A stretch of 33,600 nt of DNA, taken from the IMG/VR virus record IMGVR_UViG_3300037634_003294, positions 1-33,600 of that record; one strand, given 5' to 3'. The notes under the pieces were generated by a model. That model was not told the DNA's origin, did not search any database, and saw only the letters and a list, made by a program, of their open reading frames with translations. This stretch comes from a virus. Its lineage: Duplodnaviria; Caudoviricetes. Of the stretch, positions 1-33,600 are shown in pieces; the stretch's first letter is position 1, and each line of letters begins with the position of its first letter. Made by a program: the position numbers and the translations under genes.

Positions 1-591
1 GACCTAGACCTCTTCCTTGATCTGGCTGACCGCCAAGTGCAGTCCGACTGGTCTCAATTTGATAAGTCAATTCTTCGATATGCAAAGGATTCTGCCGTAA
101 CAGATGCAAGTGGAATCCTTCTTATGGATGCTGACTTTGTAGAAATGGAACGGGTCGAAGATGCAGGTGAGTTGAAATACCCACGCATACAACTAGAGCA
201 GAGATACAGTCGCACTGGTTATTACTATGCAGGATGGGGAAACAGTAATACCCAACGGCAATTACAAGTAATGAAAAACGGTACCGCACTTGCGAGCACC
301 ACAATGTATTTCTTTGCCATGAAGCTTTCTCTTATGGGTTCTGGGGCCAGTGCGGAACCAGTTATCCCAGAAGAGTTTAGAGATTTAATAGCGGTTAAAG
401 CCGCAGAACTTTGGTACCTCGACCAATCCCCTCCCATATTTGCGACAGCAGATAAGTATAGTGGCCGATACAACGGTGAGCTAGAACGTGCTCGTCGTGC
501 ATACCGTACCATTGATGATGAACCTGTATTTATGAACTCTCGTGACCCGGATGCGGGTGGCGGAGGCACTACCATTATTCACCGAACATGA
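1..591 (+). CDS. Head-tail adaptor / tail tubular protein A-like (5'-truncated by window)
   Basis: Frame is open from base 1 (DLDLFLDLADRQVQSDW...). C-terminal 'EPVIPEEFRDLIAVKAAELWY' resembles phage adaptor/tail-tube-A proteins; ATGA overlap with the next gene. Confidence 0.55.
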   Translation, partial: DLDLFLDLADRQVQSDWSQFDKSILRYAKDSAVTDASGILLMDADFVEMERVEDAGELKYPRIQLEQRYSRTGYYYAGWGNSNTQRQLQVMKNGTALASTTMYFFAMKLSLMGSGASAEPVIPEEFRDLIAVKAAELWYLDQSPPIFATADKYSGRYNGELERARRAYRTIDDEPVFMNSRDPDAGGGGTTIIHRT

Positions 592-2315
592 CCCGTGTTG
601 TTGTACCCCCATCGTTATCTACCGTCACTGTTGCCAATTTCTATGGCACAGCCAGTGATCGGAGCGGTGTCAAACTTGATAAGCGGGAATTTACGTTGCT
701 TCAAAATATCGTCAATAAGAACTTGAAGACCCTTGCGGTTCGCCCTGGAGGTATCAAATCATTTTCCCAGACACATACCACTGGAACAGATGTGCGCGCT
801 CTTCATACATTCGTTGATGATGCGGGCACTGAGTTATATGTAAAGATGTCCGGAGGAAAAGTTTATAAATCTTCTGGTAGTACATGGAGCGAAATCACTG
901 CAAGCGCACCCGGCGGAGGTTTTACAGAGGCCGATACATGGATGGTTACGTTGAATACAAAAGATACAGGCTCTAGCAACAGTACATCTGGTACCACTAC
1001 CTCAGCCGAAGCTACATCTATTGAAGACGATGGTATCGGTTGGACTCCCGGTGCGTACACAAAGCAGGTTCTTACTATAAACAGTGAGATTAAAAACATC
1101 GGAGGTAATGATGCTGACATCATCTACCTTAATGAAGCGTTTGATACACTCCCCACCGCAGATGCATTTACTGTGAACCCTCGTGCACAGGAATTCTTTA
1201 TCGCTACTGGTACAGAGTTCTACAAGTGTGATGGGACCACGTTCACGCAGCTTGATACCAGCAACTTCGCAAAAGCATTTGATGGAATAGAAGTCCACCA
1301 CAACCGTATCTTCGCATGGAAGGGCACCAGTCTCTTCTATTCAGACAATGGTGTAGGCGAGCACTTCAGCCGTAACGCTGTGTACGATTTTGCCACACCA
1401 ATCCAACGTGTTTATTCCTTCGGGTCTGTGCTCGTTATATTTGAACGAAGGCGTGTCACTGTGATGTTCGGAGATAACCCGGACCGTCACCAATTTGTAG
1501 AGGTTCTTAATGAAGTAGGAACCACTGCCCCAAAAAGTGTCACATCATACGGTGACTACATATTCTTCGTCTCTGAAGAGTACGGCTTCTGTGTTCTTTC
1601 TCTCGCAGCCTTGGCTAATCGAGGTAAGGTAAACGAGCCACTATCTATCTCTGAAGATTTCATCAATGATAATATTCTCGCACAAAGTTCTGCGAATCTA
1701 CGGACCACTTGTGCTGGTACACACAAAGGTGAGGTCCATTGGTGTTGTGATAATGACTGGTACCGACTTAACGTGAAGGCTTCTCTTGATACTCCGCGAG
1801 ACCCATTTGGGAACGTGCGATGGATTTGGAGCCTTGATGATAGGCCGGACGCTATGGACGCACTTGTGTTAGGCCACTACGGAACGAAGTTCGTAGCTGG
1901 TGCACAAGATAGTGGACAGGTATATGAGATTGAAGAAAGTAGCACGTATGATGATGATGGTACTGCTATTTCATACGTTATTGAAAAGCAAAACTGGCAG
2001 AAGGGAGAGTACGGGAAGAGGCCAAACCACTACCATAGCTTGCACATCCGACAAGAAAACAACGCCGCAAGTTCATTGGTCCAGAGTTACTTCTTTGCTC
2101 CTGGTGGCAACTCATACGGTACTGCCGTTGAGACTGTTGATCTTAATAGTGCCCTATCTGCTGACCATGAGATACAGGTCACTGGTAATCCATCAGACGA
2201 CCCACCAAAAAATTCTGGTGAGTTCCTTAGCTATAAAATTACTGGCTCATCCTCCATCGCCGTACCGGAGTTCGAGCTTATTAATCTCGGTTACTTCGGC
2301 GGAATTGTAAAATAA
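588..2315 (+). CDS. Tail tubular protein B / P22 gp10-like DNA stabilization (nozzle) protein
   Basis: 575 aa, beta-rich. N-terminal 'LQNIVNKNLKTLAVRPG' and 'HHNRIFAW...LFYSD', 'EVGTTAPKSV' patterns are typical of podovirus nozzle beta-propellers; follows the adaptor gene. Confidence 0.6.
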   Translation: MTRVVVPPSLSTVTVANFYGTASDRSGVKLDKREFTLLQNIVNKNLKTLAVRPGGIKSFSQTHTTGTDVRALHTFVDDAGTELYVKMSGGKVYKSSGSTWSEITASAPGGGFTEADTWMVTLNTKDTGSSNSTSGTTTSAEATSIEDDGIGWTPGAYTKQVLTINSEIKNIGGNDADIIYLNEAFDTLPTADAFTVNPRAQEFFIATGTEFYKCDGTTFTQLDTSNFAKAFDGIEVHHNRIFAWKGTSLFYSDNGVGEHFSRNAVYDFATPIQRVYSFGSVLVIFERRRVTVMFGDNPDRHQFVEVLNEVGTTAPKSVTSYGDYIFFVSEEYGFCVLSLAALANRGKVNEPLSISEDFINDNILAQSSANLRTTCAGTHKGEVHWCCDNDWYRLNVKASLDTPRDPFGNVRWIWSLDDRPDAMDALVLGHYGTKFVAGAQDSGQVYEIEESSTYDDDGTAISYVIEKQNWQKGEYGKRPNHYHSLHIRQENNAASSLVQSYFFAPGGNSYGTAVETVDLNSALSADHEIQVTGNPSDDPPKNSGEFLSYKITGSSSIAVPEFELINLGYFGGIVK

Positions 2316-3481
2316 TGCTTATACGACCCCCACTAACTTCGGCTGGCTCCGGCTCAGAACTTATCCAACCAGATAGGCCCAATAGCCCTAGCCAATTTAC
2401 ACGCTGGCTCAACCCACATACGGGTGAGTGGGAGCAATGGGATGGTACACAGTGGATAACACTTGCGCGTCTCAATGCGATTATTTCAGAGTTCGGTAAC
2501 GCGGCGGATGGCGACACTGTTATAACTGACAATACGACGCTGACCAAAAATATGTTCTATGACAGTTTGGTTATTGAAGCTGGTGTCACTGTAGACCCAG
2601 ATGGATTCTCTATCGCTGTGCGTACTAAATTCAGTCATTACGGTACTATAAGTAGGGCTGGCTCCAGAGGGGGTAATGGAAGTGGTCTCACTGCTGGAGC
2701 GGCTGGGACAGCATTATCTCAAAACTATCTCAATGGGTCAGTGGCATCTGGAGCAGGTGGGGCGGGAGCAGGTGGAAACGATGCCTTTAGTACTGCTGGT
2801 AGTGGTGGTGGTGGTGGTGGTTCAGCAATAAATTCCGTAGGTGTAGCGGGAGATGCTGGAGGTGCTGGAGGTGCTGGAGGAGCATCTGGAGGTGAGGGTG
2901 CTGGTGCACCTGGAGGCGCTGCTGGTGCTGGAGGCTCTGTAACAGCACCTATAGCATCAGTTGGTAGCTTTGATAATTTGAATCATGTAGCACGCTGGAG
3001 GACAAACCCCGCAGCACTTGTGCCTCAGCCATTCTTTGGCTCAGCAGGAGCCGGTGGTGGTGGTGGTGGTTCATCTGGACAGGGATTCGGAGGTGGAGGT
3101 GGTGGAGATGGGGGAGATGGAGGAGGTGGAGGTGGAGGGGGTTCCCCAGGAGGAAACATCTTGATTGTCGCAGCTATTGTTTCTGGTAACGGAGCCGTTA
3201 ATGCTGTTGGTGGAAACGGTGGTAATGGAGCGGCAGGAGGACCAGGAGAAGGAAGCGCTCATAGTGGAGGTGGTGGAGCTGGAGGCGCAGGTGGCGCGGG
3301 TGGTGTTGCAGCTTTAATTGCTTCACGAAAAGATGTATTTGAATGGACTACCGATGTTTCTGGCGGCACTGCTGGTAGTGGTGGCGCAGGAGGTGACGGT
3401 GATAACAATGATGGTCTTGCTGGTCAAGACGGTACAAACGGAGACGCCGGAGCTTTCCATGAATTCTTTATTGTCGACTAA
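2315..3481 (+). CDS. Glycine-rich tail fibre/spike-like virion protein
   Basis: 388 aa; 'WEQWDGTQW' N-terminal motif followed by long GGAGG/GGGGG runs; lies in the tail module; TAATG coupling. Confidence 0.55.
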   Translation: MLIRPPLTSAGSGSELIQPDRPNSPSQFTRWLNPHTGEWEQWDGTQWITLARLNAIISEFGNAADGDTVITDNTTLTKNMFYDSLVIEAGVTVDPDGFSIAVRTKFSHYGTISRAGSRGGNGSGLTAGAAGTALSQNYLNGSVASGAGGAGAGGNDAFSTAGSGGGGGGSAINSVGVAGDAGGAGGAGGASGGEGAGAPGGAAGAGGSVTAPIASVGSFDNLNHVARWRTNPAALVPQPFFGSAGAGGGGGGSSGQGFGGGGGGDGGDGGGGGGGGSPGGNILIVAAIVSGNGAVNAVGGNGGNGAAGGPGEGSAHSGGGGAGGAGGAGGVAALIASRKDVFEWTTDVSGGTAGSGGAGGDGDNNDGLAGQDGTNGDAGAFHEFFIVD

Positions 3482-3482
3482 T

Positions 3483-5372
3483 ATGAATAACTCTTCTTAC
3501 ATTACAGGCGAACAAAGGCTCCTAAATTACGTTAGGCGCACATCAGTTGGTAGCAGACCTTCACGACGCACTCTTCGCAGTCGTGCGACTGAAAGCACTC
3601 GTAATTCATCTACTCGTACAAAGAAAAAGCAAACCACTCCTGTATACAAGCACAAGAAAGATAAGGTAGAAATCGCTGGTAGACGGAGTGATGAGGATGG
3701 TAGTCGTACTCCAGATACAGTACGTCGCGCGGCTCTTGACTCTTCTAATAAGAGATTATCAACCAGGAACATAAGTAAGGCATCTACATTTAAACCTGTA
3801 CAGGGACCAGTGAAAGCTAAGTGGGTTTACATCTCTGGTCCAGGTGGCCGAATAATGAGACATACTTACCCCGTCATTCCTGCTGCGAAAGAAATAAATG
3901 GCAGAAGCCTGAGGGATGAGGCAACACGCAGAGTGCGAGAGAGCAATCCAGAACTCTTTATGAGTGGGGCGCAAATAAGAGAGAAGGCTAGGAAACAGGC
4001 ACAACAGCAATTCGGTACAACCAGTGGCTCTAAGGTAGCGCGTGAAGCTGCATACCAAGAGAGGTTGATGACACGATCAATGACTAACGCACGATCAAGT
4101 AAAATTGATTCTGTATTTAAGACTGTAGAAAAAGAGGCGAAAGAAGTCACACAAAGGCAGGAGCACCAGAGAGTCCGAAATCAGCGAGCGTCTCAAAAGA
4201 CTGCATTACAAGCTGCTGTTGATGAAAGAAGGCAGCGTCGCGAAGACAGGATAAAGAGTTCTGGCTTTGACCCAGAGACAGAGCAGGGGCGTGCTAACAT
4301 CGCAGAGAGAGAGAAGAAAAGCCAGGCCCTTATTGAGTCTGGTGATGATGAGCAGAAGCAAGCATTCCGTGATTACATTAATTTCTTGCAGCAGATTCAA
4401 AACATGTCACAAGAGGAACGCGACCAGGCCCTTGGTGAAATAGATGACCAAGCGGCTGCTGAGGTAGACCCATACTATGATAGTGAGGGTAGGTTCCTTG
4501 ATAGGGCTGAGGATGTTCAGCAGCGTAGGAGCGATCTTACACGAGAGCAACAAAGACGTTTAACAGACCTTCGGCTACGCCGAGGTGAGCAGGATATAAA
4601 CCTAGAGACGGGTAGGGCATACGAAGATATAGGAACTGAATTCACATCACGAGGTCTTGATGAGCGTGGTGTGGGTGCATCCAACCGTCGTGGCTTTAGG
4701 TTAAGCCAAGCTCGCAACCGTGGCCTGGGTAGGCTGGAGGAAGACGCTTCATTGAGTAATGAATTTACACGTAGATTTGGAGAACTTAATGACCAGGGTA
4801 TCGACCTCACGTTTGATAGGGCACGTAATAAATTGGACTATGATCGTCTTGGGGATTTAGAAGATGAGAAATCAGACATCTTTGGAGACCTGGAACGATT
4901 CAACTATCTCAACCAGGGTGACCAAGCATCTATTCCAGACTTTACGGAAGACCAAACAGATGAGAGTGAGGGGAAAAAGCCGCGTGATTCTCAAGGAGCT
5001 AGAGGTGGTACTGCTGAAGAAAATCTTACCAACCTTCAAAATAACGTGGCTCAACGAAGAGCAGATCGTTTGGCAAAAATCCCAATAGAGGAACGCTTGC
5101 CAACATATCGGTCCACCCCAACAGCTCCGCCAACTAGCTCACGTTCATCATCTGTGCGAAGAAGTACGACCCCCAATATCCGTAAAAGTACGACCACTTA
5201 CAACATTAAAGCGGCTCCACCGAAAGCGCAAATTCAAGTAAGGCGCGTATCGACCCCCACCGTTCGTAATACTAAGCATACGACACCGACGAGGCAATCA
5301 GTTAGTAGGCTACAATCAGCAGTAGCAAAGAGACGTGCCGCACGTATAGCTGCCAATTCCCGCAAAAGATAA
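3483..5372 (+). CDS. Putative internal virion (ejection) protein
   Basis: Start re-assigned to ATG 3483 just after the previous stop. Basic S/T/R-rich termini and a coiled-coil-like Q/E/R core; first of three helical proteins after the tail genes. Confidence 0.5.
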   Translation: MNNSSYITGEQRLLNYVRRTSVGSRPSRRTLRSRATESTRNSSTRTKKKQTTPVYKHKKDKVEIAGRRSDEDGSRTPDTVRRAALDSSNKRLSTRNISKASTFKPVQGPVKAKWVYISGPGGRIMRHTYPVIPAAKEINGRSLRDEATRRVRESNPELFMSGAQIREKARKQAQQQFGTTSGSKVAREAAYQERLMTRSMTNARSSKIDSVFKTVEKEAKEVTQRQEHQRVRNQRASQKTALQAAVDERRQRREDRIKSSGFDPETEQGRANIAEREKKSQALIESGDDEQKQAFRDYINFLQQIQNMSQEERDQALGEIDDQAAAEVDPYYDSEGRFLDRAEDVQQRRSDLTREQQRRLTDLRLRRGEQDINLETGRAYEDIGTEFTSRGLDERGVGASNRRGFRLSQARNRGLGRLEEDASLSNEFTRRFGELNDQGIDLTFDRARNKLDYDRLGDLEDEKSDIFGDLERFNYLNQGDQASIPDFTEDQTDESEGKKPRDSQGARGGTAEENLTNLQNNVAQRRADRLAKIPIEERLPTYRSTPTAPPTSSRSSSVRRSTTPNIRKSTTTYNIKAAPPKAQIQVRRVSTPTVRNTKHTTPTRQSVSRLQSAVAKRRAARIAANSRKR

Positions 5373-5374
5373 TT

Positions 5375-6502
5375 ATGCCTAATTCAACCCAACCCTCCAC
5401 CGGCAACACATTCGGCTTCTCGATGGAGAGCGCCGCATCAGACTTCCTGGATGCAAAAGAAATTGCGACTCAAGCGGGTAGCAAAAACTTCTTAGCTGCT
5501 GCGCGATCTAAAGCTTTTAATGTACGGCGCGGTGGTCCGACTAAAGACACTACTCCAAAAGCTGGAATTATTGGCTCATCTACATTAAGAGGATTAGATG
5601 CTCCAGTGCCTATCGTTTCTACGAAGCCTGGAGAGCAGCAAGATTTGAGTGGTATTAATGACCCAGTAGCAAATGCACGCCTTGATATTCTTAAGGGATT
5701 CCAAGATCAATATGCTCGCGCGGGTGAGCTAGAGGCTGCGGACACAAACATCATCCGTAATAAGATTATTGCGGACATGGACCCGTACACTGATATTGAT
5801 ACACGTATTAAGGAGGTGACACGCCAGGGCCTTGTCTCTAAAACATTACTAAACCAAAAACTACGAAGCTTACCACCTTCACAGCGCAGGGCTGTGGTAG
5901 CGAGGCGCCTACAGATGTTTGGCGATACTGTGGATAATTTGTTAGAGATACGTAGCAAACGTAAACTAAAGATTGAGGGTCGGGTATCCGAAGAGATTGG
6001 AGACATCCGTGCTAAGGAGACCGCGTTCACAAACCGTGTGAGTATGCTTACTAATTTGGGTAATATGCTTGATGGCATCGGTGCTGACAGAGAGACGAAA
6101 GCGATGATGAACCTTACAGTAGAGAAAGCTAAAGAAGAGCTTGCTCGCTTACGCAGGAAAGCTGATGCGAAGGGTATTGCCTCATCAACAAAAGAGCAGC
6201 TTGATGCCGCAGTAGATATAGCTCGATCAAGTAAGATTCCAGTAGAGACTATTCTTGGGTCATTGCCAGATAAGGACAAGGCAGAGTTCTGGCTCCGTAT
6301 GCAGACACGACCAAATATTACCAACCGTAACGCGCTTGAAGACCCCAATTTGCGACAGAGCAGAGGGGACATAGACCCAATCTATGGAGACCCTTACGCT
6401 GGTCTACAGTCCGCCAAGCAATTCTACCCACCATACGACGATGGCGGAGGAATCCCACAGCAAGTACCACCAACGAAATTTAATTCCGACGACGACGAAT
6501 AA
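5375..6502 (+). CDS. Putative internal virion (ejection) protein
   Basis: 375 aa, alpha-helical character, tightly packed between the other two ejection-like genes. Confidence 0.45.
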   Translation: MPNSTQPSTGNTFGFSMESAASDFLDAKEIATQAGSKNFLAAARSKAFNVRRGGPTKDTTPKAGIIGSSTLRGLDAPVPIVSTKPGEQQDLSGINDPVANARLDILKGFQDQYARAGELEAADTNIIRNKIIADMDPYTDIDTRIKEVTRQGLVSKTLLNQKLRSLPPSQRRAVVARRLQMFGDTVDNLLEIRSKRKLKIEGRVSEEIGDIRAKETAFTNRVSMLTNLGNMLDGIGADRETKAMMNLTVEKAKEELARLRRKADAKGIASSTKEQLDAAVDIARSSKIPVETILGSLPDKDKAEFWLRMQTRPNITNRNALEDPNLRQSRGDIDPIYGDPYAGLQSAKQFYPPYDDGGGIPQQVPPTKFNSDDDE

Positions 6503-6507
6503 ACCTT

Positions 6508-9500
6508 ATGGCCAACCTTTTCAGCAAGAGCCGGCAAGCACCACAAGGCGGAGGACAGCTTTTCTCTCCAGCTCCAAACCACTTTAATCAAAATCTCTTC
6601 GGCGCAGAAACCGACGCGGATGTGATGACTCGTATCACTGCTGAAGTGGAAGAGGAAATGGAGAAAGAGCGTAAGAAAAAAGAGGCTGAGATGAAGAAAA
6701 GGCAACAGCAAAGCACTCCTGCTAAGCCAAAACTGACTGTCGGTAAAGTGGTAAAGGGTGTTGGTAAAGAGTTTGTAAGTAAAGCTGATGACGCAATACT
6801 TTTTGGTAAAGGTAAGGAGCTGCTATTCAAACATAAGATGCACGACATCGCAGATGAGCGAACGCTTGCACGACTAAAAGAGAATGTCCCGGCTGACCAG
6901 TGGTCTGCTGTAGAAAAGAATCTGAAAACTTCTCAGCGCACTCGCGCCATCATGGATACATTTGGTCTTGCGGGTGACAACTTTGTATCGAAGACAAAGA
7001 ATAAATTACTGTTTGGAAGGATGGGTTCCAGGGTTCTGGAGGATTTAAACAATCTTAATGACATGGCTTTGGAGAAATTTGATATGACCAAAGAACAGGT
7101 GATAGAAAACATGCTCAGCCAAGGCGAGGTACCACGAAGAGAGCGGGGTGCAATGACTCAATTAAGTAAAGGGGTTGGTGAGGGGATGTCTCTTGGAATC
7201 TTGGGACAAGATAGAGAAGACCCATTTATACAGGCACAGTATCAGCAAGACCCACTGTCTACTGGAGAGAAGGTGGCGAGCGTAGGAGGTCAACTAGCGG
7301 GTGGGCTTGTGACATACGGTGGAATTGCGAAATGGGTTGGGAAGGGTTTGCAGACTCATGCTGGCATCAAGTCATTTGCCACAGCTCACCCGTATTTATA
7401 TGGAGCAACGGTTCAGAACCTTGCAGAAGAGGGTGTTGAATCGTCGGTCCGATTAGGTACAGGCCAAGAGTATGGAGTCAAAGAGTTTATCTGGGGCATG
7501 AGCCTTGGTGGAATTTTTGAGACAGGAGCGTTTGGATTGAAGAGTCTTAAAGCGTTGAAAGAGGTACGCCCGGAGATTGCACAAAGCCAGATGGAGAGCA
7601 TGGCTAAGACCCTCACAGAAACCATGGGACGGCCACCAACCAACGGAGAACTATTCGACGCCATGAAACATTTAGAGATTGATGGAACGGAAGTAACATA
7701 CAACACACTCTTCAAAGAGGCTCGTATGGCTCACTTGAAAGGAGGTCCAACTCCGAAGGGTGGTAGCAGTGATATTCCAGGAAAGAAAACTTCAAAGCTA
7801 TTCAAGAGAACTTTGGAACAGCCAGCAGACGCTAAGAAGCCTATGCAAAAAGTTCTGTTTGATAAGAAAGACGACGCCCTATTCAACAGTATATCTAATA
7901 AAGAGACTGCGAAGACTGTGCGGGGCCAGTTGGCGAAAGACTATGATTCAGTCCGTACAAGGCTGTTGGATAGCACTCGTACTGTGGATGAGGTGGATGT
8001 AGCGGCGGCTGATGTAGTGGTACAAAAGCTCAATAAGTTGGGTGATGATGCAAGCTTGCAGGAGGCAGCCAACATTACGTTGAATGTCAGCAACTCTCTT
8101 ACTAAGCAGGGTCGTGCGATTCAAGCCGCATCTATGTGGGATAAGTTGTCTCCTGCGGGAGTACTGATGGAGGCACAGCGTACTGTACGTAATACCAACG
8201 ACGCTCTGAAAAAGCGTGGTATCAAGACTCGTATCAATCTTACAAAGGCACAAGAGAAGATGTTCCTAGACAGAGCAAAGAAAGCTCAGAACCTTACAGG
8301 TAGGCCACGCGAAGTTGCTATGGCTATCATCCGTAGGGACTTGGCTGAGATGGTACCAACAGAGGTGTGGGATATGGTTGGTTCAACACACGCTTTGATG
8401 ATGCTTGGTAACTTCAAGACTCTTGGTCGTAACATTATTGGTAACGGCATCCTCGGTAAGATGGAGAACATGAGTGACAGACTTGGGTTCTTAACTGAAA
8501 GAGGTGTGGTCAATCCAGTACAGAGACTACTTGGTAAAGATGTGGTGAAGACAAAGCGTCCTCCTATACAGATGCGTAAGAGGTGGAAAGCTTTCTGGGA
8601 AGGATTCGTTGAAGGTTCAGAAGAGGCATACCACGGTATCGACCTCACTCCTACTGCGAAGGGGAAGTCTAAGTTTTTGGGTATGCAGAAAGGACGTACA
8701 TTTAAGCCCGGTGTATTCGGTAGTAACAAGATAAATAACTCTATTGCTAGTGGTTTCGTAAGAGCTATTGAGAAGACTGCAAGGGGTGGAGAGATAGCTG
8801 TTGGTGTTGGATTGAAAGGGTTCGATAGAGCTGCATTCAAGGCGTCCTTTAAGAACTCGATGGATAACCAAGCGATAATCGCTGGTAAGAAATTCGATGG
8901 TGTCCCTACGCAAGAGATGATCGAGACGGCCTACGCTGAGTCTCTGTTCAAAACTCTTCAGGATGATACAGCGATCTCTAATGCTTTTGTGGCTCTCAAG
9001 AAAAACGTATTAAACCTTGGTTTGAAATTTGGTCCGGGTGACTTCATTCTCAAGTTCCCTAAAGTACCAGGTAATCTGTTGGATAGGGCTATTCGTTACT
9101 CTCCAGCAGGATATGGTAACACCTTGTGGCAGATGTCCAAGCCTCTATTTAAAAGGACTATAGACCAAAAGGAGGTGATAGAATCTTTCTCTCGTGCGAC
9201 TGTTGGTTCTGGATTAATGTTCATTGGTATGAAGCTTAGGGAAGCTGGTGTCATCACTGGTCAGCTCGATGAGAATAGGAATGTACGAGCCGCGCAGCAG
9301 AGCGCTGGGTACAAAGACTACCAAATAAACCTTAACGCGCTTAAGAGGTACGTGATGAGCGGCTTCAATAAAGAGATGTCTAATGAGCACGTAGACGGAG
9401 ATGAGATGATGACGTATGACTGGCTACAGCCAACAGGTGTTTCACTAGCTATGGGTGCTGATATGTATGACGGTGGCGGAGAAGTCACAGCCGTATATGA

Positions 9501-10395
9501 AAATCTCTTAAGGGGTACCGCCCAAGGGCTTGGCTCGCTGGAAGGAAACTCTCTGCTACGCGGACTATCACAAGCTTTCCGTCGTGATGCTGATGGTATG
9601 TTGGAATCTGTTGCGGTCACACTCTCTGAGAACGCTGCGTCCTCCTTTGTACCTACGATGATGAGCCAGGTAAACCAATTAGGAAATCATCTACGCAGAG
9701 AGACGTATGACCCGTCACCATTGCGGACTGGACTTAATAGAATGAAGGCAAAGATTCCGTACATGTCTAGTGGGCTACCCAAAAAGTCATCTACTCTTGG
9801 CAAAGAGATAAAGACTTTCAGCTCCGCAGACAAAAACCTCGGACTCTTCCTCGTTGATGTATTCATTAATCCAGCTATGGTATCCGAGTACAAAAAGAAC
9901 CCAGGCATGGAAGAGCTTATGAGCCTCTATGAAGTGACTGGCGACGCAGCGCACATGCCTCGTGTCGTACAACGGTCTATTAAGATTTCTGGTGGTCCGG
10001 ACGGTCCCGTAAACCGGAAGCTTAAAGGTCGAGAAATATCTGAATATCAGCACATGGTTGGCGCAGATACAAAAGCAATGTATGAGATGGTATTTGATAC
10101 TCCACAGTTCCAGGCGCTTACCCCGGAAAAGAAAGCAAAGGAGATGGGCCAGGTCCTCACCAACATCAACACCGCAGCGAAGATCAAACTCTTCGGGCAT
10201 AAGCCATCATCTGTAAATGAGTTGACAGAATTGCTAGTACGTTACGGTGTACAACATGGACGCACTAACCAAAAGGTGTTATTTGATATGAGAAAAGAGG
10301 CACTACCAGACAGACAAAGCTTCAACCGTTCCACTCGTCTCTTCAGAGATTTGGATAACGCCAATTACACTCCCTTATTTTCTCCTGCGAATTAG
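6508..10395 (+). CDS. Large internal virion / DNA-ejection protein (large polyvalent protein-like)
   Basis: 1295 aa, helical, with Gly/Ala-rich amphipathic segments. C-terminal 'TYDWLQPTGVSLAMGAD...RETYD...KAKIPY' resembles C-termini of large podovirus ejection proteins. Confidence 0.6.
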   Translation: MANLFSKSRQAPQGGGQLFSPAPNHFNQNLFGAETDADVMTRITAEVEEEMEKERKKKEAEMKKRQQQSTPAKPKLTVGKVVKGVGKEFVSKADDAILFGKGKELLFKHKMHDIADERTLARLKENVPADQWSAVEKNLKTSQRTRAIMDTFGLAGDNFVSKTKNKLLFGRMGSRVLEDLNNLNDMALEKFDMTKEQVIENMLSQGEVPRRERGAMTQLSKGVGEGMSLGILGQDREDPFIQAQYQQDPLSTGEKVASVGGQLAGGLVTYGGIAKWVGKGLQTHAGIKSFATAHPYLYGATVQNLAEEGVESSVRLGTGQEYGVKEFIWGMSLGGIFETGAFGLKSLKALKEVRPEIAQSQMESMAKTLTETMGRPPTNGELFDAMKHLEIDGTEVTYNTLFKEARMAHLKGGPTPKGGSSDIPGKKTSKLFKRTLEQPADAKKPMQKVLFDKKDDALFNSISNKETAKTVRGQLAKDYDSVRTRLLDSTRTVDEVDVAAADVVVQKLNKLGDDASLQEAANITLNVSNSLTKQGRAIQAASMWDKLSPAGVLMEAQRTVRNTNDALKKRGIKTRINLTKAQEKMFLDRAKKAQNLTGRPREVAMAIIRRDLAEMVPTEVWDMVGSTHALMMLGNFKTLGRNIIGNGILGKMENMSDRLGFLTERGVVNPVQRLLGKDVVKTKRPPIQMRKRWKAFWEGFVEGSEEAYHGIDLTPTAKGKSKFLGMQKGRTFKPGVFGSNKINNSIASGFVRAIEKTARGGEIAVGVGLKGFDRAAFKASFKNSMDNQAIIAGKKFDGVPTQEMIETAYAESLFKTLQDDTAISNAFVALKKNVLNLGLKFGPGDFILKFPKVPGNLLDRAIRYSPAGYGNTLWQMSKPLFKRTIDQKEVIESFSRATVGSGLMFIGMKLREAGVITGQLDENRNVRAAQQSAGYKDYQINLNALKRYVMSGFNKEMSNEHVDGDEMMTYDWLQPTGVSLAMGADMYDGGGEVTAVYENLLRGTAQGLGSLEGNSLLRGLSQAFRRDADGMLESVAVTLSENAASSFVPTMMSQVNQLGNHLRRETYDPSPLRTGLNRMKAKIPYMSSGLPKKSSTLGKEIKTFSSADKNLGLFLVDVFINPAMVSEYKKNPGMEELMSLYEVTGDAAHMPRVVQRSIKISGGPDGPVNRKLKGREISEYQHMVGADTKAMYEMVFDTPQFQALTPEKKAKEMGQVLTNINTAAKIKLFGHKPSSVNELTELLVRYGVQHGRTNQKVLFDMRKEALPDRQSFNRSTRLFRDLDNANYTPLFSPAN

Positions 10396-10443
10396 CTTGC
10401 GCATCGTAAAACAGTAATCCCCTGTATAATTCCCCAATAGACT

Positions 10444-11979
10444 ATGGCTTCCAACCCCAACGATATAAATAGCTTGGCGCGATTCGTTCTCAAAGATGTT
10501 TGGGATACGAGTAACAACGCATTACAAGTAAACGTAGTAGCTGGTTCTACCGGCGCGACTGAATACAATGAAGACGCCGCTACACCTTCTACAATAGTTG
10601 GTCCGACGCTTATGATGGAGCGTGATGACGCTCTTACGTCTGTTACTCCTGCTGAGGGAGATTGGATTGGCGCAAGGGGTACAGCAGAAGGGGCATTATG
10701 GACACAAGACTTTAATAGTGATGCAATCTTATCCGACACAACGGCTATTTTGGCTGATACAGCCAATATGGACACGAATATTACAGCCATACTTGCCGAT
10801 ACAGCAGCAATGGATACCAACCTTGGCACTATCGCGGGCGCAGTATCCGGTAGTGAGATGCAGGTAGACATTGTTTCTGGAGGAGGTGGAGGAACGGAGT
10901 ACACAGAGGATGTAGCTACAGCTAACCCTATAGTTGGTACGGCTACACTGATGGAAAGGGATGATGCACTTACAACAGTGACACCAGCAGAAGCAGACTG
11001 GATTGGAATGAGAGGTACAGCTGAAGGTGCGCTCTGGACTCAGGACTTTAACTCAGATGCAATCCTTGCAGACACTACAGCCATAAAGACGGCTGTGGAG
11101 ACTTTAGACAATGCAATCTCTGGTAGTGAGATGCAAGTAGACCTTGTCTCTGCAAACGTAACCAACGCAGGTACATTTGCTGTGCAAGTAGATGGTTCAG
11201 CTCTTACGGCCCTGCAACTGATAGACAACATTGTTTCTGTAGATGATGCAGCGTTCTCACTGGGTTCAGGTTCAGGAGTGATGATGATGGGATTTGCAGG
11301 TACACAATCTGTCAATGCTAATGATTCAGCAGCCTTAGCTTGTGATACAGATGGTGCTTTGCATATCTCCGATGGTGGTAACTCAATAACAATAGATGGT
11401 ACTGTTACTGCTGACCTTGGTGCTACTGATAATGCAGTATTAGATGCGATTGCTGCTTCTCTCGCTTTGTTAGATAACTCAATATCGTCTGGAAATGAAT
11501 TACAAGTTGATGTGGTTGGTTCTTTACCCGCTGGTAGCGCAGCGATTGGTAAGCTGGCAGCTAACTCAGGTGTAGACATTGGAGATGTCGATGTGACGAG
11601 TATCACAAACGACTCTATCAATGGACCAGAATCATCCACAGGACCATCGGTAGACTCATATACACAAGTAGCCATAAACCTAACGACTGGTGCAAACCAA
11701 GTTCTGGCTTCTTCTGCCGCAAACAAGCAGATATGGGTATATGGATACACATTCACTTGTGGTGATGCAGATGGACAAACGGTTAGCTTTCAAGACGAAG
11801 ACGATACAGCTCTATCTGGAATCATGGAGTTCGCACAGTATGGAGGTGCAGCAGTATCCCCTTCAGGGAACTTCGCAATGCCTATATGGAAACTAGCAAC
11901 AGACAAAGACCTTGAAGTTGATATCACAGGAGGTGATGTCGATGGATGGATTTCAGTCGCAGTTGTAGACGTATCTTAA
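10444..11979 (+). CDS. Acidic virion structural protein with internal duplication
   Basis: 511 aa, D/T/A/G/S-rich; two near-identical segments of about 90-110 aa (TEY.ED...MERDDALT.VTPAE.DWIG.RGTAEGALWTQDFNSDAIL...SGSEMQVD). Confidence 0.55.
   Translation: MASNPNDINSLARFVLKDVWDTSNNALQVNVVAGSTGATEYNEDAATPSTIVGPTLMMERDDALTSVTPAEGDWIGARGTAEGALWTQDFNSDAILSDTTAILADTANMDTNITAILADTAAMDTNLGTIAGAVSGSEMQVDIVSGGGGGTEYTEDVATANPIVGTATLMERDDALTTVTPAEADWIGMRGTAEGALWTQDFNSDAILADTTAIKTAVETLDNAISGSEMQVDLVSANVTNAGTFAVQVDGSALTALQLIDNIVSVDDAAFSLGSGSGVMMMGFAGTQSVNANDSAALACDTDGALHISDGGNSITIDGTVTADLGATDNAVLDAIAASLALLDNSISSGNELQVDVVGSLPAGSAAIGKLAANSGVDIGDVDVTSITNDSINGPESSTGPSVDSYTQVAINLTTGANQVLASSAANKQIWVYGYTFTCGDADGQTVSFQDEDDTALSGIMEFAQYGGAAVSPSGNFAMPIWKLATDKDLEVDITGGDVDGWISVAVVDVS
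10558..11151 (+). repeat. Intragenic tandem duplication (copies start at about 10558 and 10894, 336 bp apart)
   Basis: Protein-level identity is visible in the translation; synonymous codons have diverged between the copies. Confidence 0.85.
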
Positions 11980-11990
11980 TCCCCATATTT

Positions 11991-12350
11991 ATGCTCCCAG
12001 TAGAACCTAAAACATCGGCAGCACTCGATTCGCTTGTTACTACTATTGATACTAAGCAATCTGAAGAGTTGGCCGCAAGTAAATCATATTGGCAAGGGGC
12101 AAAGACCAGAGATGATAGTACTGCAAAAGTATCTGACCATGATTCATGGGAAACAAAAGGTATAGCTCTGGGAGATATCACAGAAGATGTATCTGTTCAC
12201 ACTTACGATGGACCAAACGGATTAGGCTATATTATAATCATGGAGAAGCCAGTTACAGGTGGCCGATTCATCAAAAGGGTAGTCCACGGTGCTGAGCAGA
12301 GTAGAGCGCAGGACTGGACATTTACCCCCGATGATGATGGCATTACCTGA
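11991..12350 (+). CDS. Hypothetical phage protein (tail-associated)
   Basis: ATG 11991 follows the previous stop; 119 aa; overlaps the start of the LamG gene. Confidence 0.6.
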   Translation: MLPVEPKTSAALDSLVTTIDTKQSEELAASKSYWQGAKTRDDSTAKVSDHDSWETKGIALGDITEDVSVHTYDGPNGLGYIIIMEKPVTGGRFIKRVVHGAEQSRAQDWTFTPDDDGIT

Positions 12351-14490
12351 TAACGGGGACTTTGCACAATCTGGCTCTATTATCTCTCGATGGAAACTCG
12401 ATGAGTCTTCTGGTACAAGAGAGGATAGTGTAGGCTCTAACGATCTAACAGATAACAATACTGTGACAGGAGCTACAGGTAAATTTGGAGATGGTGCCTC
12501 TGCTTTTGCTAGGGCATCTACTGAATATCTTAGCATTTCAGACAACGCATCTCTTAGCCCTGTGGGGGATATATCCTACTTTGCGTGGATAAAGCCTACA
12601 ACCACACCATCAGATGCAGCCTATGTTATAGCTAGTAAATATGAAACCAGCGACAGATCATGGTATTTCGACTATAGCGAGGATGGAGGTGGTGAGAGAC
12701 TCCACTTCTATGTAGAAGACTCCAACGGAGACTCAACCTCTCCTGAAGTAGCAGTAACTCTAGCAAATGACACATGGCATTACGTTGGCTTCGTTTACGA
12801 TGTTTCTGCTTTTGAGGTGAAATTTTACGTCAACGGCGCTCAGGTAGGAGCTACTGGCTCTACAGCAGGGGTAAACGACTTAGAAGACAGCGCAATACCA
12901 TTCTTTATTGGAGCTATTGACTTAGGTTCAGGTGCTACAACTACGTGGGATGGGGATATGCAAGACCATATCTTCTGGAATGTAGAGCTTACAGCAGCAG
13001 AAGTAGCTGCGAACTACAACCTATACGGTACAGGTTTACCAGCTACAGCAGCCCTTCCTCAGTCAGGTTCTCTTATTGGTCGATGGAAGCTAGATGAGCC
13101 GTCAGGTACAAGAGTAGACTCTGTAGGAAGCAATGATCTATCGGACAACAACACAGTCACAGCAGGAGGAGAACAATTCAACAATATTGCAGCGAACTTT
13201 GAAGTAGGAAACGATGAATACCTAAGCGCTTCAGATAGTGCAGCATTATCTCCGACAGGAGATACTTCCTATTTCGCTTGGATAAAATTAGAATCTCAGC
13301 CACCGGCAGGTAATCACAGGTTTATTGCCAGTAAATATGATGGTGGTGATCGTTCATGGTTCTTTAGTGTACGAGAAGAAAGTGGCAACTTCTTAAATCT
13401 ATACATTGAAGATTCAAATGAAGATGGAGGTCAATTTAATGTGTCTTACACATTTGCTAATGATGTTTGGTACCATGTCGGATGGGTATATGACCAATCG
13501 GAAGCTGATGCGACATTCTATGTGAATGGAAAAATGGCAGGTTCGCCAGTATCATTAACGAATGTAGATGATCTTGAAGATAGTTCGTGTGATTTTCGTA
13601 TTGGTGAGATAGATAGTGTCGGAGCCGCAGGATTTGATGGGCTCATGCAAGACCATTGTTGGTGGAATGTTGAACTTACAGCAGCAGAGGTGGAAGACCT
13701 ATACAACGCATACTTCAACCTTCCAGACGAAGGAGATTTGCCTCAGCCTGGCTCAGTCGTAGCCCGTCACACACTCACAGAGGGCGGTGGAACGAGGAAT
13801 GACCAAGTGGGAACAAACCATCTTACTGATAATAATACTGTAACCTCTACGACAGGGATTTCAGAAACTAACTCTAGTGCAGAAAGAGCAGCAGACTTTA
13901 ATGATAGCAACAGCGAATACCTCACTGTCGCAGATAACGCCAATATTTCCATAACAGGAGATATGTCTTGGTTCGCTTGGGTAAGACCTGATACAGCACT
14001 CCAAGGATCAGACGATCAATACTTTCTCGCTTCAAAATACGATCACACTCAGCGTAGTTGGTACATTGCATACGCATTGGAGGATACCAATGAACAGGTG
14101 GATGTCTATATTGCTGATAATTTGACTGGAGATGCGAACAGCAAGAGAGAAATATGGGATGTCACCCTGGCAATAGGACAGTGGTATCACATGGGATTTG
14201 TTTATGATGCTTCGGATGGAGAAGTTGGCTTCTATATAGACGGCGCTCAGGTTGACACTATACGAACAGGATTCGCCACAGATATTGTTGATGGAACTGC
14301 TGCTTACCGAATAGGCGCATTCTCTGGTGGAGGAGGTACAACAGGATTCTGGCCAGGGCAAGTGCAGGATGCAATCATGTGGAATGCAGAGCTAACAGGT
14401 GCAGAAGTAACAACTCTCTACGAGCTTTACACAGTAGAACCCTCTACAGGAACTCCGAGCGGACTTACTCTCATGGGAGTTGGTAATTGA
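12337..14490 (+). CDS. Triple LamG / concanavalin A-like jelly-roll protein (receptor-binding/decoration candidate)
   Basis: Three ~230-aa repeats, each with 'WKLDE.SGTR.DSVGSNDL.DNNTVT', 'S.FAW', 'ASKY', 'WYH.G.VYD', 'FYVNG', 'WN.ELT..EV'. Confidence 0.85.
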   Translation: MALPDNGDFAQSGSIISRWKLDESSGTREDSVGSNDLTDNNTVTGATGKFGDGASAFARASTEYLSISDNASLSPVGDISYFAWIKPTTTPSDAAYVIASKYETSDRSWYFDYSEDGGGERLHFYVEDSNGDSTSPEVAVTLANDTWHYVGFVYDVSAFEVKFYVNGAQVGATGSTAGVNDLEDSAIPFFIGAIDLGSGATTTWDGDMQDHIFWNVELTAAEVAANYNLYGTGLPATAALPQSGSLIGRWKLDEPSGTRVDSVGSNDLSDNNTVTAGGEQFNNIAANFEVGNDEYLSASDSAALSPTGDTSYFAWIKLESQPPAGNHRFIASKYDGGDRSWFFSVREESGNFLNLYIEDSNEDGGQFNVSYTFANDVWYHVGWVYDQSEADATFYVNGKMAGSPVSLTNVDDLEDSSCDFRIGEIDSVGAAGFDGLMQDHCWWNVELTAAEVEDLYNAYFNLPDEGDLPQPGSVVARHTLTEGGGTRNDQVGTNHLTDNNTVTSTTGISETNSSAERAADFNDSNSEYLTVADNANISITGDMSWFAWVRPDTALQGSDDQYFLASKYDHTQRSWYIAYALEDTNEQVDVYIADNLTGDANSKREIWDVTLAIGQWYHMGFVYDASDGEVGFYIDGAQVDTIRTGFATDIVDGTAAYRIGAFSGGGGTTGFWPGQVQDAIMWNAELTGAEVTTLYELYTVEPSTGTPSGLTLMGVGN

Positions 14491-14516
14491 TAAAGACACT
14501 AAACAGGTGTATAGTG
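14487..14516 (+). promoter_or_regulatory. Sigma70-type promoter TTGATA-17-TATAGT overlapped by palindromic operator CACTAAACA-GG-TGTATAGTG
   Basis: -35 at 14487-14492, -10 at 14510-14515, operator 14497-14516; intergenic, upstream of the endolysin. Confidence 0.65.
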
Positions 14517-14607
14517 CCTGTATGCGAATCACACACTTTCTCTGGGCGCATACTGCGGCAACCTTTGTCCAGTGTTGCCTTATGGTATCTGCCCTTCCAC
14601 ACCTATA

Positions 14608-15132
14608 ATGATACTCTGTCCAGTCCAACTCAGAGTACGTATCACCCAGCATTTTGGGGAGAATCCGGATGTCTACGAACAATTTGACCTTAAAGGTCAT
14701 AACGGTGTAGACATCGCTGGCGGGGTACCAGGAGTCAGAGTTCCTGTTCTATCGCCTTACGATGGAGTGGTGCGCTTAGGAGACCAGGGAGACAGGGGAT
14801 ACGGCAAGAATATCCACCTCTTCACAGACCCGGACGGCGATGGCAGAATACGAGAAGTTGTACTGGCTCATTTTTCGTACATCCACAAGAGATTGAAAGA
14901 CGGAGATAGAGTGTATTTGGGAGACGAGCTGGGGATGATGGGAAATACAGGATTTAGCTCTGGAGTGCACCTACACCTTGGTTTACGGTACCGCGACCCG
15001 AAGAGAAACAACGAAATCATAAATTCAAATAACGGTTACAGGGGATTTGTAGATTTTGAAAAGTACCTTCTCTACACCGTTGACGAAAAGCTAGAAGATA
15101 GGCTAGTAACCTATCCGTATGATATAATGTAG
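14608..15132 (+). CDS. M23-family peptidase, putative endolysin
   Basis: HNGVD (HxxxD) and HLH zinc motifs, 'GYGKNI', 'GMMGNTGFSSGVHLH'; immediately upstream of a holin-like gene. Confidence 0.88.
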   Translation: MILCPVQLRVRITQHFGENPDVYEQFDLKGHNGVDIAGGVPGVRVPVLSPYDGVVRLGDQGDRGYGKNIHLFTDPDGDGRIREVVLAHFSYIHKRLKDGDRVYLGDELGMMGNTGFSSGVHLHLGLRYRDPKRNNEIINSNNGYRGFVDFEKYLLYTVDEKLEDRLVTYPYDIM

Positions 15133-15154
15133 TCAATTTATTAACCCCATTATT

Positions 15155-15373
15155 ATGAAAGGTTCTGCTCCCCTATCTCTCAGCTCTAACGATCTTACAA
15201 AGGTCGGTAAAGGCGCCCTCATCGCAGGTGCCGGTGCTGTACTCGCCTATCTTTTGGATTACGCCACGTCTTTGGATTTGGTTGACCCAGAAAACTGGTG
15301 GGCACCAGTGATAATTGCTGGTCTTGGTGTTGTTGCAAACTTGCTCCGCAAGTTGGCCACTGATACTAGATAG
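15155..15373 (+). CDS. Holin-like membrane protein (2 TM)
   Basis: 72 aa with two hydrophobic helices and a basic C-terminus; adjacent to the endolysin. Confidence 0.7.
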   Translation: MKGSAPLSLSSNDLTKVGKGALIAGAGAVLAYLLDYATSLDLVDPENWWAPVIIAGLGVVANLLRKLATDTR

Positions 15374-15419
15374 TACCCCTTTTGATTTCTGATTACAGAT
15401 AAAGCCCGTAGCATCGTGC

Positions 15420-15935
15420 TTATTCTTCTGTGGATGATTGTTCTGCTCCTAACCCTGGTGACAGACTCGCGCCCGTATTTTGAACAGTACGACGACAGTG
15501 CTCTGCTATCAACAACGCGTCTGCAATAGTTAGGGTGACAGTTAGATGTGGAAACAACTGTTGAGCCTTCGCCTTCAGATTGTTTTTGTGCATCGTCTTT
15601 GTGTGACTCTTTTTCTTAGGTGGTATACCCATAGCCTGTTGCCAAACCCTTGGTAACACCTCATTGAATGGGAGCTTGTGGCATATCATAGCCATCCTCA
15701 AACTGTGGTAGTTACCAGAAAAAGTCCAGATAGCTTTCTTTGCATCCATCGGCATCGCGTTTACCTTCTCTATAAGAATCACAACATCATCCTCTATCGT
15801 TAATGCTTCAAACAAGTCAGACATATCACGCTCCGTCGCTGGCATCTTGTGTGTGTCGACATGCTTCCCACGGATAATTGCTATTGCTCCGTTCTTACCT
15901 GGGTCGATACCCACGAAGGTTGTTTTGTCATACAT
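15420..15935 (-). CDS. RuvC-like Holliday junction resolvase
   Basis: 'FVGIDPGKNGAIA', 'ILIEKV', 'PRVWQQAMG', 'ADALLIA' match the RuvC-fold acidic motifs. Confidence 0.85.
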   Translation of the reverse strand: MYDKTTFVGIDPGKNGAIAIIRGKHVDTHKMPATERDMSDLFEALTIEDDVVILIEKVNAMPMDAKKAIWTFSGNYHSLRMAMICHKLPFNEVLPRVWQQAMGIPPKKKSHTKTMHKNNLKAKAQQLFPHLTVTLTIADALLIAEHCRRTVQNTGASLSPGLGAEQSSTEE

Positions 15936-15942
15936 GTACACA

Positions 15943-15971
15943 AGTATACCGTATACGCTTGTTTAGCGCAA
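15943..15971 (-). promoter_or_regulatory. Sigma70-type promoter TTGCGC-17-TATACT, 7 nt before ATG (leaderless-type)
   Basis: Read on the minus strand; ATG at 15935. Confidence 0.55.
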
Positions 15972-16421
15972 TTTAGCACACGGGTTGTATCCTTTAGGTG
16001 CCATGAGTCGACACAAAACTTCACTTGTACGGCGGCTCTGTTCCACACCACGCTGATGTATAGCACGGGCAGATGGACGTCGTAACGCAGTCCGTCGTAT
16101 AGCACTGAAATCTACGCTCCGTGTATGTTGCACACGCTTCGGCGCTCTAAGTACGGGCTTTGTATAGTTACGTCTGAATGTAGATGTCTTCTGGGATACG
16201 CCTTGCTGCTCATAGAGCGGCTTAATGACGTTCGTACCTCTATTGAGTCGGGATATTGGACGGCAATACGTTACACCTCTAAAGGTGTGCTGCCTGTATA
16301 CAGGGCATTCAGTAGAAGCATCCAAAAGGATAGGGCGCGCTGCGCTCACCATATCTGCTGTCCAGAACCAGATAGCGATACCAACAAGGCCGATGATGTA
16401 GAGGATAGTGGAGAATTTCAT
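15963..16421 (-). CDS. Hypothetical basic protein with N-terminal TM/signal peptide
   Basis: MKFSTILYIIGLVGIAIWFW hydrophobic N-terminus, Arg-rich body; TATAAT 6 nt upstream of the ATG. Confidence 0.6.
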   Translation of the reverse strand: MKFSTILYIIGLVGIAIWFWTADMVSAARPILLDASTECPVYRQHTFRGVTYCRPISRLNRGTNVIKPLYEQQGVSQKTSTFRRNYTKPVLRAPKRVQHTRSVDFSAIRRTALRRPSARAIHQRGVEQSRRTSEVLCRLMAPKGYNPCAKLR

Positions 16422-16433
16422 GCCTCCATTATA

Positions 16434-18050
16434 CTACGCTTGTGGCTTTTGAGGAACCCTGGTGATTACACCTTCTGTAGTCAAAAACATACCAGCGATA
16501 GATGTAGCGTTTTTCAGCGCACACTTCTCAACCTTCACGGCATTGATTACTTTAGCCTCAAACAAATCCACAACGTCTTTAGTTTTTGCACTAAATCCGT
16601 GCTTTGGGTCTTCGGCTTCGCCAACTTTTAAGGAAATATGCTCACCGTTTACTCCACAGTTTTCAGCTATCTGCTGACACACTGCTGGCAACGCGTCCAT
16701 AACAATCTTCACTCCGACCAGCTCATCCTTACCAAGACCCGCAAAGATTGGGTCATCTACTGAAATAGACGCATTGATGAGTGAGGTACCAGCACCAGGG
16801 ACTATCCCCTCTTGGGCTGCGCTCTTTACAGCCCCTAGTGCATCCTCGACACGATCAAGCTTTTCCCTAGCTTCAGTTTCGGTAGCACCGCCGACCTTAA
16901 CGATGGCAATACCGTGCTTGAGTCGAGCAATACGCTCTTCAAGCTTGTCGTGTTCAAATCCAGGTTCACCGCGCTCCATTCTTTCTCTGATAGATTTGAT
17001 GTGTGCGTCCACATCATCATCTGATGCACCACCTTCGTAGATGGTACACGTCTCTCTGTCTGTGATTACCTTTTTACACCTCCCCAGCATCTCTATGCTC
17101 ATATCCTTTAGGTGCATGTTTGCTTCCGGCATGATGACCTTACCTCCGGTTACAACGGCGAGGTCTTCCAGTGCCTCCTTCTGTCTCTCTCCCCAGAACG
17201 GTGCTCGCACCGCACATGTGAGACAGATATTCTTCATCTTGTTTGCTACTAATGTAGTCAGCGCTCCGGACACAACGTCGTGCGCGATAACCAAAATAGA
17301 AAACGGCTTACCTTCTTTAGCTGCCTCCTCTTCAATCTTCTGCATAATTGGAAGCATGTCATAAGGGTCAGTGAGGGTGTCATCCAAAAGTAGGATGTAC
17401 GGGTTCTCCATTTCATTAATACCGTCCGGAGATGTCATAAAGTATGGAGACAAATATCCATTGTCATACTGCAACCCCTCTGTGAACTGTGTATTGAGAC
17501 CAATGGCTTGCCCTGGCTCAATAACAATCACACCATCTTTACCTAACTTCTCCATGAGGTCAGAAATTGTTTTAGCAATTTCGTCATCACGCGATGCTAC
17601 CTTAGCAATGTCGAAGTAGTCCTCTTTACCATCTGCTTTGATCGAGTCCTTTAGCATCCTCCCCACTACAGCTTCACATGCTATATCCATACCTTCTTTA
17701 ATAGCGATAGCGTTGCGTCCTTTTTGAATCTCTTTAATACCAGCGTCCATCATCTTGTATGTGAGGACCGTAGCTGTAGTCGTACCGTCACCAGCTTCCA
17801 TGTTCGTTTTGTTGGCAGCTTCACGTAGCAAGCACACACCCATCTCTTCCTCTTTATCCTCTAGGTCTATCTCTCGCGCTACACCAATACCATCCATTGT
17901 GAAACGGATACCGTAGTCCTCTTCAATTAAGAGACGGCGGCCAGAGAGGCCCATAGTAACACGTACTCCGTCGTATAGTTGTTTGGCACCATCCATAACT
18001 GCGCCACGGGCGGCTTCGCCAAATACTACTTTTTTTGCTGGGATTTCCAT
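16434..18050 (-). CDS. groEL: Chaperonin GroEL (phage-encoded)
   Basis: 538 aa; 'AGDGTTTATVL', 'YDNGYLSPYF', 'VRAPFWGE', 'KVGGATETE...DRVEDAL', 'GIVPGAG'; no C-terminal GGM tail. Confidence 0.97.
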   Translation of the reverse strand: MEIPAKKVVFGEAARGAVMDGAKQLYDGVRVTMGLSGRRLLIEEDYGIRFTMDGIGVAREIDLEDKEEEMGVCLLREAANKTNMEAGDGTTTATVLTYKMMDAGIKEIQKGRNAIAIKEGMDIACEAVVGRMLKDSIKADGKEDYFDIAKVASRDDEIAKTISDLMEKLGKDGVIVIEPGQAIGLNTQFTEGLQYDNGYLSPYFMTSPDGINEMENPYILLLDDTLTDPYDMLPIMQKIEEEAAKEGKPFSILVIAHDVVSGALTTLVANKMKNICLTCAVRAPFWGERQKEALEDLAVVTGGKVIMPEANMHLKDMSIEMLGRCKKVITDRETCTIYEGGASDDDVDAHIKSIRERMERGEPGFEHDKLEERIARLKHGIAIVKVGGATETEAREKLDRVEDALGAVKSAAQEGIVPGAGTSLINASISVDDPIFAGLGKDELVGVKIVMDALPAVCQQIAENCGVNGEHISLKVGEAEDPKHGFSAKTKDVVDLFEAKVINAVKVEKCALKNATSIAGMFLTTEGVITRVPQKPQA

Positions 18051-18053
18051 AAT

Positions 18054-18332
18054 TTATTCTGGGGTAACGGAAGCTAAAACAGATTCTTCGCGGACAATTT
18101 TGTACGGGATACCATCAATCTCCACATCATCTCCTGCATACTTAGCGAAGAGCACTTGGTCCCCCTTCTTTAGATCGGTCACGTCCGGACCAACATCATG
18201 TACTGTACCTTCTGCTGGATAGTCCTTTTTAGCGGTATCCGGAATTACTATTTTAGAATTTTTCAAACGTGTGTCCTCCCACTGCGGGATGATAACGACT
18301 CTATCATTACGTGGTACAACTTTATTGCTCAT
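18054..18332 (-). CDS. groES: Co-chaperonin GroES
   Basis: 92 aa; 'PRNDRVVI', 'IVIPDTAKK', 'GTVHDVGP', 'GDQVLFAKYAG', 'REESVLA'; directly upstream of groEL. Confidence 0.95.
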   Translation of the reverse strand: MSNKVVPRNDRVVIIPQWEDTRLKNSKIVIPDTAKKDYPAEGTVHDVGPDVTDLKKGDQVLFAKYAGDDVEIDGIPYKIVREESVLASVTPE

Positions 18333-18594
18333 CTGGTGTAGGGGGAATGAATATTGCTCCGCTCGGAGTCTTTCTTAGCAGCCCTTTTTTGCAGAGCTGG
18401 TTGATAGTGTAGTGAAACGAGGTGTTCTTTTTTCCGAACGCTAGAGAGATTGCACGGATAGATGGGATGAACCCATGCTCTTTGTTGTGCTTCTTAACGT
18501 ATTCGAGTATTTCCTCCTGGCGTTTGGTCAGTGGGAAGCGGTTTTTGTAGGATGCCTCTCTCTGCTCCTGTGTTGCATTTGCCTCATCTGTCAT
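18322..18594 (-). CDS. LexA-type winged-helix DNA-binding protein lacking the S24 peptidase domain
   Basis: 'LTKRQEEILEYVKKHNKEHGFIPSIRAISLAFG...TINQLCKKGLLRK' matches the LexA N-terminal domain; only 90 aa. Confidence 0.8.
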   Translation of the reverse strand: MTDEANATQEQREASYKNRFPLTKRQEEILEYVKKHNKEHGFIPSIRAISLAFGKKNTSFHYTINQLCKKGLLRKTPSGAIFIPPTPDEQ

Positions 18595-18603
18595 AACGTG
18601 AAT

Positions 18604-18632
18604 ATGGTACAGTACACCTGTACACTATGCAA
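18604..18632 (-). promoter_or_regulatory. Sigma70-type promoter TTGCAT-17-TACCAT with operator (GTAC-ACCT-GTAC) in the spacer
   Basis: Operator 18608-18627; -10 lies 9 nt before the HTH gene ATG; a divergent TGTACA-17-TACTAT promoter (18619-18647, +) overlaps it. Confidence 0.7.
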
Positions 18633-18682
18633 GTGTGCTGCTACTATATACTGCGTACTTACACCCCTTCCCCCCTTACATT

Positions 18683-19111
18683 ATGCTGAAGTCAGTAGAA
18701 AATGTGGTGATCGAGCACCCCACAACCAAAAAGAAGCTCGCAAAAGACCAAGACCCAAGTGGTAAAATCACTACTCACTGGACCACCGTTAGTTGCTGCA
18801 TGACAGCAGTAGAACTCCAACAAGTGAAGAATGCCAAAGAGATGACTCGTAACATGGAGCTACATGGAAAGCTTGAAGCTCAACTAGAAGCATCAGAGCT
18901 TGTACTCACAGAGAGTGAATTTGAAGAGGTCCAGGCAATGGTCCTCGCGTTCCCTAACTTCCTTCGTGGAGGTATTTTGTTTGGTAATCTCTTTAGGATT
19001 ATGCAAGCACCAGAAGTCCGTGAGGATGACTACAAGGCTAAAGCTAAAAAGAAAGAAGCTGAAGCACCTAAAGAAGATGAGCCAGCAAAAGACGAAGAGG
19101 CTAAAGCGTAG
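18683..19111 (+). CDS. Hypothetical protein with K/E/A-rich tail
   Basis: Lone + strand gene with natural composition; start re-assigned to ATG 18683, downstream of the divergent promoter. Confidence 0.65.
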   Translation: MLKSVENVVIEHPTTKKKLAKDQDPSGKITTHWTTVSCCMTAVELQQVKNAKEMTRNMELHGKLEAQLEASELVLTESEFEEVQAMVLAFPNFLRGGILFGNLFRIMQAPEVREDDYKAKAKKKEAEAPKEDEPAKDEEAKA

Positions 19112-19283
19112 TTTCATACTCGCCACTCCCCTCAACGATGAAATTATGTTCCTTCGGATTCCGAGGGCACACCATTTCATCATATATCCAATCCGATGTA
19201 TCTCCATCTGAAGGAATGGAGTCTGTGCGTCTGCTCATCTCTACCTGTTCGCCTGTTAGATCGTAGCAAGATTTACAAATCAT
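19101..19283 (-). CDS. Small hypothetical protein (CxxC, possible Zn-binding)
   Basis: 60 aa; ATGA overlap with the upstream gene. Confidence 0.5.
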   Translation of the reverse strand: MICKSCYDLTGEQVEMSRRTDSIPSDGDTSDWIYDEMVCPRNPKEHNFIVEGSGEYETTL

Positions 19284-19723
19284 TTTTGAAAGGTAATAAA
19301 ATTAACGCCTCGCTTAATACAGGATGGACATATCCCAACATAATCTTTAATGTCCCTTGTATAGGGCTTTTTTAAACAAGTTCTACTTGAGCTGCTTCGC
19401 CCACAAAAATTACATCTCTTGGGTTTTTCGGGATAATTTCTATTTATCCAAGCCAATATTGATTCATCTTTAGCCTCACCCCCCTTCCATCTTGGGGCTT
19501 TTTCTTTTTTTTGCGAATGTCTAACTTCTTGCTTATAGCAACCACAAGAAATAACTGTTCCACCAATCACTGGCGAGGGTCTTGATTGATATTTCTTTCC
19601 ACAATCACAATCAAATTCCCACTTACCACCGTTTTTATGGGGTTTTAACTTCCTTGTGGCAATCAATCTTCCGAACCTTTTGCCAACGATATACTTTTCT
19701 TGGAACATATTAGTGTGAATCAT
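19280..19723 (-). CDS. HNH/AP2-associated Zn-binding protein, probably a degenerate homing endonuclease
   Basis: 'GKRFGRL...W.FDCDCG...SCGC', 'PRWKGG', 'KPKRCNFCG...YTRDIKDYVGICPSC'; visibly more AT-rich than its neighbours. Confidence 0.6.
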   Translation of the reverse strand: MIHTNMFQEKYIVGKRFGRLIATRKLKPHKNGGKWEFDCDCGKKYQSRPSPVIGGTVISCGCYKQEVRHSQKKEKAPRWKGGEAKDESILAWINRNYPEKPKRCNFCGRSSSSRTCLKKPYTRDIKDYVGICPSCIKRGVNFITFQK

Positions 19724-19895
19724 ACATTTCTTGCATTTTCTTGTAACAATTTTTCAAATCAGTTCCCAAGCTATCTACTTGCCTCCATAGAGATTCAATC
19801 TCTCTTTGCTGTATTTTACATTTGATACTAAGCAATCTGAAGAGTTGGCCGCTCTTTTCCTGCCTCTTACAATTCTTACAATCTTTAACGGTCAT
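19710..19895 (-). CDS. Small hypothetical coiled-coil protein (CxxC)
   Basis: 61 aa; fills the operon gap exactly. Confidence 0.5.
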   Translation of the reverse strand: MTVKDCKNCKRQEKSGQLFRLLSIKCKIQQREIESLWRQVDSLGTDLKNCYKKMQEMYDSH

Positions 19896-19897
19896 AG

Positions 19898-20689
19898 TTA
19901 GTGGGAGAAGGAAACAGGAAGTAAGTCCCGCTTAGGGGCGAAGTCTGCTTTAGGGTTCATTTCATAGTAGAAATTGATGCGAGTTTGGAACTTTTTAAAC
20001 CATGACTCCAAGTCCTCGCTATTCATAGTGACGGCCTTCCATCCTTTGCGGGTCCTAGCACCAACAGCAAGGATAACTGCTGCATCGCACTCTTTACCTG
20101 TCATCTCTCTGTACGCGTTCCAGTACGCTGCTATTTGGAGTCGATACTTGTCGTAGACGTCTTTACCGGATTTCCAATCACAGATGACAAGGTTTCCTCC
20201 GATCTTTGCGATAGCATCAACTGTTCCCGCATAACCCCATTCCTTAGAGTAAAGTTCCGTCTCCAGCTCAATAAACTCCGGAGCGGATTCCGCATGCCAC
20301 TCCATATAGTTACAGATTCTCTTCCACTCGAAATCATCAAAATTCTTTTTCTCCATCTCATCTCCCTCCTCTTTAGAATACCAATGCAAATCCAAACCTC
20401 TATTGTAATCCTCAATCGCTTTATGAACGCTGGTTCCACGCTCAGCAGCCATGTAGAGAGCAAACCTGGCCCCGTCGATACCTTTACTTTGAACTTCTTC
20501 TGCTTTGAACTGTTCGAGGAATGGGTTCTTTGGTTCTGTGGCATCGGCGATAGAGGTTACTGATGGATAGAATGCCTCAAAGTCTTCTTTGAAGCCGTCC
20601 TTTTTCTTTTCAATAATATGATACACCCTCTTGTCGATTGTGTATCGCTTCTCGATGGAAGCTTTAGGTTGGTTCTTTTTATCAGCCAT
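19898..20689 (-). CDS. PD-(D/E)XK (RecB/Cas4-like) phage exonuclease
   Basis: 'YPSVTSI', 'AERGTSVHKAIE', 'E..LYS...YAGTVDAI...ICDWKSG', 'QIAAY'; start re-assigned to ATG 20689. Confidence 0.88.
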   Translation of the reverse strand: MADKKNQPKASIEKRYTIDKRVYHIIEKKKDGFKEDFEAFYPSVTSIADATEPKNPFLEQFKAEEVQSKGIDGARFALYMAAERGTSVHKAIEDYNRGLDLHWYSKEEGDEMEKKNFDDFEWKRICNYMEWHAESAPEFIELETELYSKEWGYAGTVDAIAKIGGNLVICDWKSGKDVYDKYRLQIAAYWNAYREMTGKECDAAVILAVGARTRKGWKAVTMNSEDLESWFKKFQTRINFYYEMNPKADFAPKRDLLPVSFSH

Positions 20690-20691
20690 AG

Positions 20692-20838
20692 TTAGAAAAT
20701 GATAAGTAATAAGCAAAGTATTGTGAGAGCAACGACTACTGTACGTAGTCCCCTCACCTCACGCCTCAGCGAAGAGTTTCGCATAGCCACCCTTGCGGCT
20801 CGTCTCTCTAAAGACATATTGTTAGATGTGTTTTCCAT
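20692..20838 (-). CDS. Small membrane protein (48 aa; not in ORF track)
   Basis: MENTSNNMSLERRAARVAMRNSSLRREVRGLRTVVVALTILCLLLIIF; ATG lies 8 nt after a -10 box, stop 2 nt before the nuclease ATG. Confidence 0.6.
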   Translation of the reverse strand: MENTSNNMSLERRAARVAMRNSSLRREVRGLRTVVVALTILCLLLIIF

Positions 20839-20846
20839 ATAGGGGC

Positions 20847-20875
20847 ACTGTACAGTACCCCTGTACACTGTGCAA
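20847..20875 (-). promoter_or_regulatory. Sigma70-type promoter TTGCAC-17-TACAGT with operator (GTAC-CCCT-GTAC)
   Basis: Near-identical to the 18604-18632 promoter (spacers differ at 1 of 17 positions). Confidence 0.7.
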
Positions 20876-20883
20876 GTGTTTAC

Positions 20884-21549
20884 TTACTGAGGGATAACTC
20901 GTGCAACTGTAGCGTTGCATGAAGTGTTATCCTCTCTATCCATAAAGAATAAATCACCGCGCTTAGTCCAACGCGCGTTCATTGTATCTTCAAGTGAGAA
21001 GACACCCCTACATTTTGGATTGTCCGATTGGAGTAGTACCTTGTCGTGGTACGCAAAGACCCCCATGTTCATCATATCCTGGGAGAGAGCGATGACCCTA
21101 TCACCTTCTTTAGCAGCTACGCACACGTCGCGTAGTGATGCTCCGATACAAGGTGATGCGTCAGTCTGTCCAACCTCCGGGTTGTACGACGTGACATAGA
21201 TTGAATACTCTGGACCAAGGTTTAAGCTCGATGCCGCAATATCAGATTCTAATGTACGTATTGTATCGCGGGCCAAGTTTGCCAGCTCTACTTGTCTGTT
21301 CATAATAGATAAAGCACCCGTCCCATAGTCCGTACAGTGAGTCCGGAACAGAGACGCTTGCTTGTGCCATTCCTCTTTTCGCTCTGCGAGTCTGCGTGTG
21401 TGATATGCAATCTCTTCATCTCTTTGAGACTGTGGCATAACACCTTCTGCCAAAGCTACAGGTGGTACGCCAGTACCTTTAATAAGAGCGAGACCAAATA
21501 CCAAAAGGAATAGCAGTATGCCGATGAGGGGTAGTGTGTTTCTTTTCAT
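20884..21549 (-). CDS. Membrane-anchored 3D-domain (MltA/RlpA-like) protein
   Basis: N-terminal TM, coiled-coil linker, C-terminal 'VTSYNPEVGQTDASPCIGAS...IALSQD...EDTMNARWTKRGDLFF'. Confidence 0.75.
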   Translation of the reverse strand: MKRNTLPLIGILLFLLVFGLALIKGTGVPPVALAEGVMPQSQRDEEIAYHTRRLAERKEEWHKQASLFRTHCTDYGTGALSIMNRQVELANLARDTIRTLESDIAASSLNLGPEYSIYVTSYNPEVGQTDASPCIGASLRDVCVAAKEGDRVIALSQDMMNMGVFAYHDKVLLQSDNPKCRGVFSLEDTMNARWTKRGDLFFMDREDNTSCNATVARVIPQ

Positions 21550-21589
21550 GTGTGTGAGTATGTAACGAGTAAAACAAGTCTTCATAGAA

Positions 21590-21694
21590 TTAGTAAACGT
21601 ATGGAATAAGATTCAGCGTACCAGATACGCCGAGCAAATATCCAATGATACCATGTAATGAAATGATGCCGATGTATAGTATGTATTTTGTCAT
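21590..21694 (-). CDS. Small hydrophobic peptide (34 aa; not in ORF track)
   Basis: MTKYILYIGIISLHGIIGYLLGVSGTLNLIPYVY; fills an operon gap. Confidence 0.4.
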   Translation of the reverse strand: MTKYILYIGIISLHGIIGYLLGVSGTLNLIPYVY

Positions 21695-21719
21695 GTGTGT
21701 ATTGTTTATTATTGTCTAA

Positions 21720-21806
21720 CTACTGCGCATCGCGTTCTCTTTCGGCGATGCACTTTGGATGCCTACATGAATGGCAGTCCTCAATAGCGCATGTGCACTT
21801 TTGCAT
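21720..21806 (-). CDS. Small Cys-rich peptide (28 aa)
   Basis: MQKCTCAIEDCHSCRHPKCIAERERDAQ; first ORF downstream of the strong promoter at 21837-21866. Confidence 0.4.
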   Translation of the reverse strand: MQKCTCAIEDCHSCRHPKCIAERERDAQ

Positions 21807-21836
21807 AAGGTGGAGGGGAAAAGAATGAATACAATC

Positions 21837-21866
21837 ATTGTACACTATACAGGTGTACAGTGTCAA
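21837..21866 (-). promoter_or_regulatory. Sigma70-type promoter TTGACA-18-TACAAT with operator CACTATACA-GG-TGTACAGTG
   Basis: Consensus -35; near-perfect 20-bp palindrome at 21843-21862 fills the spacer. Confidence 0.78.
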
Positions 21867-21870
21867 TAGC

Positions 21871-22305
21871 TTAATCGAAGCTGTAATGGTCAACCATGCC
21901 ACTTCCTTGGCATTGGGGGCACGTCCTCCGTTCATGGCGCACATTACCAGGGCTTCTCCGTTGCCTCGTCCGTGTATGCCGGACACGACCTTCAGCTTGT
22001 TTGTTGGCATTTGCCTGTGCCCGCTTGAACGCATCTACCAAATCATCAACGTCTTGGTCTCCGGACCAACCACCATCAAATCCTCTCATACCTTGCCTGT
22101 GGAAAACCTGCTCCGGCTCACCCATACCCTTACCGTCTTTCAATAACTCATACGCTGCATTTATTTTTTTATAAGTTTCCTCACTCCCGCCTCTATCCAG
22201 GTGATGCAGCTTACTCAATTTTCTGTACGCTGCTTTAATATCATCTAAGCTTGCGCCCCTATCTAAATCTAAGATGTCATACGCGTCACCCCGTTCCTTT
22301 GACAT
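21871..22305 (-). CDS. J-domain (DnaJ-like) protein with HLD instead of HPD and one CxxCxGxG repeat
   Basis: 'AYDILDLDRGASLDDIKAAYRKLSKLHHLDRGGSEETYKKINAAYELL'; C-terminal 'CPQCQGSG'. Confidence 0.85.
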   Translation of the reverse strand: MSKERGDAYDILDLDRGASLDDIKAAYRKLSKLHHLDRGGSEETYKKINAAYELLKDGKGMGEPEQVFHRQGMRGFDGGWSGDQDVDDLVDAFKRAQANANKQAEGRVRHTRTRQRRSPGNVRHERRTCPQCQGSGMVDHYSFD

Positions 22306-22513
22306 GTGGACGAGGTGTATCAATGATGACTTCTATAAACCCGTCCGGCGTGTGGATAACTTTAACAATCTCTGCAAGTACACCCCCTTTTTCCAATTCC
22401 TCGCTTTTCTCGCTCTTCATAAAATCTCCAACACGGGGGTCGGTGAAGAGTTTTGAAGCAAAAACTTCCTCTTTGAGACTTTTATCCAATGGTGTTACTG
22501 TTATCTGTAGCAT
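22286..22513 (-). CDS. Hypothetical protein
   Basis: 75 aa from ATG 22513; overlaps the J-domain gene start. Confidence 0.55.
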   Translation of the reverse strand: MLQITVTPLDKSLKEEVFASKLFTDPRVGDFMKSEKSEELEKGGVLAEIVKVIHTPDGFIEVIIDTPRPHVKGTG

Positions 22514-22548
22514 TGTATGTATTGTAGTCTGTTGGATAGCACTATGCA

Positions 22549-22567
22549 AATGTACACCCTGTACATT
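22549..22567. promoter_or_regulatory. Perfect palindrome AATGTACA-CCC-TGTACATT (operator variant, 3-bp centre)
   Basis: Same TGTACA half-sites as the other operators; upstream of the 22513 gene. Confidence 0.55.
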
Positions 22568-22595
22568 ACGAATCCCAATTTGAGTTTTTCAGTGG

Positions 22596-22648
22596 GGTTT
22601 ACAATGTGACCCCCAAGGGTTTACAAAGTTATTTTTGCTGGTTTACAA
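22596..22648 (+). repeat. Three direct repeats GGTTTACAA at exact 22-bp spacing
   Basis: Copies at 22596, 22618 and 22640 in intergenic DNA. Confidence 0.85.
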
Positions 22649-22685
22649 AAACGCCCACGTACCAAAAGTGATTGATACATGGGCG
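22645..22685 (-). terminator. Rho-independent terminator ending the early-type operon
   Basis: Minus strand CGCCCATGTATCAA-tcactt-TTGGTACGTGGGCG (14-bp stem with two G-U pairs) followed by TTTTTGT. Confidence 0.7.
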
Positions 22686-22719
22686 CGGCGGCGTGGGGAA
22701 ATATTTGGCGACTAGCGGG

Positions 22720-22923
22720 CTAAGCGGCGGCGGCGGCGGCGGCCTCCCCTGGAAATTTTTCCTTGACGTTTTGATTTTTTAGGTTCTTGCGCGCTATCTC
22801 TTCCGCCATGAGCCGACGCAAAACGTCTGTGAAGTTTGCCGCCGGGTCCAGCTTCCGGGCCTCGTTGAGTAGTGTTTGTTTGTTTTCCTCGTCTTGAGGG
22901 TACATATTAAAAAGATATTTCAT
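22720..22923 (-). CDS. Small hypothetical protein (possible ribbon-helix-helix), poly-Ala tail
   Basis: MKYLFNMYP...LLNEARK...FTDVLRRLMAEEI beta-alpha-alpha pattern; start at ATG 22923. Confidence 0.45.
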   Translation of the reverse strand: MKYLFNMYPQDEENKQTLLNEARKLDPAANFTDVLRRLMAEEIARKNLKNQNVKEKFPGEAAAAAAA

Positions 22924-22945
22924 ACAGTAATGAGTAAAAGGATAT

Positions 22946-22978
22946 AAAAAAAGCCCTACAAAGTAAACTCTGTAGGGC
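22946..22978 (-). terminator. Rho-independent terminator
   Basis: Minus strand GCCCTACAGAG-ttta-CTTTGTAGGGC followed by T7; 10 nt after the stop at 22989. Confidence 0.8.
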
Positions 22979-22988
22979 GCCGGTGCTT

Positions 22989-23744
22989 TTAGTTTGTGGC
23001 AATGTCCAGCTGATGTTGGCAATACTTTCTAATGATGGCCGGAATGTCGCGCTTCAATATGTCCGTATCAAAGCCGCTTATACCGTCGACGCCTTCGCGC
23101 CATAGCTCGCCAATCATCCCTTTTACGTAAAGCGACGTTGGCACCTCTTCGCAAGCGTTCACCAGGAGACGCGGGACGTAGTATTTTTCTTCTATATGGT
23201 CCCGTATGTGTTGGCCGTCCGTGTTGCCTATTATCTTGCAACAAGCCCAACAATCGCCGCCGGAAGGCGCGGGCACCTGGCCCGCCAGTAGTGCCGCCGT
23301 GAAGTCGTGCGCGTACCTGTTGCAAGCTTTACGCTCTTTTTGGCGCGCGTCGTGCTTAGTCTTGCTTAAAGTTCCCTTTAGAGTTCCTTTTGGCGTTACT
23401 TGCATACCGTCGGCGTATACGTCCCCGTTGATATACCACTCCCCGGCTTTTTGGTTCACCTGGTAGCCAGAAGGTAGGTATTCATTAATCCGGCTTTTGG
23501 TCGTACTGGTACGCCAACCGCCAGAATTAAGAGTAATGGCCCCGGAAGAGTGAAAAATGAGTATATCCGTAGCGTGTAGCTGTATCGCTATACTCTTTTC
23601 GTCGCGGCGTATTGCGCGCGTGTTGTTTTTTCTTCCTGGTGCCGGCCTGGAATCCTTAGTAGCAAGATACGCGTCAAGCGTCTTGTACGTCATGGGATTG
23701 TTTCGCGGGTCGTGTGTACTAAACCCGCTATTGCTATTTGCCAT
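22989..23744 (-). CDS. Hypothetical early phage protein
   Basis: About 251 aa; 'IQLHATDI...ITLNSGGWRTSTTKSRINEYL' is a pattern common in phage early genes; start uncertain (23744 or 23693). Confidence 0.7.
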   Translation of the reverse strand: MANSNSGFSTHDPRNNPMTYKTLDAYLATKDSRPAPGRKNNTRAIRRDEKSIAIQLHATDILIFHSSGAITLNSGGWRTSTTKSRINEYLPSGYQVNQKAGEWYINGDVYADGMQVTPKGTLKGTLSKTKHDARQKERKACNRYAHDFTAALLAGQVPAPSGGDCWACCKIIGNTDGQHIRDHIEEKYYVPRLLVNACEEVPTSLYVKGMIGELWREGVDGISGFDTDILKRDIPAIIRKYCQHQLDIATN

Positions 23745-23826
23745 AATCCTATGGTGTGAAAGAAACAAAAGTAGTGCAAGTGCACCGGGAGACGCGGAAC
23801 ATGGTCCGCGCTACCCGCTACCCTCT

Positions 23827-24132
23827 TTAGTCGTTGTAGCCCTCTTCTACTATCCCTTGCGCGTCCAAGGTGGCAATTTTCGCTTCGTGTACTAACGAAA
23901 CTGTTAACAGGTCCATGCCTTCCGCCTCTTCTATCTCTTCAAATTTTGCAATAAGGGCAAGGCAAGACGCGAGAAGTTCCGGCGCGGCGGCTATCAATAA
24001 GCCATTAGCTTTTTGTGGTACCCCATTAATAGGCAAGTGATCTATCATTTTGGCCAGTAGTAAGCTTGTTTTTTCGTGTCTGATATTTATGCCATTTTCA
24101 AGCTTCCATGGTCCTGGAGTGTGATTTTTCAT
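23827..24132 (-). CDS. Hypothetical early phage protein ('HTPGPW...NA.LIAAAPELL' family)
   Basis: Recognisable widespread phage motif HTPGPW...LIAAAPELL. Confidence 0.8.
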   Translation of the reverse strand: MKNHTPGPWKLENGINIRHEKTSLLLAKMIDHLPINGVPQKANGLLIAAAPELLASCLALIAKFEEIEEAEGMDLLTVSLVHEAKIATLDAQGIVEEGYND

Positions 24133-24134
24133 AA

Positions 24135-24857
24135 TTATGAACGGTAAAGAATAGGAACGTGGTTTTTAATAAACTTTTTAAGCTTGCTTTGCTTCCGGTT
24201 TAAGTGCTCTTGTACCGCGTCGGTCATCAAGTCCAGTAAATAGTCATCATCAACGCAAGTACTTGTATATCGTGTATCTACGTCCAGGACGTGGCTATTT
24301 CCTACGCCGTAAATATCATTAATCAATTTAACATTGAGTAAATAATGTAAATGATCTTTTACTGACGCCTCCGGCGTTTCGTCCGGGCCGGCGTCTTGCA
24401 TCTCCTGGATTGACTCATAACGAAACATTCCTTCGCCGTTGATAATTTCCATAGTAGCAAGCGCAAGCGCCGTATCGCTTCCGTCGATGGTTATAACTTC
24501 GCTCCCGGCTTCAAATATAGCGTGTTTTATAGCTTCCGGGTCATCCGTTATCATGCTTATATTTTCGGCCCACGTATCCAGGACGTATTGCAAAGCAGAG
24601 TCTTGCGCGTCGTAATATGCATTTTCTTCCGCGCTATCATTGGCCCAACGTAGGGCCGTTTCAAGTTCCTGGACCAGTTCCGGGTCTTCTATGTCATCAT
24701 ATTGAATACCTAGTATTCCTTTTGCTGGATAGTGATATTCTACGTCGGACCAGTCCGGGCTATACCCGGAATCAAACATATCCAGCTCATACCGCGGCGT
24801 AAATCCTTCAATACGCGCGTGCTCTATGTATTCTTTTAATGGTATTGATAGTTTCAT
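24135..24857 (-). CDS. Highly acidic hypothetical protein
   Basis: 240 aa, D/E-dominated, with a short basic C-terminus. Confidence 0.7.
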   Translation of the reverse strand: MKLSIPLKEYIEHARIEGFTPRYELDMFDSGYSPDWSDVEYHYPAKGILGIQYDDIEDPELVQELETALRWANDSAEENAYYDAQDSALQYVLDTWAENISMITDDPEAIKHAIFEAGSEVITIDGSDTALALATMEIINGEGMFRYESIQEMQDAGPDETPEASVKDHLHYLLNVKLINDIYGVGNSHVLDVDTRYTSTCVDDDYLLDLMTDAVQEHLNRKQSKLKKFIKNHVPILYRS

Positions 24858-24882
24858 TATAGAATAGTGTGTAAAAAATAAA

Positions 24883-25224
24883 TTATTCTTCGTCGTCGTC
24901 TTCTTCTTCGTCGTCGTCTTCTTCTTCGTCGTCGTCTTCTTCTTCGTCGTCGTCTTCTTCTTCGTCTTCTAAGCTTTCGGCTATTAAGCTTTCGGCTATT
25001 TCTTGCCAGTTGACGTTGGACATAAAGGCCCGCGCGTAGCTGATAGCGATATGATCGCTTGGAATTTCGCCGTACCCGGTGATTATCTCTTCTGCTTGCT
25101 CTTCCAGGTGTTGCGATAATTTGTAGGCGTCTCTTTCGCCTTCTATTTCGTATCCGTCAAATATTTCCAGGTTGATACGCCAGGTGGCGTAGTTGGTCCA
25201 GCCGTTGTAAGTTGTATCGCTCAT
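24883..25224 (-). CDS. Early phage protein ('YNGWTNYATW' family) with poly-D/E tail
   Basis: Start re-assigned to ATG 25224 (TAATG coupling); ends in (EEEDDD)n. Confidence 0.8.
   Translation of the reverse strand: MSDTTYNGWTNYATWRINLEIFDGYEIEGERDAYKLSQHLEEQAEEIITGYGEIPSDHIAISYARAFMSNVNWQEIAESLIAESLEDEEEDDDEEEDDDEEEDDDEEEDDDEE
24886..24966. repeat. Perfect 18-bp tandem repeat TTCTTCTTCGTCGTCGTC x4.5 (plus a 15-bp duplication at 24970-24999)
   Basis: Direct reading; encodes the acidic tail and IAESL-IAESL. Confidence 0.95.
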
Positions 25225-25379
25225 TAGTAGATTGATGGAATAAAGATAAAATGAAGTTTTGCCATAATAAACCCTACCAGGTACGCGCCGCCTATTGTGA
25301 ACGTGTACGCAATAGCTAGGAAGGAAAAAAAACAAATCCGTTGTTCGTGCCGTTGTTGTGGTGTGAGTCGTGCGCGCAT
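25224..25379 (-). CDS. Small membrane protein (51 aa; not in ORF track)
   Basis: MRARLTPQQRHEQRICFFSFLAIAYTFTIGGAYLVGFIMAKLHFIFIPSIY; tightly coupled on both sides. Confidence 0.55.
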   Translation of the reverse strand: MRARLTPQQRHEQRICFFSFLAIAYTFTIGGAYLVGFIMAKLHFIFIPSIY

Positions 25380-25381
25380 AA

Positions 25382-25522
25382 TTATACAATGTGGAAACGC
25401 CACTTTGTCCCGGTGGCCATTGATAAATAATCAGCTAGAACACTTCGCGCCTCTTTTATAGAGTCGTAAGTGTCCATTATTTCCGGCTCTAGGCCGTCGT
25501 ATATTCCCACTATTTTGAACAT
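25382..25522 (-). CDS. Small hypothetical protein (46 aa; not in ORF track)
   Basis: MFKIVGIYDGLEPEIMDTYDSIKEARSVLADYLSMATGTKWRFHIV; first ORF after the leftward promoter. Confidence 0.6.
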   Translation of the reverse strand: MFKIVGIYDGLEPEIMDTYDSIKEARSVLADYLSMATGTKWRFHIV

Positions 25523-25560
25523 GTGCGTATGTTTGGAAATGAATAAAAAGGAATATCTCT

Positions 25561-25626
25561 ATCATATATCAGTTATATATATAACACAATAGCATATTTA
25601 CAGATTGCCCCATAATGGCCTATAAT
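25561..25626. promoter_or_regulatory. Divergent promoters: TTGTGT-17-TATGAT (-, 25561-25589) and TTTACA-18-TATAAT (+, 25597-25626)
   Basis: Lie between the early operon and terS; perfect palindrome GTTATATATATAAC (25572-25585) overlaps the leftward spacer. Confidence 0.65.
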
Positions 25627-25635
25627 AGCCGTATT

Positions 25636-26178
25636 ATGAACGTAATTACAGATAATACACCTTCAGTACCCACCATTTCGCCTACTACGCCGGGTCTTAA
25701 CGAAAAAGCCTCTCCTATTACAGTTCCGCTTCCGGAAGGAATGGAATATACCCAGGAGGAGCTTGTGTTCTGTTCTGAGTTCGTTCGTACGGGTAGCGCG
25801 CCGGAAGCGTTAACAAATACTGGATATAAGGCTAAGAATAAAAATACACTAGCGGCGGCCGCTTCCAGAATGAAGGCAAAGCCTAAAATTGTCGCGCTTG
25901 TTAAAAGAATACGTGAAGGTGTAAGGATTGATGAGACGGAATGGCATAGATCAATAGAGGATAAAATAAGACAAACTCCGGATGACGAGTTCAAACACGA
26001 TCACTGGATTAAGTTGATGACCTTAATCGGTAAAGCTAAAGGCTACATCAAAGACGGTAAGAACAATGTCCAGGTGGGTACAATGAATTTGATTCAAATT
26101 AAATCCGGAACCAAAGGGGACGCAAAACAAAAGATGGACGCGGCAAAAGAGGTGATAGACATTAAAGCAACTACTTAA
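25636..26178 (+). CDS. Terminase small subunit-like protein
   Basis: 'TQEELVFCSEFVRTGSAPEALTNTGYK...AAAASRMKAKPKIVALV' TerS HTH pattern and 'LMTLIGKAKGY' oligomerisation motif; start re-assigned downstream of the -10. Confidence 0.7.
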   Translation: MNVITDNTPSVPTISPTTPGLNEKASPITVPLPEGMEYTQEELVFCSEFVRTGSAPEALTNTGYKAKNKNTLAAAASRMKAKPKIVALVKRIREGVRIDETEWHRSIEDKIRQTPDDEFKHDHWIKLMTLIGKAKGYIKDGKNNVQVGTMNLIQIKSGTKGDAKQKMDAAKEVIDIKATT

Positions 26179-27061
26179 TCAATGGCGCCGTGAATGCATC
26201 GTTAAACGTGTTTTGCGCGTCATCATCGGTTATATGTAGATAGCGTTGTGTTGTGGTAATTGATTCATGACCCATTATTTTGCGTACCGCTTCCACGTCT
26301 CCTGTACGCCGTACAGCCATTGTTGCGAACGTGTGGCGTAGTGTATGCGGCGTTATATCTTTATTAAATCCACAACGTTTAGCGTACTTCTTTACTATCT
26401 GATACAGCCGGCTATCTTTAATCGGAAATAGCTTTTTGTCGTCGTCTAGTGGGTCCCAGCGCCTATTCTTCATATACCGTTTTATAGCCGCTATTGCTTC
26501 CGGCGTAAGGAACACAAAGCGTTCTTTCCCGCCTTTCCCCTCGGTTATCTTTATGCGCTTACTATCCCACTGTATAGCGTCTCTACTGATGGATAGTACT
26601 TCACTACGCCGCAATCCTGTAGTAAGCATTAATAGAATGATGGCGTGGTCTCTTGTGTTGCATTCCGTTTCAAGTAATAAATGTTCGACTTCTTCTTCCG
26701 TGAGTATGTCCGTTGCTGGCTTCTTATTGCGTACTGACTCTATTTCCCTATGCGATATAATCTTATTACAGTCTACACCGGGGCCGTGTACAGCCGCCTT
26801 TATAGCGCATCGAAACAATGTAAGTACAAGGTTTGTGCTAGATGGTTCATATTCCCGGCGTAATAGACGATCATATATTACGCTTAGATCATCGCGTGCC
26901 AGTTCGTCTACAGGCATCGTGTGGCCTTCCGGGTATACCTCGTGGAATATACGTTGACTATTCCGGTACGCCTTAAGTGTGCGGGGCTTACAACCTCTAT
27001 TCTTAGAAGCTGATATATAGTCATTGATAGCCGTGTGTACGGTGTAGCGTGTGTGGTCCAT
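26171..27061 (-). CDS. XerC/D-like tyrosine recombinase
   Basis: 296 aa from ATG 27061; catalytic R (TGLRRSE), K (GKGGKER), HxxR (PHTLRHTFAT), H (MGH), Y (TTQRY); no arm-binding domain. Confidence 0.93.
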   Translation of the reverse strand: MDHTRYTVHTAINDYISASKNRGCKPRTLKAYRNSQRIFHEVYPEGHTMPVDELARDDLSVIYDRLLRREYEPSSTNLVLTLFRCAIKAAVHGPGVDCNKIISHREIESVRNKKPATDILTEEEVEHLLLETECNTRDHAIILLMLTTGLRRSEVLSISRDAIQWDSKRIKITEGKGGKERFVFLTPEAIAAIKRYMKNRRWDPLDDDKKLFPIKDSRLYQIVKKYAKRCGFNKDITPHTLRHTFATMAVRRTGDVEAVRKIMGHESITTTQRYLHITDDDAQNTFNDAFTAPLIK

Positions 27062-27114
27062 AGTGTGGGGTGTGGTAAGTAGTAGAGAGTAATACATACT
27101 ATGCCGTTGCATAG

Positions 27115-27134
27115 CACTGAACACCTGTACCCCG
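27115..27134. promoter_or_regulatory. Operator variant CACTGAACA-CC-TGTACCCCG upstream of the recombinase
   Basis: Core GAAC-ACCT-GTAC; a related half-site (ATAGCAATGTACACCT) lies at 27222-27237. Confidence 0.5.
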
Positions 27135-27418
27135 TGCCCATAGGCTAAAGAGCGCGTGCGCGCGTGGTGTGTGAGGTGTTGATGATAGTATATAGTTATC
27201 AGCACACGTATGCAAGCGTATATAGCAATGTACACCTATTTGACGTCAATCCCGGTCCAGGGGGTGGGGTATGCACACTTTTTCATATTGGCGGGCATTG
27301 TGTCTAAGCATGCTTTCCTTAGCCGTACGAAGCCGAAAACGCGAATCCAGTTCCTTTGACGCGCCGAGCAGAAGCAACTCTTGTATGTGTGTGCGCGCGT
27401 GCGCGTTTCTTTTAAGTG

Positions 27419-27446
27419 GGTACTGATAATATTTTTTATGGTAAAT
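27419..27446 (+). other. dif/cer-like Xer recombination site GGTACTGATAA-TATTTT-TTATGGTAAAT
   Basis: 11-6-11 architecture; left arm 8/11 and right arm 10/11 to E. coli dif (GGTGCGCATAA-TGTATA-TTATGTTAAAT); intergenic, about 360 bp upstream of the recombinase. Confidence 0.75.
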
Positions 27447-27597
27447 AGTATGTATTATTATGACATATAAAAGTTACACTGTACCACTAATCTGACCGGG
27501 AGTGAGGGGTAAGCAGTATTTACGGGTGAATCGCGAAAGTAATTTATTTGACTTTTTCTTTTTTTTTGTTCTACCTATGACAATGGAGTTCAATTTA

Positions 27598-27619
27598 TTT
27601 TTATTATATATAATAAAAA
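27598..27619. repeat. Perfect 22-bp AT palindrome TTTTTATTATATATAATAAAAA
   Basis: Direct reading, within the AT-rich non-coding region. Confidence 0.8.
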
Positions 27620-27779
27620 AAAGTCAAGTAAACGATGTAAACAATTCTTTCCCTTCCCTTTACCCCCCTTTGACAATGACAGTGTGTAAACTTTATATGT
27701 TATAATATATCCTCTATTTAGTCCTTATGGTGAAAAGCCCCATACAACGGCATATATTCACCTATACAACGGATTTACT

Positions 27780-28100
27780 CTATTTCAAAAGCGCCTTAAG
27801 GCCAATAGCAATGGCCACCACACCTCCAACAAGACTCAAAACCCACATGATCGCCCTTTTTCCGAATGTAATGTTGTCGAACCACCTCACCACCGGCTCC
27901 ACTTTCACACTCAATCTTTCTATCGCGTCCATGACTTCTCTGTGTTCTGTGTCTCGCCCCTTCTTTTCTGCATCTAGTTTCTGGTTTATAGCACCAAAAG
28001 ACTTCTCGTCGTCTTTATTGTGTTTGAGCATAGCCTTCTTAATATCAGCTATATCTCCTGCGTTCTTTTCAATAGTTGATGAGTTCATATTACCTACCAT
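27780..28100 (-). CDS. Coiled-coil protein with C-terminal TM (holin/XhlA-like)
   Basis: Charged helical N-terminal part followed by 'AIMWVLSLVGGVVAIAIGLKALLK'. Confidence 0.6.
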   Translation of the reverse strand: MVGNMNSSTIEKNAGDIADIKKAMLKHNKDDEKSFGAINQKLDAEKKGRDTEHREVMDAIERLSVKVEPVVRWFDNITFGKRAIMWVLSLVGGVVAIAIGLKALLK

Positions 28101-28131
28101 ACTACAGTATTACTGTTGTATAGCATGCGTA

Positions 28132-28269
28132 CTACGGTTCGCTTTCGTTTTTTTGGATAGCCTCTATTCTCTTTATCCACGGTGTAAAATCTGTCACATG
28201 AAAAGCTCTCGCCTCCACATAGAGACTATTCAACACATCGCCTATGGTTTCTTGTTGGGGGTCACTCAT
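28132..28269 (-). CDS. Small hypothetical protein (45 aa; not in ORF track)
   Basis: MSDPQQETIGDVLNSLYVEARAFHVTDFTPWIKRIEAIQKNESEP. Confidence 0.45.
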   Translation of the reverse strand: MSDPQQETIGDVLNSLYVEARAFHVTDFTPWIKRIEAIQKNESEP

Positions 28270-28435
28270 GGGTCAGTGGGTAAAATGTACGAATATTTAG
28301 GGAGCGAAGCGAGCCTGTAGACATGGAGGCAATACTCTGGCCAATACATGTTAGATAGAGTACATACCTGTTGCATAGCGCGTGGTGATTCAAGTGGCGC
28401 TGACAAGACCATCACCCAAATGACGGCAGATATGG

Positions 28436-28735
28436 CTATTTTTTTGGGCGGAAAATTTTCTCACGGAGGAATTCGTATCGTTTTTGAAGCCCCTCATACT
28501 CGCTAATAATGTCCTTCTCACGCTGCACAAACTCCTCAAATCGCCCTTCCCGCAGTTTCTTTGGGGTTTTATGCAGCCCATTTACGCGCAATTGTAGAGC
28601 CCCTTTCTCTTTGATAAGCTCCTCCATATCCTTCCCCAGCTTCACATATTCCTCCAATTCCTCCTCTGAGAGGTCTGGGCGGTCATTTAAAAGACGCATC
28701 ATGCCGACTGTTTCTGGTTCTTTAACTGCTTCCAT
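28436..28735 (-). CDS. Hypothetical coiled-coil protein
   Basis: 99 aa, E/K-rich; overlaps the DUF3310 stop. Confidence 0.6.
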   Translation of the reverse strand: MEAVKEPETVGMMRLLNDRPDLSEEELEEYVKLGKDMEELIKEKGALQLRVNGLHKTPKKLREGRFEEFVQREKDIISEYEGLQKRYEFLREKIFRPKK

Positions 28736-28946
28736 TGTCCTGTAGGTCAGCGAGGCGGGCTTTTTCGCACTCTAAATACCAGATAGCCTTGGATAAATCT
28801 TCTATTGTTTTCCCATTATGTCCCGCTCGCCAAATGTACTTAATAGCGTTCCCTAAGCAGAAATTGAAGTGCTTCGTGATAGTGATGCACTCAACCCCAG
28901 AAGGATGGCCCCTGTAGTGCTGTGGGTTGATTTTATCTGCGCTCAT
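28722..28946 (-). CDS. DUF3310 (SaV-like / T7 gp1.7-related) protein
   Basis: 'INPQHY...GVECI...NFCLGNAIKYIWRAGHNG..IEDLSKAIWYL'. Confidence 0.9.
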   Translation of the reverse strand: MSADKINPQHYRGHPSGVECITITKHFNFCLGNAIKYIWRAGHNGKTIEDLSKAIWYLECEKARLADLQDNGSS

Positions 28947-29713
28947 TTTACAAGAGGGTTAGTCCAGTCAAAAGTGGCCCAAGCGTCATAATTGCGACCA
29001 AGGGCATCATAGGAGAGAAGGGCGTACCCTTTTCTCCCCCATGAAGTACCCCAAGAATTGCGGATTATGAATACACGCTTGGTGTCGTCGTAACCCACAA
29101 TACAGATCGCATGACCTCCTACCACTTCACCCTCACTAGAATGGAGGACGGGAAACCCGCCGACGCTCTTTGCGTTACGCAAATTGAGCCAGCCAGACAG
29201 CCAGGATAGACCAAGTAAGCATGGACCATTCACAACAAGACTCTCTTTAATCTGCGCAAGTGAGTTCAAGCGAACATACCCCTGCGCCCGATGTTTGCGA
29301 GCATTGCCAACCGCACGACGGTACTTACGCAGAGTAAAAGGTTTCTCCTGCGAATCGGATGTTATACGGTCATTGTAAGGCATTAACCCCTCTCTACACA
29401 CTCCACGCTTCACCAGCAATTTCATGGCTTCTCGTGGGTACGCTCCGCCCAATCCCTTGATTCTGATTTGTCTGTAGATAAACTCTTCACTCAAATCCAT
29501 TGGCCCCTTATTCCAGGGTTGTTTGTTCTCCTGAAACTCTTTTGGTGCACATGTAGCGAAAGCAACACAAGCGCCTCTACGCTTCTGATTCTTTATTGGT
29601 CCCATTTTACCCATGTAGTTTATCTTTTTTGGTGTGACTACTTTGTACATAATGTCGCTGTAGCTGTAGTCTCTGTCGTCTCTCTTATCTAATTCGCATC
29701 CAAGTGTTGGCAT
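28943..29713 (-). CDS. Papain-family (C1A) cysteine peptidase
   Basis: 'NQKRRGACVAFA' (Gln, Cys), 'LSEEFIY', 'GGHAICIVGYDD' (His), 'IRNSWGTSWGRKGY' (Asn). Confidence 0.92.
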   Translation of the reverse strand: MPTLGCELDKRDDRDYSYSDIMYKVVTPKKINYMGKMGPIKNQKRRGACVAFATCAPKEFQENKQPWNKGPMDLSEEFIYRQIRIKGLGGAYPREAMKLLVKRGVCREGLMPYNDRITSDSQEKPFTLRKYRRAVGNARKHRAQGYVRLNSLAQIKESLVVNGPCLLGLSWLSGWLNLRNAKSVGGFPVLHSSEGEVVGGHAICIVGYDDTKRVFIIRNSWGTSWGRKGYALLSYDALGRNYDAWATFDWTNPLVK

Positions 29714-29743
29714 GATGTGTTGGTGGTGAATAGTGTACAAATG

Positions 29744-31114
29744 CTAACGTAGTAGATTCATTTTGTCTAGTACCGCGAGGAATTCGCCTTCACACATCCA
29801 CTTAAAGTCGTCATGGATGTACAGCATATTTTTCTTTGTGCCTACTACAGATGTCACGGGTATGCCCGCAATCTCTGTTTCTTCCTCTTCTTTAGCCAAC
29901 TCCGCTCTACATACATCCAGTCCGGAGAGCATGTGCATTTCTTTTTTGGCTGTCTCTTTTCCTAAATGTGCGAATTTCATTATCTGTTCAACTGATAGCT
30001 CACCATTGTTTTTGATAAGCTCAATCATAATTTTAGGTCTGGGGTTTGGTGCTGATGAGAGCACTACAGGTACGGCAGCTATAAGATCGTCTTGGTTGAT
30101 GTGAGTACGTCCACAGATGACTGCATGCCCTCTACAGAGGTTATACATGGTTTGAGCGATTCTGCGTGGTGCCTCGATTGTAGGCTGTACATGCGTGAAT
30201 GCTTTGCCTCCTGCGTCCTCGCTCCACTCCTTAAAGGTTATGATTTCACCACGGAATTGTCTACTAAACAAGGCAAGTTTACTTATCAACTTTAGCGCTT
30301 CCACATCATCTTTGCTCTGTTCCCACTCAACACCCTGGGGGTTCTTTTCCCATAGGTTACGCACAAATGTTTGGGTTGCGTCCCTACACAATGTTTCTTT
30401 AACCTTAAAGGAACTCCCCTGTAATTGTGCCAGAAGTTCATCCTCCCCCACCTGCGCAGTGTTTAGATTCAGAAAGAACATCCGGTGTCCAAATCCTCCT
30501 GCTACCTTCCACACCCGAAGTGGAAATGGGGTTGAGGCGCCTAAAAAATGAAATACATAATCACCCTTGTATCCACGTTTTCCGTGTACCCCCGTATCGA
30601 GTTCAAGACCTTCTCCGTCTAATACGCGTGTCAAAAGACCCAGCCGTTCTCGAAGCCTATCTTCGTTCTCTCCCATTATAGAGGACATTTCCCTAACAAT
30701 CATCATCTTCCCTTTTACGCGTGGTAAGAGGTCGATTTTCTCTAATTGCTTTTGGGTCTTACCCGCGATACAGGATACGAACGCCGCCGGTGTGAAGTTG
30801 TCCGTAGAGTACGTAAGCGTCTCCATTTCATTAAAGAAATTGAGGCATATCGTTTTTCCGGAAGACGGTGCATCTATGAGAATAAGCGCTGTACAGTTGC
30901 GTACATCGTGAATAAGTAGCTGCCCCAGCACGCTCATACAGATTTCTGCTGCCATCATCAGCTCTGGGAATTGCTCTTTTATGGATGCGCGCCACTCATT
31001 TATCCCCATTTCTGATTCAGCTTTCGTGAGCGTAGGGATGTCCCTGCTCCCGATTACGGGGTTATATGGTAGCCAGCTTACCATGCTCATAAATTTATCG
31101 CCTTGCTCATCCAT
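29744..31114 (-). CDS. MCM-like AAA+ ATPase, putative replicative helicase
   Basis: Walker A 'IDAPSSGKT', Walker B-like 'MMIVRE', 'FLGAST', 'HRMF', sensor-2-like 'APRRIAQ...GHAVICGR..I..DD', C-terminal wHTH-like segment. Confidence 0.7.
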   Translation of the reverse strand: MDEQGDKFMSMVSWLPYNPVIGSRDIPTLTKAESEMGINEWRASIKEQFPELMMAAEICMSVLGQLLIHDVRNCTALILIDAPSSGKTICLNFFNEMETLTYSTDNFTPAAFVSCIAGKTQKQLEKIDLLPRVKGKMMIVREMSSIMGENEDRLRERLGLLTRVLDGEGLELDTGVHGKRGYKGDYVFHFLGASTPFPLRVWKVAGGFGHRMFFLNLNTAQVGEDELLAQLQGSSFKVKETLCRDATQTFVRNLWEKNPQGVEWEQSKDDVEALKLISKLALFSRQFRGEIITFKEWSEDAGGKAFTHVQPTIEAPRRIAQTMYNLCRGHAVICGRTHINQDDLIAAVPVVLSSAPNPRPKIMIELIKNNGELSVEQIMKFAHLGKETAKKEMHMLSGLDVCRAELAKEEEETEIAGIPVTSVVGTKKNMLYIHDDFKWMCEGEFLAVLDKMNLLR

Positions 31115-31961
31115 TGTTTAGTGCGGGAATAGATTGGAAAATTTGGTATGCGACTTGGGGGACGATTGAGTTTCCGTAGGCTTTGATAGATTCTTTTCTC
31201 CATCGAGGAACGGTAATTCCGTGTAGTTCTCTGGGTAGCCCATCATCCACGCGGCAAAGCCGGGTAGCAGCTTCAAGCCAGTTTTCACTCCATCTTGCCC
31301 CTTCGTCGCTCCCATCTCCACAAGACTGTCTACCGTGTCTCTCCCCATCTTTGCTCCCCCCTTCCAGTCTCGTGCCGATGGCGTTGGTATCATCTGGCGA
31401 AGCCTCCCTGGGAGGTCGTAACATTCCCCTTTGTAAGCTCTCCCCTGTTGCCCCTTCCAATCTCTTGCCTGTGTAGTGGGCAATAAACCAGATTCTTTCC
31501 CGCTTATGTGGGGCTTGGACGCTGCAAGCTGGAATACAAAACGGTTGGACTTCGTATTCATTTTCTTCCAATTCAGAGCACACGCGCTCGAATACCATTC
31601 CCTGTTCAATAGAAGTGATACCACGCACATTTTCAGCGACAATCCATGTTGGTCGGACTTCGCAAATAATTCGTAGCATTTCCGGCCAGAGGAAGCGGTT
31701 GTCATCTGTGCCTCTTCTTTTACCTGCTGCGGAGAAAGGTTGGCAGGGGAACCCCCCTGTGAGGATGTCGATTTGTCCTCTCCATTCTGTGCCGTCGATG
31801 TTGCGGATGTCTTCATATCTAGTGGTGGTAGGGAAATGGTGCTCTAAAACTTGGTTGCAAAAAGGGTCAATTTCTGATTGGAATACGTTTTCCCATCCCA
31901 TCCAACTGGCTGCTAGATCGAATCCCCCTATGCCACTGAATAGAGACGCGTGATTAACCAT
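31107..31961 (-). CDS. C5 cytosine DNA methyltransferase, alpha subunit
   Basis: Motif I SLFSGIGG, IV GFPCQPFS, VI ENV, VIII HKRERIW, X GNSIVPQV; no clear motif IX in this frame. Confidence 0.93.
   Translation of the reverse strand: MVNHASLFSGIGGFDLAASWMGWENVFQSEIDPFCNQVLEHHFPTTTRYEDIRNIDGTEWRGQIDILTGGFPCQPFSAAGKRRGTDDNRFLWPEMLRIICEVRPTWIVAENVRGITSIEQGMVFERVCSELEENEYEVQPFCIPACSVQAPHKRERIWFIAHYTGKRLEGATGESLQRGMLRPPREASPDDTNAIGTRLEGGSKDGERHGRQSCGDGSDEGARWSENWLEAATRLCRVDDGLPRELHGITVPRWRKESIKAYGNSIVPQVAYQIFQSIPALNNG
31118..31816 (-). CDS. Nested out-of-frame methyltransferase beta subunit (M.EcoHK31I-beta-like)
   Basis: 232-codon alternative frame inside the alpha gene with two 'PT..ARDWKG' repeats and motif IX-like 'L.PGFAAWMMGYPENYT'; true start may be downstream. 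Confidence 0.75.
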   Translation of the reverse strand: MKTSATSTAQNGEDKSTSSQGGSPANLSPQQVKEEAQMTTASSGRKCYELFAKSDQHGLSLKMCVVSLLLNREWYSSACALNWKKMNTKSNRFVFQLAASKPHISGKESGLLPTTQARDWKGQQGRAYKGECYDLPGRLRQMIPTPSARDWKGGAKMGRDTVDSLVEMGATKGQDGVKTGLKLLPGFAAWMMGYPENYTELPFLDGEKNLSKPTETQSSPKSHTKFSNLFPH

Positions 31962-32094
31962 GTGGCTTTAAGAGGGGAAGTAGTTCTGGGAATTCTTTTG
32001 CTACAGTCTCACGCGAGACAGTTTCACGGATGTGGATTTCGACCACATTACCTTCGGAGTCACGCCGAACGTGCTCGATTTTAGCTTTCGTCAT
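31954..32094 (-). CDS. Small hypothetical protein (46 aa; not in ORF track)
   Basis: MTKAKIEHVRRDSEGNVVEIHIRETVSRETVAKEFPELLPLLKPHG; overlaps both neighbours by a few bases. Confidence 0.5.
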   Translation of the reverse strand: MTKAKIEHVRRDSEGNVVEIHIRETVSRETVAKEFPELLPLLKPHG

Positions 32095-32740
32095 CTGTAG
32101 AGGAGGAATCGCATTTAGGACATTTTCCATTTTCGTCGTGCCATAACATGGGGTGCATGAACCAGTCGGTTACATCGTTACCCCATTTAGCAAAGCACTT
32201 GTGCCAGTCCAGTATTCCAATATGGATGTCTGGTCGCTTGTCTTTAAACATTGCTATGACCTTTTCTTGGCCAGCCTTGCCCGCATCGTCCATATCGTAG
32301 GCTAGGATGATCTTCGCATCGTGCGGGAACCACTCACACCATTCTTCGTTCCAGGTCCCGCACCCGTGCGTAGAACATAGTGCTGTGATACCATGTGACA
32401 TCAATGCGCAGACGTCCGGTTCGCCCTCGGCCAATACAAATCCATCTGGTTGCTCCGTTAGGTAAGGAAGTGGATATAGAGTTGCCTCCGCTCCAGAGGG
32501 GTAAGTCATTCCCTTTGCTTGATCGTCTGGAGCTTCGGGAGGACGCTTTAACTTCAAAAAGACGCACTTTCCATCCTCGTCCAGAATAGGGAAGGTGAGC
32601 CAGTAGAAGCCATTAAGCTTGGCAAAGCCAATCTTTAATGTATCAATAATGTCGTCAGCGATGTGTCGCTGATTTAAGTACTCACGCAGCTCTGGGGTCA
32701 AAGCGTTGTGATGCGCGGTGATGATGGTCTCGTCGATCAT
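32081..32740 (-). CDS. TOPRIM-domain primase (catalytic part only)
   Basis: 'EYLNQRHI', 'LTFPILD', 'LAEGEPD', 'LAYDMDDAG', 'DVTDWF'; start re-assigned to ATG 32740; no N-terminal Zn-binding domain. Confidence 0.85.
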   Translation of the reverse strand: MIDETIITAHHNALTPELREYLNQRHIADDIIDTLKIGFAKLNGFYWLTFPILDEDGKCVFLKLKRPPEAPDDQAKGMTYPSGAEATLYPLPYLTEQPDGFVLAEGEPDVCALMSHGITALCSTHGCGTWNEEWCEWFPHDAKIILAYDMDDAGKAGQEKVIAMFKDKRPDIHIGILDWHKCFAKWGNDVTDWFMHPMLWHDENGKCPKCDSSSTDDES

Positions 32741-32741
32741 A

Positions 32742-33467
32742 CTATTTAAAAAGGTAATGGCGCATTGTATAAAGAAGGTTCTCGTCTGGGTTCTCCTTTT
32801 TGGAGAAGTTGTCGAGGACCCATTGCATATAACCACGGTCAGTGCCCGCGATGGGCTGACCTTTATGCTTACCGAAGCGCCAGGAACGGTAAAGGATTGG
32901 TTGAGCGCTGATCTTCTCCATGACTTCAATAGCTGCAAATGTGTCGCAATTCATAGCGTTCATCACTCTCTTGCATAGGTAATCAAACAAGTGGTCCAGT
33001 ACGATCACATCCCCCATAGCGTCATGTGCCTGGAGATTTTTTGGTTCCTTCTTATACAAGTCCAGTGCGTAACGAAGTATTTGTAGGCTGTGCCCCTCAT
33101 TGGCGTCTTGCTCCGGGAGCAGCTTGTACGCGACCTTGTACGTGCATACATGTCTTGGGATATACACACCTTCGTTATTCATCATCTTAATATCGAATGA
33201 CGCGTTATGCGCTATGGCTACAGTCTCATCGTCAAACAACTCTTCTAGCTCTGGAAGGATTGTGGAAAACTCCGGCTTTCCTTCAACGTCTTCGTTTGTC
33301 GTGTGGTGCACCGCCATCGCGCCAATCTCTATAGGGATAGGTGGCTTGAACATTCCATTAAACTCTTTTGGTTTTCCACCCTCATATACTTTGTATGCGA
33401 GCTGGATAACTCGTGATGAGCCTAGTTCTTTGCCAGTGGTTTCTGTATCGAATAGAACGTATCTCAT
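32742..33467 (-). CDS. DEDDh 3'-5' exonuclease (DnaQ/ExoX-like)
   Basis: 'FDTETTG', 'AHNASFD', 'AHDAMGD'; C-terminal 'FGKHKG...Y..W' as in ExoX-like proteins. Confidence 0.92.
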   Translation of the reverse strand: MRYVLFDTETTGKELGSSRVIQLAYKVYEGGKPKEFNGMFKPPIPIEIGAMAVHHTTNEDVEGKPEFSTILPELEELFDDETVAIAHNASFDIKMMNNEGVYIPRHVCTYKVAYKLLPEQDANEGHSLQILRYALDLYKKEPKNLQAHDAMGDVIVLDHLFDYLCKRVMNAMNCDTFAAIEVMEKISAQPILYRSWRFGKHKGQPIAGTDRGYMQWVLDNFSKKENPDENLLYTMRHYLFK

Positions 33468-33598
33468 AAGAACTGGCGGGAAAGTTGTTGTGCGGCCTCC
33501 TGGAAATCAACACCATTTATGTGCATTACAAGGTCCATTGTGCTACCCTGGCTAACCCCATTTTGCTCAATTCCGGAGAACCGTTTCCATTTATTGTT
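33464..33598 (-). CDS. C-terminus of a protein ending in a DnaG CHC2 Zn-finger-like domain (partial; not in ORF track)
   Basis: NNKWKRFSGIEQNGVSQGSTMDLVMHINGVDFQEAAQQLSRQFL matches the 'W..F...G..IDLV....G.SF.EA...L' pattern; ATGA overlap with the exonuclease. Confidence 0.6.
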   Translation of the reverse strand, partial: NNKWKRFSGIEQNGVSQGSTMDLVMHINGVDFQEAAQQLSRQFL

Positions 33599-33600
33599 TC

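What the first reader, a model, noticed from the sequence alone, without database searches (positions are those of the whole stretch)
26171..27446. Phage-encoded Xer-like recombinase with an adjacent dif/cer-like site
Seen: GGTACTGATAA-TATTTT-TTATGGTAAAT at 27419-27446, about 360 bp upstream of a 296-aa tyrosine recombinase lacking an arm-binding domain, with phage genes on both sides (unintegrated state). Known: E. coli dif is GGTGCGCATAA-TGTATA-TTATGTTAAAT, the ColE1 cer XerD arm is TTATGGTAAAT (identical to this right arm), and IMEX elements such as CTXphi integrate at dif using host XerCD and encode no recombinase. Inference: a tailed phage with its own Xer/dif module, used either to resolve dimers of a plasmid-like prophage (it also has primase and MCM-like helicase) or to integrate at the host dif. 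The recombinase also has an operator copy upstream, linking it to the LexA-like regulon.
Basis: partly seen in the sequence, partly recalled or inferred. Interest (0 to 1): 0.8.

Follow-up and report, generated by a model that had tools for sequence, protein, structure and literature searches.

The report
Phage recombinase with twin target sites
A marine bacterial virus carries an intact DNA-recombining enzyme gene with two related short palindromic sites upstream, which the enzyme likely uses to close or separate copies of the viral genome, while the reported look-alike of the host's chromosome-separation site is real here but only half kept in the one known relative.

Summary
The 28-mer and the intact 296-aa arm-less tyrosine recombinase are real, and the site is more dif-like than chance (18 of 22 arm bases; 1 of 300 shuffles). 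In the only relative found (about 50% protein identity), the upstream non-coding DNA is conserved but the XerD-like arm is replaced. The gene lies tail-to-tail with a probable terminase small subunit gene. Bacillus plasmid-prophage B83 has the same layout: palindrome plus extra half-site before a Xer-like gene beside terS. Best reading (0.45): a Cre/loxP-like module in which the phage enzyme likely circularises or monomerises its own genome. Use of the reported site by host XerCD remains the main rival (0.25). No host, attB, integrated copy or partition gene was found. The scan noted a similar module in other phages (e1-5901848, unchecked), nothing on this DNA. Verdict: new variant of a known kind, interest 0.4.

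The parts
26171..27061 (-). Arm-less (simple) tyrosine recombinase, 296 aa, catalytic R-K-H-R-H-Y intact
   Evidence: below all NCBIfam Xer cut-offs
27179..27205 (+). Site A: TTGATGATAG-tatatag-TTATCAGCAC, 10-7-10 dyad of the half-site GTRCYGATAA; a full match on both arms in the relative; candidate crossover core (inferred)
27254..27418 (.). Conserved non-coding block between the two sites (150 of 165 identical in the relative); function unknown, candidate accessory DNA
   Evidence: no Rfam match, no significant fold
27419..27446 (+). Site B: the reported dif/cer-like 11-6-11 site; left arm is the shared half-site, right arm is XerD-like and not kept in the relative
27119..27130 (-). SOS-like box GTAC-AGGT-GTTC in the recombinase promoter region; one mismatch in the relative
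27456..27479 (-). 24-nt inverted-repeat arm containing an extended -10-like element facing site B and the recombinase (promoter role inferred)
27506..27632 (.). AT-rich conserved core (114 of 127 identical) with inward-facing TTGACT elements; candidate origin or regulatory hub (inferred)
27684..27707 (+). Second 24-nt inverted-repeat arm with TGTTATAAT, facing away from the recombinase; followed by short direct repeats at 27739-27772 that are more numerous in the relative
25615..26178 (+). Probable terminase small subunit, convergent with the recombinase (8-bp overlap)
   Evidence: PHROG 51 E 6e-6; Pfam Terminase_2 E 9e-4, below cut-off
18322..18594 (-). LexA-type DNA-binding-domain protein (90 aa) with the same box upstream at 18612-18623

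Best explanation
The phage encodes an intact arm-less tyrosine recombinase beside a probable terminase small subunit gene, and two related dyads lie upstream; the enzyme likely binds the shared half-site GTRCYGATAA and would recombine copies of its own genome there, closing terminally redundant DNA into a circle or splitting multimers, as P1 Cre does at loxP. Shown: gene, catalytic residues, both dyads, and which parts the relative keeps. Inferred: binding, site A as crossover core with site B's inner arm as an accessory or alternative site, and control through the upstream SOS-like box. Untested: any recombination and a plasmid-like prophage state.
For: (1) The two best dyads of the half-site in the window are sites A and B (3 and 4 mismatches; shuffles average 0.42 at 4 or fewer, maximum 2 in 12), and L007 has A with 0 mismatches and B with 4. 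With the window's arm as seed, L007 has 4 matches against 0.13 expected, 0 of 200 shuffles; three are upstream and one is inside the gene. (2) Site A keeps its arms but not its spacer (tatatag vs tgtagtc), as expected for recombination between identical genome copies and not for a fixed host attB. (3) Residues 211-250, which include the helix before HxLR, are 95% identical in the two enzymes, so a shared target is plausible. (4) Four-fold degenerate sites in the gene are only 23 of 57 identical while the cis blocks are 90-91% identical. (5) B83, shown to exist as a circular plasmid (PMC6669507, passages), has terS tail-to-tail with a Xer-like gene and an 11-6-11 palindrome plus an extra half-site upstream. 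JGon-2020a has the same half-site with a different spacer, between terL and its recombinase. (6) A Xer-like gene is rare beside ordinary dif-like sites in viral contigs: 2 of 120 loci, one of them this phage; only 80 of the 120 had 3 kb or more of DNA.
Against: Only one relative is known, and its replaced arm rests on one contig: no laid contig covered L007 406-501. In the window, site A's outer arm has 3 mismatches while site B has a full XerD-like arm. Both arms of B are identical to a site on a ColE1-type plasmid, which is hard to explain as chance. The half-site consensus was derived post hoc from these two phages and resembles ordinary XerC arms. The N-terminal domain, which makes most base contacts in XerH (PMC5241119), is only 31% identical between the two enzymes. 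No partition or Rep gene was found in 40 of 168 window ORFs or 4 extra L004 ORFs scanned; about 8 kb of the 45.2-kb contig was never seen. The terminase-linked layout held in 2 of 5 isolated phages inspected, whose enzymes are only 24-28% identical to this one.
Confidence: 0.45

Rival explanations
1. Site B is a true XerC/XerD site worked by the host's enzymes, for dimer resolution as at plasmid cer-type sites or for entry at the host dif as in IMEX elements. The 165-bp block would be accessory DNA, and the phage enzyme would act at site A or assist.
For: 18 of 22 arm bases match E. coli dif. 22 of 28 match the predicted Chlamydia trachomatis dif by my count, and CTGATAA occurs in 26 rows of the predicted-dif table (PMC3025954 S2). 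Both arms are identical in an RNAI-bearing plasmid locus (L041, with an identical copy in L025). The conserved block sits on the XerC side and is about the size of the cer accessory region (PMC5357621; PMC2409434). The spacer is nearly kept in L007 (5 of 6). Degenerate XerD arms are known in TLC and GGI (PMC6744903). By my arithmetic, the seven bases after TTAT matching a XerD arm by chance is about 1 in 10,000.
Against: The XerD-like arm is replaced in L007. There is no similarity to plasmid accessory DNA above shuffles. No GTDB site matches 28/28; the best is 25/28 in Priestia. No integrated relative or joint was found. It does not explain the symmetric 7-bp site A or the intact phage enzyme.
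Confidence: 0.25
2. The enzyme is an arm-less integrase. The A-block-B region is attP, and the conserved block or a spacer matches an unknown host attB.
For: Arm-less recombinases can integrate phages (Brujita group; 10.1101/542381, passages). The upstream SOS-like box suits an induction-linked integrase. In L239 the same half-site motif flanks a tRNA/tmRNA-like 3' fragment before a simple recombinase.
Against: No tRNA or Rfam match lies in the region. An exact 24-mer of the block has 0 hits in GTDB. Site A's spacer is not conserved. The gene lies beside terS rather than in a repressor cassette. All assemblies seen are unsplit.
Confidence: 0.15
3. The protein acts mainly as a DNA-binding regulator, like SPbeta MrpR, and the dyads are operators over its own and neighbouring promoters.
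For: MrpR has the recombinase fold and binds a repeated element as a repressor (PMC10516654, abstract). Both dyads lie just downstream of promoter-like elements. In phage G002 the same dyad recurs 8 times at 4 or fewer mismatches with different spacers, against 0.08 expected.
Against: All six catalytic residues are kept in both phages, whereas MrpR has lost activity. Only two good dyads exist in the window.
Confidence: 0.08
4. Sites A and B, or the 24-nt inverted repeats, bound an invertible switch.
For: A and B are in inverted orientation; 24-nt inverted repeats flank promoter-like DNA.
Against: The spacers of A (7 bp) and B (6 bp) differ in length and sequence. The middles of the two 24-nt arms differ in L007. 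Orientation is the same in all contigs and in L007, and no strand-switch joints were seen in three runs (contigs drop rare variants).
Confidence: 0.04

Closest known systems
P1 Cre/loxP (PMC2409434, passages)
   Same: Phage-encoded arm-less tyrosine recombinase with a symmetric site a few hundred bases upstream of its gene, keeping a circular prophage monomeric.
   Different: The enzyme here is Xer-like in sequence. Half-sites are 10-11 bp and XerC-like, with 7- and 6-bp spacers and two dyads. No partition system was seen.
Bacillus phage B83 gp02 and Parageobacillus phage JGon-2020a recombinase
   Same: Xer-like gene inside the packaging module (tail-to-tail with annotated terS in B83), with a palindrome plus extra half-site(s) upstream.
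   Different: About 26-28% protein identity and a different half-site (TTGCGTGKAA). B83 has ParM, RepA and a second recombinase. The passages I read do not describe the B83 site.
XerC/XerD at dif and at ColE1-type plasmid sites (PMC3025954, PMC5357621)
   Same: Site B has 11-6-11 geometry, inner ATAA/TTAT, 18 of 22 arm bases of E. coli dif, and conserved DNA on the XerC side.
   Different: One phage enzyme, below XerC and XerD cut-offs. The XerD-like arm is not conserved, there is no similarity to plasmid accessory DNA, and a second symmetric site is present.
Single-recombinase modules XerS/difSL, XerH/difH, XerA (PMC5357621, passages)
   Same: One enzyme with an adjacent site; the best profile and PDB hits are XerA.
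   Different: On a phage, not a chromosome terminus; below the XerA (184 of 220) and XerS (100 of 267) cut-offs; own long branch in the tree.
TnpI/IRS of Tn4430 (PMC2847244, introduction part 1)
   Same: A tyrosine recombinase using extra copies of its own binding motif as accessory sites for resolution selectivity.
   Different: IRS is 116 bp with tandem accessory motifs; here the second dyad is about 240 bp away and inverted.
IMEX (CTX, VGJ, TLC, GGI; PMC5357621, PMC6744903)
   Same: A dif-like site in a mobile element; a degenerate XerD arm (as in L007) is known in TLC and GGI.
   Different: IMEX rely on host XerCD; this tailed phage encodes a recombinase, and no dif-integrated copy was found.

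Membership tests
Tyrosine recombinase, simple (arm-less) type | Catalytic R-K-H-R-H/W-Y set in a Phage_integrase domain | tested here: met
Tyrosine recombinase, simple (arm-less) type | No N-terminal arm-binding domain | tested here: met
   296 aa, aligns to XerD from residue 25 and XerA from residue 40; the relative has Phage_int_SAM_1 at 26-88
XerC / XerD / XerA / XerS orthologue | Score above the curated family cut-off | tested here: not met
   XerA 184/220, XerC 157/335, XerD 150/330, XerS 100/267
XerC / XerD / XerA / XerS orthologue | Groups with named chromosomal Xer proteins | tested here: not met
   P0001+P0003 form their own long branch outside the named XerD and named Patescibacteria groups; 36 rows, long-branch warning
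XerCD dif/cer-type site (site B) | 11-bp XerC arm, 6-8-bp spacer, 11-bp XerD arm | tested here: met
XerCD dif/cer-type site (site B) | XerD arm conserved in relatives | tested here: not met
   replaced in 1 of 1 relative; rests on one contig
XerCD dif/cer-type site (site B) | cer-like accessory sequence for PepA/ArgR | tested here: inconclusive
   a conserved block is present on the XerC side, but with no similarity above shuffles to 13 flanks, 6 of them from the plasmid-type loci
XerCD dif/cer-type site (site B) | Bound and recombined by XerC and XerD | not testable with these tools
   needs EMSA and a resolution assay
IMEX | No own recombinase; uses host XerCD | tested here: not met
   an intact recombinase gene is present
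IMEX | Found integrated at host dif | tested here: inconclusive
   no integrated copy in GTDB scans or contigs; host unknown
Cre/loxP-like phage resolution module | Own enzyme with an adjacent symmetric core site | tested here: met
   site A; binding inferred, not shown
Cre/loxP-like phage resolution module | Extrachromosomal prophage with partition and replication genes | tested here: inconclusive
   primase and helicase-like genes present; no Par or Rep hit in the ORFs scanned; about 8 kb unseen
Cre/loxP-like phage resolution module | Resolves directly repeated sites | not testable with these tools
   needs an in vivo or in vitro assay
MrpR-like repressor | Loss of catalytic activity or residues | tested here: not met
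   all six residues are present in both phages

The most novel reading that the evidence does not exclude
A tailed phage runs a hybrid Xer system. Its own recombinase recognises XerC-type half-sites and works a symmetric site alone, while a neighbouring full XerC/XerD site lets host enzymes, or a phage-host mixed tetramer, act on the same locus. The two known relatives catch the switch in progress: one has the perfect symmetric site and a decayed XerD arm, the other the reverse. The terminase-linked layout, shared with B83 and JGon-2020a, would mark an undescribed widespread route for circularising headful-packaged DNA next to the packaging start.
Probability: 0.12. Interest if true: 0.75.

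Novelty: new variant of a known kind. Interest (0 to 1): 0.4.

Why it matters
Xer-like genes in plasmid prophages are assumed to resolve dimers (PMC8026635), but the passages I read name no target sites. This locus supplies testable sites for a new, deeply branching enzyme and points to the same layout in a cultured phage, B83, where it can be tested now. A compact recombinase with a 27-bp site and free spacer could be a new Cre-like tool. If host XerCD also uses site B, it would link self-encoded and host-borrowed Xer recombination in one element.

Tried and rejected
Structured RNA in the conserved block: no Rfam family, no tRNA/tmRNA, folding no better than shuffles on either strand (z +1.7, +0.8). 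No RNA holder listed. 27440-27720 folds as DNA at z -3.1, which reflects the inverted repeats that I read as outward-facing promoters. Small ORFs in the block: differences are not mostly silent (read), so not pursued. More relatives: viral scans with the recombinase, its alignment, terS, the helicase alignment and two DNA patterns found only this phage; isolated phages and plasmids gave no real match to 27100-27780. The profile search of cluster representatives never ran, so deeper relatives may exist. Host dif: 79 GTDB sites, 63 inside long open frames and so mostly chance; a recombinase-like fragment was near only L067. Symmetric site as a host site in the phylum of L067's genome (titled Chloroflexi): 1 of 401 genomes, with no recombinase among the ORFs listed within 1.5 kb; 1 of 5 other genomes at 2 mismatches. 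L239 first looked like independent proof: it was the only fully symmetric site among 29 loci and lies 340 bp before a recombinase. I downgraded it because its enzyme is 31% identical over 150 residues and the dyad recurs across that genome. A contig break at 27412-27432 in run X20 has no loose end and is not evidence. The AlphaFold model was poor (pLDDT 54) and was not used. The LexA-like protein has no homologue, so it gave no host clue. KOPS-like octamers are too few (5) to show polarity. PMC10187176 and PMC3108266 held nothing relevant.

Full report
Observation. The 28-mer lies at 27419-27446, 357 bp upstream of a 296-aa ORF at 26171-27061 on the minus strand. The protein is a tyrosine recombinase with all six catalytic residues and no room for an arm-binding domain. 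It scores below every NCBIfam Xer cut-off, best XerA 184 of 220. In a 36-row tree it forms its own long branch with its one close homologue (long-branch warning). The site matches 18 of 22 arm bases of E. coli dif as printed in PMC3025954 (main-text passages); 1 of 300 shuffles did as well. Its left arm is of a common type: CTGATAA occurs in 26 rows of that paper's table S2, of which I saw 21.

Context. The window is a 33.6-kb virus record. The same phage occurs on a 45.2-kb contig that adds a terminase large subunit; about 8 kb of it could not be read. Genes include GroEL/GroES, a LexA-type DNA-binding protein, an M23 peptidase, a Toprim primase and an AAA+ helicase-like protein (40 of 168 ORFs scanned). 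No partition or Rep gene was found. Twenty marine metagenome runs from 16 studies hold the DNA, 19 flagged as possible sources. The host is unknown. Two of 120 listed helicase homologues and several recombinase hits are named from Patescibacteria, which is a lead only. The recombinase overlaps tail-to-tail with a probable terS gene (25615-26178; PHROG E 6e-6, Pfam below cut-off).

The conservation test. Among 524 homologues only one cluster is close (50%); the next are at 37% or less over most of the length. Its locus L007 keeps about 780 bp of upstream non-coding DNA at 78%. Four-fold degenerate sites in the gene agree at 23 of 57, while the blocks 27254-27418 and 27506-27632 agree at 150 of 165 and 114 of 127. 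At the reported site the left arm (9 of 11) and spacer (5 of 6) persist, but the XerD-like arm is replaced and 24 nt are added. This rests on one contig. Four runs hold exact pieces of L007, including 569-993 in X15, but none covers 406-501, and these runs may include its source.

The second site. A search for dyads kept in both phages found TTGATGATAG-tatatag-TTATCAGCAC at 27179-27205 (site A), which in L007 reads GTGCTGATAA-tgtagtc-TTATCGGTAC. Its arms are the same half-site, GTRCYGATAA, as the left arm of the reported site (site B). With the window's arm as seed, L007 has 4 matches against 0.13 expected (one lies inside the gene); over the whole window the same seed is not enriched (4 against 1.97). 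The symmetric pattern matches once in each phage. A and B are the two best dyads of the window. The consensus is post hoc, from two phages. In the window A has a weak outer arm and B a full XerD-like arm; in L007 it is the reverse.

Mechanism. A symmetric site with conserved arms and a free spacer fits one enzyme recombining identical genome copies, since strand exchange tests spacer homology (PMC2847244, introduction part 1). The stretch 211-250 is 95% identical in the two enzymes, but the N-terminal domain, which makes most base contacts in XerH (PMC5241119, passages), is 31% identical, so a shared target is plausible, not proven. Extra copies of an enzyme's own motif serve as accessory sites in TnpI/IRS, and P1 keeps loxP upstream of cre (PMC2409434, passages). 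That pac sites often lie at terS, and that P1 uses Cre to circularise, is recalled. I infer circularisation or multimer resolution, at 0.45.

Precedent found here. B83, reported to exist as a circular plasmid (PMC6669507, passages), has terS tail-to-tail with Xer-like gp02. Upstream lie an 11-6-11 palindrome with 10 of 11 symmetric bases and a third half-site (3 of 200 shuffles). JGon-2020a has the same half-site three times with another spacer, between terL and its recombinase (12 of 200 shuffles); its convergent ORF had no Pfam hit. Three other phages inspected lacked this layout, so it held in 2 of 5, chosen by me from 40 listed hits.

The case for host XerCD. A GTDB scan gave 79 sites in 78 loci. 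None is 28/28, but both arms are identical in an RNAI-bearing ColE1-type plasmid locus from a Yersinia pestis assembly and its copy in another assembly, and differ by one base in further such plasmid loci. That these are the plasmids' Xer sites is my inference. The conserved block lies on the XerC side, like cer accessory DNA (PMC5357621, passages), but shows no similarity to those flanks. Degenerate XerD arms are known in TLC and GGI (PMC6744903, passages). In IMG/VR about 730 stretches carry a generic dif-like site; of 120 fetched, 81 sites were intergenic and 2 loci had a tyrosine recombinase, one being this phage. I give this rival 0.25.

Other rivals. Arm-less integrases exist (10.1101/542381, passages), but no attB, tRNA fragment, joint or integrated copy was found. 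A repressor role like MrpR (PMC10516654, abstract) is weakened by the intact active site. L239 has the same symmetric dyad 340 bp before a distant recombinase, but the dyad recurs 8 times in that genome, so it is ambiguous.

Regulation. G[TA]AC-N4-GT[AT]C occurs 8 times against 1.5 expected (maximum 6 in 300 shuffles; motif chosen after seeing the repeats). Four copies lie upstream of minus-strand genes, including the LexA-like gene and the recombinase. L007 keeps it with one mismatch. The likeness to SOS boxes is recalled; one search did not confirm it.

Novelty. Xer-like recombinases in plasmid prophages are known (PMC8026635, passages). I found no description of a terminase-linked recombinase with its site, or of a tailed phage with its own Xer-like enzyme beside a dif-like site, in searches. 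These cover open-licence papers only, and I read no supplements except PMC3025954 S2; those of the B83 and plasmid-prophage papers may bear on this. Earlier notes of this scan describe similar modules elsewhere (unchecked) and nothing on this DNA. Verdict: a real module, a new variant of a known kind, interest 0.4.

Noticed in passing
G002 (L239, L247, L248), e.g. C1 3857, 6284, 9716, 20748, 23757, 27127, 28075, 30987: A 35.8-kb phage record with terminal repeats and two tyrosine recombinases has 8 dif-like dyads of the same half-site with different 6-7-bp spacers (0.08 expected); the two best bracket a cassette holding the repressor-like gene and the second recombinase. Could be an MrpR/SPBRE-like operator set or gene-cassette sites.
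   Followed up: partly
L251 2366-2393 and 2465-2474 (Bacillus phage B83, upstream of gp02); L252 1787-1918 (JGon-2020a): A palindrome plus extra half-sites lie upstream of the terminase-linked Xer-like gene; a likely cognate site not described in the passages read.
   Followed up: partly
L131 1-1392 (provirus G001): A provirus begins with a long integrase gene whose 5' end overlaps a canonical dif-like site: a possible phage with its own integrase inserted at dif.
   Followed up: no
L092-L211: About 730 IMG/VR stretches carry generic dif-like sites, some on contigs over 30 kb; one 28-mer starting ATGTCCGATAA recurs in about ten loci.
   Followed up: no
window 16434-18332 (-), 21871-22323 (-): GroEL, GroES and a DnaJ-domain protein are encoded in a phage of about 45 kb, with the LexA-like gene and its box directly upstream of groES-groEL.
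   Followed up: no
window 27456-27772: Two outward-facing extended -10-like elements flank an AT-rich conserved core, followed by short direct repeats that are more numerous in L007; the rightward element points antisense into a 106-aa gene. Candidate origin or small RNA.
   Followed up: partly
window 26131-26267 and 26650-26831: Runs X6 and X8 hold variant contigs about 10-17% different in these patches of the recombinase and terS ends, and two database copies of the protein lack one residue next to the catalytic lysine; the gene looks mosaic among co-occurring strains.
   Followed up: no
L025, L019, L034, L049, L078, L029, L081: Enterobacterial-looking small plasmid sequences sit in assemblies of unrelated bacteria (for example Amphibacillus, Cutibacterium), probably contamination.
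   Followed up: no
window 33459-33600 vs L004 3316-3594: The 45.2-kb contig has about 136 extra bases just before the exonuclease gene compared with the window.
   Followed up: no
window 24883-24972; 2744-3400; 12289-14490: Acidic 18-nt tandem repeat at a protein end; glycine-rich repeats; a protein with three laminin-G-like domains.
   Followed up: no
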